From a virus (Duplodnaviria > Caudoviricetes), in the IMG/VR virus record IMGVR_UViG_3300021255_002485, positions 32,001 to 96,000 of that record: 64,000 bases of DNA, one strand, 5' to 3'. Below, piece by piece: positions 1 through 64,000 of the stretch. The stretch's first letter is position 1. The number at the start of each line of letters is the position of its first letter. Made by a program: the position numbers and the translations under genes. The notes beneath the pieces are model-generated. The model saw only the letters and a program-made list of their open reading frames with translations. It was not told where the DNA came from and did no database searches.

Positions 1-2
1 CA

Positions 3-3000
3 GAGATTAATAATTTGGGTGATACAAATGAATCGCTTACATCAAATTTAGATTCAACACTGACTCAAACATTAAGAAATGCTGTGGGTTTATCTGGTAT
101 TACAGCTGAAACATTAAATATAATGGATGAGGCTGTAAAGGATTACGGAGAAGATGCTTTAAGAAGTTTAGGTTATACTGAATCTGAAATTACAGTTTAT
201 CAAAATCTAAAGCGTATCCTTGAAGAATACGACGTATCTATTAAAAATGCAACGTCTGATCTTGTACAATTTAACATTATAGATAACGAAGTTCAACAAC
301 AACTTAAGAATACATTTAATTCTCATGATGTCAAAGATTGGATAGACACATTGACCGACGAAGAATTAAGTATTCTTATAACAGGTAAATTTGATGGCAA
401 AGAATCCTTAGAGGATCTGCAAAAGTGGTTAGAGAATGCCAAAAAAGAAGCAGAATCAAATTCTCCCATCCTTTCTCCCGAATTTGATATGTCCGCTCTT
501 TCTGCTGCCGGAGAGGATCTTAAGTCTCTAAAATCTTTATACGATCAATATAGAGAGAATATAGAGAATAATCCTACGAAGCCTTATCTCGATCTCACTG
601 AAGTTGAGGGTTTGCGTGATAAGTTAGAAGGAATTGTAGGTGCAGAAGATTTCAATGCTTTTGAAAGTTTGGTAACAAATGCTAATTCTTCAGCTTCTGA
701 AGTTGAAGCAGCATTTAACCAAATGGCTACTGCCTATGCAGCGGCACAGATTAATATGCAAGGAGCTACTGCTAAAACAGCAGAAATGCTTAGAACACAG
801 CTTCAAGAATGGGGATTTACTAAAGAATCCGTGGATCAGTATGTTAATGCGATGATGATCGCAGAAACAGCTAATTCAAGTTTTGGATTATCTCAAGATC
901 AAGCCATTGCTAACCTTCAAAATATGGCGACCCAATTGGGAATAACGGATGAACAGTTGGCTCAATATATCATCGAAGCAGCTCAAGCTGGATATATTAA
1001 ACTAGATGGGGATATCAGCTTCTTAGAGCAATTAGTTAGTGGATTAGGTGGAGCTATAGATGCTTTGCGTATGTATAAAGCCGCTTTCTCAGCTGGTGGT
1101 ACTGCAATCACAAAGAATCAGGCAGAGTATGAACGTGCTAAAGGCATGAAAAAGCTGAAAACGGATACAGATGCTGCATCAAAATCCACTGATACGTTAG
1201 CAAACTCCTTGCTTAAAATGGGTAAAACTGCCACGCAAGCAGGTAAATCAGCGGGTGGTGCAGGTGGAGCAGCTAAAGACGCTGCTGAAGAGACTTCTGA
1301 TGTAATGTCCACTCTTTCTGGTCAGCTTGACGAAATTCAAGCAGCATATAAAGACCTCAAAGATATCATGGATGATTATAATGAGACGGGCAAAATCAGT
1401 GTAGATCAGGCACAAACTATTCTTACCTCTGATTTCCGTTATCTTGCTCTTCTATCGGATGAGTCTGGGGCACTCGCACTTAATGAACAAGGTTTCGTAA
1501 ATCTTGCTCAAGCTAAGCTAAACGAGATGCAGATTACTCTTGTTCGTAATGCCATAGATACGGTTAATTCGCTCACAAGTGAAGCAGAAGCTGCCAAATA
1601 TCTGTCTAATGCTTATATTGAACTCGGTAATAATGCTTTAACCGCATCACAACAGGCTCTTGCAGCGGCTGTTAATGCAGCTCATGCTCGTGGTGCAATG
1701 CAAGGTGCAGCCGCAGATATGATTGCACAGGGTGCTCAAAATGCATTGTCCATGCTTCAGAATGTAGACTTTTCTGCTCAAGGTATGGGTGCAGCATCGG
1801 GATCGTCAGATTCCAAAGATTCTTCTGGAGATTCTTCTAACAATTCAACTCCTGAAGAAGTTGAAGAAAAATACGAGGAAGATTTCGATTGGATCGAACG
1901 ATTACTTGAACGCTTAACCAAGATTACCGAAAAATGGCAGAAACAAGCAAGCCGATTCTTTACATTCTGGAATAAGAACTGGGCAGTAAATCAGCAAATT
2001 AAATCTGGGCGAGACGAAGTTGACGCTAATAAACGTGCTTATACGTACTATATGAAGCAAGCAGCCGATGTCGGACTCGATGTAAAATACCGTGATCTTG
2101 TAGAAAAAGGCGGATTTTCTGTAGAAACTATCGAAAACAAGGAACTTGGAGAAAAGATAGAGAAATATGAGGAATGGTATGATAAGGCTCAAAAATGTAA
2201 GGAAACTATTCAGGATCTTTATGAAACTGAACAAGAGCTTATTAAGAGTAAGCTTGATAATATTGTAGATTACTATGATACACTTGACTCATACTACTCT
2301 TCTATCGTATCCAAGATTGACGCTCAAATAGGTGTTAAAGCAGCCGCAGGACAGCGTACTACAATTGAAGATTTACTTCGTCAATATGCTGCTAATCTTG
2401 ACTATTACAATAATGCTCGTGATGCTCAGCTGAAATATCAGATGGGATTAGCCATAAATGAAGCGGTTACTGTCGATACAGCTGAAGCTGCGATAGATAA
2501 AACACGTAAGGTTTATGTTGGTACAAATGCTTATGAAACCCTTACCGAGCGTCGGGATGAATTACAAGATAAACTAGATGAGTACAATCAATCCCTCCAA
2601 GATATAGCTGATACCAAGGCTGAAATAGCTGAAGCCAGAAAAAATAGGGATGCCGAGGAACAAAAACGTCTAAATGTCGAATTAAAGGAACTCCAGAAGA
2701 TTTCTAAATCATATAAGTTCACAACGGCAGAAAAGAGGGAATTTACAAGTATAAATAAAAAGCTTGAAGTATTCTCTACTATATTGTCAGACAAGACTTA
2801 TTATGATGAAATTAGTGAGATAGTCGATAATTATCTTGAGAGAATTGATGATTATACGGTTCTTACAGAGCAAATCAAAGAACTCAACAAAGAACTCCGT
2901 ACCCAGAAGGATAAAGATGTTCGTAAGTCTATTCAAGAGCAAATCAAGGATTTCCAAAAGCAAGCTAAAGAAGCCAATCTATCCGGCAAAGAAAAGACGG

Positions 3001-5906
3001 AGCTGAAAAAGCTTCAACAGCAACTTGAAGATTATGATATCACTGGTGATACCACGGTAACGCGAAACTATGCTCAAGCATATGCAACGCAACAAAGATT
3101 GCTTGAAAGACAAGCTGAAGCACAAAGACTTTCAGATGTATTGGATGCAGATACCCAGAGTCTGCTTCAAGCAAGATTAGATAAAAATACTGATGATATC
3201 AAGTATTATCAAAAAGCTGTTGCACAAGATAAAAGAGATTTAAACAAAACCAAGCTTAAGGCAAACGAGGAGAAGCTTCTAAAAGCTCTCACGGGTCAGC
3301 TTGACGCAATTGCTAAGATTCAAGATATTGGTGTTGTCGATAATTTAGTCGCATCTACAGCTACATATCAAAGATTGCTGCAAAATATCGGAAATCTGCA
3401 AAGTAAGGAAAAACTGAGTCTTGCAGAGCAGACCAAACTTAATATGTATCTTGATGAGTTAGCAGCTATCAATGAAGGTGTGTTAGTAGATGACTTATCG
3501 TCTTATGTGTCAAATTACGAAAAATGGTGGAAATTAAATCAGATTGAGAATAAGACTCAAGCACAATGGCAGCAATTCCTTAAGTTGGACGACTTAAAGA
3601 CTAGTTTGGAAACCGCATATCAGAGTTATTTAACAGGTTTACAACAGGATCTTCAAGATGCAATTGAAAGTATTAATGCATCTACTAATATGGCAGATCT
3701 GGAATACAATAAAAAGCAAACCGAAGAAGCCATTCGTAAGGCTTATGCGGATCGTACTGCTGCTGAAGAAGCTACTATTAAGGATACGACCGAATATCAG
3801 ACTATTTTAGCTACAATCAAGAACCTTGAAGATGATGAAGCGGCTCTGCTTAAAAAAGGTAAAGGCTTGAGTCCTGCTAATAAAGCAAAGCTTGAAAAGG
3901 CACGTAAAGAATTAGAAGCTCTCGAAACCGGAGCTACCCTTGCTAATATCAAAGAATACAAAAAGTATTGGGAATATGTCAATGATGACAAGCGTTTAGC
4001 ACGTTATAATAACGGTACTCTTAGTGCCGCAGAAGCAACGACATATGACTTGTATATGAAGTATCTCCGTCAGTGGGATGAAGAACGTGAAGAAGTTTTT
4101 GGTGATATTGAAAAAGAACTGCAAGAACAGCTTCAAAAGTTGGATATTGAGTATGATACCCGACTCAATGAGCTTGAAGCCGAAAAGTATGAACGTCTTC
4201 AGACCATGTATGAAACAGCTAAGACTCTTGCAGAAGCGCAGATTAATCAATATCAACGAACCATTGATAACTTAAACGCTCAGATAGAAAACTACAAGAG
4301 TATAGCGGATCTATTGAGTTCACTCGATTTAACCACTATTCGTAAATACAATATAAATGAGATCTTCGATATGGATGGTAATGCCACCCTTGAAGAACTT
4401 TTATATAGTAAAGTACGTGATGCAGGGAAAAAATCTCAAGAACTTATAAATGATCTGGTTAAACAAGCTGATTTGTACCAAGAATTAATTGATGCAGGTA
4501 CATCTGAAGGATTTGAGGGGATTCTTGAAGATTATCGTTCTCAGGCTTCAGAAGAAATGCAGAGCGTTCTCGATGAAGTCATCAAGCAGCTTAATGAGAA
4601 TGATTATACTGATAGTGAATGGATTACTGAATGGCAACAGAATCTTGCTGAGATTACGGACCAAATTGTTGATACAATTCAATCCGTACAAGAGTTAGCT
4701 GACAAGATGAGACAAGTAACATTTGCTAATATTCAACGAGCGTTGGATATGAATGAATCACTTGTTTCTCAATTAAGTGCTCAAGCAGGAATATTTGAAG
4801 ATGCATGGATGCGTGACGCTGAAGGCATTACACAATACGGCTATGCAAGAGCAAGTATTCTTGGTCAACAAATGACCGTACTTCAAGATCAAGTTCGTAA
4901 TTATGCCGAAATGGTCAGAAAAATAGATGAGGCTCAGAAGAATGAGGATACTCGCTATGCTACTGAGGACGATTATTGGAAAGCACGTAATGAAGCGTTA
5001 GTTAATTACTATAATTCCATTGGAAGTCTTGAAGATGTTACCAATCAGATCTATCAAATCGGTAAAGAAGCTCAAGAAAGCGAAATAACAAACGTAAAAA
5101 CCATTATTGATTTACGCAAAAAAGAGCTTTCAACTAAAAAGGCTTTATACGAGTATGATAAAAACCTTAAGAAACAAACTAAATCTGTTGAAGATTTGAG
5201 GGCGCAGATTGATGCTTTGAACAATATTTCTACCGCAGATGCCCTTGCTCAAAAAGCTCAGCTTGAAGCTCAGCTTGCTGAAGCCGAGGAAAGTCTCGAA
5301 GATTTGCAAATCGAGCATCAATTTGATTTGGAAACACAAGCGTTTGATAACTTTATTGCAGATTTAGATAAGACTCTTACTGATGCAAATGATACTGTAT
5401 ATGAAACGTTTGAAGAGTTTGCTGCAACAATAAAAGAAATATTGAGTGCTGCAAGTGGTGCTGATGTAGAGGGTGCAATACAGAATATAACTGATCTTTT
5501 GATGGGTGAAGGTTATAAAGATCCGTCATTTGAAGCTGGTAGTTTTTCAACTTCAAATGGTACTTACACTCCATTAAGTCAGTCTGATTTCTTAACAGGA
5601 CTTGGATTTACCAATCCTTCAACTCTTGATGCTAATGCGCATCTGTCAAATATGAATGATTTGTTGGCTCAGATATTTGATAATATGGCAACTAAGATTA
5701 CTACAGAGATTGAAGATTTGGCGAAGAACGCTAATCAGAACAATATAACTATCAATCAGAACTATGATTCGTTATTGAATGTTAATGGCTCTATTGATAA
5801 GACAGTTGTCGATAGTGTTGAAGCACTTCTACGTGAAAGCTATTCATACACTCGTGAAAAGCTTTATGCAGAACTTCAAAAACTTGGAATTGTTCGTACG
5901 TACTAA
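3..5906 (+). CDS. Tail tape measure protein, C-terminal part (5' end lies before the window)
   Basis: Frame is open from base 3; more than 1960 aa; Ala/Gln/Glu-rich helical and coiled-coil; lies directly upstream of Dit- and Tal-like genes. Confidence 0.85.
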   Translation, partial: EINNLGDTNESLTSNLDSTLTQTLRNAVGLSGITAETLNIMDEAVKDYGEDALRSLGYTESEITVYQNLKRILEEYDVSIKNATSDLVQFNIIDNEVQQQLKNTFNSHDVKDWIDTLTDEELSILITGKFDGKESLEDLQKWLENAKKEAESNSPILSPEFDMSALSAAGEDLKSLKSLYDQYRENIENNPTKPYLDLTEVEGLRDKLEGIVGAEDFNAFESLVTNANSSASEVEAAFNQMATAYAAAQINMQGATAKTAEMLRTQLQEWGFTKESVDQYVNAMMIAETANSSFGLSQDQAIANLQNMATQLGITDEQLAQYIIEAAQAGYIKLDGDISFLEQLVSGLGGAIDALRMYKAAFSAGGTAITKNQAEYERAKGMKKLKTDTDAASKSTDTLANSLLKMGKTATQAGKSAGGAGGAAKDAAEETSDVMSTLSGQLDEIQAAYKDLKDIMDDYNETGKISVDQAQTILTSDFRYLALLSDESGALALNEQGFVNLAQAKLNEMQITLVRNAIDTVNSLTSEAEAAKYLSNAYIELGNNALTASQQALAAAVNAAHARGAMQGAAADMIAQGAQNALSMLQNVDFSAQGMGAASGSSDSKDSSGDSSNNSTPEEVEEKYEEDFDWIERLLERLTKITEKWQKQASRFFTFWNKNWAVNQQIKSGRDEVDANKRAYTYYMKQAADVGLDVKYRDLVEKGGFSVETIENKELGEKIEKYEEWYDKAQKCKETIQDLYETEQELIKSKLDNIVDYYDTLDSYYSSIVSKIDAQIGVKAAAGQRTTIEDLLRQYAANLDYYNNARDAQLKYQMGLAINEAVTVDTAEAAIDKTRKVYVGTNAYETLTERRDELQDKLDEYNQSLQDIADTKAEIAEARKNRDAEEQKRLNVELKELQKISKSYKFTTAEKREFTSINKKLEVFSTILSDKTYYDEISEIVDNYLERIDDYTVLTEQIKELNKELRTQKDKDVRKSIQEQIKDFQKQAKEANLSGKEKTELKKLQQQLEDYDITGDTTVTRNYAQAYATQQRLLERQAEAQRLSDVLDADTQSLLQARLDKNTDDIKYYQKAVAQDKRDLNKTKLKANEEKLLKALTGQLDAIAKIQDIGVVDNLVASTATYQRLLQNIGNLQSKEKLSLAEQTKLNMYLDELAAINEGVLVDDLSSYVSNYEKWWKLNQIENKTQAQWQQFLKLDDLKTSLETAYQSYLTGLQQDLQDAIESINASTNMADLEYNKKQTEEAIRKAYADRTAAEEATIKDTTEYQTILATIKNLEDDEAALLKKGKGLSPANKAKLEKARKELEALETGATLANIKEYKKYWEYVNDDKRLARYNNGTLSAAEATTYDLYMKYLRQWDEEREEVFGDIEKELQEQLQKLDIEYDTRLNELEAEKYERLQTMYETAKTLAEAQINQYQRTIDNLNAQIENYKSIADLLSSLDLTTIRKYNINEIFDMDGNATLEELLYSKVRDAGKKSQELINDLVKQADLYQELIDAGTSEGFEGILEDYRSQASEEMQSVLDEVIKQLNENDYTDSEWITEWQQNLAEITDQIVDTIQSVQELADKMRQVTFANIQRALDMNESLVSQLSAQAGIFEDAWMRDAEGITQYGYARASILGQQMTVLQDQVRNYAEMVRKIDEAQKNEDTRYATEDDYWKARNEALVNYYNSIGSLEDVTNQIYQIGKEAQESEITNVKTIIDLRKKELSTKKALYEYDKNLKKQTKSVEDLRAQIDALNNISTADALAQKAQLEAQLAEAEESLEDLQIEHQFDLETQAFDNFIADLDKTLTDANDTVYETFEEFAATIKEILSAASGADVEGAIQNITDLLMGEGYKDPSFEAGSFSTSNGTYTPLSQSDFLTGLGFTNPSTLDANAHLSNMNDLLAQIFDNMATKITTEIEDLAKNANQNNITINQNYDSLLNVNGSIDKTVVDSVEALLRESYSYTREKLYAELQKLGIVRTY

Positions 5907-5913
5907 TTCTGTT

Positions 5914-5947
5914 GAGTCGAGCGGGGTCAAAGCCGCTCGGCTTATTT
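5914..5947 (+). terminator. Stem-loop after the tape measure gene (terminator or processing hairpin)
   Basis: GAGTCGAGCGG...CCGCTCGGCTT stem with a weak U-tract. Confidence 0.5.
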
Positions 5948-5975
5948 ACATTATATAGAAAGGTGGTGTGGTGCA

Positions 5976-6809
5976 ATGGCACTATTAGACGCGACTTCCT
6001 TTGTATTCGATGGTCATAGTTCGGATGAATTTGATTTAAGCATCGGATGGTTTGGAGACGATAATGACGATGATATGACGACCGGATTATCTGTCGATTT
6101 AAGACGAGGTGAACAAAACGCCATTCGCACTGATCCAAATTTATACGGAACAGTTTATGAAGATACATTAAGATTCGAATTTGCGTTAGTTCCAAAATGT
6201 AATAGTGACAGACAATTCTTTACTTATAAAGAATTTAGAGAAATAAATAATTGGTTACGTGGCTCTAATACGTACAAATTATTACATTTTAATGACCCTA
6301 CTGTTCCAGAACAAATAAACTATTATGCGATTTGTACGGAAATTATAGATGTTCAATATGACGGACGAAACGGTAAGAAAGTAACATTTGTGTGTAACTC
6401 TCCTTTTGGATTTACAAATAAAATCCATAAAACATTTAAGATTACAGATGAGAATCCAAAGGAATTCAAATTATACAATATGTCTGATGAAGACATATAT
6501 TATCCGACAATTATGATTCAAGTTGAAGACGGATTCACTGATACAATTAGTATTGAGAATGTGTCAGATGACAAAGTTGCGGTAATAGATTTTAGTAATT
6601 TGGAATCTAATACTGTCATTATGAATTCCAAACAAGGAAAGTTAATAGATGAAAACGGAAAATTGATCCCGGCATATAAGATTGGTTGGGATAATACGGA
6701 TAATATTTATTGGTTCCGCTTAATCAAAGATTGGAACACGATTAAAGTAATCGGAATCTCAACTGTTACATTTATATGTGAATTTCCGAGAAAGGTAGGT
6801 ATTTTATGA
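5976..6809 (+). CDS. Distal tail protein (Dit-like)
   Basis: Position after the TMP; FVFDGHSSDEF N-terminus, INNWL and FVCNSPF, typical of siphophage Dit. Confidence 0.75.
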   Translation: MALLDATSFVFDGHSSDEFDLSIGWFGDDNDDDMTTGLSVDLRRGEQNAIRTDPNLYGTVYEDTLRFEFALVPKCNSDRQFFTYKEFREINNWLRGSNTYKLLHFNDPTVPEQINYYAICTEIIDVQYDGRNGKKVTFVCNSPFGFTNKIHKTFKITDENPKEFKLYNMSDEDIYYPTIMIQVEDGFTDTISIENVSDDKVAVIDFSNLESNTVIMNSKQGKLIDENGKLIPAYKIGWDNTDNIYWFRLIKDWNTIKVIGISTVTFICEFPRKVGIL

Positions 6810-9800
6810 TCCTTCTCTGTAAACCGGGTGGAGTTACTCTTGGTGTAATAAATGGTATTGAAGAAGATTCTGCAACATTACATATGAGTGTTTCAGAAAC
6901 ATGGGAATTACGATTTGACGTACAACGTTTTATTGATATTGATGGTGTGCTGGCAGAAACTAATTATTACAAATCCATATCAGAAATGATGGAGCTGTAT
7001 TTAGAGTGTCAGTTTGGAAAAATCAGATTTCAAATAGACAAAGAGCCTATTACCACCAATGACGGTGTTGAAGAAAAGAAATCTGTCACTGCTCATTCTA
7101 TTGAGGTCGAATTACAGACGAAGTTTCTTCATCAGTTCAAGGTAAACTGTGGTACTTCGGATTCTCAGGAATACCTTGTAGGCTATTATGATGAAAATGG
7201 CGAGTTCATTAATGTAAACCTCAATCCGTATACCAATCTTCCTATTGATTATATTGTGATATATAACGATTATACTGAAAGATTGGCCGAGGTAAAGGAA
7301 AATCTGATTAATCTAGGAATTGAGAATGCTGTTTCTACTGTTGATGGTCAAATTACAAAAACCGATGAATTATATGATTATCTCTATAAAATATATTACG
7401 AATATCCTCGTTTAAGCGGAGATCCTATATCGGAAGAGGATTTTAGGGTATATTTGACACTGAGTAACGATACTTTCTATGTCGGACACGACGAGAATCA
7501 ATTCGATGCAGCTTTTCTTTTAGATGGAATAGACAGATTGATTTCATTTTATCAGCAATACGGAAATCAGCTATCTTTGATATCGTTAGCTTTTGAAAAT
7601 GCTACAGTGTCAGGATGGTCTATTGGTAATATTCCAGAGAATATCAGACATAAGAAGTATAATTTCTCTATTGATTCAAGAGATATACTTTCCTTTCTTA
7701 AAGAAGAACTATCACAAAAAATTAAAGTGATTGTAGACTTTGATCGTATGAATCGTAAGGTTGACATGATTGATGTAGTAGATCACGATGAAGAATTTGA
7801 TACCGGAGTATTTTTTACATATAGGAATCTGTTAAACTCTGTAGACATTCAAAGTTCATCAGACGATGGTATTAGAACGAAATTTATCCCCACAGGAGCA
7901 AATAATCTTGGTATTACATATGTAAATTTTGGAGAAAATGCCATTTACGACCTTGATTGGCTCATGGATAAAATAGATGAATATGACGACAATCAATATG
8001 TTTCTACGGATTTACATGATAAATATCATGCGTGGAAGGAATTTAGAAATAGTACTCCTGTGACATATTCTCTTAATGATGAGGTTGTCGAATATGACAA
8101 TCGTCGTATAGCATATTCTGATTTAACAAAACGCTATAACCAATACATGATTGATATCGATGCAATCAAGAATAAATTACCTAATGATGGATGCTCTGTT
8201 GATTATACTACTTTTCCATTCAAGGATTTGAATATTGCCTATCGTGCGTATATGAACGCTTTAGAAACCCTTGAACAATTATATATGTCCGATGTAGGAG
8301 CCGTTTCATTTGATAGAGCGACTACAATAGCTTTGGATTCAGATGGTAATATCAAAAAGAATATAAAAGATACATTTTATTGGAATGATTTCATCTGTTA
8401 TAGAGATACTATTATTCCAAACGTAATGAATGCTCTCAAAATGTATGTATTAACCGATTCTGACGGTAATCTTGATCCTACTGATCCTACTCAAAGAGAT
8501 CAAGAAACTGGAGATTGGATTGAATATGAGGGTGGAAATCCTTGGTATAATGGGGATTCCAAACGTGTCACAGAAAATATGTTCGATGCATATATATACG
8601 ATATGTCTTTATATGGGACGGTTGAATTAGCCGCAAAGCAGAAGGCATGGAGAGAATGTGCTGCCACCCTATTCAAGCCCGGATATATACTCGATTTAGA
8701 CGGTCATGTACTTGATATAGTGCCCACCAACGATCAGTACGTAATAAATACACCTGATGATGCAGGTTGGGCTAAACTTGACGATGAGCACAAACAGGGA
8801 TTCACGGGGCAAGTAGCCTTTGAAAAGGGTCTTACCGAATATTTAGATTATATGTCTAAAGAGGTTCGTGATAACGCTTTGACTAAAATGCAGTCAAAGG
8901 GTGTTGTCTGGATGTGTCAAGATGCTATTGACGCGCTTCAACCATCTATTGATGCAAAAATCGAAGAACAGCAAAAAGTTCAAGATTTGAGAAAAGATAT
9001 TGCTGCCGAGGTTACATTTGAAGCATGGGATTTTACAGATAAAGAACTCGAAATCTTATATACCCTTGTCCGAGAAGCTAATTACAATAATAGCAATATC
9101 CTCATTACAAATCTCGATGATATCGTATCTACTGTAGATGCTGAAGAAGAATTATATCAAGACGCGCTGATCGCTTTAAGCGAAAAGTCGAGACCTCAAT
9201 TAGCGTTTAGGATTGAATCCGACAACCTTTTTGCCCTTGATGAGTTCAAGGATTATCAAGAACAAGTCAGATTACTTAATTTTGTACGAGTTTCTATTGG
9301 ATTGTACGAAGACGAATTCGTAAAGCTTCGTATTATTAGTATAGAGTGCAATCCATTAATTCCAGATGATAATTTATCATTGGAATTCTCTAATATGACC
9401 TACTCTCTTCAAGGTGCAAGTGATTTTGCTTATCTTTTTGAGAATCTGAATGGGGGCATTACTTCTTCTGGTAATTCATCTTCCGGTGGATCTTCTGGAG
9501 GCTCATATGGAGATAATGATGCTGATATTACATTGGCTAATAATATGCTCAATGCCTTATTGAAGTCTCGTAATTATACTCAATCTCTTGGACAAACTAT
9601 TATAGGTGATATTGTAAATAATCAAGAAATCCGTAATCTCTTAGCTCAAAGCGGTGCATTTGAAAAACTTTCAAGTGGTGAGATTAGAATTAGCGGTGAA
9701 TGTTTGGTAGATATTATCAAATCATTTAATTACAACGGGACAGAATTAAATCCGTTAGGTAATACTGCTGGATCATATCAGAATTTGACGAATGGAACGT

Positions 9801-10612
9801 TTAATCTCGGTGGTGGTGGTATTATATGGGATGGACATGACTTGGTAATCAAAGCAGATACAGTCATGATTGGGAATCAAAACCTTGCAAATCAGATTAC
9901 TGCAATCGAAAATCAAGTGAATGATGTTCAAGATATTGCTGAAGAAACGGCGAGTTATCTGCAATGGAGCGATTCTGATGGATTAATAATTGGTAATCCT
10001 AATGCTACATACGGAACGTCATATAAATATCCTCGTTTACAGTTAAATAAAGGAACTATTAATTTATTAGTCGATACTGACAATGATGGTACTTCTGCTA
10101 CTCTATTGAAACTAAATGATGAAGGATTGGAATTTTATGATGATAACGGAAATAGTGATGCTGTATTTGGGTCTGATAATACACGTGTAGGCTATTCGAA
10201 TCAATACCATATTTCCATAGCGAATAACAGTATAACTATCGCAAATGGCGGAACCGAAATATTACAATTGGATAAAGACAGTATTTCCTACAATGGGAAT
10301 GATTTGCTGAAAAATAGCGATTCTATATCTTCATTAACAAATAATATTAAGACTTCGTCTGCCAGTACTACTATGTTTTTGAATGGAAACGGTCAAGGTA
10401 CAGCAACTGTTGATATTTCCGAATCCGGTTATACCCCAATAGGGATAATTGGGTATAACTCTAATAACGGAGATGTAGTTATTTCTACTGTTTCACTTAA
10501 TGGAAGTACCCAAGCCCAAATCAATGCGAGGAATTTATCTTCCTCTTCTATCACAACAAATATAACTATTAATGTATTGAAAATAAAAAATACCGCAAGA
10601 CTTATAGGTTAA
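6806..10612 (+). CDS. Tail hub/Tal-like tail tip protein
   Basis: 1268 aa, ATGA-coupled to Dit; ELYQDALIALSEKSRPQLAF and CNPL..LSLEFSN pattern of prophage tail proteins; beta-rich C-terminus. Confidence 0.7.
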   Translation: MILLCKPGGVTLGVINGIEEDSATLHMSVSETWELRFDVQRFIDIDGVLAETNYYKSISEMMELYLECQFGKIRFQIDKEPITTNDGVEEKKSVTAHSIEVELQTKFLHQFKVNCGTSDSQEYLVGYYDENGEFINVNLNPYTNLPIDYIVIYNDYTERLAEVKENLINLGIENAVSTVDGQITKTDELYDYLYKIYYEYPRLSGDPISEEDFRVYLTLSNDTFYVGHDENQFDAAFLLDGIDRLISFYQQYGNQLSLISLAFENATVSGWSIGNIPENIRHKKYNFSIDSRDILSFLKEELSQKIKVIVDFDRMNRKVDMIDVVDHDEEFDTGVFFTYRNLLNSVDIQSSSDDGIRTKFIPTGANNLGITYVNFGENAIYDLDWLMDKIDEYDDNQYVSTDLHDKYHAWKEFRNSTPVTYSLNDEVVEYDNRRIAYSDLTKRYNQYMIDIDAIKNKLPNDGCSVDYTTFPFKDLNIAYRAYMNALETLEQLYMSDVGAVSFDRATTIALDSDGNIKKNIKDTFYWNDFICYRDTIIPNVMNALKMYVLTDSDGNLDPTDPTQRDQETGDWIEYEGGNPWYNGDSKRVTENMFDAYIYDMSLYGTVELAAKQKAWRECAATLFKPGYILDLDGHVLDIVPTNDQYVINTPDDAGWAKLDDEHKQGFTGQVAFEKGLTEYLDYMSKEVRDNALTKMQSKGVVWMCQDAIDALQPSIDAKIEEQQKVQDLRKDIAAEVTFEAWDFTDKELEILYTLVREANYNNSNILITNLDDIVSTVDAEEELYQDALIALSEKSRPQLAFRIESDNLFALDEFKDYQEQVRLLNFVRVSIGLYEDEFVKLRIISIECNPLIPDDNLSLEFSNMTYSLQGASDFAYLFENLNGGITSSGNSSSGGSSGGSYGDNDADITLANNMLNALLKSRNYTQSLGQTIIGDIVNNQEIRNLLAQSGAFEKLSSGEIRISGECLVDIIKSFNYNGTELNPLGNTAGSYQNLTNGTFNLGGGGIIWDGHDLVIKADTVMIGNQNLANQITAIENQVNDVQDIAEETASYLQWSDSDGLIIGNPNATYGTSYKYPRLQLNKGTINLLVDTDNDGTSATLLKLNDEGLEFYDDNGNSDAVFGSDNTRVGYSNQYHISIANNSITIANGGTEILQLDKDSISYNGNDLLKNSDSISSLTNNIKTSSASTTMFLNGNGQGTATVDISESGYTPIGIIGYNSNNGDVVISTVSLNGSTQAQINARNLSSSSITTNITINVLKIKNTARLIG

Positions 10613-10636
10613 CAAAGAAAGGAGGACTGCTGAAAA

Positions 10637-13600
10637 ATGAATTCTACAGTACAAGAATTAACATTAGGATTCTATAATGAAGCTGGCATATACACAGTTT
10701 ATGCTAAGCAAGGAGATACAAATCGGCAGCTTCATGTGCAGTTCGCGGATACTATTCAGCAGTATCTGCTTGAGGATGTTACATATGTTTATATAAAAGG
10801 AAAAACTTCTAATGGTACTATTTTGCCGCCAATTCTTATCCCTAATGACTGTATTTCAGAAGATAAGAGTGAAATGACATATACCATAGACTCTATTCTG
10901 CTTTCGGTTCCCGGAATAACGGAATGCGAAGTCTCAATTATGTCATGCGATGAAATGCCTGAGTTTGACGAAGAGGGAGTTTTAGTTAATGAAAACTATC
11001 AGATATTAACGACAGATACGTTTAATATTTATGTTGAAGCGAATGTCCAAAGTACAGGAGAACTAACTCCGTCAGAATCACAAATCATAAAACAATTGCT
11101 CCCCCTTGTTGTAGGTGCTCAACAATTAATTGATCACGACGCTATATATACCGCGAATGAGGAAATACGTACAGCAAATGAATTAACTCGAACGAATAAC
11201 GAAGTAGAGCGTGTAGATGCAGAAAACGAACGGAAGGAAACGGAAAATGAGCGTAATCGTGAAGAACAGCATAGAATCGCAAATGAGGGACGAGGAACGT
11301 ATCTCAATCCAGAAGACATTGATTATATAGATCAAGCTGGCGATTCTCAGACTGTACGATATCAAGATTCTCGCGTAGGTACAATGGAACGTATCAAAGC
11401 CATTAATGATGGTGGTTTTTATATCGACGATGATGGAACAATCGTAGAAATCAAAAATGAATACGTCAATTATGAGGGAGAAACGGTTGAAGCCGATTTA
11501 TCTGATTATGAAGGAATGTCTTATAAAGCTATTGCCGCTTCCATGGGTGATAGTGTTAAACAATCAGAGAAATATCATATTCTTGCTAAATCCTATGCCA
11601 ATGGAGATACGGGTATAGCAGAGCGTCCCGATGAAGACACGGATAATTCAATGTATTATTCGAAATTAGCGAAATCTTGGGCAGTTGGCGGAACGGGTAT
11701 TCGAGATGATGAAGATACAGATAGTGCTAAAGCACAGGCAGATCGAGCACAAACTATTTCTGACAATATAGATGGTTCTCTTAAACCAATGGGACCAATA
11801 CTATTTGAGAATTTACCGAATAATCCTCGTGTCGGATGGATGTATCAAGCAATGAATGACTTTGTAACCGACGACAGATTTATCGAGGGCGCGGGTGTAC
11901 AAGGTTATGTTGGTGATGAAATCTATTTTACAAATCAGAATAAATGGAGTGTCTTTTTAGGCAGAGCTGTTCGCGGTGTCAAAGGAGCTGCTGAAGACGA
12001 TTACCGCACAGGTGAAGTATCATTATCTGCTAAAAACGTGGGTGCAATTCCTGATGTTTCAGAAGATGCTATGATAGGACAAACTGTTATTTATGATGGA
12101 GAAGGTTGGGTTCCGGGCGATACAATGCCAGACGGTTTGTTAGACGGAAATGTTGAATTCACAGACCTTCAGATAGGTACTCGTGATACTACAATGTATT
12201 CTGATAATCCATTTACACTAACTAATGGTAGAGATCTATCAGTATTAGGTTATGCATCTCACGCTGAGGGCGATGCTACATGGACAGATGGAGCCTTTTC
12301 ACATGCTGAAGGAGTTAGCACAACAGCTAATGGAGAGGGTTCACATGCCGAGGGGATTGGAACTGTAGCCAGACAACCTTATCAACATGTAACCGGTATG
12401 TATAATAGTAATAAAATTGATACGCTGTTTGAGGTTGGTAATGGTAATTATGCACGAATAAAGCAAATTCAATCAGAAATCAGCGAATTAGACCCTGATG
12501 GTGACGCTGAAGCTATTGAGGATTTAAGAATTCAATTGAAAGAGCTTACTTCTACTTCTAATGCTTTCGAAGTTACTTCAGATGGTTATATAAGAACTAA
12601 AGGTGGAACTACTAAAATTGCTTTTGGTATTGACGCAAATGGCAATTATGGATATATAAAGGATGGTGCGGATACAGTCACCCCTTTTAAGAATCCTCAA
12701 GGAACAAAAACAGATACTATTACTACTGCCGGAACATTTACTTATGATGTGACCGATTATGCTAATCATCAGGTTGTTATTAAAGCTGCCGATCATATTA
12801 AGAAAATATGGTTTCCAAAAGGATTTAATAATTACAAATATACAGGGGATACCGAGACAGACATATATGCTTACAATTATCAAATGATTAGCTTAAAACG
12901 AATTGGTTATTTTAAGCAAGATGGAACAACCTATGCTCCATTACCGACGATTAGTGTGATTAATCGTCCAATGGCATATGTTGAAGATACGATTACCCAA
13001 AATAATTATCGAAGAATAATTCCGGTTTCATTTGGAAATATAATTATAGGTTGTTCAGCTAAAACTTTTTCTATTGAAGCTGAGTTATCCCCATCAAAAC
13101 TGTCAGTAAACCAAAAAACTATTACGTATTCAACCACATTAAACCATGCTATGCCATATAATATTACATCATACAATGCTCAGGTATGGTATACTTTGAT
13201 GTATGTTAGTCCGAATTTCTATGTTTTATTGTACTCTTGGGCTACAAACGCTTATTCGTTATCTCAGTTATTCTTTAAGTGTATTAGTATTGACCAACAA
13301 ACACTTAAACCTGCAATAACTCCTACGGCTGCTACTGCTTTTGCTGATGCAGTTGCTTCTACTGCTGCGGCTTTTGGTAATCAAAATAAGCAATTCTTTT
13401 CTATGTATCCGTTAATAGCGGCTTCCGATTGTGAAGAATTTGCGTTATTCCAAACAAAAGATATATATGGCACAGACAAAAATAAAACACAAAATAAATC
13501 AACAGTCACATATAAATATAATAACATGCTGAAGAAGGGGCAGACCGCATCACTTAGGTCGACAACATGGACTACTGTAGCCAATGCAGTTGATATGTTT

Positions 13601-14248
13601 AAAGATCCAAGTAATAAGCAAGCTGAAGCACAACTTATTCCATATTTAGGATTAAATTATTATCAACAGACAACCGCTACTAATGGTCTTGGAACTTCAT
13701 ATTACAACAATTTTGGTTCTTTATATGGAGCACCATTAGCTGAACAACAGAAAGACACCATAAATACTTTCTTAAACCTTTACAATGTTGTATGTGTTGG
13801 GACATTATCTAATGGATATTTGCTTTGCTTAAAATATGTTATGTATAATGACTCTTCTGCTTCAGCATTAAATATTAAGCATATTTATGGTTTTCTCGCT
13901 AAAACAAATAGAGCCACACGTCGTTTAGAATTAGCACCTATCGGAAAATATATTGAAAATAAGTATCTGAATACTGATTATATGACGCTATTTGAAATTG
14001 TAACTCCAACTGATGCTCCTATTTTGCTCGACGGTGATATTTTAGCTGTTCCAAACGCTTCCTCTGCATATTTATATCATGTTTATATTGATGAAAATGC
14101 AAATTCCGGTGCCAGAGTCAAATATCTTAAAACTGTTGAAGCAGATCGTTGGTACTACTTTAATTCCTGGAATAATCATTTAAATACTAATTTCTGGCAG
14201 AATCATGATATGTCGGTAGCAAATGGATATATTGTTGAATATGCATAA
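10637..14248 (+). CDS. Baseplate upper (BppU-like N-terminus) / tail fibre with YadA/Hep_Hag-like SHAEG repeats
   Basis: YAKQGDTNRQL N-terminus, an E/R coiled segment, AKSWAVGGTG, three SHAEG repeats, variable C-terminal domain. Confidence 0.7.
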   Translation: MNSTVQELTLGFYNEAGIYTVYAKQGDTNRQLHVQFADTIQQYLLEDVTYVYIKGKTSNGTILPPILIPNDCISEDKSEMTYTIDSILLSVPGITECEVSIMSCDEMPEFDEEGVLVNENYQILTTDTFNIYVEANVQSTGELTPSESQIIKQLLPLVVGAQQLIDHDAIYTANEEIRTANELTRTNNEVERVDAENERKETENERNREEQHRIANEGRGTYLNPEDIDYIDQAGDSQTVRYQDSRVGTMERIKAINDGGFYIDDDGTIVEIKNEYVNYEGETVEADLSDYEGMSYKAIAASMGDSVKQSEKYHILAKSYANGDTGIAERPDEDTDNSMYYSKLAKSWAVGGTGIRDDEDTDSAKAQADRAQTISDNIDGSLKPMGPILFENLPNNPRVGWMYQAMNDFVTDDRFIEGAGVQGYVGDEIYFTNQNKWSVFLGRAVRGVKGAAEDDYRTGEVSLSAKNVGAIPDVSEDAMIGQTVIYDGEGWVPGDTMPDGLLDGNVEFTDLQIGTRDTTMYSDNPFTLTNGRDLSVLGYASHAEGDATWTDGAFSHAEGVSTTANGEGSHAEGIGTVARQPYQHVTGMYNSNKIDTLFEVGNGNYARIKQIQSEISELDPDGDAEAIEDLRIQLKELTSTSNAFEVTSDGYIRTKGGTTKIAFGIDANGNYGYIKDGADTVTPFKNPQGTKTDTITTAGTFTYDVTDYANHQVVIKAADHIKKIWFPKGFNNYKYTGDTETDIYAYNYQMISLKRIGYFKQDGTTYAPLPTISVINRPMAYVEDTITQNNYRRIIPVSFGNIIIGCSAKTFSIEAELSPSKLSVNQKTITYSTTLNHAMPYNITSYNAQVWYTLMYVSPNFYVLLYSWATNAYSLSQLFFKCISIDQQTLKPAITPTAATAFADAVASTAAAFGNQNKQFFSMYPLIAASDCEEFALFQTKDIYGTDKNKTQNKSTVTYKYNNMLKKGQTASLRSTTWTTVANAVDMFKDPSNKQAEAQLIPYLGLNYYQQTTATNGLGTSYYNNFGSLYGAPLAEQQKDTINTFLNLYNVVCVGTLSNGYLLCLKYVMYNDSSASALNIKHIYGFLAKTNRATRRLELAPIGKYIENKYLNTDYMTLFEIVTPTDAPILLDGDILAVPNASSAYLYHVYIDENANSGARVKYLKTVEADRWYYFNSWNNHLNTNFWQNHDMSVANGYIVEYA

Positions 14249-14258
14249 AGGAGGTATC

Positions 14259-14453
14259 ATGGCACATATAACTGAAGCATATATTACAATTCACAAGACA
14301 TTTAATACAAACGAGACACAGGATGATCCTCAGTTTTGGTCAGATAATATGATTCAAAAATATCTGACGGAACATGCGATAAGTCCTGATGATGTCGAAA
14401 CAGTTACGGCATCTGTAGAAACTTTCGATTCCGATGAAACTTCAGAAGAATAA
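14259..14453 (+). CDS. Small acidic tail-fibre-associated protein
   Basis: AGGAGG RBS before the ATG at 14259; follows the fibre gene. Confidence 0.55.
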   Translation: MAHITEAYITIHKTFNTNETQDDPQFWSDNMIQKYLTEHAISPDDVETVTASVETFDSDETSEE

Positions 14454-14459
14454 TAGACA

Positions 14460-14488
14460 AGGAGACGCAATCAGCGTCTCCTGTTTTG
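14460..14488 (+). terminator. Rho-independent terminator
   Basis: AGGAGACGC-aatca-GCGTCTCCT followed by GTTTT. Confidence 0.65.
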
Positions 14489-14536
14489 TATCATAATAGG
14501 TTTCTTTGGAATTATTTTATGAAAAGGACTAAAGAT

Positions 14537-14808
14537 TTCAGTAACCCACGACTGAAGTCGTGGGATTGTTAGAAACCACTACATAGTGGTGACAATCCCA
14601 ATGCTGAATAGCCTAAATCCTACGAGGACTACGTTAAGAGAGAATATATAGGCACTTTGGAATGTATAGCCAAGTTCCGAACACTGCGGTCAGTGATTAA
14701 ACAATTCTGTTGGGTAGGGATAGTGTTGCTGATAAAAACCTCTCATTAACATTGGCGATGGCTACCTAACCACTCTTCGGAGTGAGTAATTAAAATAATC
14801 GAAAGGAG
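14537..14808 (+). ncRNA. HEARO / IscB omegaRNA scaffold (IS200/IS605 end), orphan with no iscB ORF
   Basis: TCAGTAACCCACGACTGAAGTCGTGGG terminal hairpin followed in order by GACTACGTT, ATAGGCAC, GGAATGT..CCAAGTTCC, CACTGCG, GATTAAACA, AAAACC, AACATTGGCGATGG and an AAAGGAG RBS, matching the HEARO layout as recalled. Confidence 0.85.
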
Positions 14809-14822
14809 TATATGATGATTTT

Positions 14823-15206
14823 ATGATTAAATATACAAGAACAACAGCGGATAAACTTGATACCGTTCCTTTGATAGACGGACAAGTAATAACCGTTTTA
14901 GATGGAGATAATTATATCCAATATTATGATTTTTATGATTCCAATTCTAATACCGTAATCAGAAGAACTGCCAAATCAAGCGGTAGCGGTCATACTATCC
15001 TCAACGGCTCCGGCACGTCAATGACGCAGAGAAGCAATCTGCAATTCAGCGGCGGTCTTACAACGTCAGATGATAGCACCAATGGCAAGACGGTAGTATC
15101 TGTAGATGTGACTAATCAGATAACACAGTCAGAAACCAAACCCGTATCATCAGGTGCGGTATATACAGCTATAGGCAATATAGAAACACTATTAGCAAGT
15201 ATTTGA
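14823..15206 (+). CDS. Tail fibre/adaptor protein
   Basis: N-terminus resembles ORF 20551 (DKL...GQ.I.V.D); GHTILNGSGTSMTQRSNLQF and KPVSSGAVY fibre-type motifs. Confidence 0.6.
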   Translation: MIKYTRTTADKLDTVPLIDGQVITVLDGDNYIQYYDFYDSNSNTVIRRTAKSSGSGHTILNGSGTSMTQRSNLQFSGGLTTSDDSTNGKTVVSVDVTNQITQSETKPVSSGAVYTAIGNIETLLASI

Positions 15207-15216
15207 GAGGTGGATC

Positions 15217-16206
15217 ATGAGTATATCAAGTGAAATAAGCAGAATAACCACCGACAGAAATAACATTCGCGCGAAACTTGTAGATATGAGCCTTGCTACA
15301 TCTACAGATGATTTAGATGCACTTACAGAAGCAATACAAGGAATATCTAATCAAGGTGCGAAAACAGCAAGTTTAGATGCTTCAAATACCTCTTATACTA
15401 TTCCGCAAGGTTATCATAATGGTAATGGTAGGGTGAGTGTATCAACTCAAACCAAATCAGCTACACCATCAACATCGGCGCAGACCATATCACCCGATAG
15501 CGGAAAACTATTATCAAGTGTTACTGTAGATGCCATGAACTTGCAGAATAAGACCGTAACACCTACATCATCACAGCAGATTATTACCGCTGATAGTGGA
15601 TATGACGGGTTAGACGAGGTAACTGTAGAAGCAGGTGGAACTGTTCATACAGATACTTATAATCCTGCTGTTAATACATCAGCTAATGATATGGGTGCGT
15701 CACATAAGTATAGATATGTTAATACAAGCGGAATGATAAAGCCGAGTGGAACTACAAGTGCAAACTATACCACCAATGGTACATCCACGGTTAATGTAAA
15801 GAACTATGAGAATATCAGTATTACAAGAAACATCAGTGCGAGTTTGTCAAGGACTAAATTATGGGAAAATAGTAAACCAGATACAGCTTTTAATGCTCAA
15901 ACTGTAACTCTAGCTCAATCCATAGCAAACTTTCAATATATAGAAATAGAATGGCGGGCTAGATATACTACAATTTCAAATATTACTTCATCTGTAATAC
16001 TAAGGTTGGCTGATTTTAAAAAAACTGCTAATGCACAAAATAACCCCGCGATTGGTATGCTTTATAATCATTCTGGCCCAATATATTGCAGAAGAGCGCA
16101 TTACGTTAGCGATACGCAAGTAAATTTTTCTATTGCGTATGCATTAAATACAGCATCGTCAGCTAATCATATAATATTACCATTACATATTTATGGGCTT
16201 AAGTAA
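15217..16206 (+). CDS. Tail fibre / receptor-binding protein
   Basis: Two TPS..QTI.PDSG / TPT..QII.ADSG repeats, YTIPQGYHNG, S/T-rich with a variable C-terminus. Confidence 0.6.
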   Translation: MSISSEISRITTDRNNIRAKLVDMSLATSTDDLDALTEAIQGISNQGAKTASLDASNTSYTIPQGYHNGNGRVSVSTQTKSATPSTSAQTISPDSGKLLSSVTVDAMNLQNKTVTPTSSQQIITADSGYDGLDEVTVEAGGTVHTDTYNPAVNTSANDMGASHKYRYVNTSGMIKPSGTTSANYTTNGTSTVNVKNYENISITRNISASLSRTKLWENSKPDTAFNAQTVTLAQSIANFQYIEIEWRARYTTISNITSSVILRLADFKKTANAQNNPAIGMLYNHSGPIYCRRAHYVSDTQVNFSIAYALNTASSANHIILPLHIYGLK

Positions 16207-16221
16207 AGGAGGAAAATAAAA

Positions 16222-16443
16222 ATGAAATACTATGTACTTGAAATCACAACTGTAAATGGAGAAACAGCAAAAGCAGTATGGGAATTTGATAATATCACAG
16301 ATGCTAAATCAAGATATTATGGAATACTCTCGTCAGCTTATGCTAATCCTAATCTCACTTATGCACTTGTTCAGATAATCAATGATATTGGTTATTGTGA
16401 GGTAATGGAGAGGATACCGATAGCTACTGATGAGGTAGAGTAA
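16222..16443 (+). CDS. Small protein following the fibre gene (chaperone-like)
   Basis: Strong AAGGAGG RBS; 73 aa. Confidence 0.55.
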   Translation: MKYYVLEITTVNGETAKAVWEFDNITDAKSRYYGILSSAYANPNLTYALVQIINDIGYCEVMERIPIATDEVE

Positions 16444-16464
16444 ATTCATCGGAGATAAACTCAA

Positions 16465-16848
16465 ATGAATTATAATAAAGCAAAAGAATATGCCAAAAGA
16501 CATGCTGATCGAGTAAAACAACGACAAAATCTCAAAGCATTATGGCATAAAAATGATAAAGAGAAAAAGCCGTGGACTTTTACAAAAAAGCTCACGGCTT
16601 TTCTTATTGCAAATTGTTTAGTAATTGAAATCTATTCTTTAGTAACTATGTGGCACTTTATGGATATTTCTGCTCTTGCCGCTCTTATTGCAGCTGTGGT
16701 CGGAGAATGTATCTGTATGTGTGCTTACGTAGTCAAATCTACTATCGAAAATAAAGTTGGTGGAATTACCTACGAAACTGCTATGAAAGACGGATTTCAT
16801 TTGCCAAACGAAATGAGCGAAAAGGAAAAAAATGAAGCCGCTGGCTAG
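16465..16848 (+). CDS. Holin-like membrane protein
   Basis: Two hydrophobic helices, basic N-terminus, upstream of the endolysin. Confidence 0.6.
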   Translation: MNYNKAKEYAKRHADRVKQRQNLKALWHKNDKEKKPWTFTKKLTAFLIANCLVIEIYSLVTMWHFMDISALAALIAAVVGECICMCAYVVKSTIENKVGGITYETAMKDGFHLPNEMSEKEKNEAAG

Positions 16849-16862
16849 AAAGGAGAATCAGA

Positions 16863-17612
16863 TTGATAATAGATTTTCAGGCTGTATCAGCGAGTGAATT
16901 TGCAAAAATGACCAAAGATCCACATGTGTTCTATTTAGTAACGTCCGATGCTTCTTTAGAAGCGGGATTATATAAATTAGATGGTACATATGTGCCTTGG
17001 AAAGATTTAGTAGATCAGAAACTAGTTGATGTATCATTTTATACTTATGGTAACTATGCATATAGTCGTAATGACGAACAATTACAAGGAATTTTAGTAT
17101 TCCCAGATACTATAAAAGGTATTTCAAAGGATGGATTTTCTGGTTGTGCATATTTGACAGCAGTTTATTTATCAGATTCTATGGAGGCTATTGGCCAATA
17201 TGGTTTTTATGGTTGTACTAGTTTAGCAGAAGTACACTTTGCAACTAATACTTCAATTAACGATTATGCATTTAGATATTGTTCTAGTCTGACTTCAATA
17301 GAAATTCCAAATACCATTATACCTAAATACGCTTTTGGTAATTGTAGCAATTTGAATTCTGTTATATTTTCATCAAATTTGCAAAGAATACAAGAAGGTG
17401 CTTTTGAAGACTGCATTTCATTAACTTCTATTGATTTACCGTCAACAATACAAAGATTTGATCAGTGGGTGTTTGCTCGTTGTACTAGTCTAAAAATAAT
17501 TAATTATGCAGGAACAAAACAACAATGGAATAGTATTCTAAAACTAAATGAATGGGCATATGGAACTCCGTCACCTATAGTTCATTGTTCGGACGGAGAT
17601 ATTCAGTTATAA
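16863..17612 (+). CDS. BspA/TpLRR-type leucine-rich repeat protein
   Basis: Repeated I...AF..C.SL.SI.IP motifs and terminal YAGTKQQWNSI...VHCSDG. Confidence 0.85.
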   Translation: MIIDFQAVSASEFAKMTKDPHVFYLVTSDASLEAGLYKLDGTYVPWKDLVDQKLVDVSFYTYGNYAYSRNDEQLQGILVFPDTIKGISKDGFSGCAYLTAVYLSDSMEAIGQYGFYGCTSLAEVHFATNTSINDYAFRYCSSLTSIEIPNTIIPKYAFGNCSNLNSVIFSSNLQRIQEGAFEDCISLTSIDLPSTIQRFDQWVFARCTSLKIINYAGTKQQWNSILKLNEWAYGTPSPIVHCSDGDIQL

Positions 17613-17630
17613 GAATAGGAGGTACAGCTT

Positions 17631-19007
17631 ATGTCGATAAAAATAGGTCATGCCTCTATAGCAGATAATGGTAAAGTATCCGGTGGAATACCGGGTGATC
17701 AGACCAAAGCCGAAGTATGTATAAGGAAATGGTATAATAAGCCGTGGAGCGTTATGCTTCGTCCTGTTAATGAAGAAATAGCCGAAAAATCAGCAAAAGC
17801 TTGTGAAGCAGGCTGTGCTAATGATTTTATAGGTTATTCACAAGCAAAACGAAACACGTTACATACACAGGCGATAATTGCCAATTATGATTTATCTAAA
17901 ATATCCGTTCCTTGCGAAACAGATTGTTCAGCTTTTATGACGGTATGTGCTATAGCGGGTGGAGTAAAGGAACTCGAATATACGGGGAATGCTCCGACTA
18001 CGAGCACAATGGTAGATATTTTTACGAAGACAGGTAAGTATAAGAGTTATACAGATAGTAAATATTTGACGAGCGACAAATATCTCAAACGTGGAGATAT
18101 TCTTGTTAAGCCCGGTTCTCATGCTGTCATGGTGATAGAGAATGGAACTAACATTTCTGAAAAGAATACTAACATTTCTTCACTCTCCTATCCTTGTAAG
18201 GGTATAGACGTTGCTGCGTGGCAAACAGGATTGGACTATAACAAACTGAAACAAGGTGGCGTTCAATTTGCAATTTTAAAGATTATTCGTAAAGATGGAA
18301 ATCCCGATGGACAATTCGAGAATCATTATAAGGGTTTTACACAAGCAGGGATTCCTGTCGTCGGTGTGTATAATTACGTATATTCCGTAAATGTTGAATC
18401 TGCTAAAATAACCGCCCAAAAGGTTATAAGAATATTAAACGGAAGAAAACTTCCTGTTTGCATGGATGTAGAAGATAAATGTTTACAAGGTTTAGGGGAA
18501 CGACTGATAGATATAATCAATGGATATCAAGAAGTAGTGAAAGGCGCAGGTCTTCCATTTGTTTTATATACGGGTATGTCGTTCTGGAATTCATATATTA
18601 AGCCATATCAAGCCAAGCTGAGGAGCAAGAATAATTGGATAGCGAGATATTACAACGGATACAACGAAATGAATATATCTCAAACTCCCAATAATAAATA
18701 TAAGCCAACTATGCCGAATTTAGCAGGTTGGCAATATACATCTTCGTTAGCTATTTCTGGTAGCCCCGGAAGACTTGATGGAGATATTTTATATTCTTCT
18801 TTACAAAATCGTGTTGCTGATAAACAACAACGCGGTATTGTTAAAGCGAACACTCTTCGTGTTCGAGAGCAACCTAATACAAATTGTGCAACCCTCGGAT
18901 ATCTAAAACGAGGTGAAATGGTATATATCACTAGCACCGATCCTCAAACCGGATGGTATAACATCGGGAGTGGTTGGGTTTCTAATGTATATATAGATTT
19001 AGTCTAA
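17631..19007 (+). CDS. Endolysin: NlpC/P60-CHAP-like peptidase + GH25 muramidase + SH3b
   Basis: ETDCSAF...GDILVKPGSHAVMV; GIDVAAWQ...DVED...WIARY...WQYTS; LRVREQPNT...GWY. Confidence 0.85.
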   Translation: MSIKIGHASIADNGKVSGGIPGDQTKAEVCIRKWYNKPWSVMLRPVNEEIAEKSAKACEAGCANDFIGYSQAKRNTLHTQAIIANYDLSKISVPCETDCSAFMTVCAIAGGVKELEYTGNAPTTSTMVDIFTKTGKYKSYTDSKYLTSDKYLKRGDILVKPGSHAVMVIENGTNISEKNTNISSLSYPCKGIDVAAWQTGLDYNKLKQGGVQFAILKIIRKDGNPDGQFENHYKGFTQAGIPVVGVYNYVYSVNVESAKITAQKVIRILNGRKLPVCMDVEDKCLQGLGERLIDIINGYQEVVKGAGLPFVLYTGMSFWNSYIKPYQAKLRSKNNWIARYYNGYNEMNISQTPNNKYKPTMPNLAGWQYTSSLAISGSPGRLDGDILYSSLQNRVADKQQRGIVKANTLRVREQPNTNCATLGYLKRGEMVYITSTDPQTGWYNIGSGWVSNVYIDLV

Positions 19008-19032
19008 TTACTCAAGAAAGGAGGATACGGCG

Positions 19033-19701
19033 ATGCTAACAATCAAGATGCTTTCGGATAAATCACTTGTAATTACACAGCCCGTCAATCTCTATCAGAG
19101 GCAGAGTTTAGTAGATAATATGCAAATATTGATTAAACCCGACTTCAATGGCATTGATCTTACTAATTATACTGCCACCTTGGAGTGGATTGACCCCGCT
19201 AATGTAGCTCATATAGAGATACTGAATAAGGACGAAGAATTATATAATGACCAATTCTTGCGTTATACGCTTGACGTAGATTCTAAATTTACGTATATGG
19301 CTGGGGATAATACAATGAAAGTCACGCTTTCGTATAGTGATGAATCTGAAGGCAAGAAATATGTGCTTAAAACGGGCGAAGTGGTCGTGAAAGTACTTAA
19401 GCTTAACGATTATTTTGTTTATGCAGACGAAAGTAGCATGACAAGCATCGATAACAAGATTATGGAATTACAGACACAAGCAGATAAGATTGCGGCTGTG
19501 GCTGGAATATACGCAGAAAGCGTTCCAGATGATGTACAGATGGACGATAATGCATTACTTCAGCTTTCAATCAATGGAACTCCCATTGGTAATGGTGTTC
19601 AGCTTGCAAGTGCAGTGGATGAAGATGACGGAAAGGATGATGGAGTCATTGACCTCGATGACTCTGAAGAAGTAGAAACAGTGGCTATTATAGATTTATA
19701 A
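19033..19701 (+). CDS. BppU-like structural protein
   Basis: Beta-rich N-terminus (IDLTNYTATLEW), acidic tail, strong RBS. Confidence 0.5.
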   Translation: MLTIKMLSDKSLVITQPVNLYQRQSLVDNMQILIKPDFNGIDLTNYTATLEWIDPANVAHIEILNKDEELYNDQFLRYTLDVDSKFTYMAGDNTMKVTLSYSDESEGKKYVLKTGEVVVKVLKLNDYFVYADESSMTSIDNKIMELQTQADKIAAVAGIYAESVPDDVQMDDNALLQLSINGTPIGNGVQLASAVDEDDGKDDGVIDLDDSEEVETVAIIDL

Positions 19702-19714
19702 GAAAGGAGAAAAC

Positions 19715-20536
19715 ATGGCGAAGATTAAGCAAGCGATTCCCGCTTTCTGTCGCGGTAAAGAAGAAGCACTTATAGCCGCGATATCTGAGGGTGGACGTTT
19801 TTATCCTTTGAATAGAATCATATGGTGCTGGATTTCAGAGGGTGACAGAAAAGGACAACTTGCTATGGTCACCCCCTCTTTAATAGAGGGCGAAGATCCG
19901 ATTGTTGAGTATATGGTCGGAGACAATTCAGAGCAAGTTCAAGTTGTCGAAACTCTTCCGTCTGAGGTAACCGCAGAAACAAACGTTCTGTATATTGTCG
20001 GTAATGCAGGATATGTTTATAACGGAACGAAATTTGTGAAACTGTTCGATATGACTCAAATGTCAGATTTAGAGGTTAGTATTGATTCGCTCCGTACTGA
20101 TTTTACGGATTTTACTGTTACCTTATCTACATGGCAAGAGGCAGCTGAACAGGACATTTCAAATTTGCTTGACAGCGTAACTATCCTTAACAATAAATCT
20201 GATGAATACGAGGAACGTATTCGGGCTAATGCAACAGGTATCGACGGATTAACTACGAGAGTTGACAGCATAGATACTGATATTACTGATATTCGAAACG
20301 AAATCTCTGATATTGATAGTAGAATACAAGGCTTGCAAGAGCAGGATACTGAATTTGCTCAATCCATTGCGACTATAAGATCCGATTTAACCGCTCTTCA
20401 AGAGCGTGTCACAACGGTCGAAAATGACGTTTCTGAATTAAAGGATACATTACAAAATGACTATATGGATACTCCAGCAACAAATCTCGCTATAAATCAA
20501 GCTGTAGCGAGTGCTATGGAACTTATTGATTTTTAA
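19715..20536 (+). CDS. Coiled-coil structural protein (fibre/adaptor)
   Basis: QVVETLPS...NVLYIV motif followed by long heptad repeats. Confidence 0.5.
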   Translation: MAKIKQAIPAFCRGKEEALIAAISEGGRFYPLNRIIWCWISEGDRKGQLAMVTPSLIEGEDPIVEYMVGDNSEQVQVVETLPSEVTAETNVLYIVGNAGYVYNGTKFVKLFDMTQMSDLEVSIDSLRTDFTDFTVTLSTWQEAAEQDISNLLDSVTILNNKSDEYEERIRANATGIDGLTTRVDSIDTDITDIRNEISDIDSRIQGLQEQDTEFAQSIATIRSDLTALQERVTTVENDVSELKDTLQNDYMDTPATNLAINQAVASAMELIDF

Positions 20537-20550
20537 GGAGGAGATTTATC

Positions 20551-20973
20551 GTGGCTACCGTAAGCTTTGTATCAACCTCCTCGGATAAATTAAATAAACT
20601 TGCTGTAAAAAATGGACAAATGATATTTGTGCAAGATGAACGTGCCATATATATGGATAATAATGGCGTTAGGACATCTTATCAGCAAATAATCACACTG
20701 AACACAGAAGCAGCAAGGACTTCATTAGCTTATCCGCTGAGAGGATTCTATTTTATCAAAGAAACATTACAACTGTGGGAATATGATTCGGGTTGGACTC
20801 AAATCACTCAAACTCCCAAACAACAGATTGTTTTTGATTCTTACGCAAACTTCCCACATCCCGGTGATCCAGAAGTAATATATATTGATGAAACCAATAT
20901 GTATAGATACATAAATGGACAATATCAACGTATGAACTCTTCTTCTGGCGGGTCTATATGGGTGGAAATATAA
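20551..20973 (+). CDS. Tail adaptor-like protein, paralogous to ORF 14823
   Basis: GTG start with AAGGAGG RBS; DKLNKLAVKNGQMIFVQD. Confidence 0.5.
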   Translation: MATVSFVSTSSDKLNKLAVKNGQMIFVQDERAIYMDNNGVRTSYQQIITLNTEAARTSLAYPLRGFYFIKETLQLWEYDSGWTQITQTPKQQIVFDSYANFPHPGDPEVIYIDETNMYRYINGQYQRMNSSSGGSIWVEI

Positions 20974-20984
20974 GTAAGGTAACT

Positions 20985-21009
20985 AAGCACCATAACAAGG
21001 TGCTTTTTT
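20985..21009 (+). terminator. Rho-independent terminator
   Basis: AAGCACC-ataacaa-GGTGCTT followed by TTTT. Confidence 0.65.
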
Positions 21010-21035
21010 AATGCATTAAGAAAGGAGCCAAAATT

Positions 21036-22508
21036 ATGGCAAACGTAAATTTTTATGATGTACTCGCAAAGGACGGTCAGACAGCAGCTGAGAGATTCGC
21101 TGGTCTTACAAAGGATGGCGGTTCGTTCTACACAGTAGGTACAGACATCTATCTTGGCGATCAGAAGCTGAATAATGCAGCTGATCTTGCTACGGCTATA
21201 GCTAATATCGCGCAGAACGCTGCTGATATTGCCAACATCAATGCTACTCTTACGAAGCTTGAGAATACCGAATCTACAAGTGGTTCTATCAGAAATATCA
21301 TAAAGGGATATCTCGATGGACTTAATGGTGGTGCTGCCGTTGCTTCACAGTCTGGAAAGGCTATAACTATAGCTAGTTCTATAGCCGAGGTTGGTGGTGT
21401 TATCAGCGTAACTGGTGCTCCTATCACTCTTGCTGACGTTGCATCAACAGGCGCAGCTGAGGACGTATCTTATGATAATAGCGATTCTGGTCTTACTGCT
21501 ACTTCTGTACAGGCGGCAATCGACGAAGTTGCTAATCAGAGTGCAGGCGGAGTAGGCTCAAAGACAATTTATCTTCAGGACGAGTCTGCTGGACAGGCTG
21601 ATTATGCAAAGGTTTATAAGGTGTATCAAGGTGCAGATGCTTCTGATATGTCAGAGAATACTCTTGTTGGAACAATCAACATTCCCAAGGATCTCGTTGT
21701 TCAGAGCGGTCATATCGTAACTGTTGAATCGGGACAGGATTCCGATGGTGATTCTACAACTGTAGCAGATGGTAAATACATCAAGCTTGTGATTCAGAAT
21801 CAGACTGATCCTCTGTACATCAACGTTGCTGATCTTGTTGATGAGTATACTGCTGCTCAGAATGCTCCTCAAGTTCAGCTTGCTATATCTGCTACAAATG
21901 AGATAAGCGCAACTATCGTAGCTGGCTCTATCACTGCTACAGAACTTGCTGCTGATGCAGTTACAACCGCAAAGATCCTTGACGCTAACGTAACAAAGGC
22001 TAAGCTTGCACAGAGCGTTCAGAATAGCCTTGATGCGGCTGATAGCGCAGTTCAGAGTGTTACAGAAGGTGCTACCGCAGGTACAATCTCCGTTGATGGT
22101 ACTGATGTAGCTGTACACGGTCTTGCTAATGTAGCTACAAGTGGTGCAGCAACTGATGTTGTATATAGTTCTATTCTCTCTGTAGGTGGTGCTATTGACG
22201 ATATCTATACACAGCTTGGTGGAAGCGGTTCTGTAGCTCAGCAGATAGAGGATGCTATAAACGAACTTGATGGTTCTGCTGCGATCGCTACAAAGAGTGG
22301 TAATGCCGTAACCATTAAGGCAGGAGTAACTGAGACGGACGGTGTTATTTCTAATGCCGCTGGTACTGATATAACACTTGCTGACGTAGCTGTTACCGGA
22401 ACCGCTGCTGATGTGGCCATAGCTGACTCAGGTAACTACTTCGCTACTGATACTGTCGAGGATGCTCTTCAGGCCATTGCATTGCGCCTCACATGGCAGG
22501 AGGTATAA
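21036..22508 (+). CDS. Fibre-like structural protein with internal repeats
   Basis: Ala/Thr/Asp-rich; repeated LADVA.TG.A.DV units; DAVTTAKILDANVTKAKL; biased GCT/ACA codon use. Confidence 0.6.
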   Translation: MANVNFYDVLAKDGQTAAERFAGLTKDGGSFYTVGTDIYLGDQKLNNAADLATAIANIAQNAADIANINATLTKLENTESTSGSIRNIIKGYLDGLNGGAAVASQSGKAITIASSIAEVGGVISVTGAPITLADVASTGAAEDVSYDNSDSGLTATSVQAAIDEVANQSAGGVGSKTIYLQDESAGQADYAKVYKVYQGADASDMSENTLVGTINIPKDLVVQSGHIVTVESGQDSDGDSTTVADGKYIKLVIQNQTDPLYINVADLVDEYTAAQNAPQVQLAISATNEISATIVAGSITATELAADAVTTAKILDANVTKAKLAQSVQNSLDAADSAVQSVTEGATAGTISVDGTDVAVHGLANVATSGAATDVVYSSILSVGGAIDDIYTQLGGSGSVAQQIEDAINELDGSAAIATKSGNAVTIKAGVTETDGVISNAAGTDITLADVAVTGTAADVAIADSGNYFATDTVEDALQAIALRLTWQEV

Positions 22509-22534
22509 TTCCTATCTGTATTATAGGATATAAT

Positions 22535-22564
22535 GGAGAGGGTTGATCCCCTCTCCTATTTTTT
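22535..22564 (+). terminator. Rho-independent terminator
   Basis: GGAGAGGG...CCCTCTCC followed by a T-tract. Confidence 0.7.
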
Positions 22565-22728
22565 GAAAAGGGAGATGATAATCGTGGAGAAAGAGGAAAT
22601 TGACTACAAGGAATTTATAAAAAGATTGAATCTGCCGGACGATAAAATCTCACTTTTATTGTATGACTTATATAAATATGATTTAGCAGAAGATAAAAAG
22701 GAAAATATGGATAGGAGTATGTCAGACA

Positions 22729-23220
22729 ATGAGCAGCATGATTGATTTAATCGAGGCAGTGTCAGAATCTCCGTTCACTTCAGTAATAGCTATCTTGCTT
22801 TTTATCGCAGCTATTAAAGGATTGTATGAATTTGTCAAATGGATCAAAACTGAATTGAACGCATGGTATCTGAATAAGAATACTGAAGATAAAAAGGAAG
22901 AAAATATAGACCAGAGAATAGAAAAACTAGAAACGGAGAACTCTTTACAGTTTGAAAAGCTGCAATCGCTTGAAGATTCTATGATAATTGTAAATGATAC
23001 ACTAGCAAATATACAGGAAAACATGAGATTACAAACAGTTGTGTCCCTTCGAGCTGAAATCCTTCGTATCTGGCATGAAGTTGTAGCCCAAGGATATATC
23101 ACACAAGCTCAATATGAGGTTTTTCAAGGATTGAGTGAAGTATATTTGGAAAATAAAGGAAATGGTCTATTTAGAAATAAAATCATACCGGAAATTGAGA
23201 AATTGGAAGTCCGGGATTAG
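22729..23220 (+). CDS. Membrane protein with one TM helix and a coiled coil (holin/spanin-like)
   Basis: FTSVIAILLFIAAIKG helix; C-terminal Y...KGNG motif common in phage holin-like proteins. Confidence 0.5.
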   Translation: MSSMIDLIEAVSESPFTSVIAILLFIAAIKGLYEFVKWIKTELNAWYLNKNTEDKKEENIDQRIEKLETENSLQFEKLQSLEDSMIIVNDTLANIQENMRLQTVVSLRAEILRIWHEVVAQGYITQAQYEVFQGLSEVYLENKGNGLFRNKIIPEIEKLEVRD

Positions 23221-23226
23221 GAAATT

Positions 23227-23264
23227 AGGATTATCTTGTTATATTACGGGGTAATCCTTTTTTT
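23227..23264 (+). terminator. Terminator of the late operon
   Basis: AGGATTATCTTGT...ACGGGGTAATCCT followed by a T-tract. Confidence 0.75.
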
Positions 23265-23327
23265 ACGGTTCAATTTGTGATATACTGAAAATCCTTCGTT
23301 TTATTGACAGAACTGTCATAGGAAATT

Positions 23328-23353
23328 CGGTGGGCTTCGGTCTGCCGTTTTTT
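23328..23353 (+). terminator. cUUCGg-capped terminator
   Basis: CGGTGGGC-TTCG-GTCTGCCG followed by TTTTTT. Confidence 0.75.
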
Positions 23354-23458
23354 CTTTATCCTTCGTTTAAGGCGGTTCTCGTCCATTTTAAGACGTTTTT
23401 GTGTTTCAGGGTATATTTGTTAGATTTGAATATTAGAAAACTCTCTACGTCGATTCGA

Positions 23459-23618
23459 GAGGTGACCAAGGAGGTGACTAAAGAATATCGAAGTCGCAAA
23501 CCCCCTTTCTTACTGATGTTTTTTAGTGGAGTAGACGGGAGTCGAATTTTTCTACACCCTCTAAACCCTTGAAAATACTACATTCTTGTTTCCCATTTGG
23601 AGGTGACCAGAGGTGACC
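23459..23618. other. attP: attP: arm-type repeats flanking a core identical to a tmRNA/tRNA-Ala-type 3' end
   Basis: GAGGTGAC(C/T) at 23459, 23471, 23600 and 23610; core 23526-23546 reads TTCGACTCCCGTCTACTCCAC on the minus strand (T-loop plus acceptor 3' half); adjacent to the integrase stop codon. Confidence 0.8.
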
Positions 23619-24829
23619 TACTGTACTGCTTTTAAGAATTCTTCCGTATACTTCTTAAACTCCACATCACGCTTGTAACTCATAGTGGTCGATAAATTAA
23701 GATGTCCGCTATTTCGTTGTACAATGTTATCTGGTATTCCAGCCTCCAAACTTGCTGATATAACAAATCTTCGTGTGTCATGTGATGTATGAGGCTCTAT
23801 ACCTATAGCTTGGCAATATTTCTGAATATGTTCATTGTAATGATTAGTATTCAGCGGATGCCCTAAATGATTTACGCAAATTAGCTCATCATTTAGATTC
23901 AATTCCCGTAAGCGTTCTAATGCCCATATCGCATTATCTGATAACGGTAATGTTCTATTGCCTTTTGCGTCCTTAGCCTTGGTATGCTTCAACACCACTT
24001 GTTTGTTTTTTCCATCATCCTGCCGTCGCTTAACCATCTGCTTATGAATGAATATCGTCCGTTTAACCCGATCATAATCATCCCATGTCAATGCTTTAAT
24101 CTCGCCTACTCGACAACCTAAACTGAATTGTAAGATAAGGATCAAAGCATACACATCATCTGGCTTCGTCAGTAAATATTCAATCAGAGTCTTCTTCTCT
24201 TCGGTACTGAAATAATCTTTTTTTCTGATTTCTCCAACGCCAAAGGTTAAATTTTTAGTAGAAATGTTCTTGGATATATTAAGCGGAACGATATTGTTAC
24301 CTACTGCGTAGTCGTAAACCTCATTGATAATGGATTTAACGTTTGTAAAACATCTTCTCGTCATAATGCCATCTCCTACTAATTCTCTGTAGAACATTAG
24401 AAGTTCGTATGATGTTATTTCTTCAATAGGTTTATTTGCGATTTTTGAATCTTTAAGATATTTATTCCAATCAGATAGGTTCCGGGAAATGGTTTCAGAG
24501 GATCTAAACTTTCGTTTATCTTTAATCCACTTTTCAAACAAACTGCTTATATTTGGCGGCTTCTCTATTTTATCCAGATAGTATTCATACAGCTTTTCAT
24601 ATAGCGACGCTTGATTTTTTGCTGTAATAGCTCGTCCGTCTGGCAGTTTAGTTTGTTTGAGACCGTTTTTTCTCGTACAAATCGCATAATGATGGTATTC
24701 ATTTATTATTTTTTCAATGTTCGCATCTCTCATCTCACAAATATTTGCGACTTCGATATCTGATATTGTATCATCATCAAGTAAATTTTCCAAATATTCT
24801 ATGCGAGAGATGATTTTTTGAACATTCAA
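23618..24829 (-). CDS. int: Tyrosine integrase
   Basis: LGCRVGEI, KHTK, SHDTRR, SGH and TMSY catalytic R-K-H-R-H-Y set; next to attP; TTG start with AAGGAGG RBS. Confidence 0.92.
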   Translation of the reverse strand: MNVQKIISRIEYLENLLDDDTISDIEVANICEMRDANIEKIINEYHHYAICTRKNGLKQTKLPDGRAITAKNQASLYEKLYEYYLDKIEKPPNISSLFEKWIKDKRKFRSSETISRNLSDWNKYLKDSKIANKPIEEITSYELLMFYRELVGDGIMTRRCFTNVKSIINEVYDYAVGNNIVPLNISKNISTKNLTFGVGEIRKKDYFSTEEKKTLIEYLLTKPDDVYALILILQFSLGCRVGEIKALTWDDYDRVKRTIFIHKQMVKRRQDDGKNKQVVLKHTKAKDAKGNRTLPLSDNAIWALERLRELNLNDELICVNHLGHPLNTNHYNEHIQKYCQAIGIEPHTSHDTRRFVISASLEAGIPDNIVQRNSGHLNLSTTMSYKRDVEFKKYTEEFLKAVQ

Positions 24830-27800
24830 TTATTCCTCCTTTTCCGTGAACGCTTCACAATGACCATCCTTATCCACTTCCTGTATCCATCCATCACCCT
24901 CCCTTATGTGGAGAAGTACATCACAAGCGTAGGAATGCTCAAAACCGTACATTTTTGTAAAGTTATGCTTTAACGGATGGGAGTATTTACAGTTTTTGCA
25001 TTTATCGGTCATGTCTCCTCCTGTATCTGCTTCAACACTTCCTCTATAGCGTCAAAGTGTCTGCCTGTCTTTGTAACATCATTCTTATGAAGTGATTGTG
25101 GCACATCATACGCATTATTTAATACGCTGATTTCTTCATGGTATTTTGATTTACCTACGACAACACCTTTTACTCCGTCCCTATATACTACCTCATCCCC
25201 GACCTTTATCTCATCCTGCTTCTCTCCTATTGCTTCCAGTTTGGCTATGGCTTCTGATGCCGAATTACAACCAAATATATCAGTATCACCGCATTCATTG
25301 AATATTCGATATTGCTCTTGGATGGTCATTATTGATATCCTCCTTGCCGCTTCCCATGCCTCATTTAGTCCTCTCTCATATTCAGCTTCGAGTAAGTCCT
25401 TATCATAATCTACTATCATTTGAGCTGACTTGCTTTCCCCATTCTTCCGGGCTTCATAACCCTGTTTATATCCTCTCTCGTAATCGGAAGATTCATACTT
25501 TTCGCCTCTAATAACTGCACCATACCCACCACTTGCATTACAGTCGTTCCTCGGATATTCATGCTCCCAAGGGAGCGTATACGGTTCATCATAAGGGCTA
25601 ATATCGGCAGCTTTGACAGATTCCTCTGTGGCTTTGTGAGGATCTGTAGCAGGGACTAAATCATCTTCCTCATACCATCCCATACTTGACCCGTTTTTGA
25701 CTATCTCACACTGATATACTCCAACATCAGATACTCTATATACAGTTCCTAACCCGTCCTTCAACTTTACTTTATCTCCTATTTTGAATTTCATTCTTCT
25801 ACCTCCTCATATTTTCCAATCAAACACCGGAGCATCATACAACAAGATGATAATATCGCCTGATGTATATGTGATAGTGCAAGTCATTCTTCTACCTCCT
25901 GATCTGTAGATTTTGTAACAAAATCAATAATTCTAAGGACCGAATCAATATGACTTGCAATACTTTCTAATTCGTCTCTTCTGCTTCGAATGCTGTTAGC
26001 TTTTTTAGCCATATTATAGAATGGTTCAATATTTAATTCGTCTCCTACATCTACTTTGAATTCATCGCTGTAGTGAGAATATAATCCTTGAAGATTCGCA
26101 ATTTCATCTCTTGTCGCCGCTATGATATAACCATCTTCACTTTTTCCTATCACTTTCATTCTTCCTGCTCCTTATCTGCATCTATTATTGTTGGTGCAAA
26201 ACATTCTATAGATCCATCATCCCAAGCAAATGTGCCTGTTACCTGTGATTCATCTATAATCCGTCCGTGACCTTTTGGAAGAGGTGTACTGTTCATCAAC
26301 GCATCTTTCATTTCCATACAAGATAATGCCGTCCATTGTTCCAATTCAAAATCTTTCTTTAACCCTTCAGGTATCTTAATTACTAATTCTATATCTGCCA
26401 TATTCATTCCCCACTTTCTCTCCACACTTCCCTTAATTCAGCACCACAATAACAAGGTCTATGGTCTATAATACTCACAGTTAATCTACATCTAACATCA
26501 TCAATAATATCCTTTGAATAAGATATATCCTGCTTCAGTTCTCCTCTTATCCTCTCTTCCATTAATAAATCTGCTAATATATCTGGTGTAAGTGGAGTGC
26601 CGTTCTTAATTGCGTTGTAAGTTCGGTCATCTAAAATACCACTATATTCTCCATTTTGAATCGCCACCCAGATACTTTTGGGTATCTTAATTGCTAACTT
26701 TACATCTGACATTTGTTTATTCCTCACTTTCCTTATATCAACGATTATGGTCTATAAGGTCATCAACAGACCTTTGTTTATCTGGCGGAAATTTATCATA
26801 ATTGTCTTCCAACCATTTTTTCTGTTCATCCGAAAGATATATAATCTTGTCATTATCATCTAAATGACCAATAAGTCCGTACACATCACGTGCTCTTACA
26901 ATGATATAACCTAATTTCTGTAGATATTTTTCGCATGTAATACCATTCTTGTGTGCGTATTCACTATTAAGTTTTTCAGCAATTTCTTTTGCTAAATCAA
27001 GATGTTCATAGCTTTCACATTCTATAAAACTACCATTTGGGCTTAAAATGCCTGTGTAGTTCATATCTATTTTTTCCTTTCTTTTTTGTATTTGTTGATG
27101 ATATTAAGTACAATATTTATCCCTGCTTCAAAACATTCAACATCCCTTATATGACCGTTAATTTCAATTTGCTCTATCTCAGATCTTATCTTGTCCAGTA
27201 CATCATTCTTTCCGTCCTTGTATCCTTGCATATAATTCTGTTCTTTAGTCATAGATTTTATTTCGATTTCAGATATTTCTGTCATTCCTTATTCCTCACT
27301 TTCTATTCACATAAGCTCCAACAATGCTTATCATTAAAGCAATTATGGATATAATTAAAGCTGTCATTCCTTATCCTCACTTTCTGCCACGATATAATAG
27401 CCATCTGATGTTGTATCGCTTGAAAGAATAATTACAAATCCAGCATTTTCAAGTGCTTCAACAACTTTGTTATAATAATCAGCACTCTTGTTTATTGTCA
27501 GTTCTCCTAATTGTTTTAACATTTTTTATCCTCACTTTCTCATATTTAACCACCAGTTAGATAATTCAGTATAACAATCATTGCACAAATCATGTTCAGA
27601 GTTTTGATTATATGGATTTGTCACAAGATAAAGATTCCGTTTTTCTTTTTCGCTGCATTTCATTTCAAATAGTTTTCCACACCGATCACATTTAAATGCA
27701 TTACTCATTTTCTTTCCTCCTTATTTTCTGCCTGTCTTTGCAAGGCATCATAATAACCTTTTCTATATGCCTTTTCTAATGCACTTACATTTTGTATAGC

Positions 27801-28787
27801 AGTTTCCCATTTTTCTGTTACATCTTCACCATACAATGTATAGTTAATAGCATAAAGATATGCAGTTGCTATTACCATAGGTGGCATCTTTGATAATTCA
27901 TCTATTAGCTGTTTGCTCTCATATTTCCGTATCTTCTGTTCCTTGCTCATCATTCTTCCACCTCCTGCATCTTGCAACCGCAATTAGGGCAATGTGCGTG
28001 TTTCAATGCGTCATTATATCCTTTTAAATATATAGATTGTATAAGGCTTTCTATTGCTTGATTCATTGTATCCGTGGTATCTATTGATTTTTTAAATAGT
28101 TCCTTTACTTCTTCAAAACTCATCTTTTATCCTCCAATGTTCTCGGTTCATTTCCATCCTTCTGCATTCTGCATCTTTGCTCCGCAGTTAGGGCAGAATT
28201 TTGGCTGCCAATCTGACCATACGTCCGCATCCAAATCCTTAAACTTATCCTCACCGCAACAAGGACATATACGGTCTCCATCTGTCCATTTTCCCGTCTT
28301 CTGCTGTGGTGTGACGACTTTTTTAACCTCTTCTATCACTTTGTCTATTTCATCATATTTTTTAGCAAATCCCAAAGCCATGCCAAATTGAAATGCTGTT
28401 GTAATATCTTCATACTTACAAGGTTCTTGCTCTAATGCTTTAATACCCTCTTCCGTGGCGAATTTTATGCCCTCCTCCGTAGAGTAGAGGAAGTATAAGA
28501 ATGCATTATCATGTAGCCACCGTAATGTAGTTATAGCTCTTTCTTTTTCTTCTCTTGTCATATCTTCACTCCTCCACATTCAAATTAAATATATCTTTTA
28601 TGTGCTTGGCACAAAATGTACCACCTACATCACCAAGGTTTGGTAATTTCTCGAATTGGATATTATATAGGTCTTTTGATTCACATTTATATATTCCACA
28701 GTGACAAGGTTCACCACCTAATATCTTTTGGATATGTATGGTCAAATCTCCTCTTGTCATTGGGATATGATTTTTTACGATGTTCAT
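24830..28787 (-). other. Array of about 16 small, translationally coupled accessory ORFs (several Zn-ribbon and KOW-like)
   Basis: ATGA overlaps; ORF-track genes plus sub-60-aa ORFs read by hand: 27296-27367, 27364-27522, 27532-27708, 27950-28123. Confidence 0.75.
25009..25794 (-). CDS. Hypothetical protein with KOW/SH3-like ends
   Basis: MKFKIGDKV and EIKVGDEV motifs. Confidence 0.55.
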   Translation of the reverse strand: MKFKIGDKVKLKDGLGTVYRVSDVGVYQCEIVKNGSSMGWYEEDDLVPATDPHKATEESVKAADISPYDEPYTLPWEHEYPRNDCNASGGYGAVIRGEKYESSDYERGYKQGYEARKNGESKSAQMIVDYDKDLLEAEYERGLNEAWEAARRISIMTIQEQYRIFNECGDTDIFGCNSASEAIAKLEAIGEKQDEIKVGDEVVYRDGVKGVVVGKSKYHEEISVLNNAYDVPQSLHKNDVTKTGRHFDAIEEVLKQIQEET

Positions 28788-28843
28788 ATATCATCACCTC
28801 TCAAATAAAATTAACATTTTATTGTATATTTTAATTATTGCGT

Positions 28844-29209
28844 TTATATTGCACGAATATCTAATTTCTTCATTTCTTTGGCAATATTTTTGTTGATAAT
28901 GTCGTTGATCTTATCATGTGCTCCACTTTCATCGTAATACCATGGACCATAACAACCTTTTGATCCAGCATCGAAAACATCAACTCGGATTTCTCCTGTC
29001 TCCTGCCATAATAGGAGACGGGCTTCAAGGGTTACAGCAGCATGATATCTATATACCGGAAATACGTGTTCATATATAGTTTCATCGTCACTACTCATGC
29101 TACGAACATGTCTAAAAAAATACATATTCAGTTTATACTGATTTGTATCTTTCATCACGTATTTCTTGTCTTTGTCAAATTTTTTCATATCTGTACCTTT
29201 ATAATACAT
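28844..29209 (-). CDS. Hypothetical protein
   Basis: ORF with a GGAGG RBS; no radical-SAM motif. Confidence 0.55.
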   Translation of the reverse strand: MYYKGTDMKKFDKDKKYVMKDTNQYKLNMYFFRHVRSMSSDDETIYEHVFPVYRYHAAVTLEARLLLWQETGEIRVDVFDAGSKGCYGPWYYDESGAHDKINDIINKNIAKEMKKLDIRAI

Positions 29210-29236
29210 CCCGTCCTCCTAATATGTCAACAACTT

Positions 29237-31450
29237 TTAATTATTGTGTTTATCTGTCATGCTATTGGATACATGCAACACTCTATCTTTAATCTCTTCT
29301 GTACGTCCCTGATTCCAGAATTGACTTCCAATATAGCCACATGTACGTCTCGCAACATTTAATTTGCTCTGATCGGTATTATGGCAATTAGGACATTCCC
29401 AATAGAGTTTACCGTTGTCAGCTTCTTTTATCTGGATCTCTCCGTCATATCCGCATACCTGACAGTAATCGCTCTTGGTATTTAGCTCTGCATACATTAT
29501 ATGGTCGTATATGAACTGAATTATAGATAATACGGCTTCTATATTGTTTTGCATGTTGGATGTTTCAACATACGATATGGCTCCTCCGGGAGATAATTTC
29601 TGAAATTCTGCTTCCTTTGCTAATTTATCAAAAGCGTTAATATTTTCTCTTACATTGATATGATAACTATTAGTAATGTAATCATGATCTGTTACATTTT
29701 TTATCACACCAAAACGCTCTCTAAGACACTTCGCAAACTTGTATGTGGTACTCTCAATAGGTGTACCGTATAAAGAATAATCAATATTTTCAGCTTTTTT
29801 CCATTGGTTACATTTATCATTTAGTCTCTGCATTACTTCAAGTCCAAATGGTTTGCCCGTTTTTTCGTCAGTATGACTTACTCCGGTCATATAATAAACA
29901 CATTCATATAATGCTGCATAGCCAAGAGAAAGCGTCATATAACCATCAGTAAGTAATTTACTAATAGATTCCCCTTTTTCTAATCTTGCAAAAGCTCCAT
30001 GTTGCCATAATAAAGGTGCAGCATCCGATGTAATAGAATTTAAGCGTTCATATCTTATTCTTAAAGCTTTATGACATAGTTCAGTACGCTCTTCAAATAA
30101 TTCCCAGAATTTATTAATGTCCTTCTGAGAAGATAATGCAATATCAGCGAGATTAATAGTAACCACCCCGCCATTAAAACGACCATAGTATTTATGTTTA
30201 TTATCATAATTATCAGCATTTGCTATATTCCCCAATTTGTCTGTGAAGCGATCAGGAGTAAGGAAGCTACGACAACCCATGCAAGGATAACAATCACCCT
30301 TGAGATCCAACATAACTTTTTCAGAAATATAATCCGGCACCAATCTTTTTGCAGTACACTGTGCCGCAAGTTTAGTTAGATACCAATATTTTGAATCTTC
30401 ATGTATATTATCTTCTTCTAATACATAAAGAAGTTTAGGGAACGCTTGTGTTATCCATACCCCTTTTTCATTCTTTAATCCTTGTATTCTCTGTTTTAAG
30501 AACTCTTCAATTATCATTGCGAGTTCTTCCTTGTACTCTTCTGTTTCTCCAAGATAGAAATTAACAGACAAAAATGGACTCTGTCCGTTAGCATTCGACA
30601 TACTGTTGCATTGATAATTAAATGTCTGAACTCCAGCTTCGACTTCTTTCTTAATATCAATTTCTGCTAGTTTTATGCAATCTTCTGAAGATAATCCTGC
30701 ATCTTTATACTTCTTAAGAAATATATTATAACTATCACGTACAAAAGGAGCTAAATGAGTAGCAGATATAGTACATCCGCCATACTGACTAGATGAAACT
30801 CCTAAAATGATCTGAGTGGCTATGGTACAAGCTGTTAAGAACCTATGAGGCTTCTCAATCATCACGTTATTTATGACTGTACCGTTCTGAAGCATATCGT
30901 CAAGATTAATTAAACAACAATTATTAAGCGTTTTTTGAAGAAAATAGTCCGCATCATGAAAATGAATTATTCCTTCTTTATGTGCCTCGACGATATCTTG
31001 AGGTAACAACTTCCTCATAGTAATATCGGTACTAACAACTCCTGCAAGATAATCTCTCTGTACTGTTACAATTTTGGCATTTTTATTTGAATTTTCATTA
31101 TTCCAATAATCATTGCGACCATCAACTAATTCTTCAATATCAACGTCTATTGTATTTCCTCTAAGTCTAGTTCTTTCATTTCTGTATGTAATATATGCTC
31201 TGGCTACATCTTTTCTGCTACTTGCCATTAATTTCTTTTCAACTAAATCCTGAAGTTCTTCTACATCACAATCCGTATTACCTTTATTTGCTGCAATACT
31301 TTCAACAATTCTATCTATAATCACCTTATCTTCTTCAGCTATCATATTATCAACCGACATGAAACTTCTATTAAGTGCTCTTCTAATTCTCTCTTTATCA
31401 AATTCCACTTTTCGGCCGTCTCTTTTTCTGACCATATTTCTATACCTCAA
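29237..31450 (-). CDS. nrdD: Anaerobic (class III) ribonucleoside-triphosphate reductase
   Basis: N-terminal ATP cone (VRKRDGR), IHFHD, NCCL, MGCRS, CxxC..CxxC and the RRTCGY glycyl-radical motif. Confidence 0.95.
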   Translation of the reverse strand: MRYRNMVRKRDGRKVEFDKERIRRALNRSFMSVDNMIAEEDKVIIDRIVESIAANKGNTDCDVEELQDLVEKKLMASSRKDVARAYITYRNERTRLRGNTIDVDIEELVDGRNDYWNNENSNKNAKIVTVQRDYLAGVVSTDITMRKLLPQDIVEAHKEGIIHFHDADYFLQKTLNNCCLINLDDMLQNGTVINNVMIEKPHRFLTACTIATQIILGVSSSQYGGCTISATHLAPFVRDSYNIFLKKYKDAGLSSEDCIKLAEIDIKKEVEAGVQTFNYQCNSMSNANGQSPFLSVNFYLGETEEYKEELAMIIEEFLKQRIQGLKNEKGVWITQAFPKLLYVLEEDNIHEDSKYWYLTKLAAQCTAKRLVPDYISEKVMLDLKGDCYPCMGCRSFLTPDRFTDKLGNIANADNYDNKHKYYGRFNGGVVTINLADIALSSQKDINKFWELFEERTELCHKALRIRYERLNSITSDAAPLLWQHGAFARLEKGESISKLLTDGYMTLSLGYAALYECVYYMTGVSHTDEKTGKPFGLEVMQRLNDKCNQWKKAENIDYSLYGTPIESTTYKFAKCLRERFGVIKNVTDHDYITNSYHINVRENINAFDKLAKEAEFQKLSPGGAISYVETSNMQNNIEAVLSIIQFIYDHIMYAELNTKSDYCQVCGYDGEIQIKEADNGKLYWECPNCHNTDQSKLNVARRTCGYIGSQFWNQGRTEEIKDRVLHVSNSMTDKHNN

Positions 31451-32175
31451 TCTATATACTTTTTGAATTTCTCAATACAACTCGGACAGTAAATTGTCCC
31501 ATTAAAGTCATAGCAATACTCATCTTGAATATGTTCGTAGCAATAATCGCAGACCGGGCGAGACTTTTCCCATTCATATTCATCAACATCTCTTCTTACA
31601 TAGTCTCTAATTGGATCTCCTGTGTGCATCGCTCCCCTCTTATATCTGTTGTATAGGTAATGGTTTACCAATTAACGCTATCGGTTTTTCCTCTATTTCC
31701 TTATATTTACAGTTTTCACATATATATTTCACTCGCACATCTTTATCTACTGTAGCTGTTAATATATCTCCACATATTGGGCATCTTTTGCTGATCCTGT
31801 GTTTGACGACCATTGTCCCACCTCCTGCATAAACTCTCGTTCTGTATATCCGCAATTCTGACAATAGTATTCTATATATATTTTGTTTCCGACTTGGATA
31901 GTGCGTGGAATCAAAAACCTATCTGGTATGCAATGCGGGCATACTCTATTACTCAACATTAACATGGTTATCCTCTTACTATGTTATCTAAATGACATAA
32001 CAACAGTGTTATAAGGATTAAGCCATATTGCAGCTTACTTGGTGAATTATCGGCAGATAAAGTTAACATACCTATCGCTATCCACATCATAAATAAGCCG
32101 AAATAAATCAGCTGATGCGTGTTATATTCATTAAACATAATCATTCCTTTTAATTTTTGAGCCAATCTTCTCATA

Positions 32176-32598
32176 TTAAACCTCATTTAAGTAATGATCA
32201 CATAAAAGCTGATAAAGACCATTTTCCGACATACATATATGAGTACAAATCCGTCTAATCCACGGATGAAGCTTGTTGTTAGTCGGATTGTAACCTATGA
32301 TTGGTATTCTATTTTCATAAGCAACTCCAAGTTCGATGAGTGTTCCGGTAGACTTCTGAGTATGCTCAAAGCTAACCACCATAAGCCTTGAATGACGTAA
32401 ATGATCAAAGTCAAACTCTACGCTCTCTGCATCACTAATTGCCTCGCCAAACTCATTCATGTGATCACAAGGATCAAAGCAACGCCATGTTCCCTGTGTT
32501 ACATCATATATATTGTCTGCGAGTTTATTTCGCCATTCTGTAGCCTTTTCCCATGCGATATCCGAGATTCCTCCAGCAAGGTATATCTGATTTTTCAT
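32176..32598 (-). CDS. Nucleoside 2-deoxyribosyltransferase-like protein
   Basis: IYLAGG, WR, FDP, STGTLIELGVA. Confidence 0.8.
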   Translation of the reverse strand: MKNQIYLAGGISDIAWEKATEWRNKLADNIYDVTQGTWRCFDPCDHMNEFGEAISDAESVEFDFDHLRHSRLMVVSFEHTQKSTGTLIELGVAYENRIPIIGYNPTNNKLHPWIRRICTHICMSENGLYQLLCDHYLNEV

Positions 32599-32855
32599 GA
32601 AAAGGGTTCCTCCTCGTCTTTGGACAACTTATTTATTAAATACTGTATGTACCATATGGCTTTATTAAGATCCTCTACCCCATTCTTCTTCTTCCACCGG
32701 CAGAGATACTTCAGCGCATTAGCTGTACACACCGCTTCGATTCCGTTCAAACCGTCTGTAAAAGCATCTAATACCTCAATAGTCTCTATTCCACTGGCGG
32801 TCTTATAGTGATTCGGATTAACATTTGGATTATCACATTCATATATATTCTTCAT
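32595..32855 (-). CDS. DUF3310 (T7 gp1.7-like nucleotide kinase family) protein
   Basis: VNPNHY..GIETIE...NALKYLCRWKKKNGVEDLNKAIWY. Confidence 0.85.
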   Translation of the reverse strand: MKNIYECDNPNVNPNHYKTASGIETIEVLDAFTDGLNGIEAVCTANALKYLCRWKKKNGVEDLNKAIWYIQYLINKLSKDEEEPFS

Positions 32856-32859
32856 TTTT

Positions 32860-33273
32860 TCATCTCCCGCTCGAACCGAAGCCAGCATTCCCTCTGTCAG
32901 TTTCACTTAACTCATCAACATACTGTATCTCAGGAGCGAGATAAGGCATTATCACCATCTGAACGATTTTATCCCCGGCTCTGAAATGGTATTCCTCGTC
33001 ACCTTCGTTATACAGTTTGACTACAATACTTCCCCTGTAGGGTTCATCTACTGTCCCACCCAGACTTACTATGCTGTGATTTACATTCAAACCTGACTTG
33101 CTAAACAATTGTCCGAATGTTCCCTCGGGTAATTCTACATGAACACCTGTGTCAATCGTATAACTATCGTGCGGTTGGATAGTAAACTCTATTGGCGTCC
33201 TTAAATCCAATCCGGCATCCGTACTGTGCGCTCTGACAGGCTCGAACGCTCCTTTGTCTAATTTTATATTCAT
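32860..33273 (-). CDS. dut: Trimeric dUTPase
   Basis: DAGLDL, KSGL, GTVDEPYRG, GDKIVQ, RGNAGFGSSG. Confidence 0.95.
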   Translation of the reverse strand: MNIKLDKGAFEPVRAHSTDAGLDLRTPIEFTIQPHDSYTIDTGVHVELPEGTFGQLFSKSGLNVNHSIVSLGGTVDEPYRGSIVVKLYNEGDEEYHFRAGDKIVQMVIMPYLAPEIQYVDELSETDRGNAGFGSSGR

Positions 33274-33297
33274 GATCTGCTCCTTTCGTGTATACTA

Positions 33298-33326
33298 ATT
33301 ATAATATTTAGTTTTAAATGTGTCAA
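33298..33326 (-). promoter_or_regulatory. Sigma-A promoter for the dut/nrdD operon
   Basis: TTGACA-17 bp-TATAAT. Confidence 0.85.
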
Positions 33327-36300
33327 TGCAAGACGGAAAATTTAGACACAACCGTCTCTCGTTCGTCTGTTTCAATAAATCTCTTCTTGCCCTTTTCGTC
33401 CACTCCATCCAGTTTCATCTTATTTCTTTCGATATACTCAAGTACTCTAATAACATTATCCTTCTGAGGCGGATCAATAAACTTGTCTTTCTTATACTTG
33501 ATTGTTTTATATTCTCCTGTTTTCAGATTATACAATGAAAGCATGTTTTTATATGTCCCAAGTAAATCTGCTACATACCAATCTTCATCATCAAAACGCT
33601 TATCAGTAATCGTGCTGTAGCCTAAATATTCAAACTCGTAACCTACACGAGACACTACAGAGGTCTTCTTGTAGGTTGTTTTCTCACAAACATCCTTTAA
33701 TAAAGCTACATCATCGAAATCCTTAAATATCTTTTCAGTCTGTTTTTGAGCATGACGAGCGACTATATATTCCGAGATTCCTAATTCTGACAATTTATCT
33801 TTCTTAAACTGCTTCTTTCCATATATTTTGTCGAATAATTCAACTTGCTTTAGTAGCATATTGATATCGCCAAACTCGCTGAAGAAACCGAGTTTAATAA
33901 GAATGTCTAATTGTCTGGAATTCAGACTCGTCTGTTTAATATCTATTAACAGATCTACGAATGATTCGTATTCATTATCTTTAAGCTTATATAAATCGTC
34001 GGCTCCTGTATCAGACATAAACTTAATAGAAGATAATCCCTTGTATATTACCTTATTTGCAGCATCACACGAATATGATGCAACGGAATGCCGAAATTTC
34101 ACTGATTCAATTCTAATACCAACTTTTCTAGCATACGCAGATATAGCCGTCGTCTTTTCTTCATTGTCTTTATTAATATTAAGTGCACAAGTCAAAAATT
34201 CAGCCGGATAGTAATATCTAAGCCAGCCACAAGCATATCCCTCGTAACTATATGGTGTCGAGTGATTGACTGAAAACAAATATGACGAAGCGTCTTCTAT
34301 AACCCGAAGAAACGCGACAATGGTTTTTTCTGCTTCTTCTTTGGACATATCATACTTTTCTTTCATTGTTGCTACAAATCCAGGGATATAATGTTTCTTT
34401 TCCTCTGTCATATAACCGCCATCTTTGATGATAGGAATATCATTTTCTGTACCGGTCTTTTTTGCAAAATGCCGTCTAACGATATCAGCTTCACCCATTG
34501 TAAATCCACAATAACTATGTAGAAACTCAATGATTTGACACTGATACACGAGATAGCCAAATGTAGGTTTCAAGAAATCGTCTATAGCATCTGATCCTGA
34601 TTTTCTTACAACGCCCTTGGCCAAATCTTCTCTATATGACGCTCCGGCAGGACGGATAGCACTATTGCCTATACTAAGTAAAGCCATTCTATCCACATTG
34701 TCATCAATCGCTTGAAACTTCTCTATATTCTCATCTGACAACAATTTCTTAATATAATTGTCGCCTGTAGAACCTTCCCATTGGAATATTTGAGTAGTAT
34801 CATCTCTCATTGAATTCCATACATCAACATCAGTAATGTCCATATTATCTGGTGTGAGCATAGGAATATTAGCTAATTTACAAGTATTAGCAATCAATTC
34901 GATAGTATCTAATTTTAATAAATCGAGTTTAACATAGTTCAAACTATCAATCTCTTTCATGTATATTTGACTAATAGGATAAGCGTCTGTACTTGTTGTA
35001 AACGTCCCCATACGATCGTTAATACTATAAGGAGCCACAACATCACCACAAGGATGATTACCAACAGAAACCACAACACCTTTAACCATATCTACATATT
35101 TGAATAAGTCAGGATTCTCCTTGCGTACTTTAGCATAAGCTTCTTCATCGTCCACTGCGTCACAGATTGCTCCCACTTCAGATAATGATATCTCTAATGC
35201 TCTCCCTACGTCACGAATAGCTCCTTTATCCGCTATCGTATTAAAAGTAGCTATATCACAACAGAACAATCCATGTTTATTGAATATATACTGTTTTACA
35301 TCGTCTATACGAGACGGAGGAAAGTCCGTATCTATATCACTGAGTGATACACGTTCTACATTCATAAATCTGTCAAAATTTAGATTATGCTTGATAGCGT
35401 CCATTTCGGTAATGCCTAGCAACCACGCTATCACGCTGCCATTGACAGAACCTCTGCCATAACCCACCTGGATATCCTGAGTGCGACACCATGCAACTAT
35501 ATCTTCCATCAGTAACATGAAGTCTATAGCTTGATTATGTTTGTATGCTTTGAGTTCATATTTTATTCTATCCGCGTATTCTTCCCTGTTTGGATATTGA
35601 TCTACACCTCTAGTCTTGATGCCCTGTTTAATCTTTTTAATAAAGATTTTCTCAGAATCATCACCCCATAAATGAGGGTATTTATAACTGCGGTCTAATT
35701 CAAATTCTTCTACCATATCAGCCATTACATTAGTATTTTCAATGGCTTCTAATACTATATTTATAGGTAAGGAATCTTGTTTTTTATATGCTTCGACTAA
35801 TTCATCATAGGTCTTAAACGTCAGATCCCAGTTATCTTCTTCTGGAAAACTAATATTTTTAGCTTTCTGAAGTATACTACGTGCTTCCATATGTTCATTA
35901 TTGAGAGCATGAGTATCAGTGCCACAAATTAAGGGTATATCATATTTTTGTGACACTTTATAAAGATTACGATTGTATTTAATCTGTTCTTCTACCATAT
36001 GATGCTGAATTTCAAGAAAGCATCTATGCTTATTCTTAATAACAAAATCCAAGATCGCCTTTCGCATATCTTTGTCATTACCAAGCAAAACACCACCTAA
36101 ACATGCCGTTGTCACGATAATATTATCAGAAGTGTGACAAAGCTCGTCTACGGTAATTCTCGGCACATAGTAATAATGACCATCCTCTCTATTAAAAGAA
36201 AGCGAGGAAAGTCTATTTAACTCTAATACTCCATCATAATTTTTAGCAATAAGGACACAATGTCTATTATCTCGGATTTTCTCGTCCAAATTCTTTGTAA

Positions 36301-36520
36301 TATAAAACTCTTCAGCATGAATATATTTCATGCCAGCAGTTTCAATGTGCTCTTTTTTTTTCACCCATGAAAAAATTGAACCATGTTCAGAAAAAGCAAG
36401 TGCGGTCATGCCGCACTCTTTGGCTTTTTCTATATATTGATCTGGCTTTGTAACTGAATCAATCGAAGTGACTCCATTACTTAAATCAGAATGTAAATGA
36501 TATACAGTATAGTTCGACAT
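33323..36520 (-). CDS. dnaE: DNA polymerase III alpha subunit (DnaE, family C)
   Basis: PHP domain (HLHSD, SEHG, TDTH), GRGS, SDIDTDF, KLDLL, RP, LVYQCQ. Confidence 0.95.
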   Translation of the reverse strand: MSNYTVYHLHSDLSNGVTSIDSVTKPDQYIEKAKECGMTALAFSEHGSIFSWVKKKEHIETAGMKYIHAEEFYITKNLDEKIRDNRHCVLIAKNYDGVLELNRLSSLSFNREDGHYYYVPRITVDELCHTSDNIIVTTACLGGVLLGNDKDMRKAILDFVIKNKHRCFLEIQHHMVEEQIKYNRNLYKVSQKYDIPLICGTDTHALNNEHMEARSILQKAKNISFPEEDNWDLTFKTYDELVEAYKKQDSLPINIVLEAIENTNVMADMVEEFELDRSYKYPHLWGDDSEKIFIKKIKQGIKTRGVDQYPNREEYADRIKYELKAYKHNQAIDFMLLMEDIVAWCRTQDIQVGYGRGSVNGSVIAWLLGITEMDAIKHNLNFDRFMNVERVSLSDIDTDFPPSRIDDVKQYIFNKHGLFCCDIATFNTIADKGAIRDVGRALEISLSEVGAICDAVDDEEAYAKVRKENPDLFKYVDMVKGVVVSVGNHPCGDVVAPYSINDRMGTFTTSTDAYPISQIYMKEIDSLNYVKLDLLKLDTIELIANTCKLANIPMLTPDNMDITDVDVWNSMRDDTTQIFQWEGSTGDNYIKKLLSDENIEKFQAIDDNVDRMALLSIGNSAIRPAGASYREDLAKGVVRKSGSDAIDDFLKPTFGYLVYQCQIIEFLHSYCGFTMGEADIVRRHFAKKTGTENDIPIIKDGGYMTEEKKHYIPGFVATMKEKYDMSKEEAEKTIVAFLRVIEDASSYLFSVNHSTPYSYEGYACGWLRYYYPAEFLTCALNINKDNEEKTTAISAYARKVGIRIESVKFRHSVASYSCDAANKVIYKGLSSIKFMSDTGADDLYKLKDNEYESFVDLLIDIKQTSLNSRQLDILIKLGFFSEFGDINMLLKQVELFDKIYGKKQFKKDKLSELGISEYIVARHAQKQTEKIFKDFDDVALLKDVCEKTTYKKTSVVSRVGYEFEYLGYSTITDKRFDDEDWYVADLLGTYKNMLSLYNLKTGEYKTIKYKKDKFIDPPQKDNVIRVLEYIERNKMKLDGVDEKGKKRFIETDERETVVSKFSVLH

Positions 36521-36523
36521 GAT

Positions 36524-37192
36524 TTACTCCAATCCATTCTCTTTAATCCACTTTTGCTTTAATTCCTCTACATCCTGTATATATTTATCTCGTTTTTCAC
36601 CCTCTTCAAAAAGTTCTTCAACGGTATGTAACATATCTGAAATCCCATCTCTCAACTTTATCTCCTTCCAGTGGTTTCTAATTCTTTCAGCAAGCTCGGT
36701 CAGATCATATACAATGTCTTCATGATCGCCTTCTGAGAATCCGCGTATTGTATGCGAAGTAGCCATTTTGTTGTCATCATCAGCAATAGCTTTGTCGTAT
36801 GGTATAGAGCTATCCCAACAGTCCTCGCAGCATGGATAATACCAACCCGCTCCTGTCATATGTACATCCGGCTTTCCACATCTTATACAGATATTTCCTG
36901 AAAGAACAGAATAATCATCTATAATGCGTTCTGTTTCATCATTGCCACCAGATGAATAAATGCGAACCGCACCAAATTTCTCCTTAGCCTCTTCTATCCG
37001 AAAATGTGTAAGATTATCGCGTTTTATTACATTATCTAGATCCTCACACAGCAGCTCTCCAAATGATATAAGCCACCCGTCTGGAAGATTTGCAAGTTCT
37101 ACGTGTCCTTCATCTTCAATCCATTCATCATCATACTTAGTGATCAACCACGGATATTTTTCTACATTCAGTTCATACATACTAAAACACAC
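36524..37192 (-). CDS. Conserved phage protein (PDGW...KEKFG..RIY...CxxCG)
   Basis: Motif pattern common in large phages. Confidence 0.6.
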   Translation of the reverse strand: MCFSMYELNVEKYPWLITKYDDEWIEDEGHVELANLPDGWLISFGELLCEDLDNVIKRDNLTHFRIEEAKEKFGAVRIYSSGGNDETERIIDDYSVLSGNICIRCGKPDVHMTGAGWYYPCCEDCWDSSIPYDKAIADDDNKMATSHTIRGFSEGDHEDIVYDLTELAERIRNHWKEIKLRDGISDMLHTVEELFEEGEKRDKYIQDVEELKQKWIKENGLE

Positions 37193-37751
37193 TCCTCGTT
37201 GTTAATATACCGATTATTCTTCTGACTTCCTGTTCCGCAATATCTTTATTCGTATCTAACTCTTTAAGTAAATTCTGATATCCATTATTCTGTTCTACCA
37301 ACGAATTCACGACTCTGTTATATTCGGTAATCATATCAGTATTCTCAGCTATTAAACTCTCATATACTTCTTTCTGTTTATCTATTTCATTACATTTCTC
37401 TGAGAATACCACTTTAGCATTGGACAACTGTTCTTTAATCTTAGATATATATAAATCATTCATCTCCTGTCCGACACCAAGATCCACAGTAAAGAGAGTG
37501 ATTACGTTCTGTTTATCCCGGTCTACAACGACAATCCAGTTATCTCTCATATATATCCTAACAATCGAATTATGCCATTCTTTCTTTATCGAACGTCCTT
37601 CGTAAAGCAATTCTCCGTATTCAATCATCTTATTGATGTCTTCTGTAATCTTTTGTATATGATTGGATATAAAAAGATTCATATCTTGAACATCATCTTT
37701 ATCCATTATGCGCTCTGCATACCGCTCCTGAGCATGCCTTGATATATTCAT
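37182..37751 (-). CDS. Hypothetical protein with an ISRHAQERY motif and coiled coil
   Basis: HAxER motif, RBS present. Confidence 0.55.
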   Translation of the reverse strand: MNISRHAQERYAERIMDKDDVQDMNLFISNHIQKITEDINKMIEYGELLYEGRSIKKEWHNSIVRIYMRDNWIVVVDRDKQNVITLFTVDLGVGQEMNDLYISKIKEQLSNAKVVFSEKCNEIDKQKEVYESLIAENTDMITEYNRVVNSLVEQNNGYQNLLKELDTNKDIAEQEVRRIIGILTTRSVF

Positions 37752-37797
37752 AACTCCTCCAGATGAAATATCGTTTTTATTGGAACTTAATCCTTCA

Positions 37798-40700
37798 TCA
37801 TTCTACATTTATTTTCACATTTATTTTTTTTATGTCACAAAGGACGCATAGATATTTAGCTATATCTTCTGCCCACGCTGAGTTTTCCATGTAAATTGTT
37901 TCAGCAAAATGTAACATCGGATTCATATAAATTGCTTTTTCTTCATCAGTAGCTTGTTCAAATTTTTCATAGTCAGAAACAAATTCAGAAAAAATTTTTT
38001 CCATATGATTTAGATATTCTGCCGTTTTTGGTAATTGTTTCTCAAACATTGCACATCATTCCTCCTATCAAATTGTACTTTTATAATAATTTGGGTAAAA
38101 TCATCTCTTTTATATATTCATCTATTGTTTTCATATTTAAGTTTTCATAAGTTTCAAACTGTCCGAGAATTAATACAAATGATTCATGCTGCGGATCTGA
38201 TGCTCTAACATTTTCATAGAACTTTTCAAGAGCCTCTTCTGATGGATTTACTATACAATATCCTGAACAGTGTCTATATGGATACCATTGCACATATATC
38301 AATCCTTGCGTTGCACACCAATGACGTAGTTGATTTAATCCATTTATTGTCTTCATATTTTCCTCTCATAAAAAGTTTATTTCATTCCTCATTCCCACTT
38401 TCTGCCAAACACAGGTAAGTGATATAATCCTCTCGTCCAAGCATCTTCTAGACATTTTACTAAGGTTTCTATACTAATTATTTGAAAATTTCTTTTACTA
38501 AACCAAACGAATCCAGGTTTATCCTCAACAGGTACAAAATTCTTTTTAATAAAATCTTCGATCTCTGTCATTTCTTATCCTTACTTTCTGCATCACGTCT
38601 TTTTGCGCGTTCCTTGTCGTAAGCGCATTTATCACAATATCCATATCCATGAAGCCAACAGTATTCTCGGCAATATGATTCACAAGTATTAAATCCTATT
38701 CTCTGCATTTCGTTTTCCGTGACAGAATCATAAAAACCATCACCGCCCCAACTCTCTAACATGTATGCCCCCTCACTTAGATATTTTCTTTAATCATACG
38801 TTACCTCTAATTATTCTGTGATCTTCGCAAAGTCATCTTTATATACGAATTTGTCTTTCATAAAATGTCCGAAACCAATGACTTTACTTCCCCATCCACC
38901 AGAACCTTCCAGCACAATTCTACAAGGAATATTTTTGAATTCACTCAGAACAAATCCATCTTCATCCGTCAAATCAAATAATTCCACTAAGGCTTTAATT
39001 TGCCAGCCAATATTATCCGTATTATTATAATCATGATATAAGCTACATGACTTTGTCCAAATATCAAGACTCACCACATTTCCGAAATGTCCAATACAAA
39101 CAATATCACTTCCAGTAATTATGTTGTTTTCTATAGAATTACCATCATCTAAAATTTGATTCTGTGTTTTTATAATGTCTCTTAATTTCATTCTGATTTT
39201 TCCTCCTCTTCAACAACCGTAATACAATTTAGCAATGTGCCAAATACCCCATGAATATCAACGTCAATTATTTTTTCTGTAGCCAACTCAATAGGATTGT
39301 CATTCACAAATCCAACGCACTTGCTGCTAGTATGATCTACAATTTTTGTTATATATACTGGATCGTCCAAATTCATATCCATTAATTTATTTATCAGCTC
39401 ACGAACAGTCATATTTTCTCCTATGAAAGTTTTATTTTATTTAATCGCCATATTCAATATTATAATATACGGTATGTTCCACACCATTAGGAACTCTTTC
39501 ATATTCCATATACCCATGTTCCTTTGATAATTCATGATTTAGATATTTTTCCAAATCATCTTTAGATGTAAAATCGAGAGGTTTATGGTCATAAAATGTT
39601 ATTGTCCAAACTTCATTTAATATTGGTACATCACTATTATTTTTTACTAATCTCGCCATTGATTATTGTCCTCCAATAAAAATATCTTTTTATTTGCATA
39701 TCCTCAAGATCCGCTTTGTCTGACATTCTTCTATTATTCTTTTGACGCTGCACCCAAAACGAATAATCTTATCACAATCCTCACAACAGCTATTCTGTTC
39801 ACAGAAAGACCAGAAATATCCGTATACTCTATCCGGGTTACGTCTATATCTCCCCTGTTCTAATTCTTCTCTTGTCATTTCATTCTCCAATTAAAATATT
39901 ATTCATCATGATATTTTAAGAATTCATCATATGCACCCTCAATTATTTCTTGAAAAGCATAAGTAAACATCTGACTCCATACCAAATCATCAGCTTCGTA
40001 AGGGGCATCATCACGAAGAATGTTTATAATCTTTTCTACAAACTCCTGTTCTTTGCCTTTTATTACCGTTGCATATCTTCCAACACCATTAAAGTTTTCC
40101 GGGCTTGTGTGAAACAACCTTTTTAACTCTGCTATAGAAATTTTCATTGTCAGAGTTTTATCATCCAGTTCAAATTTCATACTTTGATCTCGCCATTTTT
40201 TCATTTTACATCCTCCAATCAATAGAATAATCCTTTTATTGTTGCTCTGTTCTATCCATTTCTTTTATGCTTATAACCATTGAATGTTCCATATAATACT
40301 TATCAAAAATTGCATTGATAAAAAGCAGGGCATCTTCTAATCGCATATTTGATGCGAGTAGATTATTTCCATGTAATACTTCGAATCTTCGTTCTTCCAT
40401 TTTTTTCTCCAATAGAATCAACTTTTTATTTATAATTCCATGTTCTCATTATATTATCTCAGAGTATAATAATATGGGTATATTGAATAATTTGTACGTG
40501 CTATCTGCATTGCTCTTTTACACTCTTCTATTTTGTTTAAAAGATTTTCGTATTCTATATTATGAATTCGTAAATCAGCAAGGACTTTTGCTTGTACCTC
40601 CGGAGAAGGATCTTCGTCTAATTTATAGTATCGTTTCATAATCTCGTTTTCTTTGTTAACATGTTGTAAATTCATAATCTCATCATCTTTTTGAGAGATT

Positions 40701-41321
40701 TGCTTTTCTAATTCTTTGTTTTGTTCATTTATTGATAATATCTTATTTTCCAATTCGTTAGTTTTCTGTCTCCAAAAACATATATCTTCTTTTAATTGTC
40801 TTACCTTTTTTGTTTCAAACATACGATATTAAATCCTTTCAATATTTGAACCATAATACCCTCCAGATGAAATCAATCTTTTACAGTTCTTTGGGAAACC
40901 ATTACCGGAGTCCCGATGTACTCAAAATCATTTTCACTCTCCATTGAAAAAATAAATGCGGTGCCTTGTTCTGGTATTGGAACACCGATCATATAGCGTA
41001 TATCATCTCCGCACTCTTTAATTTCATCTACGAATCCAAAACATCCACACCATTTATGATTCTCTGTGAATTGTACAACATTGTTAATTTGAAATTTACT
41101 CACTTTTATAACTCCTATTCTTCATCGCCAATATCTTCGTCCGAAGGTATATGTTCTGTTACTTCCTGCAAACCAAATTCCCTCTGATATTCATTGATCA
41201 TATTTAGTAAATCCTTGAAAAGAGGATGGTTTGCAGTGATTGCTAATGCCATTACTTTTCCATTAGATGTCGCCTTAAACATACTATCTCGTTCCCAGTT
41301 AGTTTTTTCCTTAATAAACAT
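37798..41321 (-). other. Array of small accessory ORFs
   Basis: About 13 short ORFs, most with an evident RBS. Confidence 0.75.
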
Positions 41322-41341
41322 ATCTCCTCCTTTTATTACAA

Positions 41342-41425
41342 TGCAGGAGAAGGGACTCGAACCCTCATGAGAATCTTCTCAACGAATTTTAAGTCCGCTT
41401 TGTATTCCAATTCCAACACTCCTGC
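41342..41425 (-). tRNA. tRNA-Leu(TAA)
   Basis: GCAGGAG acceptor, GCGGA-CTTAAAA-TTCGT anticodon arm, long variable arm, GGTTCGAGTCC; CCA not encoded. Confidence 0.92.
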
Positions 41426-41797
41426 ACATTTAATAGCCGCAAAATCCCATCGACGACCATATTCGCTACCGGCTATTATGTTCACGCTCCACTCTGGAAA
41501 TAGTTTTAGGTCGCTACGTAAAGTTTCCTCTGCTATCTGCGTGAAGTTACCCAACATCCTTTTAATCGTCTTCGTTCATTAATTTGTCTCTCAACAACCT
41601 AAAAACCTCTCTCTGTATATCAAAATCTTCCTGCGTAATATCCCGATCCTTTAACCAACTCAGCTGTCTCTTAATATCTCGTTCCTGCCTATAAAGACTG
41701 ATAGCATTCTGTGTCACTCGAATAATTTGTGTAATCACCAATACTGTCGTTATAATTGTTAAATACATAGTAAACATGTCCTCCTGTTTTAATTGCG

Positions 41798-42313
41798 TCA
41801 ATCTAATTTAAGAAAATCTTTTCTGTTCCTCAAATACCCGTCTTTGAATAATTCGTACATCTTCAGATCATACAATCGACCATCAGCCAGTTTACAATGC
41901 TTTGTATATGTTCCAACTATACGACCACCGCATTTGTTAATAAACTTGTCGTACATCTTCTCTGCCGGATTACCTATATACACATTAAATTCAATCTTAT
42001 TGAAGTTGAATTTACAAAATATATCATCAATTGCTTGCATAACATCTTTGCTGAAAGTTATCTTATCATCAGTGAAATTAATAATATTGAGATCAAATAC
42101 AACATTAGCCGCTCTATCTACAGAATAACCAATGAATCCAATTACGTCACAGCGAGCTACTGAAACAAACTGATGATCATTGACGGTGCTTTCTTCCGGT
42201 AGGAATTCTTCATAGTAGCAGCCATTGTGATAAAACAAGTATTTGTCATCAAACCATGTTTTTCTAAATAAATGTTGTAATTCATCTGTATAAAACTGTG
42301 CTGGCTTAAGCAT
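41798..42313 (-). CDS. GNAT (RimJ/RimL-like) acetyltransferase-fold protein
   Basis: VIGFIGY, FNFNKIEF.V..GNPA..MY, GGRIVG, YDLKMYE. Confidence 0.65.
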   Translation of the reverse strand: MLKPAQFYTDELQHLFRKTWFDDKYLFYHNGCYYEEFLPEESTVNDHQFVSVARCDVIGFIGYSVDRAANVVFDLNIINFTDDKITFSKDVMQAIDDIFCKFNFNKIEFNVYIGNPAEKMYDKFINKCGGRIVGTYTKHCKLADGRLYDLKMYELFKDGYLRNRKDFLKLD

Positions 42314-42314
42314 G

Positions 42315-42551
42315 TCAAATTCCTTCAAGAACCTTTCTAATCCTTGCTACTATAACAGGATCTTCTGTATATGCTCTTAAAATCACCGGTTGCGACAAGT
42401 CCAGACTAAATATACCCATAATTGACTTTGCATCCACCGTATAACGGAAATTCTGCGTAACAAGATCAATGTCGCAATTTATCTTTGTTATACCCTTATG
42501 AAACTTATTAGCACTATCTATTGTTGATAACGAAATCATCTGTTCAAACAT
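42315..42551 (-). CDS. HPr-like protein
   Basis: VDAKSIMGIFSLDLS (Ser46 region); no GxHxRP motif. Confidence 0.8.
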   Translation of the reverse strand: MFEQMISLSTIDSANKFHKGITKINCDIDLVTQNFRYTVDAKSIMGIFSLDLSQPVILRAYTEDPVIVARIRKVLEGI

Positions 42552-51957: not shown

Positions 51958-53091
51958 TCAGTCACCAATCATTTCTACTCCTTCAACCAGTGTTTTTACT
52001 AATTGTTCGACTTCTTCTACTGTATTTTCCTCATCAAACGTAAATCTCAATGATGCATTGGCTGCTTCCTCACTTAACCCTATGGCTTGCAAAACATGTG
52101 ATGGTTCATGTGATTGTGAATTACAAGCAGATCCAGATGATACACATATATCAAACTGTCCAAGATAAGCTAATAGCTGTTCGCCGGTTACATTATAATT
52201 CTGAAAACAAACATTCACACAGCTCTCCATACTTGTTTGTCCGCCATTATTGAATGTTATCTCCGGCAACGCTAATTTCAACTGAGACTTTAGATTCCAA
52301 TGAATTTCGTGTATCTGTTTTTCTCGTTCTTCTTGTTCTCTGTATGACTTTTCAGCTGCATATGCAAGCCCGACAATTCCAGATACGTTCTCTGTTCCTG
52401 CTATTATTCCTCGTTGTTGAGATCCGCCATAAGTCAGTTGAGCCATAGAATCTTTATATTTTTCTCTTATATATACGAAACCAATTCCTTGTGGACCATG
52501 AAACTTATGACCGACGCAAGATAGAAAATCGATGCATTGAGAATCGACATTAATAGGTAATTTTCCAAAAGCCTGAACAGCATCCGTATGAAAAGGAACA
52601 TCGGCTTTTCTGCATATATGCCCTATCTGTTCAATGTCTTGTATGCTCCCTATTTCATTATTGACATACATAATAGATACAAGATTAGCCACAGAAACGT
52701 GCTGATCAAGTTCTGAAATGTCAATTAATCCATTGATATCTACCGGAAGTTCTATAACTCGAACATCATGTTTATCCTTCAACATATTAAACGTGTTTAA
52801 CACAGCGTGATGCTCAATAGCAGAAGTAATACCAACTGTACCTCTTCTACACATAGAACGAATAATCCAGTTATCTGCAATACTTCCAGATGCAACAAAA
52901 TATATTTCGTCTGGATGACAATGGACTAATGCAGCTATTTTCTCTTTAGACTCCATAATAGCTTTACGTGATTTATCTGCAAAAGGATATAAGGCAGACG
53001 GATTTCCATATTCTTCCACTGCATAAGGCTTCATTATATCCCATACTTCTTCACTTGTTCGCGTTGTTGCATATTTATCAAAATTTATCAT
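51958..53091 (-). CDS. iscS: Cysteine desulfurase (group I, IscS/NifS-like)
   Basis: YATT, IEHHAV, HTDAVQA, GHKFHGPQGIG (PLP Lys), GTENV, SSGSAC (catalytic Cys). Confidence 0.92.
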   Translation of the reverse strand: MINFDKYATTRTSEEVWDIMKPYAVEEYGNPSALYPFADKSRKAIMESKEKIAALVHCHPDEIYFVASGSIADNWIIRSMCRRGTVGITSAIEHHAVLNTFNMLKDKHDVRVIELPVDINGLIDISELDQHVSVANLVSIMYVNNEIGSIQDIEQIGHICRKADVPFHTDAVQAFGKLPINVDSQCIDFLSCVGHKFHGPQGIGFVYIREKYKDSMAQLTYGGSQQRGIIAGTENVSGIVGLAYAAEKSYREQEEREKQIHEIHWNLKSQLKLALPEITFNNGGQTSMESCVNVCFQNYNVTGEQLLAYLGQFDICVSSGSACNSQSHEPSHVLQAIGLSEEAANASLRFTFDEENTVEEVEQLVKTLVEGVEMIGD

Positions 53092-53198
53092 TTCTGCTAT
53101 TCCTCATTATATAAAAAATGGCTACGGTGTAGGTATTTTACGTATGGAAGGGAATTAAGAAAGTGAGTATATGAAAGGAATTCCGTAGCCATATTTAT

Positions 53199-53227
53199 AT
53201 CATATCTTGCCATTTTAATTTTGTCAA
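53199..53227 (-). promoter_or_regulatory. Sigma-A promoter upstream of the hairpin RNA and iscS
   Basis: TTGACA-17 bp-TATGAT. Confidence 0.8.
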
Positions 53228-54691
53228 TCATCTGCGAGTATTTACGTGATCATTTAAAATATTACAATATCCTATCTCATACCAACGGTTCCATGCGCTC
53301 TTCCATTCGTATAGAATCTGTCGATCTCCCTCATCATTTCTTGTTTTGTTTATAAAACAAACATAATATGTCTTATTGGGATCAAGCGTGATCTCTTCTT
53401 TTATCTTCTTGTTATCCTTTTTATATTTATAAGGATGACAATCGTACTTTCCACCGGAATACTCGTCTGCCCAAAGCTTGCGCATCATAATAAGTTCACT
53501 GACCACCTCTTTAATCTGTTTGCTTGAACTAAGGCAGCTTGCATCAAGATATCTTTGATTTGTTGTATACAGAGCAAGCTGAAAAGTACAAGTCAGGGCA
53601 ATATTCAACTTTGAAACTAAATTGAATATCTTACGAGAATTCATTAGTAACTGATACCAAGCATCTCCGTCTACTGCATCATCACCTTTCATTGTATCCC
53701 ATACAATATAACGCACCCCAGAATGAGCGAGTTTCTTAATAAATCTCTCTATAAGGTTAGTATCATTATCAAATATTTTGATAAACTGAATGTTACCGTA
53801 TTTTTCGTCACCAATCTTCTGTGCTTCCTTGATCTTGACCATTTCTTCATCTGTATACTTGCCCAATTTAATCTTCTTACGGGTCAATGACCATGTATCT
53901 AAATCTCTTGTAAGAACATGGGATAACAGCATATTTTGATAAACCTTGATATCCATTTCGTTGCTGATAATAGCAACTTTATTCTCCTTCTGTATCGGTA
54001 TTACCATATTCTCAAAGATCCAACTCGATTTTCCTGTCCCGGAATGCCCGCTAAACAAGAAGACATCCCCTAATGGAGCACCAAGTGTAGTGTAATTGAG
54101 CAAAGGAGCATTTTCTCCGTAACTCAACCCTACATTCTCACCAGACATATTGTTCTTAATGAACTCGTCGGTGATACGAAGTTGTTCTATTTGCGCTTGA
54201 TGCCCCATTTTGAGAGATACTGAACTATTCAGTAACTCGAAAACATCATAAACATCATCGTTTGTAGCGTTATCAAACCTCTCTACATGAGTAAATAATT
54301 CCTCAGACTTCTTTGCCATTTCAGATAAAGAATTCATACGAGCAATCTTATCGTAATAGCCCTCTACATTCTCTGGATCAACAAGATCCTGCAAATCCTT
54401 TATTGTCTGATATCCACCGTACTCTTCAAACTTCTTCTTAACCTTTTTATTATTAGTCAAAAAAGCTTCAATAGATATATGGTCAAACTTCCTAACTCCC
54501 TGTTCCCACATTCCTCTGCCGAGCATCCAGTAGAATTGTGCATCTTTATCTTGTAATGTTTCGTCTTTACCGACATTAATTTCTTTATAATCTGCAAATA
54601 AATCGGGATTAGACCAGCAAGCAAATACAAAACATGCTTCAACCTTTTCTCGACCATTATTTATCTTCTTCAACGTTTCTTGTAGATTCAT
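53228..54691 (-). CDS. Replicative DnaB-like helicase, SPbeta YorI-like
   Basis: GHSGTGKS Walker A, ISNEM, VWDTMK, TFQL, INKTRN. Confidence 0.9.
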   Translation of the reverse strand: MNLQETLKKINNGREKVEACFVFACWSNPDLFADYKEINVGKDETLQDKDAQFYWMLGRGMWEQGVRKFDHISIEAFLTNNKKVKKKFEEYGGYQTIKDLQDLVDPENVEGYYDKIARMNSLSEMAKKSEELFTHVERFDNATNDDVYDVFELLNSSVSLKMGHQAQIEQLRITDEFIKNNMSGENVGLSYGENAPLLNYTTLGAPLGDVFLFSGHSGTGKSSWIFENMVIPIQKENKVAIISNEMDIKVYQNMLLSHVLTRDLDTWSLTRKKIKLGKYTDEEMVKIKEAQKIGDEKYGNIQFIKIFDNDTNLIERFIKKLAHSGVRYIVWDTMKGDDAVDGDAWYQLLMNSRKIFNLVSKLNIALTCTFQLALYTTNQRYLDASCLSSSKQIKEVVSELIMMRKLWADEYSGGKYDCHPYKYKKDNKKIKEEITLDPNKTYYVCFINKTRNDEGDRQILYEWKSAWNRWYEIGYCNILNDHVNTRR

Positions 54692-55209
54692 TCGCTATCC
54701 CCTAACAATCCAGACACATCATGTCCTTTTCGTTTATGACTGCCAATGTCATAGTCTTCATCACTATGTTGTGCCGCCTTAAATTCAATAACTTTGGCTT
54801 GCTGCTTAAATAATTCTTGCATATGCTGTTTCTCTTTATAGATATCCATTACATTATTATTGATAATAGCAAAAATATACTTGATCTCCGCAGTTTCATT
54901 TATAAACTGCTTTGTATTTAATGCCCATGCTATATCTTTAGATACCTTCATCATAGTCTCATATATAACGTCATAGCCGAACGGTTCTAATTCTTTGAGT
55001 AACTTAAAAATATAGGTATTCGGCTTCATTTGAGATTCATACCCCAGGATCTCCATCATAAAATCAATGCACTTCTTACGATTTTCACTATTTTTCACTA
55101 TTTCTTCGTAAGCTGCTTTGGAACTATAATATCTTCCATTCGGAGCCTTATAAGCGTCATTCATGTCGCCTTTAGTTCCCATATCCCATATTTTTACTAT
55201 CCTACCCAT
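54688..55209 (-). CDS. Replication-module protein (YorH-like position)
   Basis: Coupled to the helicase; synteny only. Confidence 0.45.
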   Translation of the reverse strand: MGRIVKIWDMGTKGDMNDAYKAPNGRYYSSKAAYEEIVKNSENRKKCIDFMMEILGYESQMKPNTYIFKLLKELEPFGYDVIYETMMKVSKDIAWALNTKQFINETAEIKYIFAIINNNVMDIYKEKQHMQELFKQQAKVIEFKAAQHSDEDYDIGSHKRKGHDVSGLLGDSE

Positions 55210-55371
55210 AAAATCACCTATATAATCGCTGTGGCTGAAACCGGATATCTACTATATATCTGAACGAATAAAAAAATCCTACTATCTGACATAGAGTAAA
55301 GCTGCGGGAAGCGAATACCGCTTCCCACATATATATGTCTCTTTCGCGAACTAAAACGAACCACATCTTAT

Positions 55372-56511
55372 TTATTCCTCAACTAACTCGTTTATCTTAT
55401 CTGCTATCTGCTCAAGATGCTTAGTAGGCACTTCATCTGGATTCTTGAAATTCTTGACTCCAAGTTCTTTCATAAGTTCTTTGACTTCTGTAGCAGCGTC
55501 TTCAGATAAACCATTAAACTTAATCTTGATATCCTCTATTAATTCCTCGTTACGTTCTTCATCAATCTTGAGTTCCTTTGCATTTTTAGAATACTCAGAA
55601 GCAGCTTTAGCCTTTTCCTTATCCTTGGCTTTCTGAACTTTTTCAGCTTCTTTATATGATACCCCGCTTTTTGCCTGCTCTGCCTTTATAGCATCCTGAA
55701 TAGCCTTGATAAACGCATCTGCATCAAACGGAATTCTATCGACGATATCAGCAAATCTCGATTTGCTATCAATGCTAAAGCTATCGTCTCTAAACGTAAT
55801 AACACGAGATTCCGACATAACCTTGTTAACCGTGATATCCTTCTTCGTAACAATATTTTTACGCCCTGTATTCTCTTTGATGATCTCTCGATCAACGTAA
55901 CCTACAGCTATAATATCCATCTTGTTACGAATAGCGTTAAAATATCTCTGCTGAGCATCTGCTGTAAGCTGCGAATAAGTTTCCTGTGTAACAGGATCGA
56001 TGATATCAGATCTCTTTGTGTGAGATATAATAAATGAATGTACTCCAACATTTCGAAGTTCCCACATTTTATCAAGGATCATGTTAATACAATAATCCTG
56101 TCCCTTGCCAAAACCACCCCATGCTGACAGAATTGTTTCAGCTCTCTTATCGGGATTTTTCTTATTGTATTGTCTAATAGTTTCGATTTCTCCGAGACGA
56201 ATTAATTCATCCAAGCTATCCCAAATAACTACTTTAAGTTGCGGATAATCCTCGTCTTTGTTATCTACTATATCTCCTACTACTTCTACGAGTTTGCTCC
56301 AATCCTCTATAGGCTCAGATATAATATTAGAGATAGCATCAACTCCACCCTCTCGTCCTATATTAAAATGAATGTAACCATCTTCGCCTACGAGTTTTTC
56401 GCAAATCTCTTTACTGATGGTTGTTTTTCCTATTCCTCCAATCCCGGCTAAACATATGTTGAGATCAAGGGGATTAAGGCTAATTACGTTTTTCTTACCA
56501 AACTTTCCCAT
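55372..56511 (-). CDS. AAA_24/Sak4-like ATPase, SPbeta YorG-like
   Basis: GIGGIGKTT, VIWDSLDEL, WGGFGKG, ISHTK. Confidence 0.8.
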   Translation of the reverse strand: MGKFGKKNVISLNPLDLNICLAGIGGIGKTTISKEICEKLVGEDGYIHFNIGREGGVDAISNIISEPIEDWSKLVEVVGDIVDNKDEDYPQLKVVIWDSLDELIRLGEIETIRQYNKKNPDKRAETILSAWGGFGKGQDYCINMILDKMWELRNVGVHSFIISHTKRSDIIDPVTQETYSQLTADAQQRYFNAIRNKMDIIAVGYVDREIIKENTGRKNIVTKKDITVNKVMSESRVITFRDDSFSIDSKSRFADIVDRIPFDADAFIKAIQDAIKAEQAKSGVSYKEAEKVQKAKDKEKAKAASEYSKNAKELKIDEERNEELIEDIKIKFNGLSEDAATEVKELMKELGVKNFKNPDEVPTKHLEQIADKINELVEE

Positions 56512-56577
56512 TGGCTTTTCTCCTTCCTGCCAAGGGCGACTCTTCTGCGAGCCGCCCAACTTCGAAATGGTTAATAG

Positions 56578-57786
56578 TTATCCAAAAAGATCCGCTAAAT
56601 CGTCATCATCGTCGTCATCATCGTCATCAACCTCATCCTCGGGTTCGGGTTCAGGTTCTTTTTTTGCCTTTGTCTTACTCTTTTTAGGCTTCTCTTCCTC
56701 ATCCTCTGGTTCGTTCATATCAAATGGAGGATCATCATCTGATGCTGTAGGACAGAATATCTTTTCCTCGAATTCATCTGGAGTATCATCTACTTCAACC
56801 ATGCCGTCCTGATATGTCCCGGTGGTATTCGGGAAATTTGTAATTCTCCATTCTACTATGCGATTACCATATGATCTGCCCTTTGCAGCAAAATCTTCGA
56901 CCTTGGCAAGACCGCAATCCACCTTCATCTTCTGAAGATCTGTCAACATATCGTAGGTGATGTTCTCCGCATCCCCCATATCTTGTGCTCCATTGAAGTA
57001 TGAAATCACAATTTCATTGGAGTAGTATTTCTTGCCCTTAAGATTGTTAACAATTTTTCCGTCCTTATATGAAAGACCAAGATTCATCAGATTATACTTA
57101 AGCATCTTGAGGTGTTGGTCGTTTTCAAAATCAATTCTTGAACAATCAAGGATAAGCTGAATAGGAATATATCTATTCTCTCCGCCATCAGATCCAAGAT
57201 CTCTTCCAGACAGATATTCCTGTGTATACGCATTGATATAGATCTTCTTCTCTTCCTTGAAATCTGTTGTATCTATACTCTCCTTATTCCAGTAAATTAC
57301 TGTGGTCAGTTCCAGCTTATTCTTACGCTCATCGTCCTTATCTACTACATAAAGATTATTAATCTGAAATCTTTTTGACTCTTTACCGTTGTAGAAATTC
57401 TCCTGTGTCTGTCCGGTAACTGCGAATCTCTTATCCTTCAACTCATCTATATGATCCTTGATATACTCGCAAAAATCATATGGAGTGATAAATTCCTGTC
57501 TGTCGTCTCCATCTGTTATTACATTCTTACGATAATTTACTACTGACTTAATAACATCGTCATCAAAACGATCATCCCAATCAATATCAATATTATTTCC
57601 GTCAGTATCCTTTGTCTTAATTATGTCGTTCTGCCAGCCCACAGCTTCGACATAAGCACGATTATTCTTTGATACTATTACAGTAGCATTGATACCAAGT
57701 CCGCTATCTCCTATCTTTCTTACCGCGGGTACTTTGGCATCTTCTTTAGTGTTAAATTCTAACTGCCCTACAAATAAAAACCTCAT
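56578..57786 (-). CDS. Putative ssDNA-binding protein (YorF-like position)
   Basis: OB-like beta pattern; very acidic tail ending LADLFG; heads the replication operon. Confidence 0.55.
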   Translation of the reverse strand: MRFLFVGQLEFNTKEDAKVPAVRKIGDSGLGINATVIVSKNNRAYVEAVGWQNDIIKTKDTDGNNIDIDWDDRFDDDVIKSVVNYRKNVITDGDDRQEFITPYDFCEYIKDHIDELKDKRFAVTGQTQENFYNGKESKRFQINNLYVVDKDDERKNKLELTTVIYWNKESIDTTDFKEEKKIYINAYTQEYLSGRDLGSDGGENRYIPIQLILDCSRIDFENDQHLKMLKYNLMNLGLSYKDGKIVNNLKGKKYYSNEIVISYFNGAQDMGDAENITYDMLTDLQKMKVDCGLAKVEDFAAKGRSYGNRIVEWRITNFPNTTGTYQDGMVEVDDTPDEFEEKIFCPTASDDDPPFDMNEPEDEEEKPKKSKTKAKKEPEPEPEDEVDDDDDDDDDDLADLFG

Positions 57787-57836
57787 AAAAACTCCTTTCG
57801 TTTATATATTTGCTTGTTTGTTTTATTATACCCCTG

Positions 57837-57865
57837 ATTATAATATCATATTTTAATTATGTCAA
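57837..57865 (-). promoter_or_regulatory. Sigma-A promoter of the replication operon
   Basis: TTGACA-17 bp-TATAAT. Confidence 0.85.
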
Positions 57866-57869
57866 TTTA

Positions 57870-58151
57870 TTATCGAATGTCTGGACTCGTTTCGTCCAAA
57901 TATAGACATATTATTCCTGAATCTCTGGTGATTAGAATTGTATTTTTATCCGTATATTCTATACTTATAACCGAATTTATCGGAAATTCTAATCTCAACT
58001 CTCCCTCTCCCATTAATTCTACAGAATCACCAAACATTGTTACACTAACAATACTCATAGCCACATGATTCGATAGTCCGTCATTATCCGTTACTGTATA
58101 ACGAATACGATCCTGCTCAGCAATTCTGTCAAGTAACTTCTCAAAATCCAT
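57870..58151 (-). CDS. Small protein under a putative SOS box
   Basis: GGGAGG RBS and its own promoter. Confidence 0.6.
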   Translation of the reverse strand: MDFEKLLDRIAEQDRIRYTVTDNDGLSNHVAMSIVSVTMFGDSVELMGEGELRLEFPINSVISIEYTDKNTILITRDSGIICLYLDETSPDIR

Positions 58152-58183
58152 AATTTTTTACCTCCCTCTACAAATACCTCTCC

Positions 58184-58227
58184 GAACGTCTGTTCTATTA
58201 TTATATCCCTCACAAATCATATGTCAA
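58184..58227 (-). promoter_or_regulatory. Promoter with an overlapping LexA/DinR (Cheo) box
   Basis: TTGACA-16 bp-TATAAT (58200-58227); GAAC-GTCT-GTTC at 58184-58195 over the predicted start site. Confidence 0.7.
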
Positions 58228-58292
58228 ATCTTTTTCGTATTATGTATGGTTTTAATTATTGTGTTTACATATCCAAGATTAACACCGTAGTG

Positions 58293-59243
58293 TTAATCTG
58301 TCAACTCTAAATATTTATTCCATTTATCAAGGTATCTTGCCTTTGCATATATTGGACCGTATTGATTGCTTATTTCTTCGTGATAACTTTTTATCGCTGT
58401 TTCTGCATCTATATTATCTTTTACCATAAAATCTCTAATCATTTGCAGTCTGCCGCTCTCAAATAACATAGAGCTAGAAATGGCTGGAGTGTCACATTCT
58501 TCTTTTAATCTTTTTATATTTACAGACATGGTGTGCAGGAAAGCTGTTGCTGACGCTCCTTCTTTTTTATTTGGCTTTGATTTGATTATTTTTTTGTCCG
58601 ATGTCTCATAATTCATTATTCGATCTACACCACCGTATAATCTGTATTCATATACTTCTGCTGAAGCCTTAGCTAAATTAATTAGTTCATATGATACTTT
58701 AATAGTTCTTCCCGGCAGCTCGACCATATCTCCTTTGAAATTATCCATCGTTAAAGCTTCAAAGTCACTATATCCTTTACCACCTATTCCTTCAAATAAA
58801 GCAAGGATCAAGAAACGCTCATATTCATTGAGTATTTTAGGATTCTTGGTTAACTTGATTGCCCCGGCTCTGTCAACAATTCCCTTGTCCAAATATGCAG
58901 AATTAACACATTGCTGATTAAGGATTTCTCTGTCTATTTCGGTGAAATGATTCTGAGAATCCGGAATCATAGCATTAGTTAAGCACCATTGTGTATACAT
59001 ATTCAAATGTGAATGTATCATCATAAGACTTTCAAGAGATCGAGTAACTCTTGATTTATAAAAATCTAATATTTCAGGCACAGTCCATTCACATACGTCT
59101 TTATTAAGATCCATCTCGAATTGAGCTGTTTCAGTAAATCTATTGATTAAAACTTGTTTAGGTGTTTGATTTCTTTTACCGGTAGATTTTTCCATAGTGA
59201 ATTCTTTGATGAAAGTCTCTTTTCTTTTTTCGTTGTACATCAT
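58293..59243 (-). CDS. MrpR/YopR-like master repressor (catalytically dead tyrosine-recombinase fold)
   Basis: MYNEKRKETF start, FE..L.KD.CEW...EI, LFEGIGG, ESG; no RHR catalytic set; synteny with DndB-like and XerC-like genes. Confidence 0.7.
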   Translation of the reverse strand: MMYNEKRKETFIKEFTMEKSTGKRNQTPKQVLINRFTETAQFEMDLNKDVCEWTVPEILDFYKSRVTRSLESLMMIHSHLNMYTQWCLTNAMIPDSQNHFTEIDREILNQQCVNSAYLDKGIVDRAGAIKLTKNPKILNEYERFLILALFEGIGGKGYSDFEALTMDNFKGDMVELPGRTIKVSYELINLAKASAEVYEYRLYGGVDRIMNYETSDKKIIKSKPNKKEGASATAFLHTMSVNIKRLKEECDTPAISSSMLFESGRLQMIRDFMVKDNIDAETAIKSYHEEISNQYGPIYAKARYLDKWNKYLELTD

Positions 59244-59249
59244 AATAAT

Positions 59250-60476
59250 TCACCTCCTCACCTTTTTATTCAGCTCTTTTAATAATTCAGATAAAGCTAT
59301 GGCTTTCCTCATATTAAAATGACCTTCCCAATATTGTTTATTATATATACCGTTTTTACTACTATCATTCAACATATATGATTGCTCCGCTAAATTGCTA
59401 TTACAGTTTTTCATTACGCAAACAGCACAGTAAATAAAGCTTCGCTTCCATTTTACATCAATAATAGTTGGGTCTTCTTCAATCATTTGATCTAATTTAC
59501 CTTTAATTTCCTCCGTAATTTTCATAGCTTCTGATCTTTTGATTTGAGCAGTATTATAAAAACACTTTACCGCTATAACAAACTCAGGAAAATCAATAAT
59601 TCCTTTATTACGAGATATTATCCCATGAGCCATGCTATCAGCAACTCTCTCTCCAATAAATACAGAATAATCATTCTGATTATATGATTCGGAATCCACC
59701 TTTGACATTTGCGTTTTCTGATCTTCCTGCCATATGAAATGTCTAGCATGATCTTCAGTGAAATTAACAATTCTCAATTCCATCTCATAATCAAAATCAT
59801 GATTTTTGGTATACACTTTTGATAAGGCGTGATATCTATGATATCCGTCCAAAATATCAAAGTATTTAAGAGAATAAATTGTTAATTTATGAGTCTCCGA
59901 GTCATAACTAAAATCTGTGCCTTCTATATCTGGAATATTTAGAGTTATTGTATTGGGAATGTACGCATCTTCCTCATAACTTGTTTCAATCTCCTTGACG
60001 GCTGCTTCATTAATAGCTATTTGATATACCTCATGCCCATGAGTTATTTTACGTTCCAATGTACGTTGTGTACGTTCATTATAATTAATAATCTGGGCAT
60101 CTCTAAATCTCATCAGTTCCTGTGCCGTAATTTTCCCTATCCATTGATTAGACCTAATTTGGATCATATCGAAAGTTAGTGGAAAATCTAAGGATATCTT
60201 ATTGAATTTCATTTTGGAATATTTCTTTATCTCTTGAGGACTAAAATAGCTTTGGATTTCTTTTTCATTGAAAAAAATTATAGCCAATGCATATAAAAGA
60301 AAATCACTGGCATCTTCTGTTGGAATCTTCAGTGTTAAATAATCAGAAGATAGCCCTCTAGGAATATCGTATGTCTTATACAACGTGTCACTATAGCTTT
60401 TTATTAAATCGGATTTATCGCTTTTTGACGCGATATCATTGTTCAGTTTACTAAAAAAATCATCACTACGTAACAT
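59250..60476 (-). CDS. DndB/DGQHR-domain (ParB/Srx-like) protein, YopQ-like
   Basis: YNERTQR, PNTITLN, ILDGYHR. Confidence 0.75.
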   Translation of the reverse strand: MLRSDDFFSKLNNDIASKSDKSDLIKSYSDTLYKTYDIPRGLSSDYLTLKIPTEDASDFLLYALAIIFFNEKEIQSYFSPQEIKKYSKMKFNKISLDFPLTFDMIQIRSNQWIGKITAQELMRFRDAQIINYNERTQRTLERKITHGHEVYQIAINEAAVKEIETSYEEDAYIPNTITLNIPDIEGTDFSYDSETHKLTIYSLKYFDILDGYHRYHALSKVYTKNHDFDYEMELRIVNFTEDHARHFIWQEDQKTQMSKVDSESYNQNDYSVFIGERVADSMAHGIISRNKGIIDFPEFVIAVKCFYNTAQIKRSEAMKITEEIKGKLDQMIEEDPTIIDVKWKRSFIYCAVCVMKNCNSNLAEQSYMLNDSSKNGIYNKQYWEGHFNMRKAIALSELLKELNKKVRR

Positions 60477-60499
60477 AACCCCACCTCCATTTTCACCTT

Positions 60500-60583
60500 A
60501 TTCTAAACATATTCGGTTAAAAATGTCAAGTTATGTATACTTGTATTTTTAATTTTTTCGCAAACTTATACCGAATATGTTTT
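60500..60583 (-). promoter_or_regulatory. Promoter and 14-bp inverted repeat pair
   Basis: TTGACA-18 bp-TAGAAT (60500-60529); TAAACATATTCGGT (60504) and ACCGAATATGTTTA (60570). Confidence 0.6.
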
Positions 60584-60640
60584 ATCCATTCCTTATTTTC
60601 ATCTCTAAATTATCCAATTTAACCATCTCCTTCCACGTTT

Positions 60641-61630
60641 TTAAATGTTAAAATTAATCATATCCGCAGCTTCTGCCCTTTCGTTTCCCTCTGTTACTGC
60701 ATAAAGCTTTGTAGTACTGACTGATGCATGACCTACCGCCCTGCGAACAAATTCAAGATTTCCTGTTCTGTTGTAAAGAATAGATACATATCCCGCCCTT
60801 AACTTATGTGGAGACAATGCTTTTCCTATACCTGCTTTGGTATATTTTTTCACCATTTTAGCAATTGAGGTAACAGCCATCCGATTGCCTTGGTTAGACA
60901 GAAATAAACTTGAAGCATTTACCTTTTTAACATATCCGTCTCTTACAGCTAACCATTCTTTGATCGCTATTGCCGTATTCTCGTTGAATTTATATTCCAT
61001 GCTCTGTTTACCTTTTGCTATACCGATAATCTTATGAGCCTCAAGATCCACATTTTCTATATTAATCTCAGATATAGCAGATTCTCTTATTCCGGTACAC
61101 ATCATAAGAGCAAGCATAGCCTTATCTCTTTTACAAATCATTTCATTAGTGTTTTTATTAACCGAATATAAAATTGCATTGAAATCATCCTCAGTTAATA
61201 AAACCCGCTTTTCATTCACTCTTTCCTGATCTGTCGATTTTGGTTTTTTGATGTTTGATAGATAGTTTTGATCTATGTATCCCATCGAAACCAGAAAAAT
61301 CATAAAACCATTCAAACATGTCCATATACCTTTCTTGTATGAACCTGATGCATATTTTACATTACCTTTATTATCAGATATCGTTTCGATTTTTGAAAAA
61401 TACTCCCATACTACCTCAGTATTAATGTCTGCCGCTTTAATTTTAGCAACATCTAAATCTATAAATGATAAAAACTTATGAATTTTACTTAAATAATTCC
61501 GACAAGTCTGTGCTGTCATCCCATTTGCTTTCATAAATTTATAATACTCTGAGACAAATTCCGGCATTGCTTCAAGTTTCTTTTGATTTGCTTCTTGGAT
61601 CTGAAGATCATGTTCTAATCTGCCTTCCAT
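60641..61630 (-). CDS. XerC/D-like tyrosine recombinase, YopP-like
   Basis: TGIRESA, AKG, SPHKLR, VGH, TTKLY; catalytic set intact. Confidence 0.9.
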   Translation of the reverse strand: MEGRLEHDLQIQEANQKKLEAMPEFVSEYYKFMKANGMTAQTCRNYLSKIHKFLSFIDLDVAKIKAADINTEVVWEYFSKIETISDNKGNVKYASGSYKKGIWTCLNGFMIFLVSMGYIDQNYLSNIKKPKSTDQERVNEKRVLLTEDDFNAILYSVNKNTNEMICKRDKAMLALMMCTGIRESAISEINIENVDLEAHKIIGIAKGKQSMEYKFNENTAIAIKEWLAVRDGYVKKVNASSLFLSNQGNRMAVTSIAKMVKKYTKAGIGKALSPHKLRAGYVSILYNRTGNLEFVRRAVGHASVSTTKLYAVTEGNERAEAADMINFNI

Positions 61631-61632
61631 AA

Positions 61633-64000
61633 TCAATCCTCCATTTTATTTTCAATCATCTTAAGTCTTTTATACAAATCACTTAAGAAATTATAGAACT
61701 CTTCTTCCCAATCTTTCCCATCTCCGTCTCGATCCTGTGCTCTATCATATTGCGAAAGTTTTTTATCAATAGCAGTGCATATCTTATCTAATTCCACTCT
61801 GTTCATATACTTCTCCTAAATAATCTTCCCTATATATTCATCCCATCTATGTTCTCTAAAGCAAGGAAGGTAACATTTGCTCTTAACCTATTTTATTCAT
61901 TTCTCACTTTTGTAGGGTGTTGGCTCTTCATAATCCATATATGCTAACACGTAATCAACAATATCTTCTGACCATTCTGTCATATCCCAATATAATTTTG
62001 TTACTACTAATCCAATATCTCCACCTAATGTCACCCATAATATTCTATCTTTTGGTAATTCCTTACTTGGATTTGATACAGGAATCCATTTGTTCAGATT
62101 TTCCGAACTGCTCATTTGCTTTTCAAGAAGATCCATCAAGTTAGCAAGAAACTTGCACACTTCCTGCTGTGTACCGGTGCCACCATTATCTCGCAATTCT
62201 ATTATAGTTTCTTTTAACTCTTGCCATTGTTCTGTCATTATTTATCCCTCACTTTCCTGTGGCTCAATCTGTTGAACAGTAATATTTCAAAAGGCTTCTG
62301 ATAGCTTCTTTTTGTTTATCTGTTAATTTTTTAGTTTCCAATAATTTATCTATGACTACTAACTCCTCAAATGAAACATCATGAGGCTCACTTGGTTCTC
62401 TGTATTTGCTCATTCCTTATCCTCACTTCCTGACTTATTTAATGGATTGATAGATTCAAGATATTCTGTTAAAGTCATACCAGCTTTTTCTGCTTCTTTA
62501 GTCCACTGCTCTGTCTTTTCTATAATCTTATCTTTGTTAAAAATCATGTATATCCATACAAGCGTTCGTTCTTCCTCTGTCATTTTTTCAAAAATGTTAT
62601 CACCCATATTATTCCTCACTTTCTGCCTCAAAATCAGTAATGTTATTGATAAATTCTATCGCCTTGTCTTTGGCTTCAAGTATTTCTCCGTTTTCATATG
62701 ATTTTATTGCATCTTTAAGTATCTGTATCTGATTTTCGTCATCCATAAATTTCAAAATCTCCTTTCTGTAACATATCATCTACCTGCAATCGAACTTTCA
62801 TCATAAATAATTCGTCCTTTAATTGTTCCATTCTTGCTTGTATTCGTCCTAAGTCTTGATTATTTTGTGACAAACTTTTCATCTCTTCTTCAGTATATCC
62901 ATCATACTTAATCATTTGTTATATCATACCTCCTTGCTTTTGCACTTGTCGATGATCTCTAATACATCAACATTCCAAATTCGCTCAGGTGTGTCCCCGT
63001 CGGTAAGGCTCATTATCTCTGTTCTTATCTTGTCGAGAATAGGCTCTTGCTCTAACAACCGCTTGTAGTCTTTTAGCCATTCTGCTAACTGTCGGTGTTC
63101 TTCGGCACACGTAGAACATTGATTAGCTTCATGTCTCCAATCCAATTTAGAATATTCTAAATCCTGCGCTTCGTTTTCTTTCTCTTCCGCAACTTCCTCT
63201 GCGTGTTTAATTGCTTCATCAAGTTTCATTCGCTTACCTCACTTCCTGCCTGTAACGAACAATCTATAGGCTTTCCAAGTATATCTAATACTCCATCAAC
63301 TTTGTCAGCAAGTCTCCGGGGTATCTATAATCACCGTTGATTTGTTCATTCCCTCACTCACTTTCTCCAATCTGTAAATCCGATATAGGCATTGTGACCC
63401 CAATGTTCTATCTCTTCGATATCAAATGAAACATTGTTCTTTTCTGTAGATTCTTCATCTTTTCTTGATTCATCTGTGGTAGCCACAAAAACCTCTGCGT
63501 TCATATCCTCTTCAAGCAATCTTGTTATCAGTTCTTTGACTTTCATTTCTTATTCTTCCTTTTCTGTTTGTGTTTCATAATCACAATAATTATGATTTGT
63601 GCAATTCTCGCATTTTGTCTTACTACAATCTATCTTTGCGGGATCCTCGCTTTCTATCTGTGGCTCGTCCATAATCTCAACATCTTTTAGCCGTACTCTT
63701 TCAAGTTCTGAATCATCGTCTATCAGAGTGTCACATACGACTATCAGTATTTCTTCGCTGTAATTGTGCCTGACATTCTCATGTGGTATTCTCCCAAATG
63801 GTAGTTCTTTCCATACATTTGAGCGTATACCGTCATTTACGATTCTATAAACAAATCCCTCTTTCATATTAGAAACGTGTTTGATCCGGCATCTTTTACC
63901 AAAAAGCCCTAAAGGGGGCATATTGTACGTGTTACTCATTTTTTATCCTCACTTTCCTGTGGCTCAATCATCTTTATCCGCTAATCGGTAAAGCAAATAA
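61633..64000 (-). other. Second array of small coupled accessory ORFs with ESED-type junctions
   Basis: ORF-track genes plus hand-read ORFs 61633-61806, 62264-62413 and 62609-62746. Confidence 0.75.
63226..63349 (-). pseudogene. Broken or chimeric small ORF
   Basis: MNKSTVIIDTPETC* is followed in another frame by LADKVDGVLDILGKPIDCSLQAGSEVSE*. Confidence 0.55.

Follow-up and report, generated by a model that had tools for sequence, protein, structure and literature searches.

A complete IscB omegaRNA without its nuclease ahead of a phage tail-fibre-type gene: probable remnant of an IS200/IS605-family element

A complete IscB omegaRNA (HEARO) scaffold was found directly upstream of a tail-fibre-type gene in a complete phage genome that contains no IscB, TnpA or TnpB. 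The window, i.e. the whole stretch of 64,000 nucleotides that was analyzed and to which positions refer unless another record is named, corresponds to bases 32001–96000 of a 131,801-bp virus record from gut or rumen, which carries direct terminal repeats (DTR) and is rated complete. The locus is probably an immobilised, nuclease-less remnant of an IscB-encoding element of the IS200/IS605 family (ISC element). Its 286 nt (14537–14822) retain the hairpin of the right end (RE), the complete omegaRNA, the 5' UTR of iscB with its Shine-Dalgarno (SD) sequence and the tip of the far end (LE). An initial annotation, made from the sequence alone, had described an orphan scaffold and proposed that it might act as a guide in trans, as a decoy or as a leader of the downstream gene; taken as a whole, that interpretation is partly supported.

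The scaffold was identified by cmscan as HEARO (RF02033, the IscB omegaRNA) on the plus strand at 14537–14770, with a score of 126.3 bits (E 9.5e-26) against a gathering score of 83. The match spanned model positions 1–211 of 211 and was not truncated, bearing out the completeness claimed in the initial annotation, and it was the only HEARO copy in the whole record. The extent first given to the scaffold needed correction, as the RNA runs past the Rfam model through a UUCG-capped hairpin (14771–84). Meers et al. (doi 10.1101/2023.03.14.532601) describe the Rfam HEARO model as devoid of the downstream structural elements, and the RE as the boundary of the RNA. A 23-nt block that includes this hairpin (14770–14792) is identical in the window, in several bacterial iscB-linked loci and in three phage contigs (L192–L194).

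The structure of the RNA is equally well kept. In an RNAalifold consensus computed from a 19-sequence alignment, the window RNA formed 49 of 50 consensus pairs, and the iscB-linked copies formed 88–100% of them. Comparison with the RNA of the iscB-linked locus L095 showed 14 differences at paired positions, 13 of which still pair (9 compensatory and 4 one-sided changes) and one of which is broken. The conserved AACAUUGGCGAUGG box is found in the window scaffold as well. By score and structure the locus is a member of the HEARO/omegaRNA family, and its scaffold is free of decay, with a structure as intact as that of iscB-linked copies. Preservation of this kind is compatible with a recent deletion as well as with selection on a function of the RNA.

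No effector accompanies this RNA. Pfam searches of the whole phage genome were negative for RRXRR (the N-terminal domain of IscB), HNH and the Y1 transposase, and gave for TnpB only a sub-threshold zinc-ribbon match within an unrelated 744-aa open frame. Searching the whole genome by tblastn with three IscB proteins gave a best E-value of 0.25. The reported lack of iscB and tnpA therefore holds genome-wide. The RNA is not directly 5' of an ORF with HNH and RuvC (IscB) features; the next ORF encodes a 127-aa fibre-type protein (14823–15206) in which no IscB domains were found. Because no cognate effector is present in the same genome, the locus is not an OMEGA system. Three tRNA genes were observed on the minus strand in the early or accessory region of the window (41342–41425, 43375–43448 and 45533–45604).

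The element sits within the tail region. The upstream side holds two tail-region ORFs of very large size as well as a 76-aa ORF and closes with a terminator-like hairpin (Table 1), and the 127-aa ORF is followed downstream by a 329-aa ORF, a BspA-type LRR protein and an endolysin (ELLD + GH25 + SH3). Short ENA/Logan contigs encode two homologues of the 127-aa protein. In one of them (P0002) the N-terminal 48 residues are identical and the aligned part shows 95% identity; the other (P0004) is 60% identical overall and keeps the start Y-x-K/R-T...KLDTV. Since the homologues share the N-terminus, the ATG at 14823 is the native start of the fibre-type gene. An origin of the first codons of the fibre gene from iscB was considered and rejected, the N-terminal peptide being conserved in the 60%-identical homologue. 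A sigma-70 promoter scan from the terminator to the scaffold detected no plus-strand promoter, and no terminator was found between the RNA and the fibre gene. As none separates them, the remnant is probably transcribed together with the fibre gene as a leader of its mRNA.

Table 1. Positions of the features discussed (window coordinates unless another record is named)
Feature	Position	Strand	Basis or remark
Intrinsic-terminator-like hairpin with T-run, closing the upstream tail gene cluster	14460..14482	+	9-bp stem, 6 GC pairs; inverted repeat I3
Upstream copy of 12-nt direct repeat	14511..14522	+	11/12 identical to 14815-14826; spacing 304 nt
Predicted guide: phage flank directly 5' of the scaffold, 16 nt	14521..14536	+	Position relative to the start of the covariance-model match
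HEARO / IscB omegaRNA scaffold, full model match	14537..14770	+	126.3 bits; 49/50 consensus pairs kept
First scaffold hairpin, the RE (transposon-end) subterminal hairpin	14545..14564	+	Inverted repeat I5; weak alignment to far-end profile
UUCG-capped 3' hairpin of the omegaRNA, past the Rfam model	14771..14784	+	Inside the 23-nt block 14770-14792
Ex-iscB 5' UTR with SD AAAGGAG at 14802-14808	14785..14811	+	Alignments to L109 and G150 (L182)
Five-codon mini-ORF (MMIL-stop) at the iscB-start position	14812..14826	+	Sequence; TGA stop overlaps the fibre ATG
127-aa tail-fibre-type ORF, ATGA start = transposon-adjacent motif	14823..15206	+	N-terminus conserved in P0002 and P0004
HEARO of Parabacteroides phage PF672P2	L002:3953-4166 = OP172820.1 57570-57783		130 bits

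Relatives of the element with their nuclease in place were found in phages and bacteria. An 18-nt motif from the RNA core retrieved 61 loci from IMG/VR, mostly with an ORF of 414–419 aa about 24 nt past the RNA. The ORFs of two of them (L017 and L029) are IscB by Pfam (RRXRR + HNH), and the RNA of L017, the closest phage copy, is 77.6% identical to that of the window. With the L017 IscB as a probe, a bacterial set of 80 loci was fetched, mostly from rumen and gut Lachnospiraceae. The best DNA match was the leader of an intact iscB in Butyrivibrio sp. INlla21 (L109), with 82.8% identity over 14605–14810, and two Lachnospiraceae MAGs matched the window RNA at 81–82%. Intact IscB genes of 412–414 aa with the same RNA subtype were present in the three further large phage contigs (L192–L194). 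The intact elements (L109, L095, L100, L017 and L192–L194) have in common with the window an RNA that is ca. 77–83% identical, the 23-nt 3' hairpin block, the SD region and a terminal motif ending in ATGA. By contrast to the window, which is devoid of both, they carry an IscB of 412–439 aa (RRXRR + HNH) and an LE hairpin. In two of the phages a tRNA gene (L017:7725–7798 and L048:8405–8476) lies 30–115 nt upstream of the HEARO, and from this arrangement the omegaRNA may be co-transcribed with the tRNA in both.

The junction between element and fibre gene was dissected with these relatives. Homology to iscB leaders passes through the SD at 14802–08 and ends at about 14810–14813. This SD is the AAAGGAG ribosome-binding site (RBS) that had been pointed out at first together with the terminal hairpin at 14545–14564, and both are present. 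It lies 17 nt past the last RNA hairpin and 14 nt before the fibre ATG, and no other SD is close to the fibre start. The mini-ORF 14812–26 begins 3–6 nt past the SD; from the position of the iscB start to the fibre ATG there are about 10 nt. The last 9 nt of the mini-ORF (14818–26) constitute the terminal motif of the family, made up of the LE tip and ATGA, and the ATG of this ATGA is the start of the fibre gene. Full-length relatives carry a hairpin of the same type 3' of iscB, then a short tip and an invariant ATGA, after which the flank diverges, and the tip in the window matches the ends of 17–21 full elements, the match being short and AT-rich. A profile of the far-end hairpin, built from 17 full elements, found nothing in the phage genome but the RE hairpin itself, to which it aligned weakly (E ca. 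3). The statement that no second IS end is present is thus correct for the hairpin of that end, but not for its terminal motif. This motif shows the locus to be a putative in-situ deletion derivative of a full element, although the evidence of the LE tip amounts to 9 nt of AT-rich sequence and a near-identical upstream 12-mer is unaccounted for by the remnant model.

The 12-mer and its downstream partner (14511–22 and 14815–26) bracket the guide and the remnant, the upstream copy standing 15 nt before the scaffold. Its 9-nt core occurs 8 times in the window versus 3.5 expected, so that the repeat may have arisen by chance; it might also stem from a decayed copy of greater age or mark a joint left by recombination. 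A 9-mer at 14504–12 is found again within the RNA at 14655–63. A second, older element remnant upstream, suggested by the repeats at 14504–14522 and a GGTTTC box, was considered; the LE profile gave it no support.

On the other side of the scaffold, the guide is predicted where it had first been placed, as the 16 nt ending at 14536. It contains an AAAGGA (14523–14528) that is presumably the native SD of the fibre gene and that would stand 8–9 nt from the fibre ATG with 14537–14822 removed. The phage genome contains no further match to the predicted guide with two or fewer mismatches. The abstract of PMC12660989 gives NWRRNA as the TAM of OgeuIscB, a pattern with which the letters ATGA are compatible.

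Insertion between the SD and the start codon of a gene appears to be a habit of the family. Among IscB loci L093–L172 and L192, the set used for family-level counts, 15 of 32 had an SD-like tetramer 5–20 nt ahead of the scaffold, compared with 3 of 32 for a control stretch lying further upstream, and the terminal ATG opened an ORF of at least 60 codons in 9 of 21 full elements. On these counts, members of the family often lie between the SD and the ATGA start of a gene; it follows that RBS sequences often make up their guides and that element and target gene are transcribed together. A different arrangement was observed in a Butyrivibrio sp. MAG (JAILBM010000078; L110:263–1532), with three tandem units upstream of a single iscB. 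Each unit consists of a mini-array of a 36-nt CRISPR-like repeat (period ca. 66 nt; 10 repeats in total) and a 234-nt omegaRNA-like scaffold. In units 1 and 2 an SD and about 12 iscB codons come after the scaffold, and unit 3 leads into the intact iscB. This locus has the appearance of a CRISPR-associated IscB in which the module of array and scaffold is present in triplicate.

The history of the window can be proposed from what is seen at the other loci. We infer that a full element, such as is common in Lachnospiraceae and in phages of this family, inserted beside the ATGA start of the fibre gene and split the native RBS (14523–28) from the ATG. iscB and the LE hairpin would later have been lost by deletion in place, the probable end points being a short repeat in iscB codons 2–4 and the LE tip; a deletion at microhomology is suggested because, in relatives, the string TTTATG sits in iscB codons 2–4 and again in the tip. 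In its present state, the mini-ORF with its AUGA overlap has the layout expected for translational coupling, and the ex-iscB SD would serve translation of the fibre gene by way of these five codons. The remnant is immobile, since a TnpA needing both hairpins cannot move it and the phage is without TnpA. As the phage has no IscB gene, it cannot put the RNA to use as a guide on its own; for RNA-guided cutting, the host or a co-infecting phage would have to supply the IscB.

Other phages hold elements at different stages of loss. Two incomplete phage records (G001 and G002) contain a full HEARO with an iscB stub behind it, the stubs being 29–46 codons long. The cultured Parabacteroides phage PF672P2 (OP172820.1, complete genome) has one full HEARO of 130 bits and no IscB. 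As in the window, the RNA is an orphan, the element tip is retained and a gene with an ATGA start lies directly downstream; the RNA differs in being of a Bacteroidota-phage subtype, ca. 73% identical to the window RNA over the core. At this HEARO the record annotates a hypothetical protein on the minus (antisense) strand, PF672P2_00077. The stubs of G001 and G002 and the clean loss of iscB in PF672P2 belong to the same decay series as the window remnant, although preferential retention of the RNA cannot be shown from a phage sample that was chosen by RNA motif. A complete 92,259-bp DTR record (G004, IMGVR_UViG_3300045988_141526) contains four HEAROs (24–223, 18346–18531, 38217–38417 and 42004–42244) and two IscB matches. 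One of these matches, at the far end of the record, is close to the HEARO at 24–223, and the two are perhaps one copy across the terminal repeat. Immediately downstream of an orphan HEARO of this phage is a gene whose product has crAss001_48 and Tad2-like (anti-Thoeris) domains.

Loci of this kind are known, since both standalone omegaRNAs (PMC10691335) and protein-less IS200/IS605 derivatives (doi 10.1101/2023.03.14.532601) have been described. Standalone omegaRNAs, as PMC10691335 presents those of Altae-Tran et al. 2021, resemble the window in having no adjacent effector or transposase and in a guide that is the flank of a former insertion site. In that account they occur in genomes that also hold effector-containing loci, by contrast to the present complete phage genome without IscB.

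Work in trans with compatible effectors has been reported for standalone omegaRNAs (PMC10691335), and the fully intact scaffold raises the same prospect here. The RNA, transcribed late with the fibre operon, would be loaded on an IscB of the host or of a co-infecting phage, which we regard as unlikely though less so than the readings that follow. It is similarly doubtful that the complex would then cut related phages with an uninterrupted RBS–ATGA fibre allele, in which the guide-matching flank is beside ATGA. Exclusion of the competitor, or copying of the remnant and the linked fibre (receptor-binding) module into it by recombination, is an equally tentative outcome. Natural IscB needs about 13–15 matched bases (PMC13180657), and related phages with the uninterrupted allele would offer the predicted guide its natural target. 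The phage's own allele would be protected because the insert separates the guide match from ATGA, there is no off-target in the phage's own genome, and the same RNA subtype accompanies an intact IscB both in genomes of Lachnospiraceae and in three further large phages. Against this stand the missing effector in the phage and the rarity of IscB in the candidate host family: among 401 sampled genomes from the family of Butyrivibrio sp. INlla21, IscB exceeded the Pfam cut-off in just 20, and window-like RNA was present in about 11.

Nor did the searches that were run recover a relative with an empty site or with a full-length element at this site, and simple decay would give the same anatomy. The guide 18-mer, with which the initial annotation's proposal to look for an empty site was followed up, had no match in IMG/VR, and neither had a 23-mer of the fibre start. 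Queries with the 127-aa protein and with a 1203-aa protein gave no usable syntenic relative in IMG/VR, and an alignment query of the JGI metagenomes recovered distant fibre motifs alone. When a 3.3-kb query was run against the 401 genomes, the match was restricted to the RNA. Identical copies of the remnant were found neither in IMG/VR nor in the sampled genomes, and an exact 24-mer of the RNA had no match in the genome contigs.

It is improbable, and more so than action in trans, that the RNA has been domesticated as a regulatory leader, so that the folded RNA, or IscB bound to it, tunes translation of the receptor-binding module. The anatomy of a leader, put forward in the initial annotation, is indeed there: the nearest SD to the fibre start comes from the IS and is close behind the last RNA hairpin, and the end of the mini-ORF overlaps the fibre start in AUGA. 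There is, however, no sign of regulation beyond donation of the SD, and the arrangement follows from the insertion habit of the IscB family between SD and ATG.

An intact mobile mini-transposon without protein genes, similar to PATEs and movable by TnpA in trans, is a very unlikely identity for the locus. An RE hairpin and a terminal motif are both present, and similar mini-elements have been reported in Geobacillus. PATE-like IS200/IS605 derivatives (doi 10.1101/2023.03.14.532601) likewise have lost the protein gene and kept an RE-bounded RNA, but they have both subterminal palindromes and are multi-copy, whereas the window element no longer has the LE hairpin and is single-copy. Of the features expected of such an element, a far-end terminal motif with TAM, although short, was found, and hairpins at both ends and multiple copies or signs of recent mobility were not. 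Because the far-end hairpin is absent and the copy single, the locus is not an intact mini-transposon of this type; the profile result, the few nucleotides between the iscB-start position and the fibre ATG and the lack of TnpA argue in the same direction.

A decoy that soaks up host IscB would be conceivable by analogy with RNA-based anti-CRISPRs, given the intact scaffold, but it is the least credible reading, with IscB rare in the candidate host family, the element single-copy and, to our knowledge, IscB not established as an antiphage defence.

The nuclease-less remnant that we favour represents a clearly dissected example of the decay of IscB elements in phage genomes. What is particular here is that the complete phage genome is without IscB and that the remnant forms the leader and donates the SD of a tail-fibre gene. 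If the RNA works with an IscB supplied in trans, the virus would be carrying just the guide half of an RNA-guided nuclease. For the family, the case suggests that, once iscB is lost, an SD brought in by the element itself can drive translation of the gene that it interrupted, which would account for the tolerance of such remnants in essential late genes.
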